Of a stretch of 64,000 bases of DNA, positions 1-64,000 are shown in pieces. The number at the start of each line of letters is the position of its first letter. Positions within the stretch are counted from its first letter, which is position 1. The notes beneath the pieces were generated by a model, which saw only the letters and a list, made by a program, of their open reading frames with translations, had not been told where the DNA came from and ran no database searches. This DNA comes from Eubacteriales bacterium (GTDB lineage: Bacteria > Bacillota > Clostridia > Oscillospirales > CAG-272): contig JAZQGU010000070.1 of the NCBI GenBank assembly GCA_045540175.1, forward strand, positions 41,412 through 105,411, written 5' to 3'. A program made the position numbers and the translations under genes.

Positions 1-872
1 TGTATTGTTGCCGTATCGCCGCTTATACGGTTTATGACCGCACCCGTTGACGTTTTATCGTAAAAGCGCATAGGAAGATACTGCGCCTTTTCGTACACTT
101 CGCATCTGAGGCGTGCGATTATCTTATTTCCCGAGACTCTCAAAAGATATCCGCGTATACCGCCGAACAAATGCTGAACCACATGAACGCATACCAAGGA
201 TACTACCACTACTGCAAGCATCTGGCGGTTTTTATCCGGAATTATATCGTCAACGAGGGTTTTCGTCAAAAGCGGCGGGACTAGCGCGAGAGCTGTTGTG
301 ATTACCGATATCACGACGGAGATCGTGAGAACTACCATCTCAGGACGGAGATATTTCCAAAGCTTTTTGAATACTCTGCCCTTGTCCATACAATGGATAC
401 AGGGGACGCCCGGTGCAGAAAGAGTTCTGCCGCATTTAGGACATACCGAAAGCAACTTATCATACACAGCCTGCATAATGGAAAGTGCTTCCTCGGTGCT
501 TTCACCGTCGCGTATATCCGTGACGTACTTCGCCGCAGCGTCGCAAAGAGCAGTTACGGTAAAGGTAAACCTGAACAGGTCGTGCGTTTTACCGTCCAAG
601 GTCTTGACACGCATCATTCCGTTTCCGTACATACGCTTACAGTATATACTGTCAACGTCGGAAAATGCAAAGCGCGCCGACTCTTCATTATTTCCGAAAT
701 CATAAGTGAATATCTCGGAATCGGTTGCAAGAAGCACGCAAGTGCTATACTTTGCCTGATTTGAAATTTCTCCCACGACTGCGAAACGGATCGGCTTTTC
801 TTCGGTTCCCAATGAACGAATGGTTTGAATCTGAGCTTCTGTTAATTTCTGGTTTATAAGCAAACTATCCAT
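1..872 (-). CDS. ABC exporter (fused permease/ATPase type), N-terminal part; the 3' end lies beyond the window start
   Basis: Absent from the ORF track because it runs off the left edge. My translation from ATG 872-870 gives MDSLLINQKLTEAQIQ...CPKCGRTLSAPGVPCIHCMDKGRVFKKLWKYLRPEM...LVPPLLTKTLVDDIIP...FYDKTSTGAVINRISGDTA. That is a ~170-aa soluble extension with a CxxC..CxxC zinc ribbon, followed by the first helices and the F(Y)D..StGxxxxRxxxD motif of a type-I ABC exporter membrane domain. Confidence 0.75.
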   Translation of the reverse strand, partial: MDSLLINQKLTEAQIQTIRSLGTEEKPIRFAVVGEISNQAKYSTCVLLATDSEIFTYDFGNNEESARFAFSDVDSIYCKRMYGNGMMRVKTLDGKTHDLFRFTFTVTALCDAAAKYVTDIRDGESTEEALSIMQAVYDKLLSVCPKCGRTLSAPGVPCIHCMDKGRVFKKLWKYLRPEMVVLTISVVISVITTALALVPPLLTKTLVDDIIPDKNRQMLAVVVVSLVCVHVVQHLFGGIRGYLLRVSGNKIIARLRCEVYEKAQYLPMRFYDKTSTGAVINRISGDTATI

Positions 873-983
873 CACATTTGGCCGCCTAAAATGGCGCTCT
901 CCTTTATTTGGTTAAGACATTTTACTACACATTAATCGGGTTGTCAATGTTTTTTTGAATATTTTTTAACATTATTTTTTTGC

Positions 984-1014
984 AAAAAAAGCGAGCCGTT
1001 TTGTGACGGCCCGC
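984..1014 (-). terminator. Intrinsic terminator after the EF-G-like gene
   Basis: Minus strand reads GCGGGCCGT-cacaaa-ACGGCTCGC (one mismatch) followed by TTTTTTT, just after the stop at 1022. Confidence 0.7.
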
Positions 1015-1021
1015 ATATTTT

Positions 1022-3079
1022 TTATTCCTCTGTTTTCGCTTCTGCGATGATCTTCTGAGCGATGTTTCCGGGAACCTCTTCGTAACGAACGAACTTGTAA
1101 GTAAAGCTTCCCTTGCCCTGCGACATAGCGCGGAGAACGATCGGGTAATCGGTCATTTCGGCCTGAGGAGCTTCTGCTTCAACGAGCTGATATCCCTTCT
1201 TTCCTGCGATATGGTCCATACCGAGAACGCGACCGCGGCGCTTATTAAGATCGCCTATAACGTCACCGACGAGAGATTCTGGAACTGTGATCTTAAGAGT
1301 TCCGACCGGCTCGAGAAGAACGGGGTTAGCGTTGATAAGCTCCTTATAAGCCAGGTTAGCCGCAAGCTTGAACGCCATTTCGGAAGAGTCGACGTCATGG
1401 TACGAGCCATCGTAAAGATCAGCGGCAAGACCTACCATCGGATAACCCGAAAGAACGCCCTTAGCCATTGCTTCGGTAAGTCCCTTTTCAACTGCGGGGA
1501 AATAGTTCTTCGGAACTGCTCCGCCGACTACGCTTTCGGTAAAGGTAAGGCCTTCCTCTTCACTCGGAGAGAAGGTTATACGAACGTGACCGTACTGTCC
1601 GTGTCCGCCCGACTGCTTCTTATGCTTTCCTTCTGCCTGGATGCGCTTCTTGATAGTCTCGCGGTATGCGAGCTTCGGCTTGCTGAGCTCAACGTCTACC
1701 TTGTTTCTATCCTTCAGCTTATTTACGATGATATCGAGGTGGATATCTCCGAGACCCGAGATAAGGAGCTGCTTCGTTTCAGCGTTGTTCTCAAAGAAGA
1801 TGGTCTTATCCTCGTCACGCAGACGCGCGATACCGGTTGCTATCTTATCTTCATCGCCCTTGCTCTTGGGAGCGATAGCCATAGTCATATATGCCTTCGG
1901 GAAGGTGATCGGCATATATGGCTTCATATCCATATTTGTAAGAGTATCGTTTGTTGCGGTATCGTTAAGCTTCTGGATCATACCGATATCGCCGCAGGAC
2001 AGCGATTCGACTTCCGTAGTCTTCTTTCCTCTTACCTCGTAGATGTGACCGAACTTTTCGGTAGCACCTGTACGGAGGTTTTTAAGGGACATAGTATTGT
2101 CGAGGTTACCCGACATTACCTTGAAGAAGGTCTGCTTACCGAAGGAATCGGCTACAGTCTTGAATACGAATATTGCGGGCTCGGTGCCTTCCTTATCGAT
2201 TGCAACGTCGTTACCCTCGTTATCGGTCTCGACCTTTTTAGCGGTATGGCGGGGATAGGATTCGTTGATAGTATCAAGAAGTGTCGCAACACCCCACATC
2301 TTTCCTGCAGATCCGCAGATAACGGGACATATCGAGCCATCAATAATTCCCTGATGGATCGCTTCTACAGCTTCCTCACGAGTGATCTCCTCGCCTGCGA
2401 AATACTTTTCCATAAGCTCGTCGCTCGTTTCGGCAATAGCTTCAAGAAGCATATCTCTATACGTGTCTACGTCGTTCTTGAATTCGTCCGGGATTACTCC
2501 TTCAGTGTACGAGCCGTCTTTACTGAATACACGGGTCTTAAGATCGATAAGATTAAGGAATCCCGTAACGGCACCGTTTTCAACCATCGGAATAAAGAGA
2601 GGACATATACGCTTGCCAAAGTGCTCACGAAGCTGATCGAACACCTTACGGAAACGGCACTCGGGATCGTCGAACTTATTTACGAATACGGATTTGGGAA
2701 GTCCTGCCTCGGTCGCATATTCCCATGCGAGCTCCGCGCCGACCTCTACTCCTGCCTTACCGTCAACCACGATAAGAGCTGCGTCTGCTACTCTTACTGC
2801 CTGTTTGACTTCGCCGACAAAATCGAGGTATCCGGGGGTATCGAGAAGATTTATCTTAACGTCCTTCCAAATTACAGGGGCAACTGCTGACTGAATCGAG
2901 AAGCCTCTCTTGATCTCTTCGGGATCAAAGTCACAGACAGTATTTCCGTCGGGAGTCTTTCCGAGACGGTCTGTTGCCTTCGAAAGATAAAGCATTGCCT
3001 CGGCAAGGGATGTTTTTCCTGAGCCGCCATGACCGAGAAGGCAGACATTGCGAATTTGTGCTGTTGTGAACTTGTTCAT
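1022..3079 (-). CDS. Elongation factor G paralog (EF-G2-like translational GTPase)
   Basis: 685 aa. G1 is GHGGSGKTS, G3 is DTPGYLDF and G4 is NKFD, and the EF-G domain order continues through a C-terminal EFG_IV/C-like region. G3 has Tyr where canonical EF-G has His. Confidence 0.85.
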   Translation of the reverse strand: MNKFTTAQIRNVCLLGHGGSGKTSLAEAMLYLSKATDRLGKTPDGNTVCDFDPEEIKRGFSIQSAVAPVIWKDVKINLLDTPGYLDFVGEVKQAVRVADAALIVVDGKAGVEVGAELAWEYATEAGLPKSVFVNKFDDPECRFRKVFDQLREHFGKRICPLFIPMVENGAVTGFLNLIDLKTRVFSKDGSYTEGVIPDEFKNDVDTYRDMLLEAIAETSDELMEKYFAGEEITREEAVEAIHQGIIDGSICPVICGSAGKMWGVATLLDTINESYPRHTAKKVETDNEGNDVAIDKEGTEPAIFVFKTVADSFGKQTFFKVMSGNLDNTMSLKNLRTGATEKFGHIYEVRGKKTTEVESLSCGDIGMIQKLNDTATNDTLTNMDMKPYMPITFPKAYMTMAIAPKSKGDEDKIATGIARLRDEDKTIFFENNAETKQLLISGLGDIHLDIIVNKLKDRNKVDVELSKPKLAYRETIKKRIQAEGKHKKQSGGHGQYGHVRITFSPSEEEGLTFTESVVGGAVPKNYFPAVEKGLTEAMAKGVLSGYPMVGLAADLYDGSYHDVDSSEMAFKLAANLAYKELINANPVLLEPVGTLKITVPESLVGDVIGDLNKRRGRVLGMDHIAGKKGYQLVEAEAPQAEMTDYPIVLRAMSQGKGSFTYKFVRYEEVPGNIAQKIIAEAKTEE

Positions 3080-3373
3080 AGGTTTAATTCTCCTTGTGTA
3101 TAATACATGATGTTTTTCGTCTGAAAAAGCATCACCTTTTCAATTATATAACACTTTTTGGCAATTTTCAATAGTTGGGGCGAAAAAAATGATGTGAGAA
3201 CATAAAAATAATAAAGCACAATTTGTGTATTTTTTACAATTATTGACGGTTTTGCTTTTTTTCGAACACTATTTTATGTATATTTTGATATCAAGAAACC
3301 GCGTTGCTGACTGAGAACGTCAATATTATATTGGACCGTTTCTTACGTATTTGATACATTATTCTTATTTCTA

Positions 3374-3402
3374 TTGACAAATTTTAAATATAAATTTATA
3401 AT
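3374..3402 (+). promoter_or_regulatory. Consensus sigma-A promoter for mscL copy 1
   Basis: TTGACA, a 17-nt spacer, then TATAAT, about 37 nt upstream of the ATG at 3439. Confidence 0.6.
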
Positions 3403-3438
3403 TAACTAAAATATATAATATGATTAAGAGGTATTCTC

Positions 3439-4068
3439 ATGAATCAGTACGTAGGAGAATTCAAGAAATTTATCAGCCGCGGTAACGTTGTTGACATGGC
3501 AGTCGGTGTTATTGTCGGTAGTGCATTTTCTGCTATAGTAACTGCTCTTTCAAACAACGTTTTAAAGCCCATCGTAAATTATCTTTTAGCTGAGATATTC
3601 GACGCTCAGTCACTTACAGAATTATATACTTTTTTGAAAAAGGCACACATAGACGTTGTCAATGACGAAGGAATAATAATCGGTCAGGAAGTTGACCTGG
3701 CACAATCTATTTATATCGATTGGGGCGCATTAATTAACGCTGTGCTCAGCTTCTTTTTAATTGCAATCGTTCTTTTTACCATTGTTAAGCTTATCAACAA
3801 ATTCCGCGAGGATCAAAAGGAATTTGCTCAGATAATTGCAAAAAACACCTTTGACTATAAAGAAAGAAAAGAGCTCCGTGCAAACGGAATCAAGCCGCGT
3901 GACAGAAAAAGAGCATTAGAGTATTTCAAGCAGAAAGAAATTAAAGCGGCAGAAGAAGCTGAGGCCGCGAAGCTTGAGGCAGAAGAACAGGCACGTATTG
4001 AACGTGAGCTTAACCCTACAAGCGAGGATCTTTTAAAGAAAATTCTTGAAGTATTGCAAAACAAATAA
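3439..4068 (+). CDS. mscL: Large-conductance mechanosensitive channel MscL, long form (209 aa)
   Basis: N-terminus EFKKFISRGNVVDMAVGVIVGSAF is the MscL signature. The C-terminal motif EDLLKKILEVLQNK resembles the E. coli LLTEIRDLLK bundle helix. There is an extra loop and a Glu/Lys/Ala-rich linker. Confidence 0.9.
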   Translation: MNQYVGEFKKFISRGNVVDMAVGVIVGSAFSAIVTALSNNVLKPIVNYLLAEIFDAQSLTELYTFLKKAHIDVVNDEGIIIGQEVDLAQSIYIDWGALINAVLSFFLIAIVLFTIVKLINKFREDQKEFAQIIAKNTFDYKERKELRANGIKPRDRKRALEYFKQKEIKAAEEAEAAKLEAEEQARIERELNPTSEDLLKKILEVLQNK

Positions 4069-4118
4069 TATTTCGAGTTAATCCGGACAAAATTACGATT
4101 ATCGAAAGAATATTAATA

Positions 4119-4154
4119 CCCCCGACGGATCTCAAATCCGTCGGGGGTATTTTC
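4119..4154. terminator. Bidirectional hairpin terminator between convergent genes
   Basis: CCCCCGACGGAT-ctcaa-ATCCGTCGGGGG, a 12-bp perfect stem with T-rich flanks. Confidence 0.8.
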
Positions 4155-4171
4155 GCAAAAGGAGATTTATA

Positions 4172-4882
4172 TCAAAAGAGTATGGAATTGTGATATTTCG
4201 TTTCGATATCGGAAACGAGAAGATGCGAGTCGTTAGAGAGCTGGAGAACCTTCGGAACGACGAAGCCGCTTCCAGAAAATTCAATGACCGTCATTCCCGA
4301 ATGACCCATATCAAAACGTGTTGCAAACTGAGAATACGGGATATCAAGAAGCGCGCTCAGGAATTCGAGCCCGAAGCCCTGGTGAGCAAAGAGAGCTACT
4401 CTGTCATCGTTTGGACGTTCTGCAACGTAGCCATTTCCCTGGTGACGGTAACCGAGAGAGAGCATAAATGCGTCCGTTTCAGTCTGCATTCTCGTCATTT
4501 CGTCCTTGAGCCAGGGCATTTTGTCGAAAAACGGGTGCTTGTACCACTCGCGGTCGAGCTTACGCACTGCATCCGAGACGAGAACGGGGCGTGATTCCGA
4601 GTGGCGGAAGATCCAATCGCGGCTTCCGTTGCTTCCCGTATAAAAAAGTGCTTTTGCCGAATAGCTTTCGTTACACCAGTCGAGGATCTCGATCTCTTTG
4701 CCGAGGGCTTTTGCCGTCGGTTCTGCCGTCATTATTGCGCGGTTTGAGCTTGACGCATATATTTTTCCGGGGTTACATATCTTCATTCGGCTTACAAGTG
4801 CTTCCGCCTGCTGTTTACCGAGCTCCGTCAGACTATCTGGGCTGTAAATCGGGTCGCCGTGGCGTACGTAAAACAGTAACAT
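4172..4882 (-). CDS. Histidine phosphatase family protein (phosphoglycerate-mutase-like)
   Basis: N-terminal LFYVRHGDP carries the RHG catalytic motif, and a second His motif (ALFAHQGF) follows. 236 aa. Confidence 0.75.
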   Translation of the reverse strand: MLLFYVRHGDPIYSPDSLTELGKQQAEALVSRMKICNPGKIYASSSNRAIMTAEPTAKALGKEIEILDWCNESYSAKALFYTGSNGSRDWIFRHSESRPVLVSDAVRKLDREWYKHPFFDKMPWLKDEMTRMQTETDAFMLSLGYRHQGNGYVAERPNDDRVALFAHQGFGLEFLSALLDIPYSQFATRFDMGHSGMTVIEFSGSGFVVPKVLQLSNDSHLLVSDIETKYHNSILF

Positions 4883-4965
4883 AATCGTTCTCCTATCCTT
4901 TTAACAGTAATTATACTCTTCGCAATAGATTTCAGTCGCTTTGTTTCCTAAGATAATGCTCGGGG

Positions 4966-4993
4966 ATAAAAAACGGGGTGCAACGCACCCCGT
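4966..4993 (-). terminator. Intrinsic terminator after tsf
   Basis: Minus strand reads ACGGGGTGCG-tt-GCACCCCGT followed by TTTTTTAT, immediately after the tsf stop (5000-5002). Confidence 0.8.
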
Positions 4994-4999
4994 CTGATA

Positions 5000-5920
5000 T
5001 TAGTTGTTAACGAGCTTTGCGATCTCGTCTGCGAAGTTCTCTTCTCTCTTCTGGATTCCTTCGCCCTTTTCGAAACGAACGAAGCCCTTGATAGAGATGT
5101 TTCCGCCGAGTGCCTTTGCGGTATTCTCAACGTACTTGCTGACCTTCTCGTGGTCGTCTGCCTTAACGTATTCCATGTCAACGAGGCAGTTGTTATCGTA
5201 GAACTTGCCGATCTTACCGTTGATGATTCCCTCGAGAACCTTCTCGGGCTTGCCAGCCATCTTGGGGTCGTTTGCGAGCTGAGCCTTGATAATATCTCTC
5301 TCGTTGTTAAGAACGTCTGCGGGAACGCAGGTTCTGTCGAGGTAAGGAGTAGGATATGCGCCTACCTGAAGAGCGATGTTCTTTGCGAACTCATCGAAGC
5401 CTTCCTTATCTGCACAGTCGGTCTCGAAGTTTACGATAACACCGATGGAGCCTGCACCGTGGATATAGGTGCTGGTTACACCCTCTACGAGCTCGAAACG
5501 GCGAACGGTGATCTTTTCACCGATCTGGAATATAAGCTCCTTAAGCTTTGCGTCAACGGTATTTCCCTCGTACTCGGAAGCGAGAAGAGCTTCTACGCTT
5601 GCGGGGTTAGTATCGATGATGCACTTAAGAAGGTTCTTAACGAAGGTCTTGAAGATCTCGTTCTTTGCAACGAAGTCTGTCTCGGTGTTTACCTCGATGA
5701 TAGCGGTCTTGTTGCCTTCCTTGAGGACGTCAACGATACCGTCAGCAGCGATTCTGGTAGCCATCTTGGACTCTGCCTTGAGCTCGCCCTTCTCACGAAG
5801 GATCTTTATTGCCTTTTCTACGTCGCCCTCAGCCTCAACGAGTGCCTTCTTGCACTCCATCATTCCGATACCGGTCTTAGCGCGGAGATCGGCAACGTCT
5901 TTAGCGGTTATATTAGCCAT
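5000..5920 (-). CDS. tsf: Translation elongation factor Ts
   Basis: MANITAKDVADLRAKTGIGMMECKKALVEAEGDVEKAIKILREKG is the canonical EF-Ts UBA-like N-terminus. The gene lies downstream of rpsB, as in most bacteria. Confidence 0.97.
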   Translation of the reverse strand: MANITAKDVADLRAKTGIGMMECKKALVEAEGDVEKAIKILREKGELKAESKMATRIAADGIVDVLKEGNKTAIIEVNTETDFVAKNEIFKTFVKNLLKCIIDTNPASVEALLASEYEGNTVDAKLKELIFQIGEKITVRRFELVEGVTSTYIHGAGSIGVIVNFETDCADKEGFDEFAKNIALQVGAYPTPYLDRTCVPADVLNNERDIIKAQLANDPKMAGKPEKVLEGIINGKIGKFYDNNCLVDMEYVKADDHEKVSKYVENTAKALGGNISIKGFVRFEKGEGIQKREENFADEIAKLVNN

Positions 5921-5960
5921 TTTGGTAATTCCTTTCTGAATGTTGATTTATGTTCGAGAA

Positions 5961-6704
5961 TTAAGCGTTCTCGGTTTCCTCGGTAGCTTCCTCAGCTGCC
6001 TCAACGGTAGCTTCGGTCTGCTCGCCCTGCTTACCTTCGATAACTGCGTCTGCAATTACAGAGGAGATGAGCTTGATTGCGCGGATAGCGTCGTCGTTAC
6101 CGGGGATAACGTAATCAGCGTCGTCGGGATCGCAGTTTGTATCGATGATTCCTACAACCGGAATACCGAGCTTCTTAGCTTCTGCTACTGCGTTCTTTTC
6201 TTTTCTGGGGTCTACGATAAATACTGCGGAGGGGAGACCTTCCATGTGCTTGATACCGCCGTAGGACTTCTCAAGGTCGGAAATTTCCTTCTGGAGAGCT
6301 GCAACTTCCTTCTTGGGAAGGAGGTCAAAGGTTCCGTCTTCCTGCATCTTGTTAAGAGCGTTAAGACGAGCGATAGACTTCTTGATAGTCTTGAAGTTAG
6401 TGAGCATACCGCCGGGCCAGCGCATATTTACATAATACTGTCCGCAACGAATTGCCTCTTCCTTGATTGCGTCAGCGGCCTGCTTCTTCGTACCTACGAA
6501 GAGAATGTTTCCGCCTTCGGTAGCTACATCACGAACGAACATATAAGCTTCGTCAAACTTCTTGACGGTCTTCTGAAGGTCGATGATATAGATTCCGTTT
6601 CTTTCTGTGAAGATGTACTCTGCCATCTTGGGGCACCATCTTCTGGTCTGATGTCCGAAATGGACGCCTGCTTCGAGCAGCTGTTTAATGGTTACTACTG
6701 ACAT
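5961..6704 (-). CDS. rpsB: 30S ribosomal protein S2
   Basis: [28 protein letters not shown] place the start at ATG 6704 (the track ORF begins 11 codons earlier), with an AAAGGAAG RBS upstream. Confidence 0.97.
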
Positions 6705-6927
6705 TTTATGTCTTCCTTTCTTCGGTTTTCCCACCACGGCTACACAGGTTATTCACCGAAGAGCGTGCCGTGTGTGTATTTTTTAACCAAACGACAGTAT
6801 AACATATATATTTACCAATTGCAAGCGGTTTTTCAGGATTTACAAATTATTTACAATTCAATTCTCTCTTGCTTTATTTTTCCTTATATGTTATAATATT
6901 TTCACTACTATTTTCGAGGTAAATTTT

Positions 6928-8238
6928 ATGAATAATTCTACTTCCGATCAGCTTTTGAGCTTCATTTCGAGCTCGACCTGCTCTTTTTTTGCCGTAAAGA
7001 CCGCGTCGGAGCTTCTAACCGCTAATGGCTACAAAAAGCTAAACGAAAATGAAAAATGGGAGCTTATCCCCGGCGGACGCTATTACGTTACGAGAAATCA
7101 GTCCGCAATCATTGCTTTCAATATTCCCGAAAGCACCTCTTCCCTTTCGTTTATGATCTCGGCGTCTCATTCCGACTCGCCCTGCTTCAAGATCAAGCAT
7201 AATCCTGAGACAGATGCTTCGGGCTACACGAAAATTAACGTTGAGGCGTACGGCGGAATGCTTCGTTCGACCTGGCTAGACCGTCCGCTTTCCGCAAGCG
7301 GCAGAGTCACTTTCGCCGATGGAAACAAGGTCGTAAGCAGGCTTATCGACCTTAAGAAGCCGTTATTCATGATACCTTCCGTCGCTATTCATATGAACAG
7401 AAGCGCGAACGAAAACGCGTCTTACAACCTCGCAAGCGATATGCAGCCGATAACAGGAACGTCGATCGCAAAGGGTTCGCTTATGAAGCTTATTTCCGAG
7501 AGCATCGGCATTGCCGAGAGCAACATTATCGGTCACGAGCTCTTCCTTTATCCGGTAGACAATGGCACCGTTTGGGGAGCAAATGATGAGTTTGTTTCTT
7601 CTCCCCGCCTTGACGATCTTCAGTGCGCCTACGCATCGCTTCGCGCTCTTACCGAGACAGAAGGCGGAAGCTCGGTTGCAGTTGCTTACGTTTCGGATAA
7701 CGAGGAGGTCGGCTCGGGTACTAAGCAGGGTGCCGATTCTACATTCCTTTACGATACTTTATCGCGCATCAACTCTTGCTTCGGCAACGATGAAAACGGA
7801 CTCAGACAGGCGCTTGCATCATCTTTCATGGTTTCGGCTGACAACGCGCATGCCGTTCATCCAAATCACCCCGAATATGCCGATGGAAGTCACCGCCCCG
7901 TAATGAACGGCGGTATCGTCATCAAGCATGCCGCGTCGCAAACCTACACGACCGATGCTGTTTCAAGCGCGATCTTCACCGCGCTCTGCAAAAAGGCAGA
8001 CGTTCCGCTTCAGCATTTTGTAAACCGCTCCGATATGCGCGGCGGCTCGACGCTCGGAAATATTTCCGGCACTCACGTTTCGATAAACACCGTTGATATA
8101 GGGCTTCCTCAGCTTGCTATGCATTCGTCATACGAGACAGCCGGTGTCAAGGATACCGATTACCTCATTTCCGCTTTGAAAATGCTCTTCGCTTCGTCTA
8201 TTAACATGACATGTGACGGAGAATACGAGGTAAAATAA
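6928..8238 (+). CDS. M18 family aminopeptidase (aspartyl aminopeptidase-like)
   Basis: 436 aa. SPCFKIKHNP, LDDLQCAYA, DNEEVGSGTKQGA and HSSYE blocks are typical of M18/DAP peptidases. Confidence 0.85.
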   Translation: MNNSTSDQLLSFISSSTCSFFAVKTASELLTANGYKKLNENEKWELIPGGRYYVTRNQSAIIAFNIPESTSSLSFMISASHSDSPCFKIKHNPETDASGYTKINVEAYGGMLRSTWLDRPLSASGRVTFADGNKVVSRLIDLKKPLFMIPSVAIHMNRSANENASYNLASDMQPITGTSIAKGSLMKLISESIGIAESNIIGHELFLYPVDNGTVWGANDEFVSSPRLDDLQCAYASLRALTETEGGSSVAVAYVSDNEEVGSGTKQGADSTFLYDTLSRINSCFGNDENGLRQALASSFMVSADNAHAVHPNHPEYADGSHRPVMNGGIVIKHAASQTYTTDAVSSAIFTALCKKADVPLQHFVNRSDMRGGSTLGNISGTHVSINTVDIGLPQLAMHSSYETAGVKDTDYLISALKMLFASSINMTCDGEYEVK

Positions 8239-8861
8239 TGACCGAGAAGGAAAAGATACATTCGCAGGATCTCTATTTCTGCGAATCTGAAGAAATAATG
8301 GCCGAGCAATGCGCTTGTCTTGAAAAGCAGTACGACTACAACGCTACGCGTCCGTCGGAATCGAAAAAGCGCGAAGCTCTTTTAAAGGAAATGTTTGCCG
8401 AGATCGGTGATGGCTGTTATATCGAACCGCCGCTTCACAGCAACTGGGGAGGTCATCACGTCCATTTCGGTAAGCACGTTTATGCTAATTTCAATCTGAC
8501 CCTTGTTGACGACACCCACATTTACGTCGGTGACAACACTATGCTCGGACCGAACGTGGTTATCGCAACCGCAGGCCACCCTATCGAGCCGTCTCTCCGT
8601 GAAAAAGCATATCAGTACAATATTCCCGTGAAAATCGGCAACAACTGCTGGCTCGGTGCGGGTGTAATCGTGCTTCCCGGCATCACGATAGGCGACAATA
8701 CCGTCGTCGGTGCAGGAAGCGTTGTCACAAAGGATCTTCCTCCAAACGTAGTCGCAGTAGGAAACCCCTGCCGAGTGCTCAGGCCTATAAGCGAAAGAGA
8801 CAAAGAATATTTTTTCAAGGACAAAAAGATAAACTGGGAAGGCATTGAAGAGTTCAAATAA
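8238..8861 (+). CDS. Sugar O-acetyltransferase (maltose/galactoside acetyltransferase family)
   Basis: Mac-type N-terminus, then hexapeptide repeats (IGNNCWLGAGVIVLPGITIGDNTVVGAGSVV...VGNPCRV). The start overlaps the upstream stop (ATAATG). Confidence 0.85.
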   Translation: MTEKEKIHSQDLYFCESEEIMAEQCACLEKQYDYNATRPSESKKREALLKEMFAEIGDGCYIEPPLHSNWGGHHVHFGKHVYANFNLTLVDDTHIYVGDNTMLGPNVVIATAGHPIEPSLREKAYQYNIPVKIGNNCWLGAGVIVLPGITIGDNTVVGAGSVVTKDLPPNVVAVGNPCRVLRPISERDKEYFFKDKKINWEGIEEFK

Positions 8862-8891
8862 CCTGCGTTACTAAAGAAACGGAGTATTCTT

Positions 8892-9854
8892 ATGGAAGAC
8901 AGAAAACCGATCAAGATTATTTTCGACACCGATCTCGGGGGCGACTGTGACGATGCAGGCGCCCTCGCAATGCTTCACAGACTTTGCGACAAAGGCGAAG
9001 CTGAGCTGCTTGCGGTTACTCATTGCTGTTCCTCTCCTTACCTTGCAGGCTGTATTGATGCCATAAACACTTTTTACGGCAGAAACGTTCCCATTGGAAT
9101 AAATTATGACCTGCCTATCAACGATCGTGGTAATCACGCAGGCGCTCTTTGCGATTCTTTCCCGAACAAGTATCCTGCCGCGGATTTCAATACCGACAAA
9201 GCTCCCCCGGACACATTGACGGTACTTCGCCGCACCTTGGCAAACGCTGAAGATAACAGTATAACACTTGTTGTGACAGGCGCGCTCTCATCTATGGCAA
9301 AGCTTGTTACGAGCGGTCCCGACGGTATTTCTCCCCTCACCGGTAAAGAGTTGATCGCAAAAAAGCTGAAACGCACTGTTGTAATGGGCGGACGCTTCTT
9401 TGAATCGTGGCCGATGACGATATATCCCGACGGAGACTCTTCGGGGGATCCCGTTACGTGGGAATGGAATATCAAAGGCAGCGGTTTGTGGGCAGCACAG
9501 ACTGCCTGCAACGAATGGACCGGTGAGCTTATTTTCGCAAGCTACGAGCTTGGTTCTTACATAAAGACTATGGTTGGTTATCCCTCCCGCGCACCCGACG
9601 GCGACCCCGTTGCCGAGGCATATCGGATCCATAACAACGGAATGGGACGATGCAGCTGGGATCATACCGCTATGCTTGAGGCGGTACGCCCCGGTGTATA
9701 TTGGAATTATCATGAATTCGGTAAGATTACCGTTGACGATGAATTCGTTACGCATTGGAGCAAAGCCGAAAACGGCAAACATTCTTACCTTCTTCCCAAG
9801 GTCGATTATGAGATCATCCGCCAAGTTATGGACGATCTTATTGACGGAAAATGA
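8892..9854 (+). CDS. Nucleoside hydrolase-like protein
   Basis: N-terminal IIFDTDLGGDCDDAGALAML resembles the DxDxxxDD metal-binding motif of inosine/uridine-preferring nucleoside hydrolases. The rest of the protein is divergent. Confidence 0.55.
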   Translation: MEDRKPIKIIFDTDLGGDCDDAGALAMLHRLCDKGEAELLAVTHCCSSPYLAGCIDAINTFYGRNVPIGINYDLPINDRGNHAGALCDSFPNKYPAADFNTDKAPPDTLTVLRRTLANAEDNSITLVVTGALSSMAKLVTSGPDGISPLTGKELIAKKLKRTVVMGGRFFESWPMTIYPDGDSSGDPVTWEWNIKGSGLWAAQTACNEWTGELIFASYELGSYIKTMVGYPSRAPDGDPVAEAYRIHNNGMGRCSWDHTAMLEAVRPGVYWNYHEFGKITVDDEFVTHWSKAENGKHSYLLPKVDYEIIRQVMDDLIDGK

Positions 9855-9863
9855 ATTTATACG

Positions 9864-9897
9864 AAAACCCCGCCGAAATCTCGGCGGGGTTCGTTTT
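9864..9897. terminator. Bidirectional hairpin terminator
   Basis: AACCCCGCCGA-aatc-TCGGCGGGGTT followed by CGTTTTA, between convergent genes. Confidence 0.8.
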
Positions 9898-9908
9898 ATA
9901 GTTCTATA

Positions 9909-11600
9909 TCAGTCAATAGACATATCAAGCTTAAATCTCATTATCTTACGGAGGGTATTCTTCGGGAACTCCTCGGTACGCACCTTAAGAACTCCTATCT
10001 TCTTATAGGGAACCGCGGTGCGGTTATAGTTATCAACGTAGGGCTTGAGGTGTGCGTAAGCGTCCTCGATGCCATTCTTTTCAAGGTATTCCTTATCGGG
10101 ATAGATCTCGGCAACGATCTGGTTATGCTCCATACCGCGCTTGCTCTGTCCCTCGTAAACAATTATTTCAAGCACGCCAGGAGTTGCCATGAACTCGCTC
10201 TCGATCTCCTCGGGATATACGTTCTTACCGTTAGAGAGAATGATAAGGTTCTTTTTACGGCCTGTGATAAAGAGCACGTCGCCCTCCATCTTACCGTAGT
10301 CGCCTGTACGGAAATATCCGTCCTCTGTCATTGCGTTTGCCGTTGCTTCATCGTCCTGATAGTAGCCGAGCATTACGTTCGAGCCCTTGACGCAGATTTC
10401 GCCCTCGCCGTCCTCGTTAGGATCGTCGATCTTGATCTCGTCGATGTCAAGGATCGGTCCGACACTTCCTTCAACCGATCTGCGGCTTCTGTTGACCGCA
10501 ACGATAGGTGCACACTCGGTTATACCGTAGCCGTTAAGAGTAGAGATACCGATGCCCTCGAAGAAGTGAAGAATATCGGGGTTGATCGGTGCGCCGCCCG
10601 AGATTATCATCTTGACCTCGCCGCCGAATGCCGCGCGGATACCTCCGAAGAACTTAGCGCGCATATCGATGCCGACCTTAAGAAGTCCGTTCGATATCTT
10701 CATCATCCTTGCTACGAGCTTTTCCTTGCCCTGCTCCTTGATGTTTGCCTTTATCTTACGGTAGAATGTCTCAAGGTAAAGCGGAACGATAACAAGGTGA
10801 CCGGGCTACTGCTCCTTAAGCTCCTTGGTTATATAACGGATACCGGAGGAAATGAAGATCTCCGAGCCGATTATTGCATGACCTACGATCATAACCGACG
10901 AGCCGAAGGTATGATGAGGCGGGAGAACGCCGACTGTCTTATTCGAGAAGTCCATATAAGGAATAACGGAAGAAAGGTCCGAAAGAACGTTCGTCTGCGA
11001 AAGCATAACGCCCTTGCCCTTACCTGTCGTACCCGACGTGAAGACGAGGATCGACATCTTGTTTGCGTCGATAGGATTATTAAAATAAGTATCGGAATTT
11101 GCTTCAAATTCGGCCATTCCCTGCTCAATAAGAGAGGAAACTGTGTTTTCGCCCTCCGCGTTCATGAGGATAGGCTCTGTAGCAAGTCCGCTGTTTTCTT
11201 TGATATAGCTTGCCTTTGCTTCGATGTCCTTATCGCAGAAAAGATAGCTGATATCAGCTCTGACTGCAGTATCGCAAAGATCCTTTTCATGCCAATCACG
11301 GTCGAGGGGAGCAATTACTGCGTCTGCGGCAAGGATCGAAAGATAGGTTACTACCCAGTCATAAGAGAACTTACCGATAACAACGCAGTGCTTTCCGCTT
11401 GCACCCATATTGATGAGCTTTGTCGCCATTGCTCTTACGTCGTCACGGAGTCTTATGAAGCTTCTCACTTCGGTCTCGGGAGCAGTTGCCTTGAGCTTGA
11501 AGGAGTATGCACTTTGTTCACCGTAGGTTTCAGCCGCCCACTCAACGAGATGTCTCATGTTCTCAAACTCATGTTTTTCGTGAAGCTGTTCTTTTTTCAT
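9909..11600 (-). pseudogene. Long-chain acyl-CoA synthetase (AMP-dependent ligase) interrupted by one in-frame TAG at 10806-10808
   Basis: Track ORFs 10806..11600 and 9909..10706 are in the same frame. Reading through gives ...ITKELKEQ-TAG-PGHLVIVPLYLETFYRKIKANIKEQGKEKLVARMMKISNGLL..., a continuous ligase sequence. The AMP-binding motif is LVFTSGTTGKGKGVMLS, and later motifs are YGITE and TGDYGKM..GDVLFITGRKKNLI. Pseudogene status is uncertain; see findings. Confidence 0.7.
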
Positions 11601-11625
11601 TTTTATATTCCTCTCAATATAATAA

Positions 11626-12207
11626 TTACTTTTTTAGTCCTTCGATCATGAAGGAAAAGGAGTACCTGAAGTTTTTTACCGCTTCTTCTTTCGGTATGTT
11701 CTGCGTGATAACGTCGGCGTTATATCCGCGGCAGAAGCACCATATTGAATGGCTCAGAACGTCGGAATCGACTTTTTTAATATATCCCTTTTCGACTGCA
11801 TTTTCGATGATCTTTTTTATCTCTGCAGTCCACCATTCGCGGTTTTCTCTCTCGGTCGAGTCGGTTTCGAAAACGAAGTTGCTCATTTGCTTTCGGCTTT
11901 CGTACGACATTGAGATTATTTCCGAAACGAGATCGTACACGTTTTCAAAAAAATCCTTCTTAGCGTCATTCTTTGCCGTTATGCAATTTCTTGCTTTAAG
12001 CACCGTTTTTTCGTAAACCTTCTCAAGCACCTCACCGATATTATGAAAACGGTTATAAAAAACTCTGTTCGTTATGCCGAGTGAGCGGAGGATCTTTCTG
12101 ACGGTCAGCCCTTCTGTGCCGCTTTCAACAGCAATCTCTTCCGCTGTGTCTATAATTTTATCGGACATTTCATCGCGGATAAGCTTCCCGCTTTCGCTTC
12201 GCGTCAT
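11626..12207 (-). CDS. TetR/AcrR family transcriptional regulator
   Basis: HTH segment is LTVRKILRSLGITNRVFYNRFHN. The start is placed at ATG 12207 behind a GGAGG RBS. The gene is 25 nt upstream of the acyl-CoA synthetase, so they probably form one operon. Confidence 0.85.
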   Translation of the reverse strand: MTRSESGKLIRDEMSDKIIDTAEEIAVESGTEGLTVRKILRSLGITNRVFYNRFHNIGEVLEKVYEKTVLKARNCITAKNDAKKDFFENVYDLVSEIISMSYESRKQMSNFVFETDSTERENREWWTAEIKKIIENAVEKGYIKKVDSDVLSHSIWCFCRGYNADVITQNIPKEEAVKNFRYSFSFMIEGLKK

Positions 12208-12221
12208 TATGCTCCTCCTTT

Positions 12222-12238
12222 CAGCACACTGTGTGCTG
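12222..12238. promoter_or_regulatory. 17-bp perfect palindrome, candidate TetR operator
   Basis: CAGCACAC-T-GTGTGCTG lies between the -10 box and the RBS of the TetR gene. Confidence 0.55.
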
Positions 12239-12244
12239 GGAGTG

Positions 12245-12273
12245 ATTATAGCACAAGTTTCACCGTATGTCAA
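12245..12273 (-). promoter_or_regulatory. Consensus sigma-A promoter of the TetR-ligase operon
   Basis: Minus strand reads TTGACA-tacggtgaaacttgtgc-TATAAT (17-nt spacer). Confidence 0.65.
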
Positions 12274-12323
12274 GCATTTTAGCAAAAAACTTCCCCGACG
12301 GGGTTTCCGCCGGGGACTTCACT

Positions 12324-14114
12324 TTATTCTTCGTCTTCTGTTTCGACAACTGCGATCGCAAGTTCACTCAGTGCCTTGGGGTCGGGGAGCGATGGACACT
12401 TCGTCATAAGCTCGGACGCGTTCTGCACCTTCGGGAATGCGATGACGTCTCTTATGTCCTCAAGACCGAGAAGGAGAGTTACAAGACGGTCGAGGCCGAA
12501 TGCGAGACCGCCGTGAGGAGGTGTTCCGTATTTAAATGCTTCAAGCAGGAATCCAAACTTTGCCTGTGCTTCCTCGGGAGTGAAGCCGAGAGCTTCGAAC
12601 ATCTTATTCTGGATCTCGCCGTCGTGAATACGGATAGAACCGCCGCCTGCCTCGGTACCGTTGATAACGATATCGTATGCGATAGAGCGAACTCTTCCGG
12701 GGTCGGACGTAAGATATTCAATGTCCTCTGCAAATGGCATTGTGAAGGGGTGATGCTTTGCGTAGTAACGTCCGTCGTCCTCGTCGTACTCGAAGAGCGG
12801 AAACTCGGTTACCCAAAGGAGCTTATATTCGTTCGGGTCGAGAAGTCCCATTCTCTTTGCGACTTCGCAACGGAGTGCGCCGAGAGAGTCGAACACAACC
12901 TTATTCTTATCGGCAACGATAAGCGCAAGGTCGCCCTCTTCGATTCCGAGAGTCTTTACGACTGCCGCGTTTTCTTCTTCAGTCAGGAACTTGGCGTAGG
13001 ACGAGGAAACTTCACCTGCGTTATTTTTATACCACGCAAGTCCCTTTGCCTTATAGCTCTTGACAAACTCGGTAAGGGAGTCAATTTCCTTACGGGAGAA
13101 CTTTGCACCGCCCTTGATATTGATACCGCGGACGCTTCCACCGTTCTCTATCGCGCCTGCGAACACCTTGAAGCCGCATCCCGAAAGAACGGAGGAAAGA
13201 TCAGTAAGCTCGAATCCGAAACGGAGGTCGGGCTTATCGGAACCGAAGCGGTTCATCCCCTCATCGTATGTCATGCGTGTAAGAGGAAGCTCAAGGTCGA
13301 TACCCTTGAATTCCTTGAACACCTTTTTGAGGAAGCCCTCTGTTACAGAAATCACATCGTCCTGCGTTACAAAGGACATTTCAAGGTCGATCTGAGTAAA
13401 CTCGGGCTGACGGTCTGCGCGGAGGTCCTCGTCGCGGAAGCAACGCGCGATTTGGATATATCGGTCGAATCCCGAGAGCATAAGAAGCTGCTTATAGAGC
13501 TGAGGAGACTGAGGAAGCGCATAGAACTTTCCGTGATGAACGCGTGAAGGAACGAGATAGTCTCTTGCTCCCTCGGGAGTAGGAGCTATCAGGTTAGGAG
13601 TTTCGATATCTATAAAGCCCTGATCCGCAAAGTATTCTCTTGCGATACGGGTTATCTTTGCGCGGTCGATAATATGCTGCTGAAGATCGGGACGGCGAAG
13701 ATCAAGATAACGGTGCTTAAGACGAAGCTCAGGCTTGACGTTACTGTTCTCGACGATCTCAAAAGGAGGCGTCTGGGAAGCGGAGAGGATCTTGAGCTCA
13801 TCAACCGCGATCTCAACGTGTCCGGTCGGGATTGTATCGTTTACCGACGAACGCTCTCTTACAACTCCCTTTGCGCAAAGGACGTACTCCGAGCGCACGG
13901 AAAATGCAAGGTCAAACACCTCGCGTGCGGTATTGTCATCAAAAGCGAGCTGTACGATGCCTGTACGGTCGCGCAGGTCAATAAAGATCAGACTTCCGAG
14001 GTCTCTTGCTCTCTGCACCCATCCCATAACGCAAGCGCGAGATCCGACGTCAGATTCTCTATACTGCCCGCAGTATTTTGTTCTTTTGTCGTTAACTGTA
14101 AGTAGCTGTGACAT
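12324..14114 (-). CDS. aspS: Aspartate--tRNA ligase
   Basis: Class IIb AspRS: the anticodon-binding OB begins ...KYCGQYRESDVGSRACVMGWV. Motifs are FRDEDLRADRQPEFTQID, GGGSIRIH and GLAFGLDRL. The start is chosen at ATG 14114; the track starts 3 codons earlier at a GTG. Confidence 0.95.
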   Translation of the reverse strand: MSQLLTVNDKRTKYCGQYRESDVGSRACVMGWVQRARDLGSLIFIDLRDRTGIVQLAFDDNTAREVFDLAFSVRSEYVLCAKGVVRERSSVNDTIPTGHVEIAVDELKILSASQTPPFEIVENSNVKPELRLKHRYLDLRRPDLQQHIIDRAKITRIAREYFADQGFIDIETPNLIAPTPEGARDYLVPSRVHHGKFYALPQSPQLYKQLLMLSGFDRYIQIARCFRDEDLRADRQPEFTQIDLEMSFVTQDDVISVTEGFLKKVFKEFKGIDLELPLTRMTYDEGMNRFGSDKPDLRFGFELTDLSSVLSGCGFKVFAGAIENGGSVRGINIKGGAKFSRKEIDSLTEFVKSYKAKGLAWYKNNAGEVSSSYAKFLTEEENAAVVKTLGIEEGDLALIVADKNKVVFDSLGALRCEVAKRMGLLDPNEYKLLWVTEFPLFEYDEDDGRYYAKHHPFTMPFAEDIEYLTSDPGRVRSIAYDIVINGTEAGGGSIRIHDGEIQNKMFEALGFTPEEAQAKFGFLLEAFKYGTPPHGGLAFGLDRLVTLLLGLEDIRDVIAFPKVQNASELMTKCPSLPDPKALSELAIAVVETEDEE

Positions 14115-14152
14115 ATTTTTCACTCTTTCCGAAAATATTTATTCATCTTGGA

Positions 14153-14181
14153 ATTATATCACATATTGCCGAAACTGTCAA
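14153..14181 (-). promoter_or_regulatory. Consensus sigma-A promoter for aspS
   Basis: Minus strand reads TTGACA-gtttcggcaatatgtga-TATAAT. The leader is short and has no T-box. Confidence 0.6.
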
Positions 14182-14216
14182 TATTTTTAGCTCTTTTGAA
14201 AAATTATATTTATATA

Positions 14217-14245
14217 TTGAAAATACTCGGTTTTTATGCTAAAAT
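14217..14245 (+). promoter_or_regulatory. Sigma-A promoter for the riboswitch-queT unit
   Basis: TTGAAA-atactcggtttttatgc-TAAAAT (17-nt spacer). Confidence 0.55.
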
Positions 14246-14249
14246 ATTT

Positions 14250-14296
14250 AGCAGTGAGTTCGAGACCTTCCTCACTTAAAACAAAACTAAAGGAGT
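14250..14296 (+). promoter_or_regulatory. preQ1-I riboswitch (translational, sequesters the SD)
   Basis: P1 is AGUGAG/CUCACU around a 12-nt loop UUCGAGACCUUC. An A-rich tail UAAAACAAAACUAAAGGAG follows. Loop CCUU can pair with AAGG of the SD to form P2. The architecture and tail match known preQ1-I aptamers, and the downstream gene is queT. Confidence 0.75.
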
Positions 14297-14305
14297 ATTT
14301 TCAAA

Positions 14306-14794
14306 ATGAAAAAAAGCAAGACCCTATTTATCACCAAAGCGGCTGTAATTGCCGCGCTTTACGTTGTGCTGACGGGTGTCAGCGCTATGTTTCACCTCGA
14401 CCGTGGAATAATCCAGCTTCGGCTATCAGAAACTCTTACCGTTCTGCCGCTTTTTACCCCCGCGGCGATACCCGGTCTGTTTTTCGGCTGTGCTCTTTCA
14501 AACTTCCTATTTGGAGCGCTTCCCCTTGACGTTCTTCTCGGAAGTATTGCAACACTCATCGGTGCTTTCGGCACTTATTATCTGGGGCGCATTTCAAAAT
14601 ATCTTGCTCCTATACCGCCGATAGTTGCAAACACCGTAGTGGTTCCGCTTGTGCTAAAGTACGTTTACTGCTTTGAGGGCGGTATTCCCTACTTTGCTCT
14701 CACCGTATTTATCGGGGAACTTCTCTCCTGCGGAGTTCTCGGGCTTTTACTCATTAAAGCCATGCCGAAATACCTCAAAGAACAGCTTAAATGA
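14306..14794 (+). CDS. queT: Queuosine precursor transporter QueT (ECF-type S component)
   Basis: 162-aa polytopic membrane protein starting MKKSKTLFITKAAVIAALYVVLT, with ...LSETLTVLP.. later. It is QueT-family-like and sits behind a preQ1 riboswitch. Confidence 0.8.
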   Translation: MKKSKTLFITKAAVIAALYVVLTGVSAMFHLDRGIIQLRLSETLTVLPLFTPAAIPGLFFGCALSNFLFGALPLDVLLGSIATLIGAFGTYYLGRISKYLAPIPPIVANTVVVPLVLKYVYCFEGGIPYFALTVFIGELLSCGVLGLLLIKAMPKYLKEQLK

Positions 14795-14823
14795 TAAAAA
14801 AATGAGCGCCGCTTTTGCGGCGC
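14795..14823. terminator. Hairpin terminator between convergent queT and the LCP gene
   Basis: GCGCCGC-tttt-GCGGCGC. The T-tract is on the minus-strand side. Confidence 0.7.
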
Positions 14824-14832
14824 CCACCTACT

Positions 14833-16239
14833 TTATTTACCGTAAATATATTCCCATACCTTCTGCTTCTGTACTGCGAAATCGATTTTGAGGACCTGAG
14901 CTCCGCCCTCTCCTCTTCCGACCTCCATCTGATTACCCATATGGTAATAGATGCTCCAGTATTCGGTCGGTATTCTGTGAGATCCGATACTCATATTCGC
15001 ACCGTTCGATACGACGCTTGCAGTAAGATCGATCATTTCATCGAGCGGGATATTCGTCTGTATCATATTGAAGCCTTCACGAACAAGGTCGTAGATCTCG
15101 GTTATATCGCGCGAAGAAACGACCTGCTTGAAAAGCGCCATGATGACCTTTCTCTGGCGGTTTGTTCGGTTGACGTCGGATCCGCCGTATCTTTGGCGCA
15201 TGTGCGCAAGTGCCGCTTCACCGTCGAGATGATAGGTTCCGTCTCCGTTGTCAATAACCTTAAATCCGGAGTTCTGGATCCACTGAACCTCGCCTCTCGG
15301 GTCATTAGGCGTATTCGTAAGAGGCAAATTGACGCCTCCGCAGGCATCTACCAGCTTCTTCGTTCCTTCAAAATTCACTATTACAAATCTCTGAATATCA
15401 AGCCCGAAGAGCTGATTTATCGTATTTACCGTACATGCAACTCCACTGAGGGAGAAGGTTGCGTTAAGACGCTGCCAGAGTATTCCGCCGTCCTTTCCGA
15501 TGCCTTCAATCGGAACGAGCGTATCTCTCATAAACGATACAAGCTTTGCTTTACCGGTTCTCTTATTGTAAGAGCAAACTATCATCGTATCGGAGCGACC
15601 TTTAAGAGAGGACATATTTCTGCTGTCGGTACCGATAAGGAGAATATTTTCAACGTCGGGGTCTATTCTGTCGACCTTATATATACCGTTTACCGTGACC
15701 GGCTTTTTATTGACCACCGGATCATCACCTTGGTCCGGATCTGTCGTTACTGGAGGCGGCTCGGGAATTCCCGTCGTAATATCTGCCTTGATTCCCGTGT
15801 TCTTTCCTCCAATATACCAGTTCCCGTCTTCGCCGACTGTCGGCTCATTTTCTATCGGAGTATACTCTTCGCCGTATTCATCGACTTCCGGTGTGCCGTA
15901 AACCACCTTTATTCCCATATCGGTTTCGCCTACCCACCAGTTGCCATTTTCGCCGGCGTAGGGTCTGCCTTCGGTATTGCTCATTATCGGAGGAATCACG
16001 AAGGTGTAATCCGGAGGGCGAGTAATTATCGGAATCTTGGTGTACCCTTTATTATATGCCTCAAGAAGAGGCATGATTATAGCGACTCCAGCGCAGGTTA
16101 TTACGAGGAGAAGCGATATCAGGCTGACGAGAACTATTTTGAGTACTTTTCTCGTCTTTACCCTTCTTGCTCTTGACAGCTTCGAAACGCCTTGTGCCTT
16201 TCCGTTTCCGAAGCCGGCATTGTTATTCTGACCGTTCAT
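14833..16239 (-). CDS. LytR-CpsA-Psr (LCP) family cell-wall glycopolymer transferase
   Basis: N-terminal TM helix. The LCP core is ILLIGTDSR...RSDTMIVCSYN...SFMRDT. Between the TM and the core are two copies of a short motif, GENGNWWVGETDMGIKV and GEDGNWYIGGKNTGIKA. Confidence 0.85.
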   Translation of the reverse strand: MNGQNNNAGFGNGKAQGVSKLSRARRVKTRKVLKIVLVSLISLLLVITCAGVAIIMPLLEAYNKGYTKIPIITRPPDYTFVIPPIMSNTEGRPYAGENGNWWVGETDMGIKVVYGTPEVDEYGEEYTPIENEPTVGEDGNWYIGGKNTGIKADITTGIPEPPPVTTDPDQGDDPVVNKKPVTVNGIYKVDRIDPDVENILLIGTDSRNMSSLKGRSDTMIVCSYNKRTGKAKLVSFMRDTLVPIEGIGKDGGILWQRLNATFSLSGVACTVNTINQLFGLDIQRFVIVNFEGTKKLVDACGGVNLPLTNTPNDPRGEVQWIQNSGFKVIDNGDGTYHLDGEAALAHMRQRYGGSDVNRTNRQRKVIMALFKQVVSSRDITEIYDLVREGFNMIQTNIPLDEMIDLTASVVSNGANMSIGSHRIPTEYWSIYYHMGNQMEVGRGEGGAQVLKIDFAVQKQKVWEYIYGK

Positions 16240-16382
16240 TGTTCTTGCCTTTCTTTAGACTTACAGTCTAATAATCATTCCGTATTATGATATCATTTAC
16301 TTCGACAAATGTCAAGTCCTATCGACCACCCATTTGTTTACATATTGTAAAATAAAGTTGAAAATTGTTTTGGAGGAGCTAC

Positions 16383-17339
16383 ATGAAAACAGTTATCCTT
16401 GACGGCTTTGCCGTTAACCCCGGAGACCTTGATTGGAATTTTCTTGGCGAGTTCGGCACCTATACCGTCTACGACCGCAGTGAGGAAAGCCAGGTCGCTG
16501 AGAGAATAGGTGATGCAGATATCGTCATTACCAACCGTATGCACATAACCGAAGAGGTTCTTAAAGAATGCCCCAACCTTAAATTTATATCCGCTTTCGG
16601 CACCGGTTATGACATGATCGACGTTCCCGCCTGCCGCGCTCACGGTGTTGAGGTATGTAATATTCCCGGTTATTCCACGTCGTCAGTTTCACAGTTTGCT
16701 TTTTCGCTTATGCTCGCCGTATCGACGCGAATAGATCTCTTCAGAAAGGCAGTTCTTGATGGAACCTGGACGGGCAGAAGCGATTTTGCTTATCAGTCAA
16801 TTCCCTACGTTGAGCTCGAAAACAAGACCGTCGGAGTTTACGGCTGCGGAGCTATCGGAATGAGATTCGCCAAGCTTTGCTCTGCCTTCGGAATGAGGGT
16901 TCTGGCTTACCGAAGAAGCGTTGAAAATGAGATGATCGACGGTATAGAATTTACCGATAAGGATACGCTTCTTTCCGAATCGGATTTCGTGTCTATCCAC
17001 TGTCCTCTCACAGACGAGACGAGGGGACTTGTAAATTTCGAATTCCTTTCAAAAATGAAGAAGGGCGCATTCCTCATAAATACATCACGAGGTGCCGTAA
17101 TTAACGAAAACGATCTATATACCGCTCTTACCGACGGAACTCTTTCGGGTGCGGCGATTGACGTTATGATCAAGGAGCCACCGAGCCGTGATAACCCGCT
17201 TCTCACCCTTGACAACTGTATAATCACCCCTCACGCAGCTTGGGTATCTATCGAAGCGCGTCACAGAATGATCGGTATTCTTTCTGACAACATCAGATCG
17301 TTTATCAAGACCGGCAAAGGCATTAACAGAGTTTTTTAA
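16383..17339 (+). CDS. D-isomer-specific 2-hydroxyacid dehydrogenase (glycerate dehydrogenase-like)
   Basis: NAD-binding motif VGVYGCGAIGMRFA, then NTSRGAVINENDL and ITPHAAW. The start is at ATG 16383 behind GGAGG. Confidence 0.85.
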   Translation: MKTVILDGFAVNPGDLDWNFLGEFGTYTVYDRSEESQVAERIGDADIVITNRMHITEEVLKECPNLKFISAFGTGYDMIDVPACRAHGVEVCNIPGYSTSSVSQFAFSLMLAVSTRIDLFRKAVLDGTWTGRSDFAYQSIPYVELENKTVGVYGCGAIGMRFAKLCSAFGMRVLAYRRSVENEMIDGIEFTDKDTLLSESDFVSIHCPLTDETRGLVNFEFLSKMKKGAFLINTSRGAVINENDLYTALTDGTLSGAAIDVMIKEPPSRDNPLLTLDNCIITPHAAWVSIEARHRMIGILSDNIRSFIKTGKGINRVF

Positions 17340-17366
17340 TTTTTAAGTATATTTTCTTCAAAACTA

Positions 17367-17395
17367 TTGACAATTATTCCTTGAGATGTTATAAT
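17367..17395 (+). promoter_or_regulatory. Consensus sigma-A promoter of the Crp/Fnr-ABC transporter unit
   Basis: TTGACA-attattccttgagatgt-TATAAT (17-nt spacer). Confidence 0.6.
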
Positions 17396-17421
17396 GCAAG
17401 TGTCTCATATGAGACACTTGC
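17396..17421. promoter_or_regulatory. 26-bp perfect palindrome, candidate Crp/Fnr-type operator or 5' RNA hairpin
   Basis: GCAAGTGTCTCAT|ATGAGACACTTGC starts immediately after the -10 box. It contains TGTCT-N6-AGACA, the same 5-6-5 layout as CRP-type sites. Confidence 0.5.
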
Positions 17422-17431
17422 GGAGAATGAT

Positions 17432-18082
17432 ATGTTAAATAACGTCAATATCCCTGATCTCTTAAAGGCACACCCGATATTTGAGCGTGTTTCTGATGAG
17501 AAAATCGATCAGATCCTTTCCGACGGTCGCTGTAAAACCATAACGGCTTCAGACGGAAACGAGATCGTGACCGACGGAAGAGGCCTTTCGATAATCCTGT
17601 CGGGTGGTGTACTAGTATTCCGCCGAGGAAACGGTCTGCCCGTTCTTCTTCAAAGACTTGGAAAGGGCAAAATCTTCGGTGCCGCTTCCCTCTTTTCAGA
17701 CGGACAAAAGTCGGTAACCGAGCTTAAGGCAGAGGGAGATGCTTCAGTATTCTTCATACCAGTCACACTAATAACCGAGCTTATTGAAGAGGATAGCGCG
17801 TTCGCGCTTGCTTATATCGCTTTTCTTTCAGGGAAGATACGTTTTCTCAATAAGAGAATCTCGGAGCTTTCTGCGCCGTCAACGACACAAAAGCTTGCAA
17901 TGTTCCTTATAAGTGAGGAGGGCGATATTGCCCCAACGAGAGTCAAGCTTGCTTCTGCTCTCGGGATCGGCCGCGCATCGCTTTACCGTGCTCTTGACGA
18001 GCTTACGGATATGGGACTTATCTCGATCGACGGTAAAACCGTAACGGTTAAGGATAGAGAAGGACTTATGGCTATCATTTGA
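17432..18082 (+). CDS. Crp/Fnr family transcriptional regulator
   Basis: A cNMP-binding-like beta-roll (ILSGGVLVFRRG...GKIFGAASLF) is followed by a C-terminal HTH (RVKLASALGIGRASLYRALDEL). The start is at ATG 17432. Confidence 0.8.
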   Translation: MLNNVNIPDLLKAHPIFERVSDEKIDQILSDGRCKTITASDGNEIVTDGRGLSIILSGGVLVFRRGNGLPVLLQRLGKGKIFGAASLFSDGQKSVTELKAEGDASVFFIPVTLITELIEEDSAFALAYIAFLSGKIRFLNKRISELSAPSTTQKLAMFLISEEGDIAPTRVKLASALGIGRASLYRALDELTDMGLISIDGKTVTVKDREGLMAII

Positions 18083-18114
18083 CACTAAATCTTAACACGC
18101 AAAGGAAAATTGAT

Positions 18115-19092
18115 ATGAAAACCCATGCAAAAATTATTTCTCTCGTAATAGCAATTTCGATGCTTGTTCTCGCTTTTGCTTCCTGCACTCCAAAAAAAGA
18201 TAGCGGTAAAGGCGAAAGCTACACCCTCTCCGTCGGAACCATCAAGGGCCCGACCGGAATGGGAATGGCTAAAATAATCAACGACAATAAGACCAAAAAA
18301 GAATACGATTTCGAGCTTTTCAACGACGCGACCGCGATCTCCGCAAAGCTTATCGGTCAGCAGCTTGACATTGCCGCTGTTCCCGTTAATCTCGCAGCTG
18401 TTGTAAACAAGAAAACCGAGGGCGCGTACCTCGTTGCCGCTATAAACACTCTCGGCGTTCTCTATATTATGGAAAACGGAAATACAGTCAATGCGGTTAC
18501 GGATCTGAGCGGAAAAACGATACACGCATACGGCCAGGGCGCAACTCCCGAATATATGCTTTCTTATATTCTCGAAATGAACGGCGTTAAGGATTCCGTT
18601 ACCGTTAAGTGGTACAGCACACCTGCCGAGCTTGCCACTCTTGCCGCTGAAAATAAGGTCGATCTCATTATGCTCCCCGAGCCTCAGATCACCGCTTCTC
18701 TTAACAAAAACGCTAACCTCAGTGTTGCGCTCGACATCACCGCTGAATGGGGCAAGGTCAGCAGTAGAAAGGCTGTTCAGGGCTGTATCGTAGTTAAGAA
18801 AGAGGTTGCCGAAAAGCATCCCGAGGCTGTAAAAGCATTCCTCGATGACTATAAGGCTTCCGTTGATTTCGTTAACAATAATACTGCAGAGGCTTCGGTT
18901 ATAATTGCAGAAAACGGAATTATTCCCGCGGCTCCCGTTGCGGCTCTCGCAATTCCGAGATGCAATATCGTATTCATCGAGGGCGATGAGATGATCTCCT
19001 ATCTTAGCGCATTCTTCAAGATACTGTTCGATGCAAATCCCGCTTCCGTCGGAGGAACGATGCCCAATGAGTCGATCTACTACAAGAGGTAA
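18115..19092 (+). CDS. ABC transporter substrate-binding lipoprotein (NitT/TauT, NMT1-like family)
   Basis: Lipobox is LAFASC. The body looks like the periplasmic-binding fold of aliphatic sulfonate/HMP-type binding proteins. It is followed by a matching permease and ATPase. Confidence 0.7.
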   Translation: MKTHAKIISLVIAISMLVLAFASCTPKKDSGKGESYTLSVGTIKGPTGMGMAKIINDNKTKKEYDFELFNDATAISAKLIGQQLDIAAVPVNLAAVVNKKTEGAYLVAAINTLGVLYIMENGNTVNAVTDLSGKTIHAYGQGATPEYMLSYILEMNGVKDSVTVKWYSTPAELATLAAENKVDLIMLPEPQITASLNKNANLSVALDITAEWGKVSSRKAVQGCIVVKKEVAEKHPEAVKAFLDDYKASVDFVNNNTAEASVIIAENGIIPAAPVAALAIPRCNIVFIEGDEMISYLSAFFKILFDANPASVGGTMPNESIYYKR

Positions 19093-19852
19093 TAAGGTCA
19101 AAAAAATCATATACGTTCTTATCAGCGCCGTCTTTTGGACGGCGCTTTGGGATTTTGCCTCGTACAAGGTCGGAATGAAGTACGTTCTTCCCTCTCCTGC
19201 CGTGACCTTTTCAAGACTCTTTGAGCTAATGAAGGAGCCTGCCTTTTACGAGAATGCGGGAAATTCTCTATTAGGTATTTTCAAGGGATTCGTTGGCGGA
19301 GCATTTATCGGAACGGTTCTCGGTGCGCTCAGCGCCTTTATCAAGGGAGCAGACGTGCTGTTTTCTCCCATAAATACCGTCATCAAGGCAACTCCCGTTG
19401 CTTCCTTTATCATTCTTGCGTTTATATGGATGGAAAACGAGGACATTCCGATACTTATTTCGATACTTATGATAACTCCAATCGTCTGGAGCGCACTGAA
19501 AAATGCTCTTCAGAACGTGGATCCCGAGCTCATCGAAATGGCTGAGGCATACAAGATCCCAAAGATACGCAGGATCACTTCGCTTTACATTCCTTCGGTG
19601 CTTCCGCCGTATCTGACGTCTTTGGTTACCGCCATGGGTCTCGGATGGAAAGCCGCTATTGCGGCAGAGGTGCTTTGCGGTACTGACAAGACACTCGGAA
19701 ACAGCTTACTTCAGGCAAAGATCTATCTTGAGACTGTCGATATGTTTGCATATACTGTCGCTATAATTGCTCTCAGCCTGATAATGGAAACGTTTTTCCG
19801 AGCTTTAGTTAACGCAATTACCAAGAGGGAGGCACGAAATGATAAGACTTGA
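19067..19852 (+). CDS. ABC transporter permease (NitT/TauT family)
   Basis: Polytopic protein with an EAA-like loop (EMAEAYKIPKIRRITSLYIPSVLP). The start is uncertain; ATG 19067 overlaps the end of the upstream gene. Confidence 0.75.
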   Translation: MSRSTTRGNKVKKIIYVLISAVFWTALWDFASYKVGMKYVLPSPAVTFSRLFELMKEPAFYENAGNSLLGIFKGFVGGAFIGTVLGALSAFIKGADVLFSPINTVIKATPVASFIILAFIWMENEDIPILISILMITPIVWSALKNALQNVDPELIEMAEAYKIPKIRRITSLYIPSVLPPYLTSLVTAMGLGWKAAIAAEVLCGTDKTLGNSLLQAKIYLETVDMFAYTVAIIALSLIMETFFRALVNAITKREARNDKT

Positions 19853-20441
19853 AAACGTAAAGAAATCTTTTTCGGGAAAAGCCGTATTTGAAATTCCGTC
19901 GTTTTCGCTTGACATAGGATTCACCTGCCTCAGCGGGGCTTCAGGCTGTGGAAAAACAACCCTCGGGCGGATAATTGCGGGGCTTGAAAAATTCGATAGC
20001 GGAAAAATTGACGGCGTTGTCGGCGCTCCGACGGTTCTCTTCCAGGAATCGAGACTTTTGCCGACCCTCACTGCTTTTGACAATATCAAGATCATCTGCC
20101 GCAAAGATGATGACAAGGAGCTGGCACGCAAGCTTCTCAGCCGTCTCGGATTCAATGACGATGATACGAAGAAGCTCCCGCACGAGCTTTCGGGCGGAAT
20201 GGCGCGACGGGTCGCAATAATCCGTGCCGTTGTTTTCGCGGTAGGCCAAGGGGGGAGCTTCGTCCTTCTTGACGAGCCGTTTACGGGGCTTGATCCGGAA
20301 ATGAGAGAGGTTGCTGCCGACATTCTCAAGGAGCATTTAAGCGGTAAAACCGTGCTTGTTATCACTCATGACTGCGAGGAATGCGAGCTTCTCGGCGGTA
20401 ACGGTGTGGAATTTTCTTCACTTTGTAAAGCAAACGGCTGA
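19839..20441 (+). CDS. ABC transporter ATP-binding protein (short, 200 aa)
   Basis: Walker A is GASGCGKTT, the signature is LSGGMARRV and Walker B is FVLLDEPFTGLD. Confidence 0.85.
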   Translation: MIRLENVKKSFSGKAVFEIPSFSLDIGFTCLSGASGCGKTTLGRIIAGLEKFDSGKIDGVVGAPTVLFQESRLLPTLTAFDNIKIICRKDDDKELARKLLSRLGFNDDDTKKLPHELSGGMARRVAIIRAVVFAVGQGGSFVLLDEPFTGLDPEMREVAADILKEHLSGKTVLVITHDCEECELLGGNGVEFSSLCKANG

Positions 20442-20479
20442 TTTGATATTGCACTTTTTTGTAAATCGTGATATAATAA

Positions 20480-20510
20480 TACCGAGGGACATCCCTCGGT
20501 ATTTTCTCTT
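20480..20510 (+). terminator. Intrinsic terminator after the ABC operon, overlapped by a promoter-like element
   Basis: TACCGAGGG-acat-CCCTCGGTA followed by TTTTCTCTTT. TTGCAC-17-TATAAT at 20449-20477 ends 2 nt before the stem. Confidence 0.7.
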
Positions 20511-20525
20511 TGAAAGGAAACCATT

Positions 20526-21278
20526 ATGAATTTTTCCGGCGTTCTTAACGGAATTGCGGACAGAATAAGCGGCGTTTATGCAAAATACAACTCTGCTATT
20601 ATTCTTGCAGGCGGTTCTTCAACGCGTATTGGCGGCAAAAAGACAAAACAGCTTGTTCCGATTCTCGGAGTTCCTACCGTCGTTCGCACCGTTTCTGTTT
20701 TTGAAAAATGCAAGTTCATAAACGAAATTATCATAGTCGCAAAAGACGACGAAATGGTTCTTTATGACGAATGGAAAAAGAAATACGGCTGGAAAAAGGT
20801 CTCAAAGATCGTCCTCGGCGGTTCTGACAGACAAGCTTCCGTTCTGAACGGTTTTAAGAGCATTTCGGATAAGTCGGAGTTCGTTTATATTCACGACGGT
20901 GCAAGATGCCTGATTACCGAAAAAATGATAAGAGACGTCGGTCACGCCGCCTGTATTCACGGTGCTGCGATCGCCGCACAAAAAGCTACAGATACCGTAA
21001 AGCTTAAGGACGGCAAAAAGCTTTCCACTCCCGACCGTGACAAGGTCTGGCTTGCTCAGACTCCCCAGGTATTTATGACGGAAATGTACCGTGCAGCAGC
21101 ATACACCGCAAAGAAAAACGGTACCGTCGCTACCGACGACGCCTCTTTGATAGAAGCACTCGGCTTCAGCGTTTTCCCCGTCGACTGCGGCAAGGAGAAT
21201 ATGAAGATCACCTCTCCCTGCGATTTTGCAATCGCTGAGGCGATACTGAAGTTCCGCGAAAGTGAGGAGAAAAAATGA
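20526..21278 (+). CDS. ispD: 2-C-methyl-D-erythritol 4-phosphate cytidylyltransferase
   Basis: [22 protein letters not shown] is followed by the IspD core. It is directly followed by and overlaps ispF. Confidence 0.9.
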
Positions 21279-21766
21279 ATTTTTCCGATATTCGCATCGG
21301 TCACGGCTACGATGTTCATCGTCTGACGAATAACCGCGATCTCATAATCGGCGGAGTTAAAATACCTTATGAAAAGGGACTTCTCGGTCATTCCGATGCC
21401 GACGTGCTCGTCCACGCGATACTTGACGCGGTTCTCGGTGCTCTGTCCGAGGGTGATATCGGTCGGCATTTTCCCGATACCGACGATGCCTATAAGGGAA
21501 TAAACAGTATGATTCTTGCCGAAAACGTCGCTTCGCTTCTTAAGGGAAGGGGCTATGAGATCGGCAACATTGACGCCACAGTAATCGCACAGCGTCCTAA
21601 GCTTGCGCCTTATATTGACGAAATGAAGCACAATATTGCTTCTGTCTTTTCCGTTACTCCCGACAGAATCAATATCAAGGCTACAACGGAAGAAAAGCTC
21701 GGATTCACGGGAAGCGGTGAGGGAATCTCGGCTCACGCAGTTTGCCTTATAATAAAATCTGCCTGA
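21275..21766 (+). CDS. ispF: 2-C-methyl-D-erythritol 2,4-cyclodiphosphate synthase
   Basis: [24 protein letters not shown] and [11 protein letters not shown] are the IspF zinc and substrate motifs. Confidence 0.95.
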
Positions 21767-22029
21767 CAGCAAGACCATCAGGCAGTATATCAGACGGCTA
21801 CCGTCTTACGCTTCCCTTCACTTCCTTGATTTTCACTTCCTTTAAGACATTTGCCGTCTTATTATCTTCCCATTGGGAATGCAGACGGTTTTTGCGCCGT
21901 CCTTTACCATTTTATGTTTAATTTACGCCGCTGACACGGCGGTGTGCTTCTAACCGATTCCCCTTGGGTGGCTTTGTCACTCAAAATAAAAAATATAACT
22001 AAAACAAACTTGTTTTTTTGAGGTCAGCT

Positions 22030-22689
22030 ATGAAAAAAAATATTATCGTTTCTCCTTCGGTTCTCGCTTGTGACTACGCTTATGCCGCTGACAGCTTAAA
22101 GGCTGTCGTTGATGCAGGGGCACAGTATCTTCATCTTGACATTATGGACGGAGCTTTCGTTCCGAACCTTTCATTCGGCCCCGATTTCATAAAGGCGCTC
22201 CGCCCGCACTCAAAGGCGGTTTTTGATACTCACCTTATGATAAACGATCCTATTCGATTTATCGACGCTTTCGTTGATGCGGGTTCGGATATTATCACGA
22301 TCCATATCGAGAGCTGTGATAACGTAAGAGAGACGCTTGAGTACATCAAGAGCAAGGGGATCAAGTGCGGAGTCGTTATTAAACCCAAGACTCCTGTTTC
22401 GGCAGTCAAGGAATATTTGCCGCTTATTGATATGATACTCATTATGTCTGTCGAGCCGGGCTTCGGCGGTCAGTCCTTTATGACGAGTGCGCTTGACAAG
22501 CTTCGTGAAGCAAGAGAAATGATAGATAACTCCGGTTATGATATTGACCTCGAGGTTGACGGCGGTGTTAATCTTAAGAACGTCGCTTCCGTTATTGAGG
22601 CAGGAGCTAACGTGATCGTTGCCGGTTCTGCGGTCTTCCGCGCGCCCGATCCTTCTGCAGCTGTAAAGGCACTTAAGGGCGAACTTTGA
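22030..22689 (+). CDS. rpe: Ribulose-phosphate 3-epimerase
   Basis: VSPSVLACDY..., HLDIMDGAFVPNLSFG, DTHLM, MSVEPGFGGQSF and VDGG motifs. The start is at ATG 22030. Confidence 0.95.
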   Translation: MKKNIIVSPSVLACDYAYAADSLKAVVDAGAQYLHLDIMDGAFVPNLSFGPDFIKALRPHSKAVFDTHLMINDPIRFIDAFVDAGSDIITIHIESCDNVRETLEYIKSKGIKCGVVIKPKTPVSAVKEYLPLIDMILIMSVEPGFGGQSFMTSALDKLREAREMIDNSGYDIDLEVDGGVNLKNVASVIEAGANVIVAGSAVFRAPDPSAAVKALKGEL

Positions 22690-22849
22690 CAAAAAATGCA
22701 CTCGGATTGCTCTTTCTGTAGCAAAAAACGGGCGCATTTTAGCAAAGTGATTCAAATTTTATCTATTATTAACAAATTAGATATTGACATCTTAGCAAAT
22801 ATATGATAAGATACTTAAGGTGTAATTATATCACTAACCGAGGATTTTT

Positions 22850-23644
22850 ATGAACAGTACGAGAATCATTATGGTCACCTCCTGCAAGGGCGGCGTCGGC
22901 AAGTCTACCGTGTCGGCAAATCTTGCAATACGTCTCGCTCTCGACGGTTGGCGCACTCTGATAATCGACTGCGATTTCGGCGTGCGTTCCCTTGATCTCA
23001 TCATGGGTCTTGAGGACCGTGTAATTTTTGACATTACCGATATTATTCTTCACGGCATCGCGCCCGAAAAGGCTTTGATCCAGGACTCGCGCTCAGAGAA
23101 TCTGTATTTCTGTGCAGCGCCCTACGATTATGAGACCGACCTCGATCACGATCAGTTCAAAAAAGCTATTCGTGATATCGGTGAGAAGATGAACTTTGAT
23201 TTCATCATAATAGATACACCCGGAGATACGGGAAGCCCTCTCAAGCTTGCCGCAGCAGCGTCCGACGAGGCACTTATCGTTTCAACATATCAGCCCGCTT
23301 CCATCCGTGCGGCTGAGCGCACCGGTATCCTCCTTGAGGAATCGGGAGTCAAAAACAAAAAACTGATAATAAACTGCTTCCACGCTGACGGAAAGGAGTT
23401 TAACGGTCAACCGGGTCTTCTTGAGGTTATCGACAAGACCTCGATTCAGCTTATCGGAATCGTGCCGTTTGAAAGCCGTTTGTCCGACAAGCAGGCACAG
23501 GGCGAGGATGTATTCACTATTCCCTCCTGCAACGCCGCAGAAGCATTTACAAATATAGCCATCCGCCTTACCGGCAGAACGGTTCCTCTCTTTACAGGCT
23601 TCAGAAAAATCAAGAGAGCAGAGTTAATCAAAAAAATTCAGTAA
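22850..23644 (+). CDS. minD: MinD-type ParA-family ATPase (septum site-determining protein MinD homolog)
   Basis: Deviant Walker A is TSCKGGVGKST. The MinD-like block IIDCDFGVRSLDLIMGLEDRV and IIIDTPG are present. The basic, possibly amphipathic C-terminus is FRKIKRAELIKKIQ. No minC or minE is adjacent. Confidence 0.75.
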   Translation: MNSTRIIMVTSCKGGVGKSTVSANLAIRLALDGWRTLIIDCDFGVRSLDLIMGLEDRVIFDITDIILHGIAPEKALIQDSRSENLYFCAAPYDYETDLDHDQFKKAIRDIGEKMNFDFIIIDTPGDTGSPLKLAAAASDEALIVSTYQPASIRAAERTGILLEESGVKNKKLIINCFHADGKEFNGQPGLLEVIDKTSIQLIGIVPFESRLSDKQAQGEDVFTIPSCNAAEAFTNIAIRLTGRTVPLFTGFRKIKRAELIKKIQ

Positions 23645-23670
23645 CAGACGTTAGAAAGGACGGTTACAAT

Positions 23671-24117
23671 ATGGAAATAGCCATCATCGCAGGTGAAAGC
23701 AAAAAGGAGCTTATGGCTCAATTTTGTATCGCGTATTGCGGAATTCTTGCAAATCATCATCTCTGCGCTACCGGCACGACACACAAGCATATCACCGAGG
23801 CAACCGGACTTCGTATGGAAAAACTCCTTGATGGAGCGCACGGAGGTGTTGAGCAGATCACAACACGCGTTGCATACGACGAGATAGACCTTGTTCTCTT
23901 CTTCCGCGATTACGCAGAGACAGATCTTCACGCTGAAAGAAACAGCCTCAATCTTCTCAAGCTTTGCGACATTCACAACGTCCCCGTTGCGACCAATATT
24001 GCTACCGCCGAGATCCTCGTGCGCGCTCTTGACCGCGGTGACATTGACTGGAGAGAGATTGTAAATCCCCGTTCCGAATACAACCTTCGCAAAAAGAATC
24101 AGAACTTTTTAAGATAA
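23671..24117 (+). CDS. Methylglyoxal synthase-like (MGS fold) protein lacking several catalytic residues
   Basis: Aligns without gaps to MgsA as I recall it (IALIAHDKKK.., ATGTTG, GPLGGDQQIGA, RDPL..PHEPDV). This protein has IAIIAGESKK, ATGTTH, GAHGGVEQITT and RDYAETDLHAERN. Confidence 0.7.
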   Translation: MEIAIIAGESKKELMAQFCIAYCGILANHHLCATGTTHKHITEATGLRMEKLLDGAHGGVEQITTRVAYDEIDLVLFFRDYAETDLHAERNSLNLLKLCDIHNVPVATNIATAEILVRALDRGDIDWREIVNPRSEYNLRKKNQNFLR

Positions 24118-24167
24118 TTCAAAATGTCTCGGTGCCTTAATGCCCCGAGACATTTTTAGGAGAAAAT

Positions 24168-24521
24168 ATGACTATACACGGCATATACAATTATTGCAAG
24201 ACCCATTTGCTTGTTGAGTTAACTCTCGATATGACGCCCGATGAGATCGACTGGTTCGGTTTTTCGGTACCTGAGGAGGGTGTTGACGAATTCGACCGAA
24301 TAGTTCCCCACATGGAGCAATACCTGACAGAGGACGGAACCGATAAGCTTTGCGATGCCTGGGACGAGCCCGAGGAGCAGTATTCTCCGACGAGAGTTGC
24401 GTTTTTTATAAGAAAGAGCAATGCGGGAATACTTGAAACGCCTTACGGTGATATTGACATTTCCAATCCGCAGAAGGCACCAGACAGGTTAAGAGAGATC
24501 ATCGAATTTGAAAAGGAATAA
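24168..24521 (+). CDS. Hypothetical acidic protein (117 aa)
   Basis: The ORF has a GGAGA RBS and its own terminator. I recognise no motif. Confidence 0.5.
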   Translation: MTIHGIYNYCKTHLLVELTLDMTPDEIDWFGFSVPEEGVDEFDRIVPHMEQYLTEDGTDKLCDAWDEPEEQYSPTRVAFFIRKSNAGILETPYGDIDISNPQKAPDRLREIIEFEKE

Positions 24522-24522
24522 T

Positions 24523-24556
24523 AAAAAACGCTGAAGAAACCTTCAGCGTTTTTGTT
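24523..24556. terminator. Bidirectional hairpin terminator
   Basis: AACGCTGAAG-aaac-CTTCAGCGTT, flanked by an A-tract and a T-tract. Confidence 0.85.
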
Positions 24557-25507
24557 TTAGTGAGTTATTGCCGCGGCACCGATTATGCCTGCGTCGTTGC
24601 CAAGCTCTGCTATGCAGATCTTTGTTTTGAGCTCACAGCCCGCGGTATACTGATCTCTTTCAGCAATTTCGATTACGGGGTCAAGAAGATAATGACCTTC
24701 GTTTGCGACACCGCCGCCGATACAGAGAATATTCGGCTGGAATATATTAATGATATTCGTAATTCCGCAAGCGAGGTAGCTTATGTATTTATCAACAACT
24801 TCCTTGCCTGCCTTATCTCCCTGCTTCATTGCCGCGAAGGGAGTGCGGGCACTTGCCTTGTTTATGTCGCCGCCGACAAGATCCCACATTATGGTATCCT
24901 TGGTCTCTGCGAGCTTTTCTCTAGTCATTTTAGATAGACCGGTAGCAGATGAATAGGTTTCCCAACAGCCCTTACGTCCGCAGGTGCACTGCCAACCGTC
25001 GTGTTCGATAACCATATGACCGATCTCGCCGCCCGCGTGGTTAAATCCGCCGAAAATCTTGCCGTTAATGATAATTCCGCTTCCAACGCCTGTGCCGAGC
25101 GTTACCATTATAGCGGTTTCCGCACCCTTTGCAGCGCCGCCCATTGCTTCGCCGAGTGCTGCCGCGTTTGCATCGTTGTCAATGTAAATTTTTTCGATTG
25201 GGAGATACTTATGGAGCACATCCACGATCGGATAATTATACATTTTTATATTATTCGAGGAAATAACGACGCCGTTTACGGGGTCTATCGAGCCGGGAGA
25301 ACCGATTCCCGCGTGCGCGATCTCCGAAACGTCAATACCCGTTTCTTCGAGAAGCTTGAGAGAAAGCGATGCGATATCCTTTACAACTTCCTCAAGGTCA
25401 CGGTCGGAAAGAGTCGGAGTGCTTCCCTTTTTGACTATCTTATAGTTTTCGTCTACAATTCCGACAGCAATATTGGTACCGCCGAGATCTATGCCAAGAT
25501 AATACAT
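24557..25507 (-). CDS. glcK: ROK family glucokinase
   Basis: MYYLGIDLGGTNIAVGIV. The ROK zinc motif is GHMVIEHDGWQCTCGRKGCWE. Confidence 0.9.
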   Translation of the reverse strand: MYYLGIDLGGTNIAVGIVDENYKIVKKGSTPTLSDRDLEEVVKDIASLSLKLLEETGIDVSEIAHAGIGSPGSIDPVNGVVISSNNIKMYNYPIVDVLHKYLPIEKIYIDNDANAAALGEAMGGAAKGAETAIMVTLGTGVGSGIIINGKIFGGFNHAGGEIGHMVIEHDGWQCTCGRKGCWETYSSATGLSKMTREKLAETKDTIMWDLVGGDINKASARTPFAAMKQGDKAGKEVVDKYISYLACGITNIINIFQPNILCIGGGVANEGHYLLDPVIEIAERDQYTAGCELKTKICIAELGNDAGIIGAAAITH

Positions 25508-25522
25508 ATTGATATATCCTTA

Positions 25523-26044
25523 TTACTTATTCTTAAGAAGATCGCGGATCTCAGAGAGGAGCTCTTCCTGCTTAAGAACACTTGCATCAAGCTGTGCCTG
25601 CTTAGCTGCGAGTGCGTCTGCAGCTTCCTTAGCCTTTGCGTCTGCTTCTGCCTTCTTAGCCGCTTCCTCAGCGAGCTTCTTAGCTTCAAGGCGCGATCTG
25701 CCGCGTGCAATAATTGTAATTACCACGAAAATGCAGAGAGCGGTGATAAGGAAGTCGATTATCGTCTGGAGCCAGGTTCCCCAAAGGATAGCAACCTCGG
25801 GGGTTGCGATCGTTTCGGTAGGAAGTCCAGTTTCAGCGTCGAGAACGTATGTTGCCTCGTGAATGATAGTCTTAAGAGAATCAAGGCTTCCCTGCTTTAC
25901 GAAGATACCGACGAAGGGGTTGATTATGTAATTTACAAGACCTGTTACGATCTTACCGAACGAGCCGCCGATTACAACACCGACTGCCATATCGATTACG
26001 TTGCCCTTGGATATAAACTTTTTGAATTCTTTGAAAAATTTCAT
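25523..26044 (-). CDS. mscL: Large-conductance mechanosensitive channel MscL, second copy (173 aa)
   Basis: MKFFKEFKKFISKGNVIDMAVGVVIGGSFG. The C-terminal motif is EELLSEIRDLLKNK. A long Ala/Lys/Glu linker is present. The start is at ATG 26044 behind GGAGG. Confidence 0.9.
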   Translation of the reverse strand: MKFFKEFKKFISKGNVIDMAVGVVIGGSFGKIVTGLVNYIINPFVGIFVKQGSLDSLKTIIHEATYVLDAETGLPTETIATPEVAILWGTWLQTIIDFLITALCIFVVITIIARGRSRLEAKKLAEEAAKKAEADAKAKEAADALAAKQAQLDASVLKQEELLSEIRDLLKNK

Positions 26045-26130
26045 TTGAATGTCCTCCAAAAATTTGTTTTCTATAAAGTTATTATATCTCAACCGTTACA
26101 TATTTGTCAATACATAACGGTTCAAATACG

Positions 26131-26817
26131 TTATTTTTGACCTTTTTCGAGCTCGAGAACGTCTGTATGGAGAAATGCGTTTGCCGCGAGAGTGCTTGAC
26201 ATCGGGATATATTTCTCATATCCGCATTTCTTACAGAATATATGCACGCAATCTCCCTTGAATTCAAAGTCGCATTCCGGCTCACCGTCCTCGCAGCCGC
26301 ACTTTATATCGCCGTCCTCTCGGAGCTCTGCAAGCATGAAGCGCACGACGTCCTCGATCTGCGCGTAATCGAGACGGTATTCCTCGTCGACGTTATCCTC
26401 GCCGTCGACTGAATTTTTACCCTTCATAAAGGCTTCAAGATCGTCAAATCCCGCTTCCTCGAGCAGCTCGATAAGGTGAAGATCAGATTCCTTTGCAGCT
26501 TCAATGACCTTATCCTTTTCGCCTATAAAGCAGGTGTCAAGGCCTGAATAGGTGCAATTAAGAGCAAGTATTTCACGGTCGAAGAACGCGCCGGACGTTA
26601 ATAAATAGCTATGCGGATTCGGGCAGAAAAGGCACGGAACGGTTATACGGAGCTTATCGTCGCCCGTATACGTAATCTTAAGCTCTGAACCGCCGCAGTC
26701 GCATTTCAGCTTGATAAGGTCGCCCGACAGCGTGAATATTCCGACTATTCCGAAAATGAATTTTCCGCAGGTCGGACAGCGGTATGCTATTGTCGTTTCT
26801 TTTGAGTTGAGTATCAT
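26131..26817 (-). CDS. Hypothetical Cys-rich (multi zinc-ribbon) protein
   Basis: 228 aa. Cys motifs are CPTCGK...CDCGG, CLFCPNPH, and CGCEDGEPECD...CVHIFCKKCGYE, with an acidic central region. It lies 1 nt downstream of the preceding ORF. Confidence 0.55.
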   Translation of the reverse strand: MILNSKETTIAYRCPTCGKFIFGIVGIFTLSGDLIKLKCDCGGSELKITYTGDDKLRITVPCLFCPNPHSYLLTSGAFFDREILALNCTYSGLDTCFIGEKDKVIEAAKESDLHLIELLEEAGFDDLEAFMKGKNSVDGEDNVDEEYRLDYAQIEDVVRFMLAELREDGDIKCGCEDGEPECDFEFKGDCVHIFCKKCGYEKYIPMSSTLAANAFLHTDVLELEKGQK

Positions 26818-26818
26818 T

Positions 26819-27481
26819 TTATTCTCCGTATTTAATTCCGGATGTAGGCTTCGAAGCTTTACCGGGCTTGAATGCCTCTCCCGGAATGTCTCTGTCGTAT
26901 ACGATACAACGACCTATTTCAGTCTTTTCGCCGTTTACGACGTGATATACTATGACATGCGCTCCATCAACATCGGTTAGATCTACGTTTTCAAACGCGA
27001 GCCTGTAATAGCGGTACATAAGCGACTTATCGGTGATATAGCAGTATTCGGTATAACGTGCGACCTCTTCCTTATTTGCCTCTGTGACGAGTTCAAAAAC
27101 GAAGTGTCCAACGAGGCTTCCGTCATTTTCGTACTTTTGATACTCACTGCTCATTACGTTATATCTGAGCATAAACTGAAGCTGACCGATCTCTTTAGTA
27201 TGATATATCCTTCCGATATAGAACAGTCGGCTGAGCTCGGGATCGTTAAACTCGTGAAGACGGCTGACGGTAATAGTTCCGCTTTCCTTTTGCTCTATTG
27301 CTGCCTCTGTCCAAAGGTATTTTTTCATCTTTGATGTTCCGTCCTGCAGACAAGCGCGCAGACTGAGCCATCCTAGCGAAAGTATAAGCCCGATGGCAAG
27401 AGTGATTTTAATTATCAAGCCCAAAACGCGAAAGGGCTTCGGGGTTATGGAATCCTCTACGGGATCAAACGTTTTTTTCAT
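26819..27481 (-). CDS. Hypothetical membrane-anchored protein
   Basis: It has a single N-terminal TM helix (VLGLIIKITLAIGLILSLGWL) and an extracytoplasmic domain of about 170 aa. The start is at ATG 27481. Confidence 0.55.
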   Translation of the reverse strand: MKKTFDPVEDSITPKPFRVLGLIIKITLAIGLILSLGWLSLRACLQDGTSKMKKYLWTEAAIEQKESGTITVSRLHEFNDPELSRLFYIGRIYHTKEIGQLQFMLRYNVMSSEYQKYENDGSLVGHFVFELVTEANKEEVARYTEYCYITDKSLMYRYYRLAFENVDLTDVDGAHVIVYHVVNGEKTEIGRCIVYDRDIPGEAFKPGKASKPTSGIKYGE

Positions 27482-27651
27482 TTTCAAGTCCTTTAATGGT
27501 ATTATTTACATTATTGTAGCACAAATTATGCGTTCATTCAAGACAAATATTGAGAAATTTGAGGTTTTTAATATAAAAAAGCGTTTAGGACTTGCAAAAA
27601 GGCTTACGTTTGTGTTAAAATATATTATTCCTATTCAGAGGAGGCAGATTT

Positions 27652-28662
27652 ATGGAAAACAATGAAGTAATAAAGAAAAGAATATTTTCGGGAGTTCAGC
27701 CGAGCGGTAAACTTACCATCGGCAACTATCTCGGTTCTATAAAGAATTGGAAAGAGTTTGAGGAAAGCTACGACTGTATTTACTGTGTTGTCGACCTTCA
27801 CGCGATAACCGTCCGTCAGGACCCTGCCGAGCTTCGCCGCCGTACCTACGAGACGCTCGCGCTTTACATCGCAAGCGGACTTGATCCCGAGAAGAACACC
27901 CTTTTCGTGCAGAGCCACGTCCCTGCTCACGCTGAGCTTTCGTGGGTGCTCAACTGCTATGCTATGCACGGTGAGCTTAACCGCATGACGCAGTTCAAGG
28001 ATAAGAGCAAGAAGTACGCGTCGAATATAAACGCAGGACTTTTCACCTACCCTGTTCTTATGGCGTCGGACATTCTGCTTTATCAGACGAATCTCGTTCC
28101 CGTCGGTATCGACCAGATGCAGCATATTGAGCTTACGCGCGATATTGCGAACAGATTTAACCAGGTATACGGCGAGACCTTCGCTATTCCAGAGGGATTT
28201 ATCCCGAAGGCAGGCGCAAAGGTAATGTCACTTGCCGAGCCTGAAAAGAAAATGAGTAAGTCTGATACGAATACTAACGCATCGGTCTACATTCTTGACG
28301 GCAGAGACGATATCATCAGAAAGTTCAAGCGTGCAGTCACCGACTCCGACACCGTCGTTCGCCGCGCTGAAGGCAAGGACGGCATAAATAACCTTATGAC
28401 GATCTACACCGCGTTCACGGGTAAGACTGACGCCGAGATTGAAAAGGAATTTGAAGGACTCGGTTACGGACACTTCAAGCTCGCAGTCGGCGAGACCGTC
28501 GCTGACGCGCTCGCTCCCGTTAAGACGGAATTTGACCGTCTTATGAGCGACAAGGCGTACCTTGAAGGCGTAATGAAGGACGGCTCCGCAAGAGCCGCTT
28601 ACCTCGCGAGAAAGACACTCTCCAAGGTCTACCGTAAGGTCGGATTTACACAGCCGAAGTGA
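27652..28662 (+). CDS. trpS: Tryptophan--tRNA ligase
   Basis: The protein begins IFSGVQPSGKLTIGNYLG. A KMSKS loop is present (KKMSKSD), and the size (336 aa) is typical. Confidence 0.95.
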   Translation: MENNEVIKKRIFSGVQPSGKLTIGNYLGSIKNWKEFEESYDCIYCVVDLHAITVRQDPAELRRRTYETLALYIASGLDPEKNTLFVQSHVPAHAELSWVLNCYAMHGELNRMTQFKDKSKKYASNINAGLFTYPVLMASDILLYQTNLVPVGIDQMQHIELTRDIANRFNQVYGETFAIPEGFIPKAGAKVMSLAEPEKKMSKSDTNTNASVYILDGRDDIIRKFKRAVTDSDTVVRRAEGKDGINNLMTIYTAFTGKTDAEIEKEFEGLGYGHFKLAVGETVADALAPVKTEFDRLMSDKAYLEGVMKDGSARAAYLARKTLSKVYRKVGFTQPK

Positions 28663-28667
28663 TTAAT

Positions 28668-28696
28668 AAAACTCCACCCGACGGGTGGAGTTTTTT
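28668..28696 (+). terminator. Intrinsic terminator after trpS
   Basis: AAAACTCCACCC-gac-GGGTGGAGTTTTTT. Confidence 0.85.
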
Positions 28697-28916
28697 AGAT
28701 AATAGAGAAAAAAGAATAGATAAGAAATCAGAATGAAATGTAACGAACAGTGCGACTTTGGTAGGGTGCTTTTCGTTTTATGTTATTACTGCTACAATAA
28801 ATTAACTTTGAGTTAACATTGTGTTTCCTACCGATACCTTTTCGGCAGACGATTTTGTGCTATAATATAAGCAGAAGCAGACGTCGGCTTACTTTTATCT
28901 CAACGGAGGTATGATT

Positions 28917-29879
28917 ATGACTATGACTATTGGCGCAAACATCAAGCGCCTGCGTACAGCAAATAACATCACTCAAGAACAGCTTTCTGTTTCTATGAAC
29001 GTTACCTGTGCTGCTGTCAGCAAATGGGAACGCGGTGAAACCTATCCCGATATTACTCTCCTACAGCCTTTGGCTTACTTTTTCGGCGTGACGCTTGACG
29101 AATTGATGGGTTACGATCACGAAAAGATACAAGCGGACATTAACAATAGAATTGCCGAGTACCGAAGCTATTGGAAAAGTGATTACGAAAAAGCAAGAGA
29201 GATCATTGTTAAAGCATATCATGATTATCCGAATGATTATTGGATCATGCACTATTATATGTGGAATATTGGCGGTGATTTTGCTGACAACGATCCCTCG
29301 GTTTTGATCGAACATAAGGACGAATTTCTTGCCATCTGCGAAAAGATTCTCGGCGGCTGTACTGATGAAGGTCTGCGTCTAAACGCCTGGAATATGCGAG
29401 CAAAAATTCTTCATGCCGAGGGCAAAACAGAAGAGGCACTCGAAATTTACAAGACAAAATTCACCGACTGGTTCACTACAAGCGGGCAAAAGACAGAGCA
29501 GCTCTTTGCCAAAGATACAAAGGAATACTATTTCTACGTTCAAAAGAACATGTATGAGCTTGCCGATTTTGCGGCTGATAAGCTTGGAAGAACATTGTTT
29601 TTCAACCCCTCGTTTACAATGGAAGAAAAGGCTGAGCGCGCGTTGTGTTATGGTGACCTGCTGTTATCAGCATTTGATCAGACAAACGAGGCATTTTTCC
29701 TCATGCTCGCAAGATCTTTCCTCGTAAGAATGAAAAACGATCTTAACTATCGCGGCGGAACAGCCGAACAGGTCAGCGCGGTTGCAGACAAACATTTGTA
29801 TGTCACAAAAATAACAGAGGATATGAGAAAAACAAACGAAGCCTTTAACCGCGCTTTTGACCGTTATGGTAAAGCGTGA
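28917..29879 (+). CDS. XRE-family HTH regulator with a C-terminal TPR-like helical-repeat domain (RNPP-like architecture)
   Basis: HTH segment is IKRLRTANNITQEQLSVSMNVTCAAVSKWERGETYP. About 250 aa of helical repeats follow (..AREIIVKAYHDYPNDYW.., ..KTEEALEIYKTKF..). The start is chosen at ATG 28917, 7 nt after GGAGG. Confidence 0.7.
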   Translation: MTMTIGANIKRLRTANNITQEQLSVSMNVTCAAVSKWERGETYPDITLLQPLAYFFGVTLDELMGYDHEKIQADINNRIAEYRSYWKSDYEKAREIIVKAYHDYPNDYWIMHYYMWNIGGDFADNDPSVLIEHKDEFLAICEKILGGCTDEGLRLNAWNMRAKILHAEGKTEEALEIYKTKFTDWFTTSGQKTEQLFAKDTKEYYFYVQKNMYELADFAADKLGRTLFFNPSFTMEEKAERALCYGDLLLSAFDQTNEAFFLMLARSFLVRMKNDLNYRGGTAEQVSAVADKHLYVTKITEDMRKTNEAFNRAFDRYGKA

Positions 29880-29978
29880 ATTTGCCTTAATTAACAGCCC
29901 ATCGAGAAGTTGCTTGCCACCTATGTATCATTTCCATGATGTGTAGGCAAGTTGATATTCACTCCATTCGCCACATAA

Positions 29979-30103
29979 TTGTAGGGTGCGACGTCCTCGG
30001 CGCACCGCACCCAAACGACGTTACATTGATTTGGCACACGGTTGCTACGCAACCTACCTCATTCGACGGCTTCGCCGCCACCTTCCCCTGAGGGGAAGGC
30101 AAG
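29979..30103. repeat. Mosaic of GC-rich hairpin repeat modules (site A)
   Basis: Three modules are shared with 43.2-43.65 kb: GTAGGG-hairpin-AAACGA(C/T)GTTAC (29979-30024), GGTTGCTACGCAACCTAC (30040-30057), and ACCTCAT..CCTTCCCC-tga-GGGGAAGGCAAG (30056-30103). Confidence 0.8.
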
Positions 30104-30115
30104 AAAAAAGCGCCC

Positions 30116-30496
30116 TCACGGGCGCTTTTTTATTATTAGTTCAGTTATATAGGTAATTCCGCATCCGACTGCGTAGCAGATTATATCTATGAACGAAAAT
30201 GACGTTCCGACAATATTTGCTACTATCGAATCGCGCGGTATTCCAAGCAGGTCAACGATTTTTATGAGTTGGAGAAGCTCTACCGCAAGAGCAAAGATGA
30301 AAACGTAAAGCGGCAAGAGCTCTATTCCCGTCGGCTTCACTATTCTGATAAGGCAATATATCAGTATAACGACGAGGATGTCGCCGACGTACGGACGGAC
30401 GAATGCGTCGTGCACGAATGCACCTATCAATATTTCAATACACAGAAGCGCAAGAAACGCTGTCAGGTATGCTAAGCGCAGCTTCTTATGCTTCAT
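30116..30496 (-). CDS. DUF2809-like small membrane protein
   Basis: 126 aa, 4 TM helices. The motif FVRPYVGDILVVILIY matches what I recall for DUF2809. Its ATG shares one nucleotide with the typA stop. Confidence 0.55.
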   Translation of the reverse strand: MKHKKLRLAYLTAFLALLCIEILIGAFVHDAFVRPYVGDILVVILIYCLIRIVKPTGIELLPLYVFIFALAVELLQLIKIVDLLGIPRDSIVANIVGTSFSFIDIICYAVGCGITYITELIIKKRP

Positions 30497-32325
30497 TACT
30501 GGAGCTTCTTCTTTGCCGCCTGAGCCTTTTTACGGGTCGGGGTGTCGAGAATGACCTTACGGAGACGAAGTCCTTTAGGCGTGACCTCAATAAGCTCGTC
30601 GTCTGCTATAAACTCTATCGCTTCTTCAAGCGACATTACCTTATGGGGCGTAAGAATAAGCTTTTCATCCGCACCCTTTGAACGGATAGCGGTGAGCTGC
30701 TTCGTCTTACACGGGTTGATCTCGATATCGCCCTGCTTCGGGTTTTCACCGACGATCATTCCCTCGTATACCTCTGTCTGAACGCCGACAAAGAGCTGTC
30801 CGCGCTCCTGCGAGTTAAAGAGACCGTAAGAAGTCGTAGTTCCCTTTTCGGACGCGACAAGCGATCCTGTCTGACGCGACGGCATATCGCCCTTAAAGGG
30901 GTGGTAGCCCTCAAAAACGGTATTCATTATTCCCTCTCCGCGCGTCGCGGTGAGAAATTCGCTTCTGTAGCCAAAGAGACAGCGCGAGGGGATGAGATAG
31001 TGAAGCTCCATACGGCTTCCGCGGCTTCCCATTTCAAGAAGCTCACCCTTACGCATATTGAGTTTTTCGATAACCGAGCCCATATACATTTCGGGAACGT
31101 CGATAAGCACGGTCTCGTACGGCTCGTTCTTTACGCCGTCTATTTCCTTATAGAGAACTCGCGGTGTCGAGAGCGAAAGCTCATAGCCCTCACGGCGCAT
31201 GGTCTCAACGAGAATTGAGAGATGCATCTCACCTCGTCCCGCTACCTTGAAGCTGTCGGTTGTTTCGCCGTCCTCAACGCGGAGAGAAACGTCCTTAAGA
31301 AGCTCACGGTAGAGGCGTTCTCTTATCTGTCTTGTAGTAACGAACTTACCCTCGCGCCCTGCAAAGGGGCTGTCGTTTACTGCAAACGTCATTTCGATCG
31401 TCGGCTCGCTTATCTTAACGAAAGGAAGCGGCTCAGGAGCGGTTACGGAGGTTATCGTATCACCGATGGTGATATTTTCTGCACCCGAGAAGCAGACGAT
31501 ATCGCCAACGTTTGCGCTTTCAACCGTTCTTCTGCCGAGGCCGTCAAAGGTCTGAAGCGAGACGATTCTCGTTCTTACGGGATTTGCGCCCGTGTGATAA
31601 TTACATATCAGCGCTTCCTGGTTTACCTTAACAGATCCGCGCTCGATGCGTCCGATTCCCATTCTTCCGACGTACTCGCTGTAATCTATCGAAGAAACGA
31701 GAAGCTGAAGCTCACCTTCCTCGTCTCCTTCGGGAGCGGGGATATATTCAAGAATGGTATCGAAAAGCGGCTGAAGGTCAACGCCCGGCTCATATGGTGT
31801 GAAAGACGCAGTTCCTGCTCTGCCCGAGCAGAAAAGCATCGGTGAATCGAGCTGATCGTCAGTCGCGTCGAGATCCATAAGAAGCTCGAGGACTTCGTCC
31901 TCTACCTCTTCGATTCTCGCATCGGGCTTATCCACTTTGTTTACTACGACGATAACTCTGTGGTTAAGCTCGAGCGCCTTCTGAAGAACGAAGCGCGTCT
32001 GCGGCATCGGTCCCTCTGCGGCGTCGACAAGGAGAATAACTCCGTTTACCATCTTGAGGATTCGCTCGACCTCGCCAGAGAAGTCTGCGTGTCCGGGAGT
32101 ATCGATAATATTGATCTTTACGTCTTTATAGTGTACTGCCGTGTTCTTTGCAAGGATAGTGATTCCTCTTTCCTTTTCAAGAGCGTTAGAGTCCATTACT
32201 CTGTCCTCGGTCGCCTGATTTTCACGGTATACACCGCCCTGCTTGAGCATCTGGTCGACGAGTGTCGTCTTTCCGTGGTCAACGTGGGCTATGATCGCTA
32301 TGTTTCTTAAATCGTTTCTTACCAA
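30496..32325 (-). CDS. typA: Translational GTPase TypA/BipA
   Basis: [27 protein letters not shown] and NKVD. 609 aa. The start is apparently TTG at 32325. Confidence 0.95.
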
Positions 32326-32471
32326 AATCTTATCATCCCTTATTCTTAATTTAACGGTTAATTATAACACATTATTCTCCTTTTTTCAATGATTTTTTCA
32401 ACAAAGTTAAATTTACTTACTCTTTTTTAGTTGTATACTATTGATTTATGACTGCAGTGATGATATAATAT

Positions 32472-32490
32472 GAAATTGATAATCATTTTC
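32472..32490. promoter_or_regulatory. Fur-family (probably Zur) box upstream of znuCB
   Basis: GAAATTGATAATCATTTTC matches the classical 19-bp Fur box GATAATGATAATCATTATC at 16/19 positions by my count. It lies just after a GATATAAT -10-like element, 15 nt before the ATG. Confidence 0.55.
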
Positions 32491-32504
32491 AAATCGAGGT
32501 CATA

Positions 32505-33194
32505 ATGACGGCAATAGAATGTAAAAACCTATGTCTTTCCTACGGAAGCGCATCGGTTATTGATAATCTTTCCTTTACTCTTGATGAAGGAAGGTGTCTC
32601 TGTATAGCAGGAGAAAACGGCACAGGTAAAAGCACGCTCATCAAGGCGCTTTTAGGGCTTAAAGCCGCTACATCCGGAGAAATCACACTATCCCGAGGAG
32701 CGTCTAAGCACGGTATCGGTTATCTTCCGCAAAGAAGCGACGCTCAAAGCGACTTTCCCGCATCGGTTTGGGAGGTCGTACTGTCGGGCAGACTGAACAG
32801 CGGCAAGCGTCTTCCTTTTTATTCAAAAGAGGATAAGAATATAGCTCAGTCGAAGCTGGAGCTTCTTGATATTACTCGGCTGAAAAACAAGAGCTTTGCC
32901 GAGCTTTCGGGCGGTCAGCAGCAGAGAGTTTTGCTTGCACGCGCACTTTGTGCCGCAAAGCATCTTATTCTTCTTGACGAGCCTGTGGCAGGTCTTGACC
33001 CTACTGCTACGTCAGAGTTTTACAAGATAATCCACCGTCTGAAGGACGAGGGGATAACGGTTATTATGGTATCTCATGATATTCACTGTGCGCTTGCCGT
33101 TGCGGACAAGCTCCTTATTCTTAGAAACGACGGCTACTCCTATACCGACGCCAAGCCCCACGAGCACGATCACGAGGGAGGTTGCAAATTATGA
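32505..33194 (+). CDS. znuC: Metal (zinc-type) ABC transporter ATP-binding protein
   Basis: Walker A is GENGTGKST, the signature is LSGGQQQRV and Walker B is LILLDEPVAGLD. The C-terminal tail is His-rich (KPHEHDHEGG). Confidence 0.8.
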   Translation: MTAIECKNLCLSYGSASVIDNLSFTLDEGRCLCIAGENGTGKSTLIKALLGLKAATSGEITLSRGASKHGIGYLPQRSDAQSDFPASVWEVVLSGRLNSGKRLPFYSKEDKNIAQSKLELLDITRLKNKSFAELSGGQQQRVLLARALCAAKHLILLDEPVAGLDPTATSEFYKIIHRLKDEGITVIMVSHDIHCALAVADKLLILRNDGYSYTDAKPHEHDHEGGCKL

Positions 33195-34036
33195 TGAGGT
33201 TTTTTAATGAGCTTTCCCTGATGTTCTCCCTTGATTCGATGGTATACGCGATGATCTGCGGTATTCTGATCTCTGCATGCGCCGCACTTCTCGGGGTCAG
33301 CCTAGTTCTCAAAAGGTATTCAATGATCGGAGACGGCCTTTCTCACGTTGCGTTTGCTTCCCTTGCGATAGGTTCTGCAATGTCTATAGCACCTATGGCA
33401 TTGACGGTTCCTACAGTTGCCGTATCTGCGTTCGGGCTTTTGCGTCTGAGCGAAAAGGGCAAAATGAAGGGCGATGCACTCACCGCGGTTATTTCGACGG
33501 GTGCGCTTGCGATCGGTACAGTTGCCGCTTCCCTTTCGCCGGGATCCAATATTGATCTCAACGCTTATATGTTCGGCTCAATTCTTGCTTTGAGTGAAAA
33601 CGACGTGATCTTCAGCATCGTGCTGTCGGTTATCGTTATTCCGATCTACTGCCTTATGTTTAACCGCATTTTCTCGGTTACCTTTGATCCGAGCTTCGCA
33701 AAGGCTACGGGTGTGAACGTACGTCTTTACGATACAGTTCTTGCTCTCCTTTCTGCCGTAACGATCGTTATCGGAATGCGTTTTATGGGAACGCTTCTGA
33801 TATCGGCTCTCATAGTTTTCCCGCCGATGACCGCGATGCGCGTAATGAGAAGCTTCAAGGGCGTTGTAATATGCTCTGTCGTGCTTCCCGTTATCAGTTT
33901 TGCTGTCGGTCTTATTGCATCTTTTTTCCTTTCTACACCCGCGGGAGCGAGCGTCGTTTGCGTTGAGCTTATCATTTTCGTAATTGCATGTATGATCGGC
34001 GTACTCAAAAAGATAAAAAAGCCTCAAAAAGCATAA
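33191..34036 (+). CDS. znuB: Metal (zinc-type) ABC transporter permease
   Basis: ABC-3 family look (..LVLKRYSMIGDGLSHVAFASLAIG..). ATGA start/stop overlap with znuC. Confidence 0.8.
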   Translation: MMRFFNELSLMFSLDSMVYAMICGILISACAALLGVSLVLKRYSMIGDGLSHVAFASLAIGSAMSIAPMALTVPTVAVSAFGLLRLSEKGKMKGDALTAVISTGALAIGTVAASLSPGSNIDLNAYMFGSILALSENDVIFSIVLSVIVIPIYCLMFNRIFSVTFDPSFAKATGVNVRLYDTVLALLSAVTIVIGMRFMGTLLISALIVFPPMTAMRVMRSFKGVVICSVVLPVISFAVGLIASFFLSTPAGASVVCVELIIFVIACMIGVLKKIKKPQKA

Positions 34037-34038
34037 TT

Positions 34039-34071
34039 AATCCCCTGTTTCGGCAGGGGATTTCACTTTTT
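34039..34071 (+). terminator. Intrinsic terminator after znuB
   Basis: AATCCCCTG-tttcgg-CAGGGGATT followed by TCACTTTTT. Confidence 0.8.
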
Positions 34072-34156
34072 CGAAAATTTTTGCAATTTTTTTTGCAAAA
34101 ACATTTGATATTTGGCGAGATATGGTGTATAATGTTGAAAGTAATTGTTTGAGGAT

Positions 34157-34390
34157 ATGATGATGAGAAGAAAAAAGATCAAAAAGAATGACGGACCTGA
34201 GGTTGCAAAGGTTTGTATATACTGTGAAAATGCGACTGTAATCGCCGATGAGGAGAACGTTCTCTGCTCTCTGTGCGGAATCGTAAACAAGGAATTTTGC
34301 TGCAAGAAATTCGCCTACGATCCGCTCAAGCGCGTACCGCGTCCGATGCCTCCGATGCCGAAGCTGACGGAGGAAGATCTGCTTATATAA
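34157..34390 (+). CDS. Small Cys-rich hypothetical protein (~75 aa)
   Basis: CIYCEN...CSLCG...CCKKFAYDPLKRVPRP. Three consecutive ATGs (34157/34160/34163) follow GAGGA, so the exact start is uncertain. Confidence 0.5.
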   Translation: MMMRRKKIKKNDGPEVAKVCIYCENATVIADEENVLCSLCGIVNKEFCCKKFAYDPLKRVPRPMPPMPKLTEEDLLI

Positions 34391-34396
34391 AGATAA

Positions 34397-34430
34397 CCGC
34401 CCTCGGAAAAAACCGAGGGCGGATTTTATT
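34397..34430. terminator. Bidirectional hairpin terminator
   Basis: CCGCCCTCGG-aaaaaa-CCGAGGGCGG followed by ATTTTATTT. Confidence 0.85.
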
Positions 34431-34815
34431 TCGGCAAGCCGTTAATAGCAAAATAAATTATCATCGCAATAAAATCGACGGCGAGAAGTACACCGAACAC
34501 TATGCATGCGAGCTTCAAAGCTAATTTCGCCTTGCGCTTATTATTTTCGGTCATCATCCGATCCTTAATGCTCGAAAGCTTGTCGGACACAGACGGAGAT
34601 ACCTGTTGCTTTTTCGTCAGCTCTTCCTTCAAAAGGTAGTCTATCGAGCAATCGAAGATCTGTGATAACTGAATTATCTTATCGGTTTCCGGAAAAGTTA
34701 TATCCGACTCCCATTTACTGATCGACTGACGCGAAACGGAAAGCAATTCCGCAAGCTGCTCCTGCGTGTAATTCAGTTCCTTTCGCTCCTTTGCAATTTT
34801 CTCACCGAGTGTCAT
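34426..34815 (-). CDS. XRE-family HTH protein with a C-terminal transmembrane helix
   Basis: HTH segment is LNYTQEQLAELLSVSRQSISKWESDITFP. The C-terminal TM is LACIVFGVLLAVDFIAMIIYFAI. The start is at ATG 34815 behind GGAGG. Confidence 0.75.
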   Translation of the reverse strand: MTLGEKIAKERKELNYTQEQLAELLSVSRQSISKWESDITFPETDKIIQLSQIFDCSIDYLLKEELTKKQQVSPSVSDKLSSIKDRMMTENNKRKAKLALKLACIVFGVLLAVDFIAMIIYFAINGLPK

Positions 34816-34926
34816 TGTTCTCGATCCTCCTTTACCGTTATCGCTTATATTATACCGCATAAGAGCCGTTCTGTACACCGATTTTACGGTTCATAATGTA
34901 AAGTCATGGTTGCATTTCTTTTTCGT

Positions 34927-34954
34927 AACGAAAATCCGCCCTCTCGGGCGGATT
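34927..34954 (-). terminator. Intrinsic terminator after the ThuA-like gene
   Basis: Minus strand reads AATCCGCCC-gaga-GGGCGGATTTT. Confidence 0.75.
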
Positions 34955-34959
34955 CTTTA

Positions 34960-35691
34960 TTATCTTACATAGGGCTCGGAATCGGTTATCTTTCTGACGT
35001 GAGGACAGCCGATTTCTTCGCGGTAGATGGGAGCGACATAGCGGACTGCATTGCGTATGATAAGCTGCACTTCCGGCACGTGGAAGGTCGGGAAGGTCTC
35101 GTGGCCCGGCTGGAAGTAGAATATCTTACCGTTACCGCGCTCATAAAGGCAGCCTGAACGGAAGACCTCGCCACCGGAATAATTACCGATAAGGAGAAGC
35201 TTATCGGGCGTGGGGATCACGAAGGGCTCACCGTAGGTTTCCTCGGCAGGAAGCTTGAAATAACGATCGATTCCCTTTGTGATGGGATGAGACGGCTCTA
35301 TTACCCAAAGTATCTCCTCGTCATTCGATTCGCGCCAGGTAAGATTGCAGGACGTTCCGAGAAGGTAGCGGAATGGCTTTGAATGATGTGCGGAATGGAG
35401 CGCTATCAGTCCCATTCCCGAAAGCACCGCGTCGCGCACCAGATACGCGACCTCGTCAGGAACTCTGTTATGTGCTATATGTCCCCACCAGATGAGAACA
35501 TCTGTATTATCAAGGACTTCCTTTGTTATACCGCAGTTTTCATCGTCGAGAGTTGCGGTTTTTACTTCGATATCCTCCTCTTTACCGAGAAAATCTGCAA
35601 TTGCCTGATGGATGCCGTTCGGGTATATATCTGTTACTCTTTTATCGGTTTTTTCGTGGACGAATTCATTCCATACGGTTACTCTTATCAT
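34960..35691 (-). CDS. ThuA domain protein (trehalose-utilisation-like, class-I glutamine amidotransferase fold)
   Basis: MIRVTVWNEFVHEK...YPNGIH.AIA.FL...DVLIWWGHIAH..V....V......G.GLIALHSAHHSKPF matches the ThuA family pattern as I recall it. Confidence 0.75.
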   Translation of the reverse strand: MIRVTVWNEFVHEKTDKRVTDIYPNGIHQAIADFLGKEEDIEVKTATLDDENCGITKEVLDNTDVLIWWGHIAHNRVPDEVAYLVRDAVLSGMGLIALHSAHHSKPFRYLLGTSCNLTWRESNDEEILWVIEPSHPITKGIDRYFKLPAEETYGEPFVIPTPDKLLLIGNYSGGEVFRSGCLYERGNGKIFYFQPGHETFPTFHVPEVQLIIRNAVRYVAPIYREEIGCPHVRKITDSEPYVR

Positions 35692-35706
35692 AGCTACACC
35701 TCTCTG

Positions 35707-37194
35707 TTATTCTTCAATAATAATTTTATATTTGTTTGACTCGTCATCCGACGTGTGTGCCAGGATTACCTTTTCGCTTTCCATATATCCGAAAAGCGCG
35801 GTCAGGTGGGTTACGAAAACGTATTTTGTCTTCAGCTTGGGCATAAAACGCAGAATGTCGTATATGCTTTTCGTTCCCTCTTTATACGAGGTCGTTTGGA
35901 AAGTCTCGTTTAACAGGATGAGTGAATAGGGGGTCAGTCGGTCAAGTATTGCCGCTATTTCCCTTGCCTCCTGGTCGAATCTTCCTCTCGCGTCACCCTT
36001 TAAGAACTCCTCTTCTGCCGAGGAGAAATGTGAGAAGAAGCCGCGGCGTATGCTCATTTCCGCGCTTTCGGCAAGAACGGGAAGCCCTGCCTGCGAAAAG
36101 AGCTGTGCCGCACCAATCGCACGAAGATATACCGTTTTTCCACTATCGGTAAGACCTTTGACGAGCAGTCCTGCGGTATCGCCCTCTAGTGACAGGTCGT
36201 TCGGAACCGTTTTACCGCCGAGGCCGTTTGACAGGAGCACGAGTTCACGAAGCCCTTTCATCGAAAAACGGTCACATTCCTCCGGCAGGACCTTCGGAAG
36301 TGTGAGCGGAACGCCTGATTCCTCCGCTTTTTCGGCGTAAAGGATCGCCGCTTCATAGAACATCAGCTCGTTTGACAGTCCGAAAAATGCGTCGTAAACG
36401 TCGTTCGTTACCTTTGTCAGAGCCGAATCAATGCGCTGAAGCGCCTCGTTAAGAATGTACTGTGCATCGTTCAGAGGATCCTCGCCTGCGCCCGAAAGCA
36501 CAGCTTTGATCTCGGTACCGTCATCGTCCTTCTTCTTTGCGAAAAGCTTGGAAAACGCGTTTGCTTCAGCTTTTCTTTCCGATATATCCGAAAGATCACA
36601 GGAAAGCAGTCTCAGGGCTCTGTCAAGTGTAAATACTACCGTAAAATCGAAATCCGACGGAGTTTTATAGCGGAAGCGCTGTGATATCGAAACGAGCTCT
36701 CCGAGTGCCTCGTTTTCCGTCATGCTGACGCACCAATCTCTTATTGCAATAAGCCCTTCGCTCTTTATCGGATACTGTCCGAGAGTTTCTCCTATCGTTC
36801 CGAAGAAGGATGCTATCGTCGACGGGAAGATCGCAGTTACCTTAAGCGATGCGAAGGTATGCTCGAGAAGCGCTTCGGAATTGATCTCCGATCCGCTTCC
36901 GTTCACGGCGCTCAGCTTCATTTCCTGCCAGTCGCTTTTGATCTTATCGTAACGCAGAAACAGCGTTTTCAACACAGGCAAAAGCCCGTCTATATTCTTC
37001 AGATCCGAGTATATTTCCTGGCGGAAATCAATGTTTTCCTTTTTAGTCAACGGTTTTTCGATAACCGATATAAAATATTCTGCGCGTCTTTTGTCCTCGA
37101 CGATTTCTCTAATTGCTCGGTCGACCGAAAGGTCGTAGATCACTTTGCATTCGGCATAATTATCAGGGATCTTACTCAGAAGACTGAATTTCAT
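35707..37194 (-). CDS. MutS-related ATPase (domain V core only), downstream paralog
   Basis: Walker A region is KGLTDSGKTVYLRAIGAAQLFSQAGLPVLAES, Walker B is LILLNETFQTT, followed by VFVTHLT. There is no mismatch-binding, clamp or Smr domain. The protein ends at KYKIIIEE. Confidence 0.75.
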   Translation of the reverse strand: MKFSLLSKIPDNYAECKVIYDLSVDRAIREIVEDKRRAEYFISVIEKPLTKKENIDFRQEIYSDLKNIDGLLPVLKTLFLRYDKIKSDWQEMKLSAVNGSGSEINSEALLEHTFASLKVTAIFPSTIASFFGTIGETLGQYPIKSEGLIAIRDWCVSMTENEALGELVSISQRFRYKTPSDFDFTVVFTLDRALRLLSCDLSDISERKAEANAFSKLFAKKKDDDGTEIKAVLSGAGEDPLNDAQYILNEALQRIDSALTKVTNDVYDAFFGLSNELMFYEAAILYAEKAEESGVPLTLPKVLPEECDRFSMKGLRELVLLSNGLGGKTVPNDLSLEGDTAGLLVKGLTDSGKTVYLRAIGAAQLFSQAGLPVLAESAEMSIRRGFFSHFSSAEEEFLKGDARGRFDQEAREIAAILDRLTPYSLILLNETFQTTSYKEGTKSIYDILRFMPKLKTKYVFVTHLTALFGYMESEKVILAHTSDDESNKYKIIIEE

Positions 37195-38660
37195 TATGAT
37201 TCCTCCCCGTTTTCAAGCTTACCAAAGCGATTTTCAAGCGCCTCGAAGGTCAGACCGCATCGGATGAGGATATCCTTTGCGTACGATCCGCCAACACTCT
37301 TTTGGCGCGCGATCTTATATGTGCGCCGGTTTTCGTCGTTAAGGTCTATAAGCACGTTCAGATACGGTATTTCGCTTTCTCTAAGGCCATGCTGATGAGT
37401 AATGTAGAGACCGAATATTCTCTTTTCCCAAAGCTCTGACGCGAGCTTTTCCGTCATCATTACGGCGTTTTCTTCATTCGTCGTAGAGTAAGTTTCATTA
37501 AGGAGAACAAGCGAATCTTCATCCATATTTTCAAGAATCGCTTTTACTCTGTTGTTTTCCTCTACGAAGCGTCCGCTTCCGTCGAAGCGTTCGTCGCGCG
37601 GAAAATGCGCGAACACCGAACTTATATCAGAGATCGCCGCGCTTTTACACGGAACGGGACATCCGAGAAGAAACATAATGACCGCTATACCGACTGTTCG
37701 CAGATACGTCGTTTTACCGCCGCCGTTTGCTCCCGTGAGGAAGTAGAACGGTTCTTCCTTTGTAAACCTGATATCGTTCGGGACGATATTCGTTTCGTTT
37801 TTTGCAAGGAGCGAGACGTCGTATGCCTCGGTAACGCTGATAATTCTGCCCTCTGCTACCGTAGGATAAGTCAGCGGAATGCCCGCATCCCGGATCCTGT
37901 CGATAAAATCAAGCATCGTCAGATAAAACTCTATTTCCTTGCGGTAATAAATAATATTTTTACGGTAATATCCGAGAAACTCGCTCTTGAAGCTCTTAAG
38001 CTCCTTCATAAGCTCGGGGCGCAGACACGCGGCACCGTAAATTATATCGGGAGAAAGCTCACGGCTTTCGGGGCTTTTGATCTTCGGGATATCGGTTCCG
38101 AGAATTTTGGCGCAGGAAATAATACCGTCAAGGAAGGTGTTTTCACCGCCTGCGGTCATTTTGACCTTATTTCCCGAAACCTTTACCGAGCTTGTCAGCG
38201 CCTTTTCCGCTTCGGGTATGAGCGAATTAAGCTTATCGCTCATTTCTTTATACTGCGTGTTTTCGCTTTCCTCGTGAAGAGCCGACGCAAAGCGGCTCGA
38301 CAGCGGGTCGGATAAATCACACCTTGAAGCAAGATCGGTAAACTCTCTCACAGCTTGAGAAAGAAAAGCGAAGATCAAACATCTTCCCTCATCGGTAGAT
38401 GCTTCCTCAAACGCAGAGTTCAAGGTATAAATATCGCAGGATATTTCGTAAAGCTTTCTGAATCTGTTTCTGTTTTCACAGTCGCTGAGGCGCATAAAAA
38501 GCTCCTGCCTCGGGAGAATATTATCCTTTTCACAGGGGACCGATGCGCTTTTTGCGACTCTTTTCGGTATGAAGTTAAGAAGCTGGAGATCTTCAAAGAC
38601 CGATACGTCGATCGCCTTTTTCCTCGGCTTCGTATAATACAGCAGACTGGGGTATCCCAT
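37194..38660 (-). CDS. MutS-related ATPase (domain V core only), upstream paralog
   Basis: N-terminus is ..PSLLYY. Walker A region is LTGANGGGKTTYLRTVGIAVIMFLLGCPVPCKS, Walker B is LVLLNETYSTT, followed by YITHQH. The MutS-like tail is YKIARQKSVGGSYAKDILIRCGL. Its stop shares one nucleotide with the next ATG (TAATG). Confidence 0.75.
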   Translation of the reverse strand: MGYPSLLYYTKPRKKAIDVSVFEDLQLLNFIPKRVAKSASVPCEKDNILPRQELFMRLSDCENRNRFRKLYEISCDIYTLNSAFEEASTDEGRCLIFAFLSQAVREFTDLASRCDLSDPLSSRFASALHEESENTQYKEMSDKLNSLIPEAEKALTSSVKVSGNKVKMTAGGENTFLDGIISCAKILGTDIPKIKSPESRELSPDIIYGAACLRPELMKELKSFKSEFLGYYRKNIIYYRKEIEFYLTMLDFIDRIRDAGIPLTYPTVAEGRIISVTEAYDVSLLAKNETNIVPNDIRFTKEEPFYFLTGANGGGKTTYLRTVGIAVIMFLLGCPVPCKSAAISDISSVFAHFPRDERFDGSGRFVEENNRVKAILENMDEDSLVLLNETYSTTNEENAVMMTEKLASELWEKRIFGLYITHQHGLRESEIPYLNVLIDLNDENRRTYKIARQKSVGGSYAKDILIRCGLTFEALENRFGKLENGEES

Positions 38661-38797
38661 ATAGTATTTCCCTTCTTTTCTTTTACCTCTTAATTATACC
38701 CGCAAATTGCTTCCATTGCAAGCCTTATTTGTAAATATTTGCCCCCTTTACTATTGAAAAATGCCTTTTTATATGTTATAATTTCAGTATTAAATAT

Positions 38798-39331
38798 ATG
38801 GAGAGTACTATTTTGCTTACCGACAGATATTTTATGCCCGATATATATTTGAATGATATATATGAGATCACACCCAAAATGCTTCAAGAGCGAGGAATCA
38901 AGGCTGTGCTTCTTGACATCGACAATACTCTTGTGACCTACGATGATCCGAAGCCTACTGAAAGCGTTCTTAAATGGCTCGAATCGCTCAAAGCGGTCGG
39001 TATTTCGGCGGCGTTTATTTCAAATAACCACAAGGAAAGAGTTGAACTTTTCAATTCCGAGCTCAAGTTCTTCGCAACGTGGGACAGCCATAAGCCTTCG
39101 GGGAAATGCTACCGCGCGGCGATGGAGTTTCTCGGAACCGACGTGACTAATACTGCGGTTATCGGAGACCAGGTATTTACCGACGTATGGAGTGCGAAGC
39201 GTCTGAAGCTTTTTGCGATCCTCGTTAAGCCGATCAAGGACAAGACCTCTCTCTTCTTCCGCTCAAAAAGAGCCCTTGAAAAACCTATACTCCGCCGTTA
39301 TAAGAAAATGCACGGGGAGAGCGCAAAATGA
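38798..39331 (+). CDS. yqeG: YqeG-family HAD-IIIA phosphatase
   Basis: DIYEITPKMLQERGIKAVLLDIDNTLV...ISNN...GDQVFTD. An alternative start is at ATG 38833. Confidence 0.8.
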   Translation: MESTILLTDRYFMPDIYLNDIYEITPKMLQERGIKAVLLDIDNTLVTYDDPKPTESVLKWLESLKAVGISAAFISNNHKERVELFNSELKFFATWDSHKPSGKCYRAAMEFLGTDVTNTAVIGDQVFTDVWSAKRLKLFAILVKPIKDKTSLFFRSKRALEKPILRRYKKMHGESAK

Positions 39332-40125
39332 GCGTTTTTCTCTGTCCGAAATGCCGTAAGGCGCTGATACGGGTAGGAAACTCCCTAAAATGCGAAAATA
39401 GACACTGTTTTGATTTTTCGTCAGATGGATACGTTAATCTCGTTATGGGAAAGATAAGCGGCGGTGACAGCCCCGATATGTGCCGGGCACGTCATGAGTT
39501 TTTAAGCGCGGGATATTACGAGCCGTTTGCAGAAGAGATCTCGGCAGTCATAAAGGAATTTTCCGCCGTTAAAATATGCGATGCCGGCTGCGGCGAGGGC
39601 TACTATTCCAGAGTCATAAAAAGCAGGAATCCAAATGCCGAGATCGTCGGATTTGATCTTGCGAAAACCTCTGTAAAGTACGCTTCAAAAGCCGAAAAGT
39701 GCAAGCCGGATCCAATAAATTACGCGGTTTGCGGAATTTTCGATATGCCGCTTCCCGATAACAGCTACGACGCGCTGATCTCGGTCTTTGCACCGGTCCC
39801 CGACAAGGAAGCTCACCGAATCCTTAAAGACGGCGGAATAATGATCGTCTGCCATCCCGGAAAAGACCATTTGAGCGGATTAAAAAAGCTCGTTTACGAT
39901 ACGCCTTACGACAATGAAGAGGCATATACCGCATATTTCGGATTCGAAAAGATACTTGAAAGACGCGTGAAATACGAAGTTACCGTCGCAAAGGAACACA
40001 TCTTTTCCCTCTTTTTGATGACGCCGTATTACTGGAAAACATCACGGTCTGACGCTGAAAAGCTAAAACATGCCGATAAGCTCGAAACCGAGCTCGATTT
40101 TATTATTTCTATTTACAGAAAGTGA
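39328..40125 (+). CDS. rlmA: 23S rRNA (guanine-N1)-methyltransferase, RlmA family
   Basis: The N-terminal zinc ribbon is LCPKCRKAL...CENRHCFDFSSDGYVNL. The SAM motif is DAGCGEGYY. Confidence 0.8.
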   Translation: MSVFLCPKCRKALIRVGNSLKCENRHCFDFSSDGYVNLVMGKISGGDSPDMCRARHEFLSAGYYEPFAEEISAVIKEFSAVKICDAGCGEGYYSRVIKSRNPNAEIVGFDLAKTSVKYASKAEKCKPDPINYAVCGIFDMPLPDNSYDALISVFAPVPDKEAHRILKDGGIMIVCHPGKDHLSGLKKLVYDTPYDNEEAYTAYFGFEKILERRVKYEVTVAKEHIFSLFLMTPYYWKTSRSDAEKLKHADKLETELDFIISIYRK

Positions 40126-41435
40126 GAAACGCCGTGGCAAAAGAAATTAAGCGATTTGATTTCGCAAAAAAGCCGAAAAAGCCCAGCTCTACCCTCAATT
40201 TCCTTGCAAAGAACATTCTCTGCAAACCCGACCTGAAAAAGAGAAATGCAAAAATAATAAAGCGCGGAATGGAGGAATACGAGGGCAAACCCTATCTTCT
40301 TCTCATAAACCACGCATCTATGGTCGACCTCAACATTATGATGATGGCGACTCATCCATACAAGGCTAATAACGTAATGACTCTCGAAGGTTTCCGCGAT
40401 TATACCGAGATTCTCATGAGAAACATGGGTGTTCTCGGCAAGAGAAAATACGTCTCCGACGTTCACCTCGTAAAGAACATTAAATACTGTCTGCATGAAT
40501 TAAAGACTGTATTCGCGCTGTTTGCGGAAGCGAGATATTCCCTTGACGGCAGAACCTCGTTCCTGCCCGAATCGCTCGGTCAGCTTGTCAAGATACTAAA
40601 GGTACCGGTCGTAATGCTGAAGATTCACGGTAATTTCGTCACCTGTCCGCAATGGAATAAAATAAACAAGAAAACCTACGTTGAAGCCGAAATGTACCCG
40701 CTTTTTACCGTTGAGGACCTCAAAAACTACTCCTCAAAGGAGCTTTTCGAGAAGATAAAAGAGGCTTATCAGTACGACGACTTCGCTTGGCAGCTTGAAA
40801 ACAAGATCATAATCGACCATCCCGAAAGAGCAAAGGGGCTTAACAGCCTCCTCTACAAGTGTCCTAAGTGCGGAACCGAGGGTAAAATGGAGGCGAGCGG
40901 AGCCACACTTTCCTGTACTGCCTGCGGCAAGAATTGGTTCATGAATGAATACGGACAGCTTGAAGGTGACGACGGCAGAACAGAGTTCTCCGAGATTCCC
41001 GAATGGGCAAGATGGGAGCGCGATATTGTACGCGAGCGCATAAGAAACGGTACTTACTATTTTGAAGATACCGTTCGTGTCGAGACTCTTCCCAATTCTC
41101 TTAAGTTCTACAAGCAGGGCGAGGGCAAGCTGGTTCAGACTCCCGAGGGAACAACTCTTACCTGCACCTGCTACGGTGAAGAAATTACCGTAGAAAAGCC
41201 CGGAATAGCCCTCGAAAGCATGCACGTTGAATACGATTACCGCGGAAACGGAGACTGCGTCGACATTTCTATCCCCGACGACAGCTTCTGGTGTTACCTA
41301 ACAAAGAAGGACGTTATCACTCAGCTTGCTTTTGCAACCGAGGAGATACACATTTACGCAAAAGAAAAACGCGAAGCTGAAAAGCTCGCAAGATCAAACA
41401 AAGGAAAAGAGGAAAAAGAAAATGGCAGTAATTAA
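40122..41435 (+). CDS. Lysophospholipid acyltransferase (PlsC/LPLAT) family protein with a C-terminal zinc-ribbon domain
   Basis: The HX4D motif is NHASMVD. Later comes CPKCGTEGKM...CTACGKNW. The start is uncertain (GTG 40122 overlaps the rlmA stop). Confidence 0.7.
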   Translation: MRNAVAKEIKRFDFAKKPKKPSSTLNFLAKNILCKPDLKKRNAKIIKRGMEEYEGKPYLLLINHASMVDLNIMMMATHPYKANNVMTLEGFRDYTEILMRNMGVLGKRKYVSDVHLVKNIKYCLHELKTVFALFAEARYSLDGRTSFLPESLGQLVKILKVPVVMLKIHGNFVTCPQWNKINKKTYVEAEMYPLFTVEDLKNYSSKELFEKIKEAYQYDDFAWQLENKIIIDHPERAKGLNSLLYKCPKCGTEGKMEASGATLSCTACGKNWFMNEYGQLEGDDGRTEFSEIPEWARWERDIVRERIRNGTYYFEDTVRVETLPNSLKFYKQGEGKLVQTPEGTTLTCTCYGEEITVEKPGIALESMHVEYDYRGNGDCVDISIPDDSFWCYLTKKDVITQLAFATEEIHIYAKEKREAEKLARSNKGKEEKENGSN

Positions 41436-43113
41436 GGTAGCCGATCTTCCCTACAAGAGATATACCATTGAGGAAGGCAAGGCGGCGTTTGAAAAATTCG
41501 AAGCGGCGATGAAGGAGGCAATGTGCGCAAACTGCGTTATGCGCGCAAGAAAAGCTTTCAGAACGGAAATGCGTAAATACGAAACACAGTATTCGCTTGC
41601 ATATTGCCGTTACACACTTAATACCAAAGACGAGTTCTACAAGGGAGAAATGGACTATTACGATAACGTCGGTCCCCTTTTCAGCGAGATCGGAACAAAT
41701 TACGCCGCTCTTATGCTGGACAGCCCCTATCGCGCAGACCTTGAAAAGCGTCTCGGCGAGCGTCTGTTTAAGATGTGGGAAATCGCAAGAAAGACCTTCT
41801 CTCCCGAGATCATAACCGATCTTCAGGAGGAAAACACCGTAATCACCGAGTATTCTCAGCTTATGTCGACGATGGTATTCGTTTATAACGGCGAGGAAAT
41901 GCCTCTTTCCGTTCTACGCGGAAAGCTCGAGGACGCTGACCGTTCGGTGAGAAAGGCGGCAGCGACAGCTATCGGAGAGGGTCTTGAAAGAAACTCGGAT
42001 AAGCTTGACGAGATCTACGACCGACTTGTAAAGATCCGCACCGGAATTGCGAAAAAGCTCGGTTATGAGACCTTTACCGAGCTTGGATATTACCGTATGG
42101 GACGTCTTGACTACGATGCGGAAATGGTTGCTTCGTTCAGAGAAAACGTAAGAAAATCGCTCGTTCCCGTTGTCGCTGAAATCAAGGAGCAGGTAAGAAA
42201 AGAACTCGGATACGATTCCATCACGTTTTATGATAACAGCATCTACGGCGGCGGAAGCTCTATCGTTCCGATTCTCGACAAGGACGGAATGTTCGCCGAG
42301 GCTCAGAAGATGTACGATGCTATGAACCCCGAGATCGGCGCCTTTATGAAGTCGATGCAGGAGGCGGAGGCGTTTGACGTTGAGTCGCGCGATGGCAAGT
42401 GGGGCGGCGGATACTGCACGGTATTCGAGGATTACAAGCAGCCCTTTATTCTCGCAAACTTTAACGGCACGACGGGCGACGTCGACGTTCTTACCCACGA
42501 ATTCGGTCACGCATTCGCCATGAAGAAGGCGCTTGACAAGGCAGACTGCGAGCTCGGTATCGGCGGATCTGAAACCGCAGAATGCCACTCTATGAGTATG
42601 GAATTCTTCTCATGGCCGTCTATGAACGCATTCTTCGGAAATGACGGAGACCGTTACCGCAGAAAGCATTTGATATCCGCTCTCGATTTCATTCCTTACG
42701 GCGTTATGGTTGACGAGTTCCAGCATGAGATATATGCTAACCCCGACCTTACTCCGGCAGAGAGAAAGAACGTATGGCTCAATCTTGAGAAGAAGTACCG
42801 CCCGTATATGGACTATGACAATCTTCCCTACCTCTCGCTCGGTACCCGTTGGCAGTATCAGATGCACATTTACGAGTCGCCCTTCTATTATATCGACTAC
42901 TGTCTTGCACAGACCGTTGCTATCGGATTCCTTTGCGCTTCCCGTGATAACTACAAATCAGCCCTTGACGCTTACATTAATTTCTGTCAGGCAGGCGGAG
43001 AGAAGTCATTCCCCGAGCTCATTTCCGATGCGGGTCTGTCCAATCCCTTTGAGGACGGCGCTCTCGATAAGATGGCAGAAAAGACCCTCGCGATTATCAA
43101 TTCGTTTAACTGA
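41422..43113 (+). CDS. M3B family oligoendopeptidase (PepF-like)
   Basis: The zinc site is LTHEFGHAF with a downstream E. Length is ~560 aa. The start is at ATG 41422; the track ORF starts 32 codons earlier inside the upstream gene. Confidence 0.85.
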   Translation: MAVIKVADLPYKRYTIEEGKAAFEKFEAAMKEAMCANCVMRARKAFRTEMRKYETQYSLAYCRYTLNTKDEFYKGEMDYYDNVGPLFSEIGTNYAALMLDSPYRADLEKRLGERLFKMWEIARKTFSPEIITDLQEENTVITEYSQLMSTMVFVYNGEEMPLSVLRGKLEDADRSVRKAAATAIGEGLERNSDKLDEIYDRLVKIRTGIAKKLGYETFTELGYYRMGRLDYDAEMVASFRENVRKSLVPVVAEIKEQVRKELGYDSITFYDNSIYGGGSSIVPILDKDGMFAEAQKMYDAMNPEIGAFMKSMQEAEAFDVESRDGKWGGGYCTVFEDYKQPFILANFNGTTGDVDVLTHEFGHAFAMKKALDKADCELGIGGSETAECHSMSMEFFSWPSMNAFFGNDGDRYRRKHLISALDFIPYGVMVDEFQHEIYANPDLTPAERKNVWLNLEKKYRPYMDYDNLPYLSLGTRWQYQMHIYESPFYYIDYCLAQTVAIGFLCASRDNYKSALDAYINFCQAGGEKSFPELISDAGLSNPFEDGALDKMAEKTLAIINSFN

Positions 43114-43136
43114 TGGCAAAAGATCAATGAAAAAAG

Positions 43137-43170
43137 CATCCACCCGCTCAGCGGGTGGATGTTTCATTTT
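43137..43170 (+). terminator. Intrinsic terminator after the M3 peptidase gene
   Basis: CATCCACCCGC-tca-GCGGGTGGATG followed by TTTCATTTT. Confidence 0.8.
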
Positions 43171-43214
43171 CGGGCGTAGCTCTGTTACCAGCTACCCGTA
43201 AACGGATTTCCTTC

Positions 43215-43648
43215 CTTGCCTTCCCCAGCGGGGAAGGTGGCTGCGACGAAGGAGAGTCGGATGAGGAGAAATCAAAAGCGGAGTAACTGACTTATTATAA
43301 TCAGATTCCTTGTGTTCAATATACCTCATCCGAGGTTTACCTCTTACCTTTCCCCGAGGGGAAGGCAAGACAACGTGGCGAAGTTTCGATACGTTGTTTG
43401 TAGGGACAGGCGTCCTCGACTGTCCGCACAAAAACGATGTTACGCCCTCTCCGAACACCTCATCCACCACCTTCGGTGGTCCCCCTTCTCCCACTGGAGA
43501 AGGTAAATGACGCCTTAATGCTTCACCACGTTTTCGTAGGGCGGGGGTTTGCTCGGAACCCCCAAAACTCGCGTTCGCTCGTTTCGTGGAACCCCGCCGG
43601 CTCCTTCAGTCAGCTACGCTGACAGCTCCCGTAGGTTGCGTAGCAAAC
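43215..43648. repeat. Mosaic of GC-rich hairpin repeat modules (site B, at least 7 units in both orientations)
   Basis: Units are 43215-43266 (inverted CTTGCCTTCCCC-agc-GGGGAAGG..GATGAGG), 43323-43369, 43398-43443 (GTAGGG unit), 43457-43506, 43533-43573, a hairpin at 43609-43623, and 43631-43648 (GTAGGTTGCGTAGCAAAC). Confidence 0.8.
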
Positions 43649-43771
43649 TACTCCGGAGTTGGAGCCATTGGCGTAAACTGCCCTTAAACTGCATTTTTCC
43701 TTTACATCATTTCTGTTCATCGGTAAACCTATATTGAACCCCGCCACTATGGCGGGGATTTCTGGTGCAAT

Positions 43772-43801
43772 AAAAAACAGCCACCGTCGGTGGCTGTTTT
43801 T
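43772..43801. terminator. Bidirectional hairpin terminator next to the surface-protein gene
   Basis: CAGCCACCG-tc-GGTGGCTG between A6 and T5 tracts. Confidence 0.8.
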
Positions 43802-43813
43802 CATTGTTTCAAA

Positions 43814-44572
43814 TTAGTGCTTCTTGGAAACGTAAGCGATTCCGAAGAGTGCAACTACTGCCATTGCAACGTATGCAACAACATTGTCGCCGGTCTCGGG
43901 GTTGCTGGGAGTCTCGGGAGTCTCGGGAGCAGGAGTGGTCTCGCCGGTAACTTCGAAGGACATGAATCCTACGTTGAATCCACCGCCGGCAGTATTGCCT
44001 TCAGCTCTGCCGACTACGAGAAGGATCTGCTCGCCTGCAGCAAGCTCGACGCCCTCACCGGTAAGGGTGGTAACTTCGTTTCTTGCAATGTCAGCTGCTT
44101 CAACGAGAACGGTTCCGTCGTTCTTGATAACTCTGACAGCAACAGACTGTCCACCGTTCTTGTTAACCTGAATGCTGAAAGCATAGGTGCCGTTAGCGGG
44201 AGCGGTGAAGCCTACGAGAGAGTCGTAAAGGAAGGTGTTAGTAGGATACATATCAAACTTAACAACCTCTGCGTCGCCCTCGGTCTTCTGGGTAACGTTG
44301 TTAGTCGTGCCAGCGGCGTGATCGGAGCCTGCAACCCAGTGGCCGGGCCAAGATTCAGACCAGGTAGTGGTAGCCTCAGTCTCAACTGCTACTACAGCAG
44401 AGTTCTCGATGTCCCAAGCACCGATGAAGAAGTTACCATCAACGGTCTTTTCGAGAGAGAGATCTGCAGTGTAGGAAACGGATTCAGCGTTTACCGGGAT
44501 AGCGGCAAAAAGCATACAACCAATGACCATAACAGCTGCAATCACAACGGAAAGTTTGCGTGTTCTGTTCAT
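43814..44572 (-). CDS. Secreted surface protein with a C-terminal sortase-type sorting signal (NPETG)
   Basis: The signal peptide is MNRTRKLSVVIAAVMVIGCMLFAAIPVNAES. The C-terminus is PETPETPSNPETGD, then a hydrophobic helix, then KKH. The start is at ATG 44572, 6 nt after GGAGG. Confidence 0.7.
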   Translation of the reverse strand: MNRTRKLSVVIAAVMVIGCMLFAAIPVNAESVSYTADLSLEKTVDGNFFIGAWDIENSAVVAVETEATTTWSESWPGHWVAGSDHAAGTTNNVTQKTEGDAEVVKFDMYPTNTFLYDSLVGFTAPANGTYAFSIQVNKNGGQSVAVRVIKNDGTVLVEAADIARNEVTTLTGEGVELAAGEQILLVVGRAEGNTAGGGFNVGFMSFEVTGETTPAPETPETPSNPETGDNVVAYVAMAVVALFGIAYVSKKH

Positions 44573-44879
44573 AAGAACCTCCAAAATAAAATATAATATT
44601 ATATTGTAATACTCTCATCGCGTCTGTGACGTCAGAGAGTTATTACCGAAAACAGGTGCCTGCGCTTACTCAAATTGCTTTTTAAATGAATAAGTTACAG
44701 ACAAGCATATTATACCTCCCCCCCGCAGTATTTGTCAATACTTTTTGTGAAAAAAATTAATAATTTTCAAATAATTTTTAAATAATCATCGGAGGGGAGA
44801 AAATGATACCGTTATGTTACGAAAAGGTACAGACATTCACCGACAGTTTATGCTGTCCATTCGTCGCTTGTAGCGTCTA

Positions 44880-46394
<1,515 letters not shown>

Positions 46395-46562
46395 CTAATT
46401 ATTATAATACAAAACTTCCCATCTGTCAATAAATGAATTCAAACAAAAGTAATTTTGTCAAAAAATTATCATTTTCGCCAAAAAAGCATTGAAAAATAAA
46501 CCGGAGAATAGTATAATAAAAGTAATTTAAACCTTAAAAACCGACAAAACGAGGGTAAACCA

Positions 46563-47432
46563 TTGAAAAGACTGCATATTTTTAACCCTGCCTCGGGTGT
46601 AAAGCACTCCCCGGAGCTTTTGACACAGGGAGCGGCAAACGGCGAAGAAAGCTACATAACTACAGGAATAGGCGACGCCGAGCGCTTCGTTTACGAGACC
46701 TGCATTTCGCGTCCCGAAACACATTTTATTGTATACGGGGGCGACGGAACTATAAACGAAGTCGTATCCGGAATAGTTCGTGCTGATGCCGGCGACAAAG
46801 CGCTCTTTTCCGTTATACCCGCGGGAACGGGAAACGATTTCGTTAAAAGTTTTCCCGAAAAAGACCGTATTTATGACGTTGACGTGTTAAAATACGACGA
46901 CAAGTATGCTGTAAACATTATAAATTTCGGTTTTGACAGCACTGTCGTTATTAAAACCGCGAGATATAAAAAGGCGTTTCCGGGAAGCGCAGCTTACATT
47001 GCGGGTGTTGCTGACACTTTTTTTCACAAAATCGGTGAAAGATGGCAGATCAAGCTTGAAAACGAGGACGGAAGCACAGAAGAATTCGATCAGGACTTTA
47101 CCCTCGCGCTTGCTGCTAACTGTCAGTATTACGGCGGCGGCTTTCATTCCGCTCCGCTCGCGTCCCATAATGACGGGCTTATCGACTTTATTGCAGTGAA
47201 GAAGGTCAAAAGAGGAACATTACTCAATCTGATCGGTTCGTATAAAAAGGGAACGCATCTCGATCCCGAAACCGGAAAGCCCTTCCCAAAATTTGACAAG
47301 CACATCATTTTCCGCCGATGCAAGAGCATTTTCATAAAGGGAATTAATATACTCTGCTCCGACGGCGAGATCGAAGAAAGAAGCGAAGCGGATATCAGCA
47401 TTATTTCCCGTGCCGTCCGCTATGCTACATAA
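46563..47432 (+). CDS. Diacylglycerol/lipid kinase family protein (YegS/DagK-like)
   Basis: The catalytic domain contains FNPASG...VYGGDGTINEVVSG...PAGTGNDF. The start is apparently TTG. Confidence 0.8.
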   Translation: MKRLHIFNPASGVKHSPELLTQGAANGEESYITTGIGDAERFVYETCISRPETHFIVYGGDGTINEVVSGIVRADAGDKALFSVIPAGTGNDFVKSFPEKDRIYDVDVLKYDDKYAVNIINFGFDSTVVIKTARYKKAFPGSAAYIAGVADTFFHKIGERWQIKLENEDGSTEEFDQDFTLALAANCQYYGGGFHSAPLASHNDGLIDFIAVKKVKRGTLLNLIGSYKKGTHLDPETGKPFPKFDKHIIFRRCKSIFIKGINILCSDGEIEERSEADISIISRAVRYAT

Positions 47433-47436
47433 TATA

Positions 47437-48915
47437 ATGAAAAGATATATTCTTGCCCTTGACCAGGGTACGACAAGCTCCCGTGCTATCGTTTACGATA
47501 AGCTCGGAAATAAGATCGGTGAGGCGCAAAGAGAGCTTCCGCAGATCTATCCCCTTTCAGGCTGGGTCGAGCACGATCCGGAGGCAATCTGGTCTACTCA
47601 GCTCTATGCCATTGAGACGGCTGTTAAGAGAGCGGAGATCGACCCGAATGATATTGCCGCTATCGGCATCACAAATCAGAGAGAAACAACCGTTGTTTGG
47701 GACCGCAGAAGCGGAAAGGCACTCTGCAACGCGATCGTATGGCAGTGCCGCCGTACAGCAAGCTACTGCGAAGAGATAAAAAAATCGGGATATGAGCCCG
47801 TTCTTAAAGAAAAAACAGGTCTTATTGCCGATCCGTATTTCTCGCTTACAAAGGTAAAATATATTCTTGATAACGTCGACGGCGCACGCGATCTTGCGGA
47901 TGAGGGAAATCTCGCCTTCGGTACCGTTGACAGCTGGCTAATACACAAGCTCACGAACGGAAAGTGTCACGCGACAGATGCTTCAAACGCATCCCGTACA
48001 ATGATGTACAACATTCACGACGGAAAATGGGATACCGAAATACTTTCACATTTTGGCATACCCGAAAGCATACTGCCTACGATCGTTCCCTCAAGCGGGT
48101 ATATTGCCGATGCCGAAATACTCGGCGTAAAGATACCGATATGCGGGGTCGCGGGCGACCAGCAGGCTTCCCTTTTCGGTCAGTGCTGCTTCAAAAAGGG
48201 TGACGCAAAGAATACCTACGGTACGGGCTGCTTCCTGCTTATGAATACGGGAAGCGACGCGGTTCTTTCAAACGGAGGACTTCTTACAACCGTTGCATGG
48301 CAGATGGACGGAAAGCTCACCTATGCTCTTGAGGGCTCGGTATTTATAGCAGGCGCGGCAATTCAATGGCTCCGCGACGGGCTGGGAATTCTTGCTTCGT
48401 CATCCGACAGCGAAAAAATGGCGCTCGATATACCGAATACTGACGGCGTATATTTCGTCCCCGCATTTACGGGGCTCGGTGCTCCACATTGGGATCCCGA
48501 CTGCCGAGGACTGATCTGCGGTCTTTCACGAGGAAGCGACCGCCGTCATATAGTTCGTGCCGCGCTTGAATCAATGGCGTATCAGACGCTCGACGTTCTT
48601 ATGCTTATGGAAAGAGATTCGGGAACCGAAATACCCGCTCTGCGCGTTGACGGAGGAGCTTCGGCAAACGGTTTTCTCTGCTCCTTCCAAGCGGATATTT
48701 CGAACAAGGCGGTAATACGTCCGTCAAATACCGAAACGACCTCTCTCGGTGCCGCTTATCTTGCGGGGCTCGGATGCGGACTTTATTCGTCTATCGACGA
48801 AATCTCGTCCTTGGCTCAAAATCCGACGGTTTTTGCCCCCAAAATGGAGGAATCCGCCCGTCAAGAATACATTAGCGGCTGGCAAAACGCGGTAAACAAG
48901 ACAATTTTAAGATAA
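47437..48915 (+). CDS. glpK: Glycerol kinase
   Basis: YILALDQGTTSSRAIVYD, ITNQRETTVVWD and GDQQASLFGQ are canonical FGGY/GlpK blocks. Confidence 0.95.
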   Translation: MKRYILALDQGTTSSRAIVYDKLGNKIGEAQRELPQIYPLSGWVEHDPEAIWSTQLYAIETAVKRAEIDPNDIAAIGITNQRETTVVWDRRSGKALCNAIVWQCRRTASYCEEIKKSGYEPVLKEKTGLIADPYFSLTKVKYILDNVDGARDLADEGNLAFGTVDSWLIHKLTNGKCHATDASNASRTMMYNIHDGKWDTEILSHFGIPESILPTIVPSSGYIADAEILGVKIPICGVAGDQQASLFGQCCFKKGDAKNTYGTGCFLLMNTGSDAVLSNGGLLTTVAWQMDGKLTYALEGSVFIAGAAIQWLRDGLGILASSSDSEKMALDIPNTDGVYFVPAFTGLGAPHWDPDCRGLICGLSRGSDRRHIVRAALESMAYQTLDVLMLMERDSGTEIPALRVDGGASANGFLCSFQADISNKAVIRPSNTETTSLGAAYLAGLGCGLYSSIDEISSLAQNPTVFAPKMEESARQEYISGWQNAVNKTILR

Positions 48916-49031
48916 ATTCACAAAAAACTTATATAAATTTCACAAAAAGTAGTGACAAACTTAATTCTTTATGGTATAATGTAGTTGCAGAAAGAAATTT
49001 CTGTAATACCAGCATAGAGGAGATAGTTTTT

Positions 49032-49550
49032 ATGAAGATCAACATTATCGGACGCAAGATCAACGTGAGAGAAAGCTTCAAGGAAGTAGTCGAGAAGAAG
49101 CTTGCAAAGCTTGACAAGTACTTCAAAGACGACGCCTCAGCCTACGTTACGATGAGCATGGAGAAAAATGCCGAACGCCTCGAGGTTACGGTAACAAGCG
49201 GTGCTCTTCTCTTCCGCTCCGAAGAAAGCGCTGATACCTTCGTAAACGCCCTCGATACCGCCGTCGATACCATCGAACGCCAGATCAGAAAAAACAAGAC
49301 CCGTCTTGAAAAGCGTCTCCGCGACGGAGCGTTCCGTGAGATCGGCGAACAGCCCGAGGAGTACGAAGAAGCTTTCAACATCCGCGAAAAGACCTTCGTA
49401 ATGAAGCCGATGACCCCCGAAGAGGCTATCCTCCAGATGAATCTTATCGGTCACGAGTTCTTCATGTTCGAAAATTCCGAAACGGGAAATGCCGCAGTCG
49501 TTTACAAAAGAAAGAACGGCGGATACGGACTTATAAACCCCGAAAAATAA
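49032..49550 (+). CDS. hpf: Ribosome hibernation-promoting factor (long HPF)
   Basis: MKINIIGRKINVRESFKEVVEKKLAKLDKYF, plus the C-terminal dimerisation domain (MKPMTPEEAILQMNLIGHEFFMFEN). Confidence 0.9.
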   Translation: MKINIIGRKINVRESFKEVVEKKLAKLDKYFKDDASAYVTMSMEKNAERLEVTVTSGALLFRSEESADTFVNALDTAVDTIERQIRKNKTRLEKRLRDGAFREIGEQPEEYEEAFNIREKTFVMKPMTPEEAILQMNLIGHEFFMFENSETGNAAVVYKRKNGGYGLINPEK

Positions 49551-49560
49551 ATAATACCTG

Positions 49561-49591
49561 CCGCCGAGCGTAATGCTCGGCGGTTATTTTT
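49561..49591 (+). terminator. Intrinsic terminator after hpf
   Basis: CCGCCGAGC-gtaat-GCTCGGCGG followed by TTATTTTT. Confidence 0.85.
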
Positions 49592-49768
49592 GACGGGTTT
49601 ATAATGAATATAATTATACCCATAAACAACAAAGCACCAACTCCATTACCGAATTGGTGGTTATTTCTTCTTAAATAAAACTAATTTTGCTAAACTTATT
49701 GAAAATATTGATATAATATGCTACAATATGTTTGCCTTTATAACAAAATCTACTTTTAGGAGAACAAT

Positions 49769-50137
49769 ATGGCAAACGGTGGTAAGAAAAAATCCCTTAT
49801 AAAAGACATTGCAATCGTTTCGTGTATATGGGGTCCACTACTCTTTATTATAATTGGCGGCATTGCTTGGCGAAAAGGTAGTTTTGATGGCACACTTATG
49901 GAGCAATTATTCCCTGCTATGTTCTGTGGTTTCATTGCTGCATTTGTCATAGTAATTATATTAAGCAATTTCTTTCGCGATTTAACTATCCTGTGGTGGG
50001 TAAGTGCAATTGTTATCTTTGTTGCTACGGTTGTGTGCTATATGCTTAAACTCACATCCATTCTAACAGTCGGTGCGATTATCTTGGGTATTGGACTTTG
50101 CTTGCTCGTTCTCATTAGATGGATTGCAGGCAGATAA
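49769..50137 (+). CDS. Hypothetical 4-TM membrane protein in an AT-rich segment
   Basis: It has an AGGAG RBS, hydrophobic helices and its own terminator at 50213-50245. I recognise no family. Confidence 0.5.
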   Translation: MANGGKKKSLIKDIAIVSCIWGPLLFIIIGGIAWRKGSFDGTLMEQLFPAMFCGFIAAFVIVIILSNFFRDLTILWWVSAIVIFVATVVCYMLKLTSILTVGAIILGIGLCLLVLIRWIAGR

Positions 50138-50212
50138 TGTAGTGTGACTTTGCCACACCTTCACTTACCTTTATAAGAAACATTTAACAAAGAATACTTA
50201 TCACAAACACGA

Positions 50213-50245
50213 AAGACCTATCGTTTGATAGGTCTTATCTTTTTC
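50213..50245 (+). terminator. Intrinsic terminator
   Basis: AAGACCTATC-gtttg-ATAGGTCTT followed by ATCTTTTTC. Confidence 0.8.
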
Positions 50246-50334
50246 ATTTTTCTTAAAGAAATAAGTAGAAATATCCGTTAAAATGGATTACGAAATAGCA
50301 TATTTACGAAATAATATAATTGTCGGCTTAATAA

Positions 50335-50363
50335 TTGACACGCAATAATTTATGTGATATAAT
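50335..50363 (+). promoter_or_regulatory. Consensus sigma-A promoter of the TerB-N/C - ATPase pair
   Basis: TTGACA-cgcaataatttatgtga-TATAAT (17-nt spacer), 35 nt before the ATG, with an AAAGGAGG RBS. Confidence 0.65.
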
Positions 50364-50397
50364 TATATGATACCAAGAACGGGAAAGGAGGAGAGAT

Positions 50398-52176
50398 ATG
50401 TCGAAAAAGGGATTTAACACCTTTGATCTTAACGACGGCTTTTGGGATATTGACGAAATGATCCCAAAGAAAAAGGTCGGCGCGGTCTTTTCCGATGATA
50501 CCGATACCGTTGAAATACAGGTAAATTCCGGTGCTGAGAAGAAGGGTATGCCGCTGCCAAAAAACGATTCATGGCAGAAAAGACTTGCTGAAATGAAAAG
50601 CGGAGAGACTGCCCTTGATCCTTCCCCGTCCGACCGTCTTGAAAGAGCCAAGGCGGCACTCAAGACCGCCGAAGCCAAGCACCTTTCCTATGCCGCTGCC
50701 GCTTTCGGTGACAAGGAGGAAAAGAAAAACGAGCAGATCGAGGTTTCCCCTTCGGACGAGCCGCTTTTTTCCTACTCTCCGAAGCGTAATCCGTTGCTTG
50801 AGAACGTAACAGTACGTCTTTGGCCTGCCAAATACTCATTTTATGAGCAGTTCCGCAATAACGCGGTCAAGCTTTTTGAGCGCGAGGGTAAGGAATGTCA
50901 GTACGAGCCGTTCTTTTCCTTTACGCCGCAGTACGTTCAGATGTCGCGCAGACAGCTTGATTACTACCTCTATTTCAGAAGCAAGATCAGGCGTGGGGAA
51001 AAGATAAAGGCTGACTATTCCTATATTCTTCTTCTCGTTTACGAGATTATTAACGTCCCCGACCTGCTTCCCCCCGAAAACGGACTTGATATGCTTGTTT
51101 TTCTTTGGGAAAGCTACCGATCGGAATATCCGAAGCTTGACCGTCATTTGAGCGAATGGGTATGTGATTACTGCCTTATACACAAGCTTGACGGCAGATA
51201 TATTCCCCTATCGCTGGCAAGCGAGGCGGCAAGATGCTGTTCGCTGAAGGAATTTTACGCAGGTCTTGACGCAAGCGAGGGGTCTCCGTACGCATCTGCC
51301 CTCTTTTCCTACGGATCGATTTACAATTACAGAAACAGCAAATTTATTACCGACGAAAACCGCGAGCTATTTGACCGCCACATAAAAGCGGCATTCATAT
51401 ATGCTTTTACAAAGGCGGAAAATGAGCATCTGACAATACTTGCCCCTGTTGGTAACAAGGCTATGATTCCTGTTAAGATCACTCGTGATGCATTCGTAGG
51501 AGCGCTTTGTGCCTATAACGTAAAGAGACGGATCGAGGTTTCTTACCTTTCGGTCTCGCGTTCTGCCGAGCTCCGCTATGCTGTTACCGATGCGGTCAAG
51601 TTCGCAGAAAACAACGTCCGCGCTCTGCTCGGGATCAGAAGCCGATTCCATACACCCAACCTCGCGCCTCCTTTGAAAAATGCGATTCTCGAATATTTTG
51701 AACCGTTTAGAAAAGAGGTAAAGAAGGAGCAGGAAAAGATCGCAGCAGTTCCCGAATATGATATTCTTTACGAGCCCATTGCTTCCGAGCTGTCTCTTTC
51801 CGACGCAAAAAATATCGAAATGCACTCGTGGCATACAACTGACCTATTGACAGACGGGATTGACGAATATGCCCCCGACCCTGAGGTCGAAAAAACGATT
51901 GAGCCCGAAATAATATCCGAACCCGAAAATGACGCTAAACAAGGCTCTGACGGGATAGCAGAAGCGCTGACGCATCTTATAAACAACGATAGAGCAGGCT
52001 TTATAAGCCTTTCACACAATCTGGGCGTGCTCCCCGACGCCCTTTGCGAAGCAATAAACGACCGTCTTTACGACACGGTCGGTGATATAGTTGTCGAGCT
52101 CGGGGACGGCGGCTATGAGCTTGTCGCCGATTATTTGGAGGAAATTAACGAATGGCTGAAAACACAGAAAAGGTAA
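50398..52176 (+). CDS. TerB-N and TerB-C domain-containing protein
   Basis: The TerB-N-like block is YEPFFSFTPQYVQMSRRQLDYYLYFRSKIRRGEKIKADYSYILLLVYEIIN. The acidic C-terminal TerB-C-like block is LPDALCEAINDRLYDTVGDIVVELGDGGYELVADYLEEI. Confidence 0.7.
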   Translation: MSKKGFNTFDLNDGFWDIDEMIPKKKVGAVFSDDTDTVEIQVNSGAEKKGMPLPKNDSWQKRLAEMKSGETALDPSPSDRLERAKAALKTAEAKHLSYAAAAFGDKEEKKNEQIEVSPSDEPLFSYSPKRNPLLENVTVRLWPAKYSFYEQFRNNAVKLFEREGKECQYEPFFSFTPQYVQMSRRQLDYYLYFRSKIRRGEKIKADYSYILLLVYEIINVPDLLPPENGLDMLVFLWESYRSEYPKLDRHLSEWVCDYCLIHKLDGRYIPLSLASEAARCCSLKEFYAGLDASEGSPYASALFSYGSIYNYRNSKFITDENRELFDRHIKAAFIYAFTKAENEHLTILAPVGNKAMIPVKITRDAFVGALCAYNVKRRIEVSYLSVSRSAELRYAVTDAVKFAENNVRALLGIRSRFHTPNLAPPLKNAILEYFEPFRKEVKKEQEKIAAVPEYDILYEPIASELSLSDAKNIEMHSWHTTDLLTDGIDEYAPDPEVEKTIEPEIISEPENDAKQGSDGIAEALTHLINNDRAGFISLSHNLGVLPDALCEAINDRLYDTVGDIVVELGDGGYELVADYLEEINEWLKTQKR

Positions 52177-53486
52177 CGGTACCTAAGAGAATACTTTCTT
52201 CTCTTATACGTTCAATATCGGCGGGCGTGGTTCCCCGTCTCGGCGCGCCTTATATAGCTATCGGGCGCGACGATGAGATCGCGGCTCTCCTTTCCGACCT
52301 TAACCAGGTAAGTGAAGGCGGATCGGCAATGCGCTTTCTTATCGGCAAATACGGAAGCGGTAAGAGCTTTCTTATGCAGCTTATGCGCGGGTACGCGCTT
52401 GAGCGCGGTTTCCTTACCGCCGACTGCGATCTTTCTCCCGAAAGACGTATCTGCGGCGCTAAGGGAAGCGGACTTTCCACCTATCGAGAGCTTATAAGAA
52501 ATCTTTCGTCCAAGACCTCTCCCGAGGGCGGTGCACTTTCGGGAATCATATCGAAATGGCTTTCAGCTTTACAGAGCGAGGTCGCGTCAGAGGGAATAAT
52601 GCCCTCAGACTCAAGCTTTTACAACGAAGTCGCAAAGCGTGTTTTTGCAGTTACGCGTGAGCTTGAAAACAGCGTCGGCGGATTTGATTTTGCTTACGTT
52701 ATCACCGAATATTACCGCGCGGCAATAAACGATGATGACGAAAAAAAGAGCCACGCTCTCCGCTGGCTCCGCGGTGAATATGAAACAAAGACCGAAGCGC
52801 GCCGAGATCTCGGAGTTAATTCGATAATCGACGACGACAGCTGGTACGACTACATCAAGCTTTGGGCTGAATTCGGAAGAAAGCTCGGCTATAACGGACT
52901 CGTTGTTTTCATTGATGAATGTGTTAATCTTTATAAGATATCGAACCGTATTTCGCGTGAAAACAACTACGAAAAGATCCTTTCGATGTTCAACGACACT
53001 CTCCAGGGCAAAGCGAAGGGGCTTGACATCGTTCTCGGCGGAACTCCTCAATTTCTCGAGGACACGCGAAGAGGTCTTTATAGCTACGAGGCACTTCGCT
53101 CACGCCTTACAGACAGCCGTTTCGGCAACGAGGGATACCGCGATCTTATGGGTCCCGTCATCCGTCTGCGCCGTCTTTCCGACAATGAGCTTTACGCGCT
53201 TATAACGCGTCTTACCAAGCTCCACGCTCAGCATTTTGCCTGGGAACCGAGAGTAACAGATACCGATCTCGAGAATTTTCTTAAGAGCTCTCTTTCCCGC
53301 GCGGGAGCCGACGTTATGATAACTCCCCGAGAGATCATACGCGACTATATGTCGATGCTTAATATTCTCTGCCAGAACCCTGATCTTTCAGCTTCTGACG
53401 TTATCGGAAAGGTCGCAGAACCTGCCCCCAAAGCAGAAGAACAGCCGCAAAAGCAAAGATTCACCCTCTCGGATATTGAGCTTTAA
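52152..53486 (+). CDS. DUF2791 / BrxC-BrxD-type P-loop ATPase
   Basis: SAGVVPRLGAPYIAIGRDDEIAALLSDL..GGSAMRFLIGKYGSGKSFLMQLMRGYALERGF..ADCDLSPERR matches the family pattern as I recall it. Walker B is LVVFIDEC. It overlaps the upstream ORF by 25 nt. Confidence 0.7.
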   Translation: MAENTEKVTVPKRILSSLIRSISAGVVPRLGAPYIAIGRDDEIAALLSDLNQVSEGGSAMRFLIGKYGSGKSFLMQLMRGYALERGFLTADCDLSPERRICGAKGSGLSTYRELIRNLSSKTSPEGGALSGIISKWLSALQSEVASEGIMPSDSSFYNEVAKRVFAVTRELENSVGGFDFAYVITEYYRAAINDDDEKKSHALRWLRGEYETKTEARRDLGVNSIIDDDSWYDYIKLWAEFGRKLGYNGLVVFIDECVNLYKISNRISRENNYEKILSMFNDTLQGKAKGLDIVLGGTPQFLEDTRRGLYSYEALRSRLTDSRFGNEGYRDLMGPVIRLRRLSDNELYALITRLTKLHAQHFAWEPRVTDTDLENFLKSSLSRAGADVMITPREIIRDYMSMLNILCQNPDLSASDVIGKVAEPAPKAEEQPQKQRFTLSDIEL

Positions 53487-53839
53487 CGGAATATCATAAC
53501 AAGCCCTCCCAAAATAACCGTCAGGGCAAATATCCATTTTACAGCTTTTAGCTTAAGCTTTGTTAAGAGAATTGCCCCAAATGCGCCGCCGAGCGCGGCG
53601 GGAACAATATAGCGCAATGAAGAAAAGAACGGCAGATGCCCTTTCAAATGGTAAATCACCGCCGAAACTGCGGCGAACGCGGCAGTTATAAACGCAGTCT
53701 GCGCGAAGACCTTCTTCTTCTCTTTTTTGAGCAAAAGCGACAGCGCAAAGATAAGAACCACCCCGCCTCCCGCTCCGAAAAATCCGCTTACCAAGCCCGA
53801 AAGAACACCGACGGTTACAAGCTTTAATACTTTACTCAT
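53483..53839 (-). CDS. TSUP (TauE/SafE) family membrane protein, half-size
   Basis: 118 aa. GLVSGFFGAGGGVVLI and AALGGAFGAILL glycine-rich TM motifs are typical of TSUP half-repeats. Confidence 0.6.
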   Translation of the reverse strand: MSKVLKLVTVGVLSGLVSGFFGAGGGVVLIFALSLLLKKEKKKVFAQTAFITAAFAAVSAVIYHLKGHLPFFSSLRYIVPAALGGAFGAILLTKLKLKAVKWIFALTVILGGLVMIFR

Positions 53840-53928
53840 ATTTTTATCCCCTTTTTTAATCAATACTTGTCATTTTGTGAAAAATCTGTTATTATATATG
53901 TGGTAGACTGTTTTTGGAGGAATTACCC

Positions 53929-54747
53929 TTGAATCTATTGTCTGCCATTATCTACGGTATAATACAGGGCGCATCGGAATTTTTGCCGATATCGAGCTCG
54001 GGGCATCTTGCTCTGTTTCAGCATTTTTTCGGCGGAAATATCGAAAGCGATTATTTCACGTTTGATATTCTTTTACACCTTGCTACGCTTTTTTCGGTAA
54101 CAGTTTTTTATTCGAAGGATATTTTCCCGCTGTTCGGAGCATTTTTCAGAGTATTGCGAAAGCTTCTTAGCAGAAATTTTCGGTACAACGAATGCGACGG
54201 TGACGAACGGCTTATCGTTTTGCTGTTCATAGCCTCTGCTCCCCTGATTCTTGCTCCGCTTTTCGAAAACAAGGTTGAGGGGATCGGTATCGGCGCGATA
54301 GGCATTCTGATGATAATTAACGGAATCGTTTTATTTTTCAGCGATCTGATACCCAACGGAGACAAGGATCTGTATTCCGCTAAACCGAAAAACGCATTTT
54401 TCATCGGCATTTGCCAGCTATGCGCTGTCTTTCCCGGGCTTTCCCGTTCAGGATCCACGATAACCGCAGGGCGGATATGCGGCTTCGACCGATCGTTTGC
54501 CGTTAAGTTTTCATTTCTTATGTCACTTCCCGCCGTCATCGGCGCGAATATATTCAAGCTCCCCGAGCTTATCAGTACTCCCGTGCCGAAAGCCGAGCTT
54601 ATACCGTATGCCGTCGGAATGGTTTTCGCCGCTGCCGTCGGTATACTCTCCATGAAGCTGATCCGGCTTATGTCAAAGGGCTCGAGCTTTAAAGTTTTCT
54701 CAATCTACTGTATTACAATAGGAACTATCGCGTTATTCTTAAGATAA
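53929..54747 (+). CDS. uppP: Undecaprenyl-diphosphate phosphatase
   Basis: IIYGIIQGASEFLPISSSGHL and PGLSRSGSTI motifs. The start is placed at TTG 53929, 8 nt after GGAGG. Confidence 0.9.
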   Translation: MNLLSAIIYGIIQGASEFLPISSSGHLALFQHFFGGNIESDYFTFDILLHLATLFSVTVFYSKDIFPLFGAFFRVLRKLLSRNFRYNECDGDERLIVLLFIASAPLILAPLFENKVEGIGIGAIGILMIINGIVLFFSDLIPNGDKDLYSAKPKNAFFIGICQLCAVFPGLSRSGSTITAGRICGFDRSFAVKFSFLMSLPAVIGANIFKLPELISTPVPKAELIPYAVGMVFAAAVGILSMKLIRLMSKGSSFKVFSIYCITIGTIALFLR

Positions 54748-54759
54748 GGATGTGTTAAA

Positions 54760-57390
54760 ATGCCGCAATCAAAAAACAACACCAAAACCGCAAAAAAATA
54801 TGAGAAGCCGAAAAGGCCCAACGCTGACGCACTCGATCACGTTGACCGCCCGATACACCAGATCCTACCGTACATTATCGGCGCGCTGTCGGTATTTTTA
54901 CTGTTCTGCTTTGTAGCAGTTAAGCAGACGGGATTTGTAGGCATCGCTCTTCGCTGGTTATTTTACGGACTTTTCGGAGGAGCTTCGCTCGTTCTTCCCT
55001 TCCTCGGCTTCGTGCTTGCGCTCTTTTGGAGGAAAAAGCTTCGCAAGGGTGTATCTACACTTGTAATGTTCGCTATCTGGCAGTCCGTATTCTTCGTATT
55101 CCTTGCTTCTCTTATCCACATCTGGAGCAAGGGAAGCATAACCTTTAACCCTATCACGCTTTTCGATCAGGGACTTGATCTCCGCGGATGCGGTGCTCTC
55201 GGCGGACTCCTCGGAGTTTGCATATACAAGCTCACGGGAAGCGTCGGAGTACATATTATCGGTCTGTCCGCGATACTCATTTTCGGGCTTCTTATCTTTG
55301 GGCTTACTCCATATTCGATATTCCTTTACGTTTTGTACAATATCCGCGAGGGCAAGGAAAAGAAGGCCAGAAGAATCAAACAGAAGGAGGACGAGGAAAA
55401 GGTCACCACCTTCCGTCCCAAGGACAAGCCAAAGGTCGTTATCGAGCCGGAAGAGGAAAACTATGCAGTAGTTAAGCCCGATCCGTACGACAGACATCAT
55501 TTTGAGCCCGACGTTTCTCTTGACGGTGCGGGTAAAAAAGCAGAATCCAAGCGTCTGCCGGAAAATGAAAATGAATCCACCCCAGTACGCGAGGATCTCT
55601 TTACCCCCGACGAGGAAGAGGACGAGCCGCCCTTTGACGCGGCTGTAAAAACCGAGACTGTAACCGCTCTTAACACTCCAAAGGTCGTTAAAAAATCGGT
55701 GCCCGATTTTGAAGGAGACGGAGAAAAGGCAGATCTTCAGGCAATATTCGGAGATAGCGGAAATCTTGACGTTATAAACCGTTTCGCCGACGAGCACGAA
55801 AGAAAGAACCTCGAAAAATCTCTTCAGAATTCAGATGCTTCTCTTGAAATAACGAGAACTCCCGTTGAAGAAGTTCCGGAGGAGAAAAAGGAATACCAAT
55901 TCCCGCCGATCTCACTTCTTTCCGTTGACAAAGCTCCTAAAAATGAGAATATCCGCGATGAGCTTCAGACGAACGCTGCAAGACTCGTTGACACTCTCCG
56001 CAGCTTTAAGGTAAGAACCAGAATAGTAAACATATCCCGCGGTCCCGCAATTACACGTTACGAGCTTGCGCCCGAGGAGGGTGTACGAGTCCGTCAGATC
56101 GCAAACCTCGTTGACGATATCGCCCTTAATCTTGCCACAACAGGCGTGCGTGTCGAAGCGCCGATCCCCGGTAAGGCAGCCGTCGGTATTGAGGTACCGA
56201 ACAAGACCGTTTCGACGGTTTATCTGCGCGAGCTTATCGACACCGAAACATTCCGAAAAGCGACGAGCAAAATAAACGTCTGCCTCGGAATTGACGTAGC
56301 GGGCGAGCCTGTATTCCTTGATATAGCAAAAATGCCTCACCTGCTTATCGCGGGTGCTACCGGTATGGGTAAGTCGGTATGTATCAACAGTATCATCACT
56401 TCCCTGCTCTATAAAGGTACTCCCGATGAGATCAAGCTCATTCTTATAGACCCGAAGAAGGTCGAGCTTAATATCTACAATGGTCTTCCCCATCTTCTCG
56501 TCCCCGTCGTTTCCGATCCGAAAAAGGCGGCTGGAACGCTTCAGTGGGCTGTTACTGAAATGGAACGCCGCTTCGAGCTTATAGAGGAGGTCGGTGTACG
56601 TGACGTCAAGAATTACAACATTGTAACCAAGGACGATCCCGAAAAGGAATTCCTCCCCCAGATAGTAATCATCATAGACGAGCTTGCTGACCTTATGATG
56701 ACCGCACCCGATGACGTTGAAGCGTCGATCTGCCGTCTTGCACAGAAGGCAAGAGCGGCGGGCATGCACATCATAATCGGTACACAGCGTCCCTCTGTTG
56801 ACGTCATCACGGGTCTTATCAAGGCAAACGTCCCCTCTCGTATCGCTTGTACCGTTGCTTCTCAGACCGACTCACGAGTCATTCTTGATATGGCAGGTGC
56901 CGAAAAGCTTATCGGACGAGGAGATATGCTGTATGCTCCTGTCGGCGCGGCAAAACCGAGACGAGTTCAGGGTGCATTCGTAAGCGAGAGCGAGGTCGAA
57001 AGCGTCGTTACCTTCATTAAGAGCGAAAACGGTGACGTTTCCGAATATAATTCCGACATAATCGCAAGTATTGACCGTGCCGCAGCTTCCTGCGGAAGCG
57101 GTAAGAAAGGCGGATCATCGGGAATCGGAGTTCCTGACGAGAATGCAGGCGAGGGCGGAGATCCGATGCTCCGCGCCGCTATCGAGCTTGCACTTGAGAG
57201 CGACAAAATCTCTACCTCTCTCATTCAAAGACGCCTTTCTCTCGGTTACGGAAGAGCCGCTAAGCTGATCGACGAGATGGAAAAACGCGGCTATGTTTCT
57301 CCCCCCGAGGGACAAAAGCCACGCCGTATACTGATTACACGTGAGCAGTATATGGAAATGGTAATAAATCGAAGTGAGGAGCTTCAGTAA
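54760..57390 (+). CDS. ftsK: DNA translocase FtsK/SpoIIIE
   Basis: N-terminal TM helices and a Pro/Glu-rich linker are followed by the motor (HLLIAGATGMGKSVCIN, IVIIIDELADLMM) and a C-terminal gamma winged helix (ISTSLIQRRLSLGYGRAAKLIDEME). Confidence 0.95.
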   Translation: MPQSKNNTKTAKKYEKPKRPNADALDHVDRPIHQILPYIIGALSVFLLFCFVAVKQTGFVGIALRWLFYGLFGGASLVLPFLGFVLALFWRKKLRKGVSTLVMFAIWQSVFFVFLASLIHIWSKGSITFNPITLFDQGLDLRGCGALGGLLGVCIYKLTGSVGVHIIGLSAILIFGLLIFGLTPYSIFLYVLYNIREGKEKKARRIKQKEDEEKVTTFRPKDKPKVVIEPEEENYAVVKPDPYDRHHFEPDVSLDGAGKKAESKRLPENENESTPVREDLFTPDEEEDEPPFDAAVKTETVTALNTPKVVKKSVPDFEGDGEKADLQAIFGDSGNLDVINRFADEHERKNLEKSLQNSDASLEITRTPVEEVPEEKKEYQFPPISLLSVDKAPKNENIRDELQTNAARLVDTLRSFKVRTRIVNISRGPAITRYELAPEEGVRVRQIANLVDDIALNLATTGVRVEAPIPGKAAVGIEVPNKTVSTVYLRELIDTETFRKATSKINVCLGIDVAGEPVFLDIAKMPHLLIAGATGMGKSVCINSIITSLLYKGTPDEIKLILIDPKKVELNIYNGLPHLLVPVVSDPKKAAGTLQWAVTEMERRFELIEEVGVRDVKNYNIVTKDDPEKEFLPQIVIIIDELADLMMTAPDDVEASICRLAQKARAAGMHIIIGTQRPSVDVITGLIKANVPSRIACTVASQTDSRVILDMAGAEKLIGRGDMLYAPVGAAKPRRVQGAFVSESEVESVVTFIKSENGDVSEYNSDIIASIDRAAASCGSGKKGGSSGIGVPDENAGEGGDPMLRAAIELALESDKISTSLIQRRLSLGYGRAAKLIDEMEKRGYVSPPEGQKPRRILITREQYMEMVINRSEELQ

Positions 57391-57391
57391 T

Positions 57392-57883
57392 ATGCCGTTG
57401 CGCACCGATCTTGAAAGAGTCGCACCCGATCGTTGGAAAAATGAGCGGGTCAAAATTAAACCGCTTGAAACCGAAGCAGATCTGATATACGCCGCGCACG
57501 AATGCGAGTTGACCGATGAACAAAGGGAGCTTGTAAGCCCCGTTTGGTTTTCTGTCGGCAGAGCGTATTTGTTCCGTGACGATTTTTACCCGTGTATAAT
57601 ATACAATGAAAGTAATGATCGCATCGGTTATATATGCTTCGGCAAGTGGTTCGGCAGTGATGCTTACACGTGGGGCTACTTTATTGACAAGAATTTTCAA
57701 AGAAAGGGCTACGGTAAAGCGTCGGCTCGTTTGGCTATTCAAATATTAAAGGAAGCCAATCCCGAAATGACGATAAAGCTTGCGACGGAAGAAAGCAACA
57801 TAAAGGCGCATAGCCTGTATACCTTGCTTGGCTTTAAGAGATTAGACGAAAAGGACGGAGACGATATCGTCTTTGGCTTATAA
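57392..57883 (+). CDS. GNAT family N-acetyltransferase
   Basis: The acetyl-CoA loop is FQRKGYGKASARLAI. ~163 aa. Confidence 0.75.
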   Translation: MPLRTDLERVAPDRWKNERVKIKPLETEADLIYAAHECELTDEQRELVSPVWFSVGRAYLFRDDFYPCIIYNESNDRIGYICFGKWFGSDAYTWGYFIDKNFQRKGYGKASARLAIQILKEANPEMTIKLATEESNIKAHSLYTLLGFKRLDEKDGDDIVFGL

Positions 57884-57890
57884 AATATTA

Positions 57891-57927
57891 AATCACCCCG
57901 ACAGATCGAGCTGTCGGGGTGATTTTT
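57891..57927. terminator. Hairpin terminator between convergent genes
   Basis: AATCACCCCGACAG-atcgag-CTGTCGGGGTGATT followed by TTT. Confidence 0.85.
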
Positions 57928-57959
57928 CCTTTAAGCTTTTGAGTACGCCGTCTATAATA

Positions 57960-58310
57960 CTATTTTCCGGCATTATTTCCGTCTTGATCATAGGATCTGC
58001 GGCAAAGCGTACGCTTATTACAATAGGGACATTTGGTTACAAAATCAAAGCCATCCTCGGGGGAATACGTGGACAGAGCAATGACTCTCTTTTTAACGTA
58101 AAAATACCCGTAGCATTTACTGCATCTTGCCCAAAAATTATTAGGCATTACGCTTATCGAAATGATTGTACTGAACACTATTATGGGAAGTATAACAATA
58201 AGAACGACCCACCAAGGCACGTCGTAGGATGAACCGTTCATACGAAGCTCACACCCAGAAAGCACGGCAGAACAAATAACAAGCGTAAAAGACAGAAGTG
58301 TTTTTTTCAT
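57960..58310 (-). CDS. Small lipoprotein/membrane protein with a zinc-ribbon-like CxxC..CxxC motif
   Basis: The lipobox is VLSGC. It has a TM helix, then CSKCYGY...CPYCNKR. It ends in TAG, the only TAG stop I noticed among the called genes. It lies downstream of the MerR gene. Confidence 0.55.
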   Translation of the reverse strand: MKKTLLSFTLVICSAVLSGCELRMNGSSYDVPWWVVLIVILPIIVFSTIISISVMPNNFWARCSKCYGYFYVKKRVIALSTYSPEDGFDFVTKCPYCNKRTLCRRSYDQDGNNAGK

Positions 58311-58328
58311 TCTTATTCCTTCAATTCG

Positions 58329-59024
58329 TTATATATTTTTAAGCTCGTAATAACTTAACCAAAGTCCGTTTATTTCGTTCCCGTTAAGCACGAATTTAAT
58401 ACAGAGCCCAAGCTTTTCATAGCGTAAATAGCTATAATAAACGCATCTTATCTTACGATCGCGGCAGATATTCTCTAGTGAAATGAATTTCCCGAGAGGT
58501 GATAGTGTATCGGCAGCAATGCGCTTTAAAGAGGAGAGCGGCATATATTCTTGCATCGTTTTGCCGAACAACATGAACAGCTTTTCGTACTCACCGCTGA
58601 TAAAACAATCGGTCGCGTGAGATACGGCTTCATTTTCAATACAGTCTCTGCATTCATCTTTAAATTCATCGTTAAAAATATCGCCGCCGCGCTCAACTGT
58701 ACATAGCGCCTCCTCAAGCAAGCTCACAGTCTGTACCATTCCCATAAGCTTTGCGGAGATTTCCGCCTTGCGCTCAATTATTGCCCGAGAAAGCTCGGTA
58801 TCGCCCTTTTGTATTTCCGATATCTTAGCAACCGTTAGTCCAAGTGAACGCAGCACCAATATCTTTTTTATTAACTCTATCTGGCTGCGGGTGTATTTTC
58901 GTCTGTTTGAGAATTGCTTTGTACTGCTTACAAGCCTCTTTTCCTCATAAAAACGCAGTGTTCGTGAGGTTATACCCAACATCGCACATGCCTCGGTTAT
59001 ATCAAATAGTTTTTCGTCTTCCAT
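58329..59024 (-). CDS. MerR family transcriptional regulator
   Basis: The HTH is FDITEACAMLGITSRTLRFYEEKRLV, followed by a coiled-coil and a C-terminal effector domain. The start is at ATG 59024, 7 nt after GGAGG. Confidence 0.85.
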   Translation of the reverse strand: MEDEKLFDITEACAMLGITSRTLRFYEEKRLVSSTKQFSNRRKYTRSQIELIKKILVLRSLGLTVAKISEIQKGDTELSRAIIERKAEISAKLMGMVQTVSLLEEALCTVERGGDIFNDEFKDECRDCIENEAVSHATDCFISGEYEKLFMLFGKTMQEYMPLSSLKRIAADTLSPLGKFISLENICRDRKIRCVYYSYLRYEKLGLCIKFVLNGNEINGLWLSYYELKNI

Positions 59025-59048
59025 GCGCACACCTCCTATTGTATAATC

Positions 59049-59079
59049 ATTATATCACTTGACGCAAGGTCAATGTCAA
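59049..59079 (-). promoter_or_regulatory. MerR-type promoter with a 19-bp spacer and internal inverted repeat
   Basis: Minus strand reads TTGACA-ttgaccttgcgtcaagtga-TATAAT. The spacer is 19 nt and contains TTGAC-N5-GTCAA. Confidence 0.6.
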
Positions 59080-59160
59080 TAGCAGACGTAAAAATTTATA
59101 AGCAAAAAGCACAGTACATTTTGCACCGTGCTTTCAGTTTTATAAATACAACAATTAAAA

Positions 59161-60177
59161 TCAAACCTCGGGATAAACTATGTTTATCGGAGTTCCCTTT
59201 GCTGCGGACTCGACGGTTGCACAGCAAACGGAAACTGTGTAGGCTCCCTCAGATGAATTCACAAGAATACTCTTGTTCTCCTTAATACAAGCAACAAATG
59301 AGCCTATCTCAGCGGTAATATTATGGTTATTGACCTCGATCGGCAGTTCCTTTGGATCGGTATAATCCTCGCCCTCAAAAATCGTGAGTGTCGGAGATGT
59401 ATTGTCACATATAATGGTTCCCTCAGTTCCATAGAAGACCGATCTCATCGTGTAGTCTCTTTTGCATCCGATTGAAACGAACACCTTGCCGTTTACGTTA
59501 TTCGGGAACTTGTAAATTGCGATCGTACAGTCGTTCACGGGCCAGTCGGTCAGGCACTTATGATTTGCGTGAGCGTATACCTCAGTCGGATTACCTGCTA
59601 TCCAGCGAAGAAGGTCAACGGCATGACACCCGCCTCCAATGAAGCCTTCACGCTCAGGACAAACTCGCCAATCGTTGTATCCGCGCGCATAAGTATAATT
59701 ATGAGCATATTCACTTTCAACGAAGAAAAGCTCTCCGATCCTGCCCGATTCAATGATTTCCTTTGCCATTACGAATGCCGGAGTATATCTGCACACCTGA
59801 CCTATCATGAGACGTCTGCCTGTTTCTTTTTCAACACGTCTCATTTCAGTGCATTCCTCAACAGTAAGAGCCATAGGCTTCTCGCAAAGAACGTCCTTAC
59901 CCGCTCGGAGAAACGCAACAGTCATTTCAAGGTGACACTTATCGGGAGTTACGATAACTACCGCATCAATATCCGGATCGCTTACAAGCTCGCGGTAATC
60001 AGTAACAGCTATCGGAACGTTAAACTCCTCCTTGCACTCTTGAAGACGGCCGTCTGTCGCGTTGTCACAAATAGCATATAGTGTCACGCCCTCTATTTCG
60101 GTGACACTCCGCATATGTCTTTTTCCCATACCCATACTGCAGCCGATTACTGCAATATTCAAATTGTTTTTTACCAT
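59161..60177 (-). CDS. Gfo/Idh/MocA family oxidoreductase
   Basis: N-terminal Rossmann fold (LNIAVIGCSMGMGKRH), an EKP motif (VLCEKPMAL), 338 aa. Confidence 0.8.
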   Translation of the reverse strand: MVKNNLNIAVIGCSMGMGKRHMRSVTEIEGVTLYAICDNATDGRLQECKEEFNVPIAVTDYRELVSDPDIDAVVIVTPDKCHLEMTVAFLRAGKDVLCEKPMALTVEECTEMRRVEKETGRRLMIGQVCRYTPAFVMAKEIIESGRIGELFFVESEYAHNYTYARGYNDWRVCPEREGFIGGGCHAVDLLRWIAGNPTEVYAHANHKCLTDWPVNDCTIAIYKFPNNVNGKVFVSIGCKRDYTMRSVFYGTEGTIICDNTSPTLTIFEGEDYTDPKELPIEVNNHNITAEIGSFVACIKENKSILVNSSEGAYTVSVCCATVESAAKGTPINIVYPEV

Positions 60178-60288
60178 TGCTATTGCTCCTCTCTCTTATT
60201 TGTGATATAATCATATCATACACACAGATATTGAACAACTGTAATTTGTTTGTAGTTTTCTTCAATTTGTTTGTTGAAAGGTGTAACC

Positions 60289-61089
60289 ATGGTAGATTAT
60301 TTAAGAATCAAGAGCGACGAACCGGTCGTTCTGTACTGCGAAAAAGAAACAGATCTTCCGCCCGGAATAACCTATGGTCCTGTTGTACGAAACATCTACG
60401 TATTTGAGACCTGCATTGCGGGTGCGGGATCTGTCATCATAAACGGAAAAGAATTTCCCGTCAGACCCGGCGACTGCTATATTCTATTACCGGGCGATAC
60501 TGTTACTCATACGGCGGATAAAATCTGTCCCCGTCAAGGAATCTGGTGTGCAGTCGGCGGATTAGCAGTCGGACGATATTTAAAAAAAGCGGGAATCACA
60601 TCGGATTCACCGTTTGCTCCATCCGAGGTTTTTGATGAGCTTTACCGCTGTATGGAAATGATTCTACAGGCGTGGGAATCAAAGGATGCGGGTACAAACC
60701 TCAAATTAACCGGTCACGTCTACGATTTTTTGAGCATTCTTTACCGCAACAAAAACGTTCAGGCATCAAGGGTCGAATGGATCGATAAGGCTATCGGAAT
60801 TTTGGAATCGAGATTTAATGAGATCTCTTCAGTAAAAGAGCTTGCCTGCGCGACTGGACTTGACAGAGCATATTTTTCCACCCTATTCAAATCGGAAGTT
60901 GGTATTTCTCCGCACGAATATATCATTTCTTATAAGCTGAAAAAGTCTTGTTCTCTTCTGGAGGACACGTCGGCTTCTGTCGGAAGCATTGCGGAATCAG
61001 TAGGACTTCCGCAGGAAAATTTCGCAAGGGTATTCAAAAAGGAATTCGGTATAACTCCGCTTGAGTACAGAAAAAAGAATAAACAATAA
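60289..61089 (+). CDS. AraC family transcriptional regulator (cupin N-domain plus a double HTH)
   Basis: The C-terminus is LACATGLDRAYFSTLFKSEVGISPHEY...SIAESVGLPQENFARVFKKEFGITPLEYR. It is divergent from the oxidoreductase gene. Confidence 0.85.
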   Translation: MVDYLRIKSDEPVVLYCEKETDLPPGITYGPVVRNIYVFETCIAGAGSVIINGKEFPVRPGDCYILLPGDTVTHTADKICPRQGIWCAVGGLAVGRYLKKAGITSDSPFAPSEVFDELYRCMEMILQAWESKDAGTNLKLTGHVYDFLSILYRNKNVQASRVEWIDKAIGILESRFNEISSVKELACATGLDRAYFSTLFKSEVGISPHEYIISYKLKKSCSLLEDTSASVGSIAESVGLPQENFARVFKKEFGITPLEYRKKNKQ

Positions 61090-61091
61090 AT

Positions 61092-61130
61092 AAGAAGCAC
61101 GGCTGAAATGAGCCGTGCTTCTTATTTATT
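61092..61130. terminator. Bidirectional hairpin terminator
   Basis: AAGAAGCACGGCT-gaaatg-AGCCGTGCTTCTT. Confidence 0.85.
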
Positions 61131-61134
61131 AAAT

Positions 61135-62373
61135 TCAGTTTACGCTATTGAGTATACCAATGAATATCGGAAGTCCCGTTGCGTTATCGACTATCATATA
61201 AAGAAACGGACGGTTGAGTATAACCGATATATTGGGGGAAGATAAGAGTTTCGCTCCGACAGACGTGACCGCGCCCGCTTTTGTTCCGGAGGCATCGACC
61301 TTTATATGGGTCTTGTGCACCACGTTTCCGATATATAGGTCGCTATCCGACATTTTTGAGAAATCCGCCTCCGGACCGAAAGCATCGGTCATACCGAGGG
61401 TTTTAAGGATCTCGGAAAGCTCAGCGCTGTAATCTGCCTCAAAAGCAGGCATCGAAGTGAGTACACTGACGTTTTGGGGAGCCAAAAGAGCGGAATTAAG
61501 CTCTTTCGGGTCAAGTGTTTGAAGAAGCTCCTCGGGAGTCATTCCCTCTTTCGGAAGAAGCGCGGCGAAGGAATAGTCACCGCCGACGTAGTTCTTTTTG
61601 AAGCCGACCGCATTTTCAAGTTCAAGATACTTATTCTCTTTTCCACAGAGCATATCGACGGTCTGCTTTTCGCCGCTTGCACTCGTAAATTCGCTTTGCC
61701 TTATATCGTGTTTATCATATTTGCTCTGCCATTCGGCTTCAAAGGCGATTGTGTTTATAAGGTAAAGCATCACCGTATCGGGAATACTGTCGATAACCTT
61801 GTTTATCATTCCCTTTGTATTTTTCTTTACCCATGAATTTATATCGTTTACCGTTTCGTTATCAAACTTCGCCTTATATGCATCAGCTCCGTAATAATCG
61901 GCATTTTTCTGCAAGAACTCTTTTTTGACGGAAAGAGATTCGCTGTCGCGGAACCATATCGAATTTGCGATAGTAAGCTCGCTCTTTTTACTTGACGGAA
62001 GTCCCTTTACGTAGCTGTAAAGGTAATTGTTCAGCTCGTCTATTGTCAATTCTCCGCCAAGGACTTCTTCCATCTGTGCAAGCGTATTTCCATCCGCGCC
62101 GTTTGCTGTCATTGAAAGCGCAAGCATTAAGGAAAGAGGTGACACCATCGTGTTTATTCCCTCGTTTGTCTTTGACGCTTCGATAAGAAGCTTAAGAGCA
62201 AATCCGGTTTGCTCGGCGGCAAATTCATCGGTAAGCGCCGTTTTATTCACCTTATTCGGCTTGATGCCGTCCATAAGAGAAGCGGCTTCAAATTTCTGCG
62301 CGCATCCGTAAAGCGAAAGCGCTGGGCAAATTACGAGCCACATGGAAAGTATCAGTATAAGTGCTTTTTTCAT
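61135..62373 (-). CDS. Serpin-family serine protease inhibitor, lipoprotein
   Basis: The lipobox is LSLYGC. The serpin blocks are NTMVSPLSLMLALSMTANGADGNTL and NTIAFEAEWQ. The reactive-centre-loop hinge is GTKAGAVTSVGAKLLSSP, followed by NRPFLYMIVD. Confidence 0.85.
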   Translation of the reverse strand: MKKALILILSMWLVICPALSLYGCAQKFEAASLMDGIKPNKVNKTALTDEFAAEQTGFALKLLIEASKTNEGINTMVSPLSLMLALSMTANGADGNTLAQMEEVLGGELTIDELNNYLYSYVKGLPSSKKSELTIANSIWFRDSESLSVKKEFLQKNADYYGADAYKAKFDNETVNDINSWVKKNTKGMINKVIDSIPDTVMLYLINTIAFEAEWQSKYDKHDIRQSEFTSASGEKQTVDMLCGKENKYLELENAVGFKKNYVGGDYSFAALLPKEGMTPEELLQTLDPKELNSALLAPQNVSVLTSMPAFEADYSAELSEILKTLGMTDAFGPEADFSKMSDSDLYIGNVVHKTHIKVDASGTKAGAVTSVGAKLLSSPNISVILNRPFLYMIVDNATGLPIFIGILNSVN

Positions 62374-62405
62374 AGATTTACTCCTTTCAAATTCGGCATT
62401 AAATT

Positions 62406-62954
62406 TTATTGATTGATTGAAGCTATTTCTTTAATATCCTCTATATTCAAAATTGATTTTTCATAAGCTTCTGCGACGGTATAAAAAACATTGTCGTTCC
62501 AGACAGTATACGATCTTCCGTCGGGGTAGTTTATCGTTACGCCTCCGACGACCTCCGTGTGTGCTCCTTCGGAATACGATTCACATTTACAATTTAACAT
62601 GAGCACAATCGTTTTATTAATGATACCCCTGTAATTACAGACAATTATATCATCAACCGTCGCGTCCTTATGACTTGATTCGCTCGCGTGCTTCTCCGCA
62701 TACTGCTGCTTGATATAGGCAATAGCGGCTTTATCCCATTTGTGCGTAGGTTCATTCAAGGGGTCATATTTTGCTCCGCCCTTCTTCTGTGCTTCCCAAG
62801 CGTTATCTATGGCGTTGTATCCGACAAAGATACAAAGGCAAACCGAAAGGATCGCCGCGGCAGCTTTTATTCTGTTTATATTCGCCTTGCGCTTCGCTAT
62901 TGCGGCTTCGCTTCGCGAAAGCACCTCCGCTTTTCTTTCTTCAAAGCTTCTCAT
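62406..62954 (-). CDS. Single-pass membrane protein, possible anti-sigma factor
   Basis: Its ATG overlaps the sigma-factor stop (ATGA). It has a short cytoplasmic N-terminus, a TM helix (AAAAILSVCLCIFVGYNAI) and an extracytoplasmic domain. No recognisable ZAS motif. Confidence 0.45.
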   Translation of the reverse strand: MRSFEERKAEVLSRSEAAIAKRKANINRIKAAAAILSVCLCIFVGYNAIDNAWEAQKKGGAKYDPLNEPTHKWDKAAIAYIKQQYAEKHASESSHKDATVDDIIVCNYRGIINKTIVLMLNCKCESYSEGAHTEVVGGVTINYPDGRSYTVWNDNVFYTVAEAYEKSILNIEDIKEIASINQ

Positions 62955-63508
62955 ATATATTCCCTTCCGTTTTCACCGAGCATGGCGGCAAGCTCTTTTT
63001 TTGCCCTATACAGGAGATTATCAACGGCTTTTTTGTTCTTTTTCATTACCGATGCGACCTCGATATAGCTCATTCCCTCGAAATATGTAAGATATACTGC
63101 CGTCTTCATTTCGCTCGGAAGCTTTTCAATCGCATTATACAGCTCTCGCTTACCGTCGTTTTTAATAATAACGTCAGGCAAATCGGGCTCGTCGGTACAT
63201 AGGTCATAATGCTCCGAAATATCGCTGATCTTAACTCGCTTAACGCGTTTAAGATGGTTCAGCGCAAAGCTTCTTCCGAGCATATAGAGATATGTTTTGA
63301 GCGATACGCTGAAATTATACCTTTTCGGATGAATTATCAGATCGGCAAAAACATCTATTGCAATATCCTCGGAAACAACAGGATCGGATACGTATCGGTT
63401 TATAAAAAAGATAAGGCCGTCAAAGTATTCCCGCATTATCGGGTCAAATGCTTCCTTGTCACCATCAAGATAACGGCGGTAGCTACTTGCACCGTTGTCC
63501 ATAGGCAT
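62951..63508 (-). CDS. ECF-type sigma-70 family RNA polymerase sigma factor
   Basis: Region 2 is like ..AFDPIMREYFDGLIFFINRYV.D..VSEDIAIDVF. Region 4 is like LPSEMKTAVYLTYFEGMSYIEVASVMKKNKKAVDNLLYRAKKEL. Confidence 0.8.
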   Translation of the reverse strand: MPMDNGASSYRRYLDGDKEAFDPIMREYFDGLIFFINRYVSDPVVSEDIAIDVFADLIIHPKRYNFSVSLKTYLYMLGRSFALNHLKRVKRVKISDISEHYDLCTDEPDLPDVIIKNDGKRELYNAIEKLPSEMKTAVYLTYFEGMSYIEVASVMKKNKKAVDNLLYRAKKELAAMLGENGREYI

Positions 63509-63614
63509 CCTCCTTTGTCTTTCACTTATTATAAAACCGAAAATGTAAAAGTCCTTGCGTTTTATAGAAAAATCTCAAAAAGCATAAAAAGCACGGTCAA
63601 GCCGTGCTTTTTAC

Positions 63615-64000
63615 TTACTTCAATTCAACAACGGTAACTCCGCCGTCGCCCTCGCCGTAAATGCCTGCGCGGAAGCTTTTTACGCGCGGATCGTTTTTAA
63701 GGTGTCTTTTAAGTGCATCACGAAGTGCACCTGTGCCTTTACCGTGAATAAGCGTAACGCTCTTTATATTCGCCATAATTGCCTCGTCGAGGTACTTATC
63801 GGTCATAAACCACGCGTCGTCGCCGTACTGACCGCGAAGGTCAAGAGACGACGTGAAGGTCTTATTGAGCGTCGCCTGGTACTTAGATGCGGCTATACGC
63901 TTTTTGTCGGCGGTCGTGACCTGGACTGCTTCCTCCAGAAGTCGGAGATTCTTTATATTGCTTCTGATGTTCATAAAGCCCGCTTGAACTGTCACGTTGC
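63615..64000 (-). CDS. mutS2: Endonuclease MutS2, C-terminal Smr domain (the 5' part is beyond the window end)
   Basis: LDLRGQYGDDAWFMTDKYLDEAIMANIKSVTLIHGKGTGALRDALKRHLKNDPRVKSFR is a typical Smr domain. The ORF continues past position 64000. Confidence 0.85.
   Translation of the reverse strand, partial: NVTVQAGFMNIRSNIKNLRLLEEAVQVTTADKKRIAASKYQATLNKTFTSSLDLRGQYGDDAWFMTDKYLDEAIMANIKSVTLIHGKGTGALRDALKRHLKNDPRVKSFRAGIYGEGDGGVTVVELK

Follow-up and report, generated by a model that had tools for sequence, protein, structure and literature searches.

A clostridial MutS4A/MutS4B-type gene pair and its putative asymmetric ATPase heterodimer

Described MutS4 pairs and the placement of the clostridial genes

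The MutS4 subfamily is recognized by two adjacent genes, MutS4A and MutS4B, the first of which ends in a stop codon that overlaps the start codon of the second (Lin, Nei & Ma 2007, NAR 35:7591; Kim 2017), and in its proteins MutSac (domain V) alone is detectable (Lin, Nei & Ma 2007). Proteins of M. branderi, Rubrobacter and Rhodococcus are classed as MutS4A or MutS4B in Table S3 of Kim et al. (2017, Front Microbiol 8:2578). With a MutS4 operon in M. smegmatis, a heterologous host, more rpoB-fragment recombination was seen, 27/36 vs 5/16 in small samples (Kim 2017). A 'mutS' is also among the genes of the crcB-motif regulon (Weinberg 2010). Here we study two adjacent minus-strand genes in a stretch of 64,000 nt of DNA, hereafter the window:

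37194..38660, minus strand: gene A, MutS4A-type subunit, 488 aa (open reading frame, MutS_V, hhalign, NJ tree)
35707..37194, minus strand: gene B, MutS4B-type subunit, 495 aa (open reading frame, MutS_V, hhalign, NJ tree)
37192..37196, minus strand: TAATG stop/start overlap, A then B, with base 37194 common to both genes

In the sequence ...ATAATGA..., the final A of the TAA stop codon of gene A is the first base of the ATG of gene B, and the coordinates, strand, lengths and one-nucleotide overlap given by an initial annotation of this DNA agree with the reading frames and the sequence. Its suggestion that the two genes are translationally coupled is supported by the overlap itself and by its recurrence in 31/41 dereplicated loci, where it measures 4 nt (n = 27), 1 nt (n = 3) or 8 nt (n = 1). 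The tandem pair is also conserved, as the order A then B was found in 88/90 related loci and both exceptions stop at contig ends. The two proteins are paralogous (30% identity across 219 aa, E 1e-22), and each family has hundreds of full-length homologs, which together with the invariant Asn-Glu of the Walker B motif argues that the pair is not a product of chance. A scan of genome contigs with one of the proteins returned 3 close MAG relatives, and no DNA-level match was found in E. coli genomes. One could read the shared base, the Walker B motif without its canonical Asp and the few relatives in which a gene is split (A in L073, gene 1 in L093, gene 2 in L095) as signs of a frameshift or split-gene artefact or of a pseudo-ATPase pair in decay, but we consider the chance of this almost negligible. 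A and B are each complete proteins, paralogous to one another, and each has a Walker A, a Walker B and an H-loop of its own; moreover, no fusion of A with B occurred in 88 loci, which rules out the single split gene that the initial annotation had put forward as its own refutation. Decay is opposed by the conserved lengths and many invariant residues of both families across lineages down to ∼33% identity, and also by the Walker B Asn, which is invariant rather than variable and thus points to selection.

From profile and tree comparisons, the pair belongs, as a clostridial branch, to the MutS4A/MutS4B subfamily, one of the groups of ABC-type ATPases in the MutS family. MutS_V is the only domain detected in A and B and no extra domains appear in the models, the genes have the TAATG overlap and the A-then-B order, and hhalign, an NJ tree and reciprocal BLAST all place A with MutS4A and B with MutS4B. 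By hhalign, the A family aligned with named MutS4A over its full length (residues 1-478 to 1-506, probability 100, E 3e-55), compared with scores of 224, 132 and 106 for MutS4B, MutS1 and MutS2; the B family aligned with named MutS4B from residues 1-467 (of 495) to 1-447 with E 1e-42, and its scores against the other groups were far lower (206, 97 and 98). The phylogenetic placement for which the initial annotation had called gave the same result with moderate bootstrap, 68% for clostridial A with MutS4A and 57% for clostridial B with MutS4B, with MutS2 and MutS1 outside, in an NJ tree built on 194 columns and without the original Thermoanaerobacter, Chloroflexus and Thermoplasma MutS4 sequences. 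Identity to the named proteins is low (25-32%). The named references were M. branderi WP_083134047.1 and WP_083134046.1, Rubrobacter WP_051590080.1 and Rhodococcus WP_064074690.1, which occur in the fetched loci L091, L093 and L096, and the MutS1 and MutS2 outgroups were drawn from E. coli K-12 as well as mislabelled Staphylococcus and gut 'phage' records. A MutS2 gene whose Smr C-terminus lies at 63615-64000 on the minus strand was also confirmed, so that A and B are, as the initial annotation held, additional MutS paralogs; a homolog search seeded with this Smr fragment for the MutS2 outgroup gave fragments only.

Hence the gene pair is real, but it is of a kind already known, the MutS4A/MutS4B duo described in 2007. 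What is added is the assignment to MutS4 of a large and previously unlabelled clade. Its members come from Clostridia of the gut, the rumen and digesters, number >150 when one representative is taken at 50% identity, and are currently annotated as 'hypothetical' or 'MutS-related'.

Domains, motifs and predicted structures

In Pfam searches MutS_V was the sole domain of each protein (A 2e-20, B 1.6e-14), and MutS_I, MutS_II, MutS_III, MutS_IV and Smr were absent from both at E ≤ 1. The profile search that the initial annotation had proposed thus agrees with its reading that mismatch-binding and nuclease domains are missing, and the connector is missing too. The regions of the two proteins are as follows:

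37878..38660, minus strand: A residues 1-261, helical lever-like N-terminal domain (AF2, pLDDT mostly >90 here)
37296..37877, minus strand: A residues 262-455, MutS domain V ATPase (Pfam, invariant columns)
37497..37499, minus strand: codon AAT for A Asn388 of Walker B, Asp in MutS1/MutS2 (sequence; 38/38)
37197..37295, minus strand: A residues 456-488, C-terminal helix pair SYAKDILIRCGLTFEALENRF (AF2 helices 460-467 and 472-479)
36310..37194, minus strand: B residues 1-295, helical N-terminal domain (AF2 model)
35710..36309, minus strand: B residues 296-495, MutS domain V ATPase (Pfam, AF2 model)
35908..35910, minus strand: codon AAC for B Asn429 of Walker B (sequence; 39/39)

Gene A carries the motifs GANGGGKTTYLRTVG, LLNETYS, THQH and YKIARQKSVGGSYAKDILIRCGL, and gene B carries GLTDSGKTVYLRAIG, LLNETFQ and VTHL and ends in KYKIIIEE; every motif quoted in the initial annotation (Walker A, LLNET, THQH/THL and the tails) was found in these sequences. 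By alignment column the Walker B Asn-Glu is invariant in A (38/38) and in B (39/39). In the same 38 A sequences K316, T317, D356, G363, R364, N388, E389, T421 and H422 never vary, and neither do K353, T354, G404, R405, F406, N429 and E430 in the 39 B sequences. The Asn is also present in named MutS4A and MutS4B; MutS2 and the MutS proteins of E. coli and S. aureus have Asp at this position. Asn-Glu combined with G-[RK]-[FL] is common to clostridial A, clostridial B, MutS4A and MutS4B, whereas MutS1 and MutS2 have Asp-Glu and STF. The asymmetry of the C-termini which the initial annotation had pointed out is real, and the H-loop adds a second one. The H-loop His463 of B is retained in only 28/39 sequences (R in 8, W in 2, Q in 1), and this degeneracy is confined to B, as H422 of A is kept in 38/38. 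Moreover, the C-terminal helix pair, the counterpart of the MutS dimerization helix-turn-helix, is present only in A, where it aligns to the SYG/GL motifs at the C-terminal ends of MutS1, MutS2 and MutS4A, while the ATPase domain of B stops directly past its last strand with the helices absent; tails are 32-43 aa in all 38 A homologs and 0-14 aa in B.

AlphaFold models were obtained with pLDDT 83.7 for A and 82.5 for B (pTM 0.81 for B). Foldseek aligned the whole chain of the A model to MutS and MSH2 across ∼500-580 columns and matched the B model to MSH3, MSH2 and MutS across ∼530-590 columns, and it follows from alignments of this length that the N-terminal ∼260-300 residues form a lever-like helical domain, specific to MutS4. 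The description of the proteins as retaining only the ATPase core was therefore too narrow, because the models add this domain and, within it, a vestigial hairpin at the clamp position. In A the β-hairpin comprises residues 157-170; in B it is longer (182-206) and is accompanied by a disordered loop (214-237). Domain I, connector domain II, a full clamp (domain IV) and a nuclease are thus all missing from both proteins. Reduction of the clamp to a hairpin makes encirclement of DNA uncertain. By hhalign the N-terminal domains of A and of named MutS4A are homologous, and no profile-level similarity of the A domain to the N-terminal parts of MutS1 or MutS2 was detected. All homologs in the PDB are MutS or MSH proteins bound to DNA, which speaks for a link to DNA. 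Rank 2 in the Foldseek list for the A model is 3k0s, which we take to be the D693N mutant of E. coli MutS; this mutant was reportedly built to weaken Mg2+ coordination and is said to slow the ATP switch.

Genomic surroundings and possible function

Two further features flank the pair:

38693..38721, minus strand: predicted sigma-70-like promoter TTGCAA-17-TATAAT (consensus scan, 10/12 matches)
34960..35691, minus strand: ThuA-family gene, 15 nt 3′ of B (Pfam ThuA 2.8e-33)

The promoter-like site, a consensus match only, lies ∼32 nt 5′ of the ATG of gene A, and a 5′ UTR this short leaves no room for a riboswitch. Rfam scans found no family in the whole 64,000-nt window, and the fluoride riboswitch RF01734 was absent from the window and from 41/41 dereplicated clostridial clusters, so we reject fluoride regulation of the window pair. 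On plasmids the picture is different: the RF01734 aptamer lies directly 5′ of named MutS4 pairs, which are found amid genes for enolase, pyrophosphatase, phosphoglycerate mutase, CrcB, DUF190, an antiporter, USP and transporters (the fluoride-regulon gene list was taken from Weinberg 2010 and from our Rfam scans). No terminator-like site was found between B and the ThuA gene, which is probably co-transcribed with the pair; it follows the pair in just one fetched relative, the close relative L001, and is a lineage-specific neighbour outside the conserved A/B unit. Across 41 dereplicated lineages the neighbours are housekeeping or variable genes (rpoD/dnaG, YlmH, Band_7, ThuA, P-type ATPase), with neither a universal neighbour nor a consistent DNA-metabolism neighbour among the clostridial pairs. 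A conserved P-type ATPase link across the clades was rejected, because the ATPases beside clostridial pairs share only 27-29% identity with those beside plasmid pairs.

These surroundings bear on the idea of the initial annotation that the genes may form a DNA-sensing or conflict-related module, here taken as an ATPase pair acting against phages. A two-gene ATPase cassette with named relatives that travel horizontally on plasmids would fit such a role, but the plasmid relatives sit in fluoride-resistance islands, and the clostridial pairs have housekeeping or variable neighbours and no defence islands around them. Moreover, PADLOC gave weak P-loop matches for A (E ∼1e-3, at least 8e-4) and none for B, neither protein has an effector domain (nuclease, TIR or transmembrane segment), and phage records yielded weak partial matches only. 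We consider a defence role very improbable.

An asymmetric, obligate A/B heterodimer is plausible, and the strict adjacency (88/90), the frequent stop/start overlap (31/41), the lack of any fusion and the asymmetry of tail and H-loop make it a reasonable reading of the sequences. A and B would be made at ∼1:1 and would pair via their ATPase domains like MSH2-MSH6; A would give the C-terminal helix-turn-helix that clasps B, plus a complete nucleotide site, and the site of B would be partly degenerate, with the H-loop His gone in about a quarter of lineages. Both proteins have the derived active site of the subfamily, in which Walker B Asp-Glu has become Asn-Glu and the trans-acting signature-like S-T-F has become G-R-F. 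An ATPase that has lost the Mg2+-liganding Asp and gained a basic residue in this motif may well be slow and work as a switch. Its two lever arms would then open and close around a substrate as nucleotide is bound and released, the substrate being most likely nucleic acid in the form of DNA recombination or repair intermediates. The choice of nucleic acid follows from family ancestry and from the one, weak and indirect, mycobacterial experiment. The window pair would belong to the core genome and be transcribed from a sigma-70-type promoter of its own, not under a fluoride riboswitch. Taken together, MutS4 identity and an asymmetric switch-like heterodimer, probably acting on nucleic acid, are the best explanation overall, and one that we hold with reasonably good confidence. 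The clade would thus offer, as a way into MutS4 function, chromosomal and apparently housekeeping MutS4 genes free of the fluoride switch that the named plasmid and actinobacterial pairs use; its G-[RK]-[FL] signature and the unvarying Asn-Glu of Walker B are clear targets for mutation.

Nevertheless, the presence of the named sister clade in fluoride-response islands hints that the role need not involve DNA. The heterodimer might instead pry apart or reset, driven by ATP, another macromolecule, for example an inhibitor-poisoned Mg2+-dependent enzyme or a ribosomal or membrane complex, and the clostridial clade would be the constitutive version of the fluoride-induced plasmid pairs. This would agree with the position of named pairs directly 3′ of fluoride riboswitches among enolase, pyrophosphatase and CrcB genes, with 'mutS' in the crcB-motif regulon (Weinberg 2010), with the literature on MutS2, which acts on ribosomes, with Band_7 or YlmH flanking the pair in some clostridial lineages, and with active-site changes that delete one Mg2+ ligand. 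The NCBIfam model KamC, a MutS-like 508-aa reactivase, is moreover the top sub-threshold match for MutS4B-type proteins, but its scores for A and B are far under the cutoff (71 and 40 vs 300 bits). The absence of the riboswitch from the window and from all 41 dereplicated clostridial clusters, the lack of a universal neighbour and the low identity (27-29%) between the P-type ATPases that flank clostridial pairs and those that flank plasmid pairs also count against a non-DNA remodeller, which we judge unlikely though worth keeping in mind. A narrower form, to which we give somewhat less credence still, draws on two analogues, the reactivase KamC, which is MutS-like, and MutS2, which splits ribosomes: MutS4 heterodimers, those of the constitutive clostridial clade included, might be non-DNA ATP switches that remodel or reactivate a target, and the Walker B change from Asp to Asn with Arg or Lys in the trans signature motif could possibly make the switch Mg2+-sparing and fluoride-insensitive. 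If true, this would explain the place of the sister clade in the fluoride regulon.

Comparison with related ATPases

Three other assignments were considered and rejected. The proteins are not MutS1, as MutS_I and MutS_II are lacking and PRK05399 gives just 77 and 52 bits vs a cutoff of 480, and hhalign to MutS1 was restricted to E. coli residues 568-732. Membership of MutS2/RqcU is excluded by the lack of Smr and by TIGR01069 scores of 62 and 43 bits vs a cutoff of 400. For KamC (NF052383) the sub-cutoff scores given above are accompanied by a lack of lysine 5,6-aminomutase genes nearby.

The best PDB sequence and structure matches to the window pair are MSH2-MSH6 and MSH2-MSH3, which share with it paralogous subunits and, if A and B dimerize as we infer, the build of an asymmetric dimeric ATPase whose two nucleotide sites are unequal; unlike them, the window pair has neither domains I and II nor the mismatch-recognition motif, its clamp is vestigial and its Walker B is NE, not DE. 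MutS2 (RqcU) also lacks domains I and II, has a lever-plus-ATPase core of similar size (∼490 aa) and has the C-terminal RTYK...GL motif in common, but it is a homodimer, the window proteins lack its coiled coil, KOW and Smr, and a separate MutS2 gene is present in the same genome at the end of the window. KamC, the ATPase of a lysine 5,6-aminomutase reactivase, is MutS-like, ∼508 aa long with the ATPase in the same position, and gives sub-threshold matches to A, B and named MutS4, the top one being for MutS4B-type proteins. The 'mutS' of the fluoride riboswitch (crcB motif regulon; Weinberg 2010) is homologous, and the fetched plasmid pairs are named MutS4 with RF01734, whereas the window pair has its own predicted promoter and short leader without this aptamer. 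From the named MutS4 members the clostridial pairs differ as a separate sister clade at 25-32% identity, with neither the fluoride riboswitch nor fluoride-island surroundings, in which B is without the C-terminal tail that named MutS4B retains by about half, and A retains the H-loop His that is Phe in named MutS4A. With them they share the A-then-B paralogs, the stop/start overlap, the Walker B Asn-Glu, the basic residue in the signature-like motif, the C-terminal helix pair of the A subunit and profile homology over essentially the whole length.

Gene organization, domain content and predicted structure

The two minus-strand MutS-family ORFs, A and B, their one-base TAATG overlap and all motifs quoted in the initial annotation were found to be present; base 37194 belongs both to the stop codon of A (TAA) and to the start codon of B (ATG). 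The genome carries canonical MutS2 besides the pair, as confirmed by its Smr-domain C-terminus.

37194-38660, minus: gene A, ORF of 488 aa
35707-37194, minus: gene B, ORF of 495 aa
63615-64000, minus: Smr-domain C-terminus of MutS2 (LDLRG...HGKGTGALR), N-terminus beyond the window

MutS_V is the sole Pfam domain of each protein (A 2e-20, B 1.6e-14), and MutS_I, II, III, IV and Smr were found in neither even at E <= 1, which agrees with the earlier reading that mismatch-binding and Smr domains are lacking. The NCBIfam matches, to MutS1, MutS2 and KamC (a MutS-like reactivase ATPase), are all partial and far below threshold. The two proteins are paralogous, with 30% identity across the C-terminal 219 residues, and the closest PDB sequences are ATPase domains, from MSH2, Taq MutS, E. 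coli MutS, MSH3 and MutS2.

The former description of both proteins as an ATPase core only proved too narrow. AlphaFold2 models built from 18-sequence alignments (A, pLDDT 83.7 and pTM 0.80; B, pLDDT 82.5 and pTM 0.81) begin with a helical N-terminal half, followed by a small inserted beta-hairpin (A residues 157-170; B residues 182-206), more helices and the ATPase domain. In Foldseek the whole chains align with MSH2, MSH3 and MutS across ~500-590 columns, so a lever-like domain is retained beyond the core, together with a clamp position that is vestigial. The subunits are asymmetric, as first noted: the A model ends in two helices (460-479) and the B model after its last strand.

Conservation in dereplicated relatives (A, n=38; B, n=39)
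Walker A Lys-Thr: A 38/38; B 39/39
Walker B Asn-Glu: A 38/38; B 39/39
H-loop His: A 38/38; B 28/39 (R 8, W 2, Q 1)
C-terminal tail length: A 32-43 aa; B 0-14 aa

The pair is flanked by a divergent YqeG-type HAD phosphatase gene and, downstream, a ThuA-family gene, before which no terminator was found; a putative sigma-70-like promoter lies ~32 nt 5' of A. A strong, GC-rich bidirectional hairpin (10 bp stem, 34397-34422) lies 3' of an XRE-HTH gene (34426-34878, minus), and is likely the end of a transcription unit that may begin at the A promoter.

Pairing and neighbours in Clostridia

A and B each represent a large, length-conserved family in uncultured Clostridia and Eubacteriales, annotated as 'hypothetical', 'MutS-related protein' or 'mismatch repair ATPase MutS'; a family A profile search returned 1,249 representatives at E <= 1e-30, of which the best 150 were all full-length. 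Pairing is strict, in answer to the question of conservation raised at the outset: A precedes B on one strand in 88 of 90 fetched loci and the other two stop at contig ends. No A-B fusion occurs among the 90, which argues against the pair being an artefact, a disfavoured explanation. The genes are also translationally coupled; dereplication at 80% identity left 41 clusters, and in 31 of them stop and start overlap, 27 times by 4 nt, 3 times by 1 nt like the pair in the window, and once by 8 nt.

The neighbours differ among these clusters. A Band_7/SPFH gene directly adjoins the pair, in the same orientation, in 6/41, which seems to exceed chance, and none was found in the window. Such genes were seen in L004 (6822-7730), L005 (7087-7992), L008 (7071-7970), L009 (3678-4661), L018, L021, L025, L061 and L063, in two arrangements, with upstream genes of ~300 aa and downstream genes of ~327 aa. 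dGTPase-dnaG-rpoD lies 5' of the pair in 4-6/41 clusters (e.g. L025 1865-5981) and a YlmH-type S4 RNA-binding protein gene 3' in 6/41 (L042 3388-4284 and five others), both likely reflecting lineage synteny. YlmH and MutS2 are both tied to ribosome quality control in the literature. A P-type ATPase gene lies 5' in 4/41, and at one clostridial locus (L013 9613-9824) a cobalamin riboswitch ~650 nt 3' of the pair presumably controls the next gene.

The conflict-related role suggested earlier, with the pair as a defence module, is disfavoured, because PADLOC returned nothing beyond P-loop noise and no defence-island-like context was found around the pair in the window or the clostridial clusters. 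The initial observation is confirmed and its interpretation supported in part only: the asymmetric C-termini stood and the conflict module did not.

Assignment to MutS4A and MutS4B

The MutS4 subfamily was defined by Lin, Nei and Ma (2007, NAR 35:7591), with MutSac as the sole domain of its members and with adjacent A and B copies whose stop and start codons overlap. Kim et al. (2017, Front Microbiol 8:2578) took up the stop/start overlap as its 'signature structure' and found pairs in many phyla, several Clostridia among them. In tblastn searches of plasmids, A retrieved weak relatives, mostly at two places per record, and all six inspected loci had tandem genes of ~505-540 aa with a 4-nt overlap, one gene being split in each of L093 and L095. 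Three of the six hold accessions named MutS4 in Table S3 of Kim et al.:

M. branderi WP_083134047.1: MutS4A
M. branderi WP_083134046.1: MutS4B
Rubrobacter WP_051590080.1: MutS4B
Rhodococcus WP_064074690.1: MutS4B

The split copies, in Rubrobacter gene 1 (L093 5451-7086), Burkholderia gene 2 (L095 6876-8424) and a metagenomic A (L073 523-1996), are possibly frameshifts, pseudogenes or assembly errors.

In profile-profile comparison, clostridial A best matched MutS4A (1-478 to 1-506, E 3e-55, score 413; MutS4B 224, MutS1 132, MutS2 106) and clostridial B best matched MutS4B (1-467 to 1-447, E 1e-42, score 320; MutS4A 206, MutS1 97, MutS2 98). The phylogeny called for in the initial annotation, an NJ tree built on 194 columns of domain V with MutS of E. 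coli and S. aureus as the root, placed clostridial A beside MutS4A (68%), clostridial B beside MutS4B (57%) and MutS2 outside, and reciprocal BLAST concurred. The joint alignment showed two derived active-site substitutions, Walker B DE to NE and signature-like S-T-F to G-[RK]-[FL], in clostridial A, clostridial B, MutS4A and MutS4B, and not in MutS1 or MutS2; the invariant Walker B Asn is encoded at 37497-37499 (A) and 35908-35910 (B). Based on the profile, tree, BLAST and motif results, we filed the pair as MutS4A/MutS4B. It is a new divergent member of a subfamily already described, in a distinct clostridial sister clade that is 25-32% identical to named members. A and B share their sub-threshold NCBIfam pattern with the named MutS4 proteins, indicating that the subfamily has no curated model there.

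Records OR844988.1 (L098, 1839-6476) and OR845002.1 (L099), labelled 'Staphylococcus phage SA 1306 Kay' (UNVERIFIED_ORG), carry chromosomal mutS-mutL and mutS2 and look like host contigs, not phage.

Proposed mechanism and comparison with named MutS4 pairs

We infer that A and B would form a 1:1 asymmetric heterodimer working as a slow ATP switch, for which the change of the Mg2+-liganding Asp to Asn in both subunits would be the basis, and that the two lever arms may open and close on the substrate. The E. coli D693N mutant, the structure of which (PDB 3k0s) came second in the Foldseek search, has weaker Mg2+ coordination and slower switching. The substrate would most likely be DNA, on the thin basis of ancestry and the recombination assay of Kim et al. 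2017 (27/36 vs 5/16). That the pair instead remodels a non-DNA target seems rather improbable to us; the vestigial clamp, the absence of a consistent DNA-metabolism neighbour, the fluoride islands of the sister clade and the precedent of KamC (NF052383, named in NCBIfam as lysine 5,6-aminomutase reactivase) speak for such a role.

Rfam places the fluoride riboswitch RF01734 directly 5' of the MutS4 pair in plasmids of M. branderi, Alicyclobacillus and Burkholderia; in a Klebsiella plasmid it leads an operon in which antiporter and USP genes precede the pair. Riboswitch sites in plasmid loci are L091 5572-5632, L092 3234-3294, L094 5149-5210 and L095 5132-5196. The plasmid pairs are flanked by eno, ppa, gpmA, crcB, DUF190, transporter (including antiporter) and USP genes, and Weinberg (2010) placed 'mutS' among genes under crcB-motif control. 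Thus the gene listed as 'mutS' in the fluoride regulon is apparently MutS4, which lies in such islands behind fluoride riboswitches. Kim et al. (2017) never mentioned fluoride, although the M. yongonense 'MutS4 island' they described also holds enolase and hydrogenase/NADH-dehydrogenase genes. Within the Burkholderia fluoride island, a dynamin-family gene (L095 8469-10574) is convergent with the pair.

By contrast, Rfam detected RF01734 neither in the window nor in any of the 41 clostridial clusters. Named MutS4B keeps about half of the C-terminal tail, whereas clostridial B has lost it. The nucleotide site shows coordinated remodelling in MutS4-type proteins (NE, G-[RK]-[FL]), to which named MutS4A adds Phe at the H-loop position, whereas clostridial A keeps the His.

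Follow-up and report, generated by a model that had tools for sequence, protein, structure and literature searches.

A mosaic of palindromic repeat modules in an Oscillospirales genome, and the association of one module family with genes of DUF559 nucleases

In the window, that is, the whole 64,000-nucleotide stretch of DNA that was analysed, the M3 oligoendopeptidase (pepF-like) gene at 41422-43113 (Pfam Peptidase_M3) and the gene of a C1q-domain, sortase-type surface protein at 43814-44584 on the minus strand (assigned by Pfam) each have a terminator of their own. The bidirectional hairpin 43134-43164 (inverted repeat I3, 93% complementary) belongs to the former and the hairpin 43768-43806 (inverted repeat I2, 95% complementary) to the latter. 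Both are terminator-like in the scan, they are the best inverted repeats of the region, and they form the left and right borders of a mosaic. The spacer between them, 43171-43770, is non-coding and consists of a pile-up of hairpin modules. Its 600 nt were compared with shuffled sequences, which gave folding z-scores of -7.24 and -6.19 on the two strands, with none of 100 shuffles folding as well. No promoter-like site was found by the scan between the two border terminators, TRF reported no tandem repeat, and no tRNA or tmRNA genes were found. The ORFs that run across the repeats have no match in Pfam, in agreement with a previous sequence-only reading of this DNA, which took them for translations of the repeats. 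The hairpin units listed in that reading are all real, each lying where it was placed or a few bases away. Its general picture, a modular, non-coding palindromic mosaic with units in both orientations reminiscent of BIMEs, is borne out by a covariance model and by the excess folding.

The covariance model, R1, describes a module that we call T1 and was built from 16 T1 copies, all from other genomes. It finds four full T1 copies in the window (E 5e-11 to 1e-7); the T1 core pattern likewise matches four times, against 0.00 expected matches. Two of the copies form an inverted doublet with boxes pointing inward. The left arm, copy a (43216-43269, minus strand; 40.7 bits, E 1e-9), reads on its own strand as box CCTCATCC, a variable hairpin and CACCTTCCCC-gct-GGGGAAGGC. 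The right arm, copy b (43321-43368, plus strand; 33.0 bits, E 1.4e-7), carries the variable hairpin GAGG-ttta-CCTC, which is also found on a T1 of L099 (loci fetched from other genomes are given L numbers), where the mosaic is similar. The AT-rich doublet centre between the arms (51 nt, 43270-43320) contains neither a gene nor a recognisable remnant of one. Copy b is connected to the following module by a linker hairpin ACAACGTGGCGAA / TTCGATACGTTGT (43370-43397, inverted repeat I7), whose motif GGCAAGAcAACGTGGCG is located 3' of T1 in L099, too.

The following module, T2 copy a (43400-43443, plus strand), is REP-like: it consists of a GTAG-headed hairpin GGACAG-gcgtcctcga-CTGTCC and a tail GCACAAAAACGATGTTAC, and it has a homologue at 29981-30024. 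The series of T1, linker and T2 repeats with a period of about 135 bp. Next comes T1 copy c (43455-43506, plus strand; 40.7 bits, E 1e-9), with hairpin 2 formed by CCTTCTCC-cact-GGAGAAGG. The element at 43536-43598 (plus strand) had been read as a second copy of the preceding GTAG-headed type. It turned out to be a different GTAG hairpin, GGGGGTT-tgctcgg-AACCCCC (43536-43563, recovered by the GTAG-hairpin scan), fused to a lineage-specific tail AAAACTCGCGTTCGCTCGTTTCGTGGAACCCCGCC, labelled T4. This tail (43557-43598) is single in the window and among the fetched loci occurs in only two, L099 and L241. L099 represents the same kind of mosaic, and L241 is a 91% HTH relative.

The hairpin GTCAGC-tac-GCTGAC, previously listed as a unit in its own right, is the variable hairpin of a truncated B-type T1 (43601-43630, plus strand). 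Comparison with the B-type consensus CCTCATCAGTCAGC..GCTGACAGCTTCCCC, which was recovered from the flanks of other copies, identifies a degenerate box CTCCTTCAG before it and the start of hairpin 2, AGCTCCC, behind it, where the copy is cut off by T3. T3 (43631-43648, plus strand) is a GTAG-headed mini-hairpin GTAGGTTGC-gta-GCAAAC; it recurs at 30040-30057 on the minus strand. The last element before the right border is a GC hairpin CCCCGCC-act-atGGCGGGG (43739-43757, plus strand), another terminator-like site, which has GAACCCCGCC in common with 43589-43598 (direct repeat D6).

At least two unrelated repeat families are thus present at 43171-43770, and both recur at a second locus, 29981-30102. 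There, a T2 copy GTAGGGTGCG-acgtcctcgg-CGCACC with a tail ending in CCAAACGACGTTAC (29981-30024, plus strand; GTAG hairpin 29981-30006) is followed by T3, GTAGGTTGCGTAGCAACC on the minus strand (30040-30057), which abuts the box of a T1 copy at 30054-30102 (plus strand; 45.4 bits, E 4.7e-11). Behind the latter lies a bidirectional terminator (30104-30131) common to convergent HTH and DUF2809 genes, identified by Pfam. We read the mosaic locus as a silent, terminator-bounded spacer, free of genes, in which dispersed repeat modules operating at the level of DNA have accumulated; they stem from at least two independent families. The modules located here probably have no function for the host.

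The modules are by no means confined to the two loci; a lack of further copies, which would have refuted the earlier reading, was not observed. A scan with the T1 pattern (CCTCATCC..CCTTCCCC..GGGGAAGG) returned at least 120 stretches from many different genome assemblies, and the first 100 of these loci (710 kb) contain about 200 full-length T1 matches. T1 is widespread among Clostridia of the gut and the rumen, and Negativicutes and Bifidobacterium possess it as well; among the matches listed are Oscillospirales, Lachnospiraceae, Christensenellales, Selenomonas, Schwartzia, two Bifidobacterium isolates and Gemmiger formicilis ATCC 27749. The material behind the T1 counts, and behind the DUF559 counts given below, is mostly MAGs and metagenome contigs. 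The exact T1 sequence has no match in the searched literature, and the family has no Rfam entry. In the other genomes, 72% of T1 copies are intergenic, the non-coding share of the sequence being 12%. The expected accumulation at 3' ends of convergent genes did not materialise: the contexts established for 218 copies comprise 82 tandem, 25 divergent and 18 convergent gaps, against 395, 127 and 113 among all gaps, and we therefore see no preference for convergent ends. Nor is there a bias in orientation relative to the upstream gene in these genomes (20:13).

In the order of its G-rich strand, T1 (about 50 nt) is composed of a C-block, a loop, G-block 1, a hypervariable perfect hairpin and G-block 2. 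In the alignment, 95.4% of cells are paired and all seven pairs of the variable helix covary. Double changes occupy 305 cells of the two helices, a number reached by none of 500 shuffles, and just a handful of the cells are G-U. G-block 2 mirrors G-block 1. In copy c of the window, GGAGAAGG and GGATGAGG form a perfect 8/8 mirror pair according to triplex rules, and the same is true of other sub-families (AAGGGAGG/GGAGGGAT and GGGGAGAG/GAGAGGGG 8/8, GGAGGGG/GGGGTGG 7/7, GGGGAGAAGG/GGATGAGGGG 10/10). In a systematic scan, 462 of 916 strand-reads had a mirror block with no more than one mismatch, against 186 and 134 in two controls. Under the antiparallel rule of G.G, A.A and T.A, T1 scores 7/8, or 8/9 with the flanking A/T included.

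Because G-U pairs and strand bias are lacking, a role in RNA, such as the stabilisation of mRNA 3' ends considered before, is disfavoured. By these features and by its mirror-repeat G-blocks, T1 behaves as a DNA element and not as an RNA. The opposite would be 3' UTR hairpins with a role in mRNA stability or transcription termination, or else small RNAs carrying anti-Shine-Dalgarno boxes. We consider this very improbable, even if CTTT follows hairpin 2 in 39 of 148 copies to give a terminator-like structure, the box CACCUCAUCC resembles an anti-Shine-Dalgarno sequence and the copy at 30054-30102 lies in a 3' UTR upstream of a terminator. Hundreds of covarying cells include hardly any G-U pairs, and gaps between divergent genes, where promoters reside, are occupied too. 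The mosaic copies are enclosed by two terminators, the scan found no promoter-like site there, and the copies continue with CAAG, not with a T-run. Rfam gave no match in the whole window at gathering score; at a permissive threshold of E up to 10, the two loci yielded nothing beyond terminator-like noise. Finally, the mirror (purine-motif) relation is a feature of DNA, since RNA does not form triplexes of this sort (Holder et al. 2015, PMC4666352). Several other candidates were discarded. A hammerhead ribozyme was suggested by CTGATGAGG in B-type arms, but the commoner arm is CGGATGAGG and the GAAA core is absent after it. Integron attC sites and CRISPR are ruled out by the layout. Protein-coding repeats are contradicted by the missing Pfam matches of internal ORFs and by lengths of the variable part that are not multiples of three.

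Repeats with a related design, known as BoxC, PIT or TMECO, have reportedly been described in E. coli and other Proteobacteria by Bergler in 1992 and by Hoyne and Maher in 2000. Judged by its sequence, T1 follows their intrastrand-triplex plan, with an extra hairpin put into the second loop: a C-block, a complementary G-block and a second G-block mirroring the first. Both are intergenic and unbiased as to strand, both frequently occur as inverted pairs of an A and a B sub-type (for T1, such arms are seen in L004, L044 and L075), and the T1 box GGATGAGGTG aligns with the third TMECO block GGGTGAGGGG. There are differences as well. T1 blocks have 8 nt, TMECO blocks 9 nt, and the commonest T1 sub-type includes one mismatched triad. 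The second loop is a hypervariable hairpin of 12-36 nt in T1 and a 3-nt loop in TMECO, which is why TMECO-style searches with loops of up to 6 nt cannot find T1. T1 has neither the consensus CCCTCNCCC..GGGNGAGGG..GGGTGAGGG of the BoxC/PIT/TMECO repeats nor the short loops (3-6 nt and 3 nt) that separate their blocks, and its block sequences differ. T1 occurs in Firmicutes and Actinobacteria, and its triplex is predicted from sequence, whereas that of TMECO was measured. TMECO forms a stable triplex in vitro, as evidenced by CD, NMR and chemical probing, and marks variable regions; it is intergenic without strand bias, its presence varies between strains and no transposase was found for it (Holder et al. 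2015, PMC4666352).

T1 modules spread as discrete, sharp-ended units. Thirty-four pairs of T1 cores that are at least 96% identical over 44-61 nt sit in unrelated flanks, and it follows that single modules disperse. In most of these pairs the identity stops 0-4 nt from the model ends, and no target-site duplication was seen around them. Close relatives differ in the presence of T1: L001 has none at the pepF locus, and in L241 another module stands behind the same HTH gene. This bears on the idea that the modules are immobile structural DNA beneficial to the host (cruciforms, triplexes, sites for nucleoid proteins or gyrase, insulators) and maintained by selection, with any link to a nuclease reflecting shared regulation only. 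Conservation of the three blocks across phyla would fit such an idea, as would the stable triplex of TMECO and its marking of variable regions (PMC4666352). We nevertheless hold it to be extremely improbable, given the differences among close relatives, the identical copies in unrelated flanks, the truncated and interrupted copies within the window and the extreme enrichment at one small gene family described below.

T2 and T3 are different in kind from T1. REPs are imperfect GC-rich palindromes of about 20-40 nt with a 5' GTAG, and their cognate RAYT (Y1/HUH) is usually flanked by the repeats. T2 and T3 bear this signature of GTAG and hairpin, which is seen in the window at 43400-43425, 43536-43563, 43631-43648, 29981-30006 and 30040-30057. 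There are 114 such sites in T1-selected loci, compared with 18 in shuffled sequence. The T2 copies 43400-43443 and 29981-30024 are true homologues, with the loop CGTCCTCG kept and the stem compensated (ACAG/CTGT versus TGCG/CGCA). The sub-family of T2 copy a has 16 copies in 10 loci of other genomes, and T3 stands after GGATGAGGT in L022, L035 and L101. The three types had been regarded as one family, which they are not: T1 has the BoxC/PIT-like three-block design, and T2 and T3 belong to a REP-like family of their own, members of which have repeatedly landed next to or within T1.

In the classical REP/BIME scheme, the genome would encode at some other place a RAYT-type transposase (IS200-like Y1) that recognises and mobilises all of these units, T1 among them. 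The signature of T2 and T3 and the BIME-like layout in two orientations speak for the scheme, and T1 resembles REPs, BIMEs and REPINs in being a short extragenic palindrome with hundreds of dispersed copies in both orientations, inverted doublets and mosaics. T1 has no GTAG head, though, and the two arms of a T1 doublet bear different variable hairpins, unlike those of a REPIN. No RAYT/IS200-like gene was detected by tblastn with E. coli RayT in the window and 1.1 Mb of repeat-bearing loci, a search that a divergent RAYT could escape; the single weak match, located in the window, is a serpin. There is no ORF between inverted T2 copies, and T2 is not enriched near DUF559 genes (8 copies in 184 kb). 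In the searched literature we found nothing about REPs with RAYTs in Firmicutes. The scheme looks quite improbable to us for the whole set of modules. The analogy drawn earlier is partly right, in the mosaic and the two orientations; the suggested mobilisation by RAYT is not supported by these searches, and the gene that accompanies T1 is DUF559. T2 may depend on a RAYT, with no bearing on T1.

The partner of T1 came from a cluster of ORFs between T1 arms, which matches Pfam DUF559 (PF04480; E 4e-30, 104 bits against a cut-off of 20.6). Genes of this Vsr-like PD-(D/E)XK family (about 120 aa) are embedded in T1 pairs across many genomes, which is a new observation; our literature search returned nothing that ties DUF559 or ycjD to repeats or TMECO. 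The conserved core reads IVDFY .. ELDG.QH .. R, with D51, E62, D64 and H68 as invariant columns. In T1-selected loci, T1 flanks 9 of 9 DUF559 genes or pseudogenes. When 80 loci were picked by DUF559 homology alone, T1 density was 4.26/kb within 200 nt of the gene and 0.16/kb elsewhere, a 27-fold local enrichment. T1 was present within about 250 nt in about 64 of the 67 DUF559-selected metagenome loci that have both flanks available. The most frequent layout has G-block 2 of the upstream arm (GGATGAGGTG) acting as the Shine-Dalgarno sequence of the gene and the downstream arm overlapping the gene's stop codon. DUF559 clusters weakly by type of flanking module (identity 58-64% within and 55-58% between the three main types), a signal too weak for strong co-diversification. 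In L213, a 38%-identical DUF559 lies between modules of exactly the TMECO layout, with the loop TTA and without the extra hairpin.

T1-selected loci contain about 24 T1 copies for every DUF559 gene, and no DUF559 gene is present within the 64-kb window. Decayed elements do occur: the gene of L047 is truncated and interrupted by a stop codon, and L119, a DUF559 element with an internal deletion, retains 30 codons followed by T1. However, centres of gene-less doublets (median 47 nt elsewhere) do not look like deleted genes, as GAGG-N-ATG is kept in 1 of 43, and the origin of MITE-like forms by deletion is therefore documented in L119 and L047 only; we rejected it as the general origin of doublets. 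T1 is similar to MITEs and to the BOX, RUP and Correia elements of Firmicutes and Neisseria in that its copies are small, structured, modular, intergenic, non-coding and non-autonomous, tied to a gene-carrying element. It differs from MITEs in lacking terminal inverted repeats of known IS and target-site duplication and in dispersing as a single 50-nt module. In an informal comparison it has no apparent sequence similarity to pneumococcal BOX and RUP.

A CCTCAT/GAATGAGGTG palindrome marks the start of the E. coli DUF559 gene ycjD, which lies 168 bp from TMECO number 9. The flanks of ycjD are degenerate, and the T1 model does not detect them. The gene is carried by 3375 of 5426 E. coli genomes. 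In O157:H7 the eef island replaces the ycjD region, which is therefore uninformative as an empty site.

DUF559 could alternatively be a homing endonuclease that stands alone and finds its landing sites in T1 doublets: it would cut gene-less doublets and be copied into them via recombination of T1 arms, T1 spreading independently. The DUF559 profile matches PDB 3hrl (E 6e-20) and the homing endonuclease I-Bth0305I (3r3p, E 2e-4), and searches of PADLOC and PHROGs gave weak matches to homing-endonuclease families. In common with I-Bth0305I, the DUF559 proteins are small, patchy in distribution (as illustrated by ycjD) and placed in repeated sequence. I-Bth0305I is located in phage genes, within introns and inteins, and possesses additional DNA-binding regions. 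The proteins discussed here differ in being free-standing, 120 aa long and encoded in intergenic repeat doublets of cellular genomes; 2.9 million viral contigs contained 35 DUF559 relatives. Homing is also in line with the L022 locus, where a 30-nt direct repeat, part of a T1, stands on either side of the gene and an ordinary doublet centre follows, and with doublet centres that are not remnants of genes. Both doublet geometries harbour the gene (35 and 16 cases), a distribution that fits insertion of the gene into doublets and derivation of doublets from the gene equally. We regard homing as unlikely, because the heterogeneity of doublet centres makes a sequence-specific target there improbable, and because two facts are left unexplained, namely that in most cases the module supplies the ribosome-binding site and stop codon of the gene, and that divergent DUF559 genes are accompanied by divergent modules of the same plan.

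The explanation we lean towards, with somewhat more confidence than doubt, is that T1 and DUF559 form a selfish pair of nuclease and repeat, after the pattern of REPs or REPINs with RAYT. The likeness to REP and RAYT lies in a small nuclease-type gene flanked by the repeat, the difference in the partner, which is a PD-(D/E)XK protein and not HUH/Y1. DUF559 would recognise the folded T1, hairpin or triplex, in extruded or single-stranded DNA, and nick or cut there. To our knowledge, PD-(D/E)XK nucleases are without strand-transfer chemistry and have no known transposase activity, and the copying of T1 must therefore fall to the host. Host repair or recombination would then copy or retain T1 modules together with the DUF559 gene, and gene-less singles and doublets, such as 43216-43368, would be non-autonomous passengers. 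Mobilisation of T1 by DUF559 is what we infer from the arrangement of genes and repeats.

A wider proposal can be made only tentatively, and we give it less than even chances: nucleases of the DUF559/YcjD type, with their Vsr fold, might be the missing partner of BoxC/PIT-type elements built of mirror repeat and hairpin, each acting as a structure-specific nuclease in a RAYT-like role, the two constituting a minimal, previously unrecognised selfish class that spans phyla. If so, the elements would measure about 0.5 kb (gene plus T1 arms), with 50-nt modules dispersing alone.

Bacterial genomes are shaped by short palindromic repeats, which interrupt assemblies, give rise to spurious ORFs, start rearrangements and can serve as terminators; as far as we know, the biology of these repeats is almost uncharted outside Proteobacteria. 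The module family described here is very abundant and common to gut and rumen Clostridia, some Bifidobacterium and Negativicutes. The T1 model would remove thousands of false "hypothetical proteins" from the annotation of MAGs and would account for contig breaks, for example in L002 and L241. In E. coli, too, a small DUF559 nuclease gene stands beside a TMECO. Taken together, one testable hypothesis would cover two old unknowns, the nature and spread of BoxC/PIT repeats and the role of DUF559/YcjD. If the partner reading is true, it would provide a function for a domain of unknown function and an origin for E. coli repeats that have been unexplained since 1992.

The spacer 43171-43770 lies between the strong terminator hairpins of its two neighbours, the M3 oligoendopeptidase gene pepF on the left (41422-43113, plus strand, Pfam Peptidase_M3; hairpin at 43134-43164) and the gene of a 256-aa C1q-domain protein on the right (43814-44584, minus strand; hairpin at 43768-43806). 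Our scan found no promoter-like sites between the two terminators, and the ORFs located there have zero Pfam matches. The spacer also contains no tRNA genes and no Rfam families, the latter even at permissive thresholds. On either strand, the predicted fold of its 600 nt is far more stable than that of dinucleotide-shuffled sequence (z -7.24 and -6.19). Most likely the spacer is transcriptionally silent and the modules in it are inert passengers. A second, small mosaic (29981-30131) lies where an HTH gene and a DUF2809 gene converge.

The right neighbour deserves a short comment. Its product is a small secreted protein that combines a signal peptide with a C1q-like domain (Pfam E 2e-6) and ends in a C-terminal NPETG-type anchor motif plus hydrophobic tail; the C1q-like domain is unusual for a sortase-type bacterial surface protein. 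The gene has no counterpart in the pepF-guaB spacer of the relative L003. Upstream of it, at 44708-44752, lies a motif TATTTGTCAATAC / TTTGTCAATACTTTTTGTGAAA that recurs at 26080-26113 and 48938-48959, with an inverted copy 95% identical, and that may be a common promoter or operator.

Every hairpin unit listed in the sequence-only reading of the spacer is present; the grouping into types had to be revised. From 5' to 3', a T1 unit comprises three parts: the box (A)CCTCATCC(G), a hairpin with a different sequence in nearly every copy, and the conserved hairpin CACCTTCCCC-nnnn-GGGGAAGGC. A covariance model trained on 16 copies, exclusively from other genomes, recovers four full copies in the window (E 5e-11 to 1e-7), at 30054-30102, 43321-43368 and 43455-43506 on the plus strand and at 43216-43269 on the minus strand. 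The hairpin GTCAGC-tac-GCTGAC, formerly listed as a separate unit, belongs, as the variable hairpin, to a fifth T1 copy of sub-type B (43601-43630), which is truncated because type 3 interrupts its last hairpin. From the former type 2 pair, 43400-43443 is retained as T2, whereas 43536-43563 is another hairpin preceded by GTAG, with an added tail known elsewhere only from the fetched loci L099 and L241. Window positions 43323-43600 hold two repeats of T1, linker hairpin, GTAG hairpin and tail with a period of ~135 bp (T1 at 43323 and 43457, GTAG at 43400 and 43536), too diverged for TRF. A GTAG hairpin likewise precedes T1 at 29981-30102 and in L099; this recurrent order suggests that the lineage has a composite unit.

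T1 is by no means private to this organism. When species-representative genomes were scanned with the pattern CCTCATCC-N6-36-CCTTCCCC-N2-4-GGGGAAGG, at least 120 stretches matched, and therefore the case in which the reading would have failed, that no further copies exist, clearly does not hold. Among the matches listed are many MAGs of Oscillospirales, Acutalibacteraceae, Lachnospiraceae and Christensenellales from human gut and ruminants, Selenomonas and Schwartzia, and the cultured isolates Gemmiger formicilis ATCC 27749, Pseudoflavonifractor intestinihominis, Bifidobacterium simiarum and B. callimiconis; the labels Barnesiella and Flexilinea may be binning errors. In the first 100 loci (710 kb) the covariance model gave 225 matches, about 200 of them full-length; the remaining 23 loci yielded a further 60, of which about 43 are full-length.

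The comparative data, mostly from MAG or metagenome contigs, reveal turnover of T1 between relatives. Next to a pepF 93% identical to that of the window organism (L001) the spacer measures 38 bp and lacks T1, and next to one 87% identical (L003) stands a doublet, that is, two T1 copies in an inverted pair, that differs from the window's. In L241, a 91% relative, another module follows the same HTH gene. The HTH/TPR regulator itself (28911-29879), compared with loci L241 and L242, has 320-322 aa in the window and in L241 and 356-358 aa in all ~82% relatives; the last ~36 codons and the original terminator are lost exactly where the repeat mosaic starts.

T1 modules disperse as single discrete units. 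In 34 pairs of T1 cores (44-61 nt) identity is 96% or more and the flanks on both sides are unrelated; examples are positions 5098 and 6975 of locus L109, or 2465 and 6650 of locus L022. In most of them identity stops 0-4 nt from the model ends, and no target duplication is visible. Identical modules also occur in contigs of different samples.

When all ORFs from T1-selected loci were clustered, a single small family emerged whose members, in seven loci, invariably lie between two T1 copies. It corresponds to Pfam DUF559 (E 4e-30), and NCBIfam labels it only as 'DUF559 domain-containing protein'. With tblastn the count rises to nine genes or pseudogenes, all nine directly flanked by T1. Decay products exist: the L047 gene is interrupted by an in-frame stop and truncated at its 3' end, and in L119 only 30 codons are left between two T1 arms. 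In the commonest arrangement the upstream arm is inverted and places ...GGATGAGGTG 3-8 nt before ATG, the T1 box being the reverse complement of the Shine-Dalgarno sequence, and the stop codon overlaps with the downstream arm, which is direct. Since these first loci had been selected by T1, the converse scan was made, in which metagenomes were searched with a DUF559 alignment. It returned 590 relatives, of which 80 loci with 55-88% identity (184 kb) were kept. They contain about 170 full-length matches to the covariance model. By an independent nhmmer profile, T1 density is 4.26/kb within 200 nt of the gene and 0.16/kb elsewhere in the same loci, a 27-fold difference. Where both flanks were available, 54 of 67 loci have T1 within 200 nt by this profile; with the ten that the covariance model contributes, the count rises to about 64 of 67 within about 250 nt. 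T1 and DUF559 are tightly associated physically. Module type and protein sequence co-vary only weakly. Metagenome contig L144 carries tandem T1 doublets with a period of ~158 bp on both sides of its DUF559 gene (1-1420); no other such array was seen among the loci examined. The protein family is very large: at 90% identity it splits into more than 8000 clusters, many of which come from very short contigs. Viral contigs rarely carry it (35 relatives in 2.9 million).

Types 2 and 3 are an element kind apart from T1, in which a 5' GTAG is directly followed by a GC-rich hairpin. The units at 43400-43443 and 29981-30024 are true homologues, with the loop CGTCCTCG kept and the stem compensated (ACAG/CTGT versus TGCG/CGCA), and 16 further copies of this T2 sub-family occur in 10 loci of other genomes. 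GTAG hairpins repeatedly adjoin or interrupt T1 (window 30040-30057 and 43631-43648; loci L022, L035, L099 and L101). Although they are enriched sixfold in T1-rich loci (114 versus 18 in shuffles), they are not enriched near DUF559 (8 in 184 kb), and therefore they are an independent REP-like family. A RAYT-like transposase, which the sequence-only reading proposed to look for, was not found in the window or in the fetched repeat loci. The sole tblastn match of E. coli RayT, weak and spurious, is a 412-aa lipoprotein-type serpin (61135-62373, minus strand).

In the examined region of E. coli K-12 (L205, 1351204-1351830) ycjD is the sole annotated DUF559 gene. Its start is embedded in a palindrome CACCTCATTCTGACAA...TTGTCAGAATGAGGTG (also written CCTCAT/GAATGAGGTG), its stop overlaps CACCCTCTCCC, and beyond it lies a duplicated fragment of a second DUF559 3' end. 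A BoxC repeat 168 bp from ycjD is TMECO number 9 of Holder et al. 2015 (PMC4666352). TMECOs consist of a C-block, a loop, a G-block, TTA or CCG and a mirror G-block, and form an intrastrand triplex in vitro; they are intergenic, have no strand bias, occur as inverted A+B pairs and, according to the authors, were never found alongside transposase or integrase remnants (PMC4666352). T1 shares this architecture, reading CCTTCCCC, loop, GGGGAAGG, hairpin, GGATGAGG on its G-rich strand. By the purine-motif rule the last block mirrors the middle one at 7/8 positions in the commonest sub-type and at 8/8 in the window copy 43455-43506. The modules of more divergent DUF559 genes have other sequences and keep the mirror: AAGGGAGG / GGAGGGAT in L209 (8/8), GGGGAGAG / GAGAGGGG in L211 (8/8), GGAGGGG / GGGGTGG in L214 (7/7) and GGAGAAGG / GGTTGAGG in L213 (8/8), where DUF559 is 38% identical and the module, with a TTA loop and no inserted hairpin, has the TMECO layout. 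Block extensions covary (GGGGGAAGG with GGATGAGGG, GGGGAGAAGG with GGATGAGGGG). Among pyrimidine/purine hairpins, 462 of 916 strand-reads have a mirror block within 60 nt downstream (at most one mismatch), versus 186 for parallel and 134 for upstream controls. Because of the shared plan and the mirror, T1 is best seen as a BoxC/PIT-like element that carries a hairpin insertion in its second loop; the triplex is predicted here from sequence. The inserted hairpin also explains why TMECO-style searches, allowing loops of at most 6 nt, have never found T1. We found no paper tying T1-type or BoxC repeats to DUF559 or ycjD, in a literature coverage that was incomplete, and a prior description is possible.

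RNA helices tolerate G-U pairs, whereas a palindrome obliged to pair on both strands does not. In 141 distinct copies, 95.4% of cells in the T1 helices are paired (36-76% in slid controls), all 7 pairs of the variable helix covary, and the 305 double-change cells across both helices were equalled in 0 of 500 shuffles; G-U is near zero, with 0 or 1 cell per pair. ORFs were called crudely; on that basis 72% of the 218 copies lie in intergenic sequence, which makes up only 12% of the total. Their gaps (82 tandem, 25 divergent, 18 convergent) are proportional to all gaps (395, 127, 113), and the preference for convergent genes suspected from the window is a local accident. For solo copies, orientation with respect to the upstream gene is unbiased (20 to 13), and the window copies lie between two terminators and are followed by CAAG, not a T-run. 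The scarcity of G-U, the lack of orientation bias, this position and the mirror relation point to T1 being a DNA rather than an RNA element. The description of modular, non-coding palindromic elements is borne out.

How might the gene and the modules depend on each other? YcjD-like proteins were predicted long ago to be Vsr-related PD-(D/E)XK nucleases (PMC1189080). Our DUF559 profile matches PDB 3hrl (E 6e-20) and, at E 2e-4, PDB 3r3p, in which the catalytic domain of I-Bth0305I, a homing endonuclease, is solved; it also matches homing-endonuclease models weakly. We suggest, with a confidence between tentative and roughly even, that the predicted nuclease would recognise the folded module and nick or cut it, and that host repair or recombination would then propagate or retain both modules and gene; nuclease activity is presumed from homology. 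Proposed parallels are REP/REPIN with RAYT or the accessory nucleases of small transposons, in their retention role. In the main rival reading DUF559 is nothing more than a homing endonuclease that colonises doublets. Several observations fit that reading equally well: the genes occupy doublets of both geometries (35 with boxes inward, 16 outward), a start codon follows the box at only 1 of 43 unrelated doublet centres, the gene in L022 is bracketed by a 30-nt direct repeat, and the ycjD region is patchy, being present in 3375 of 5426 complete E. coli genomes. In O157:H7 the eef TetR/RND island stands in its place.

Taken together, the hairpin mosaic is a real finding, of more interest than a REP analogue confined to one lineage. 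Assemblies of relatives frequently break at or beside T1-type repeats (the contig of relative L002 ends there, that of L241 ends 256 nt past the HTH gene), many DUF559 matches sit on contigs of 500-2000 bp, and predicted proteins often read through T1 (translations such as ..TSS.. and ..PSPQGEG..). T1 is therefore likely to give rise to spurious 'hypothetical proteins' and to fragment MAGs. The value of the finding lies at the level of the family and not in the modules of this locus.
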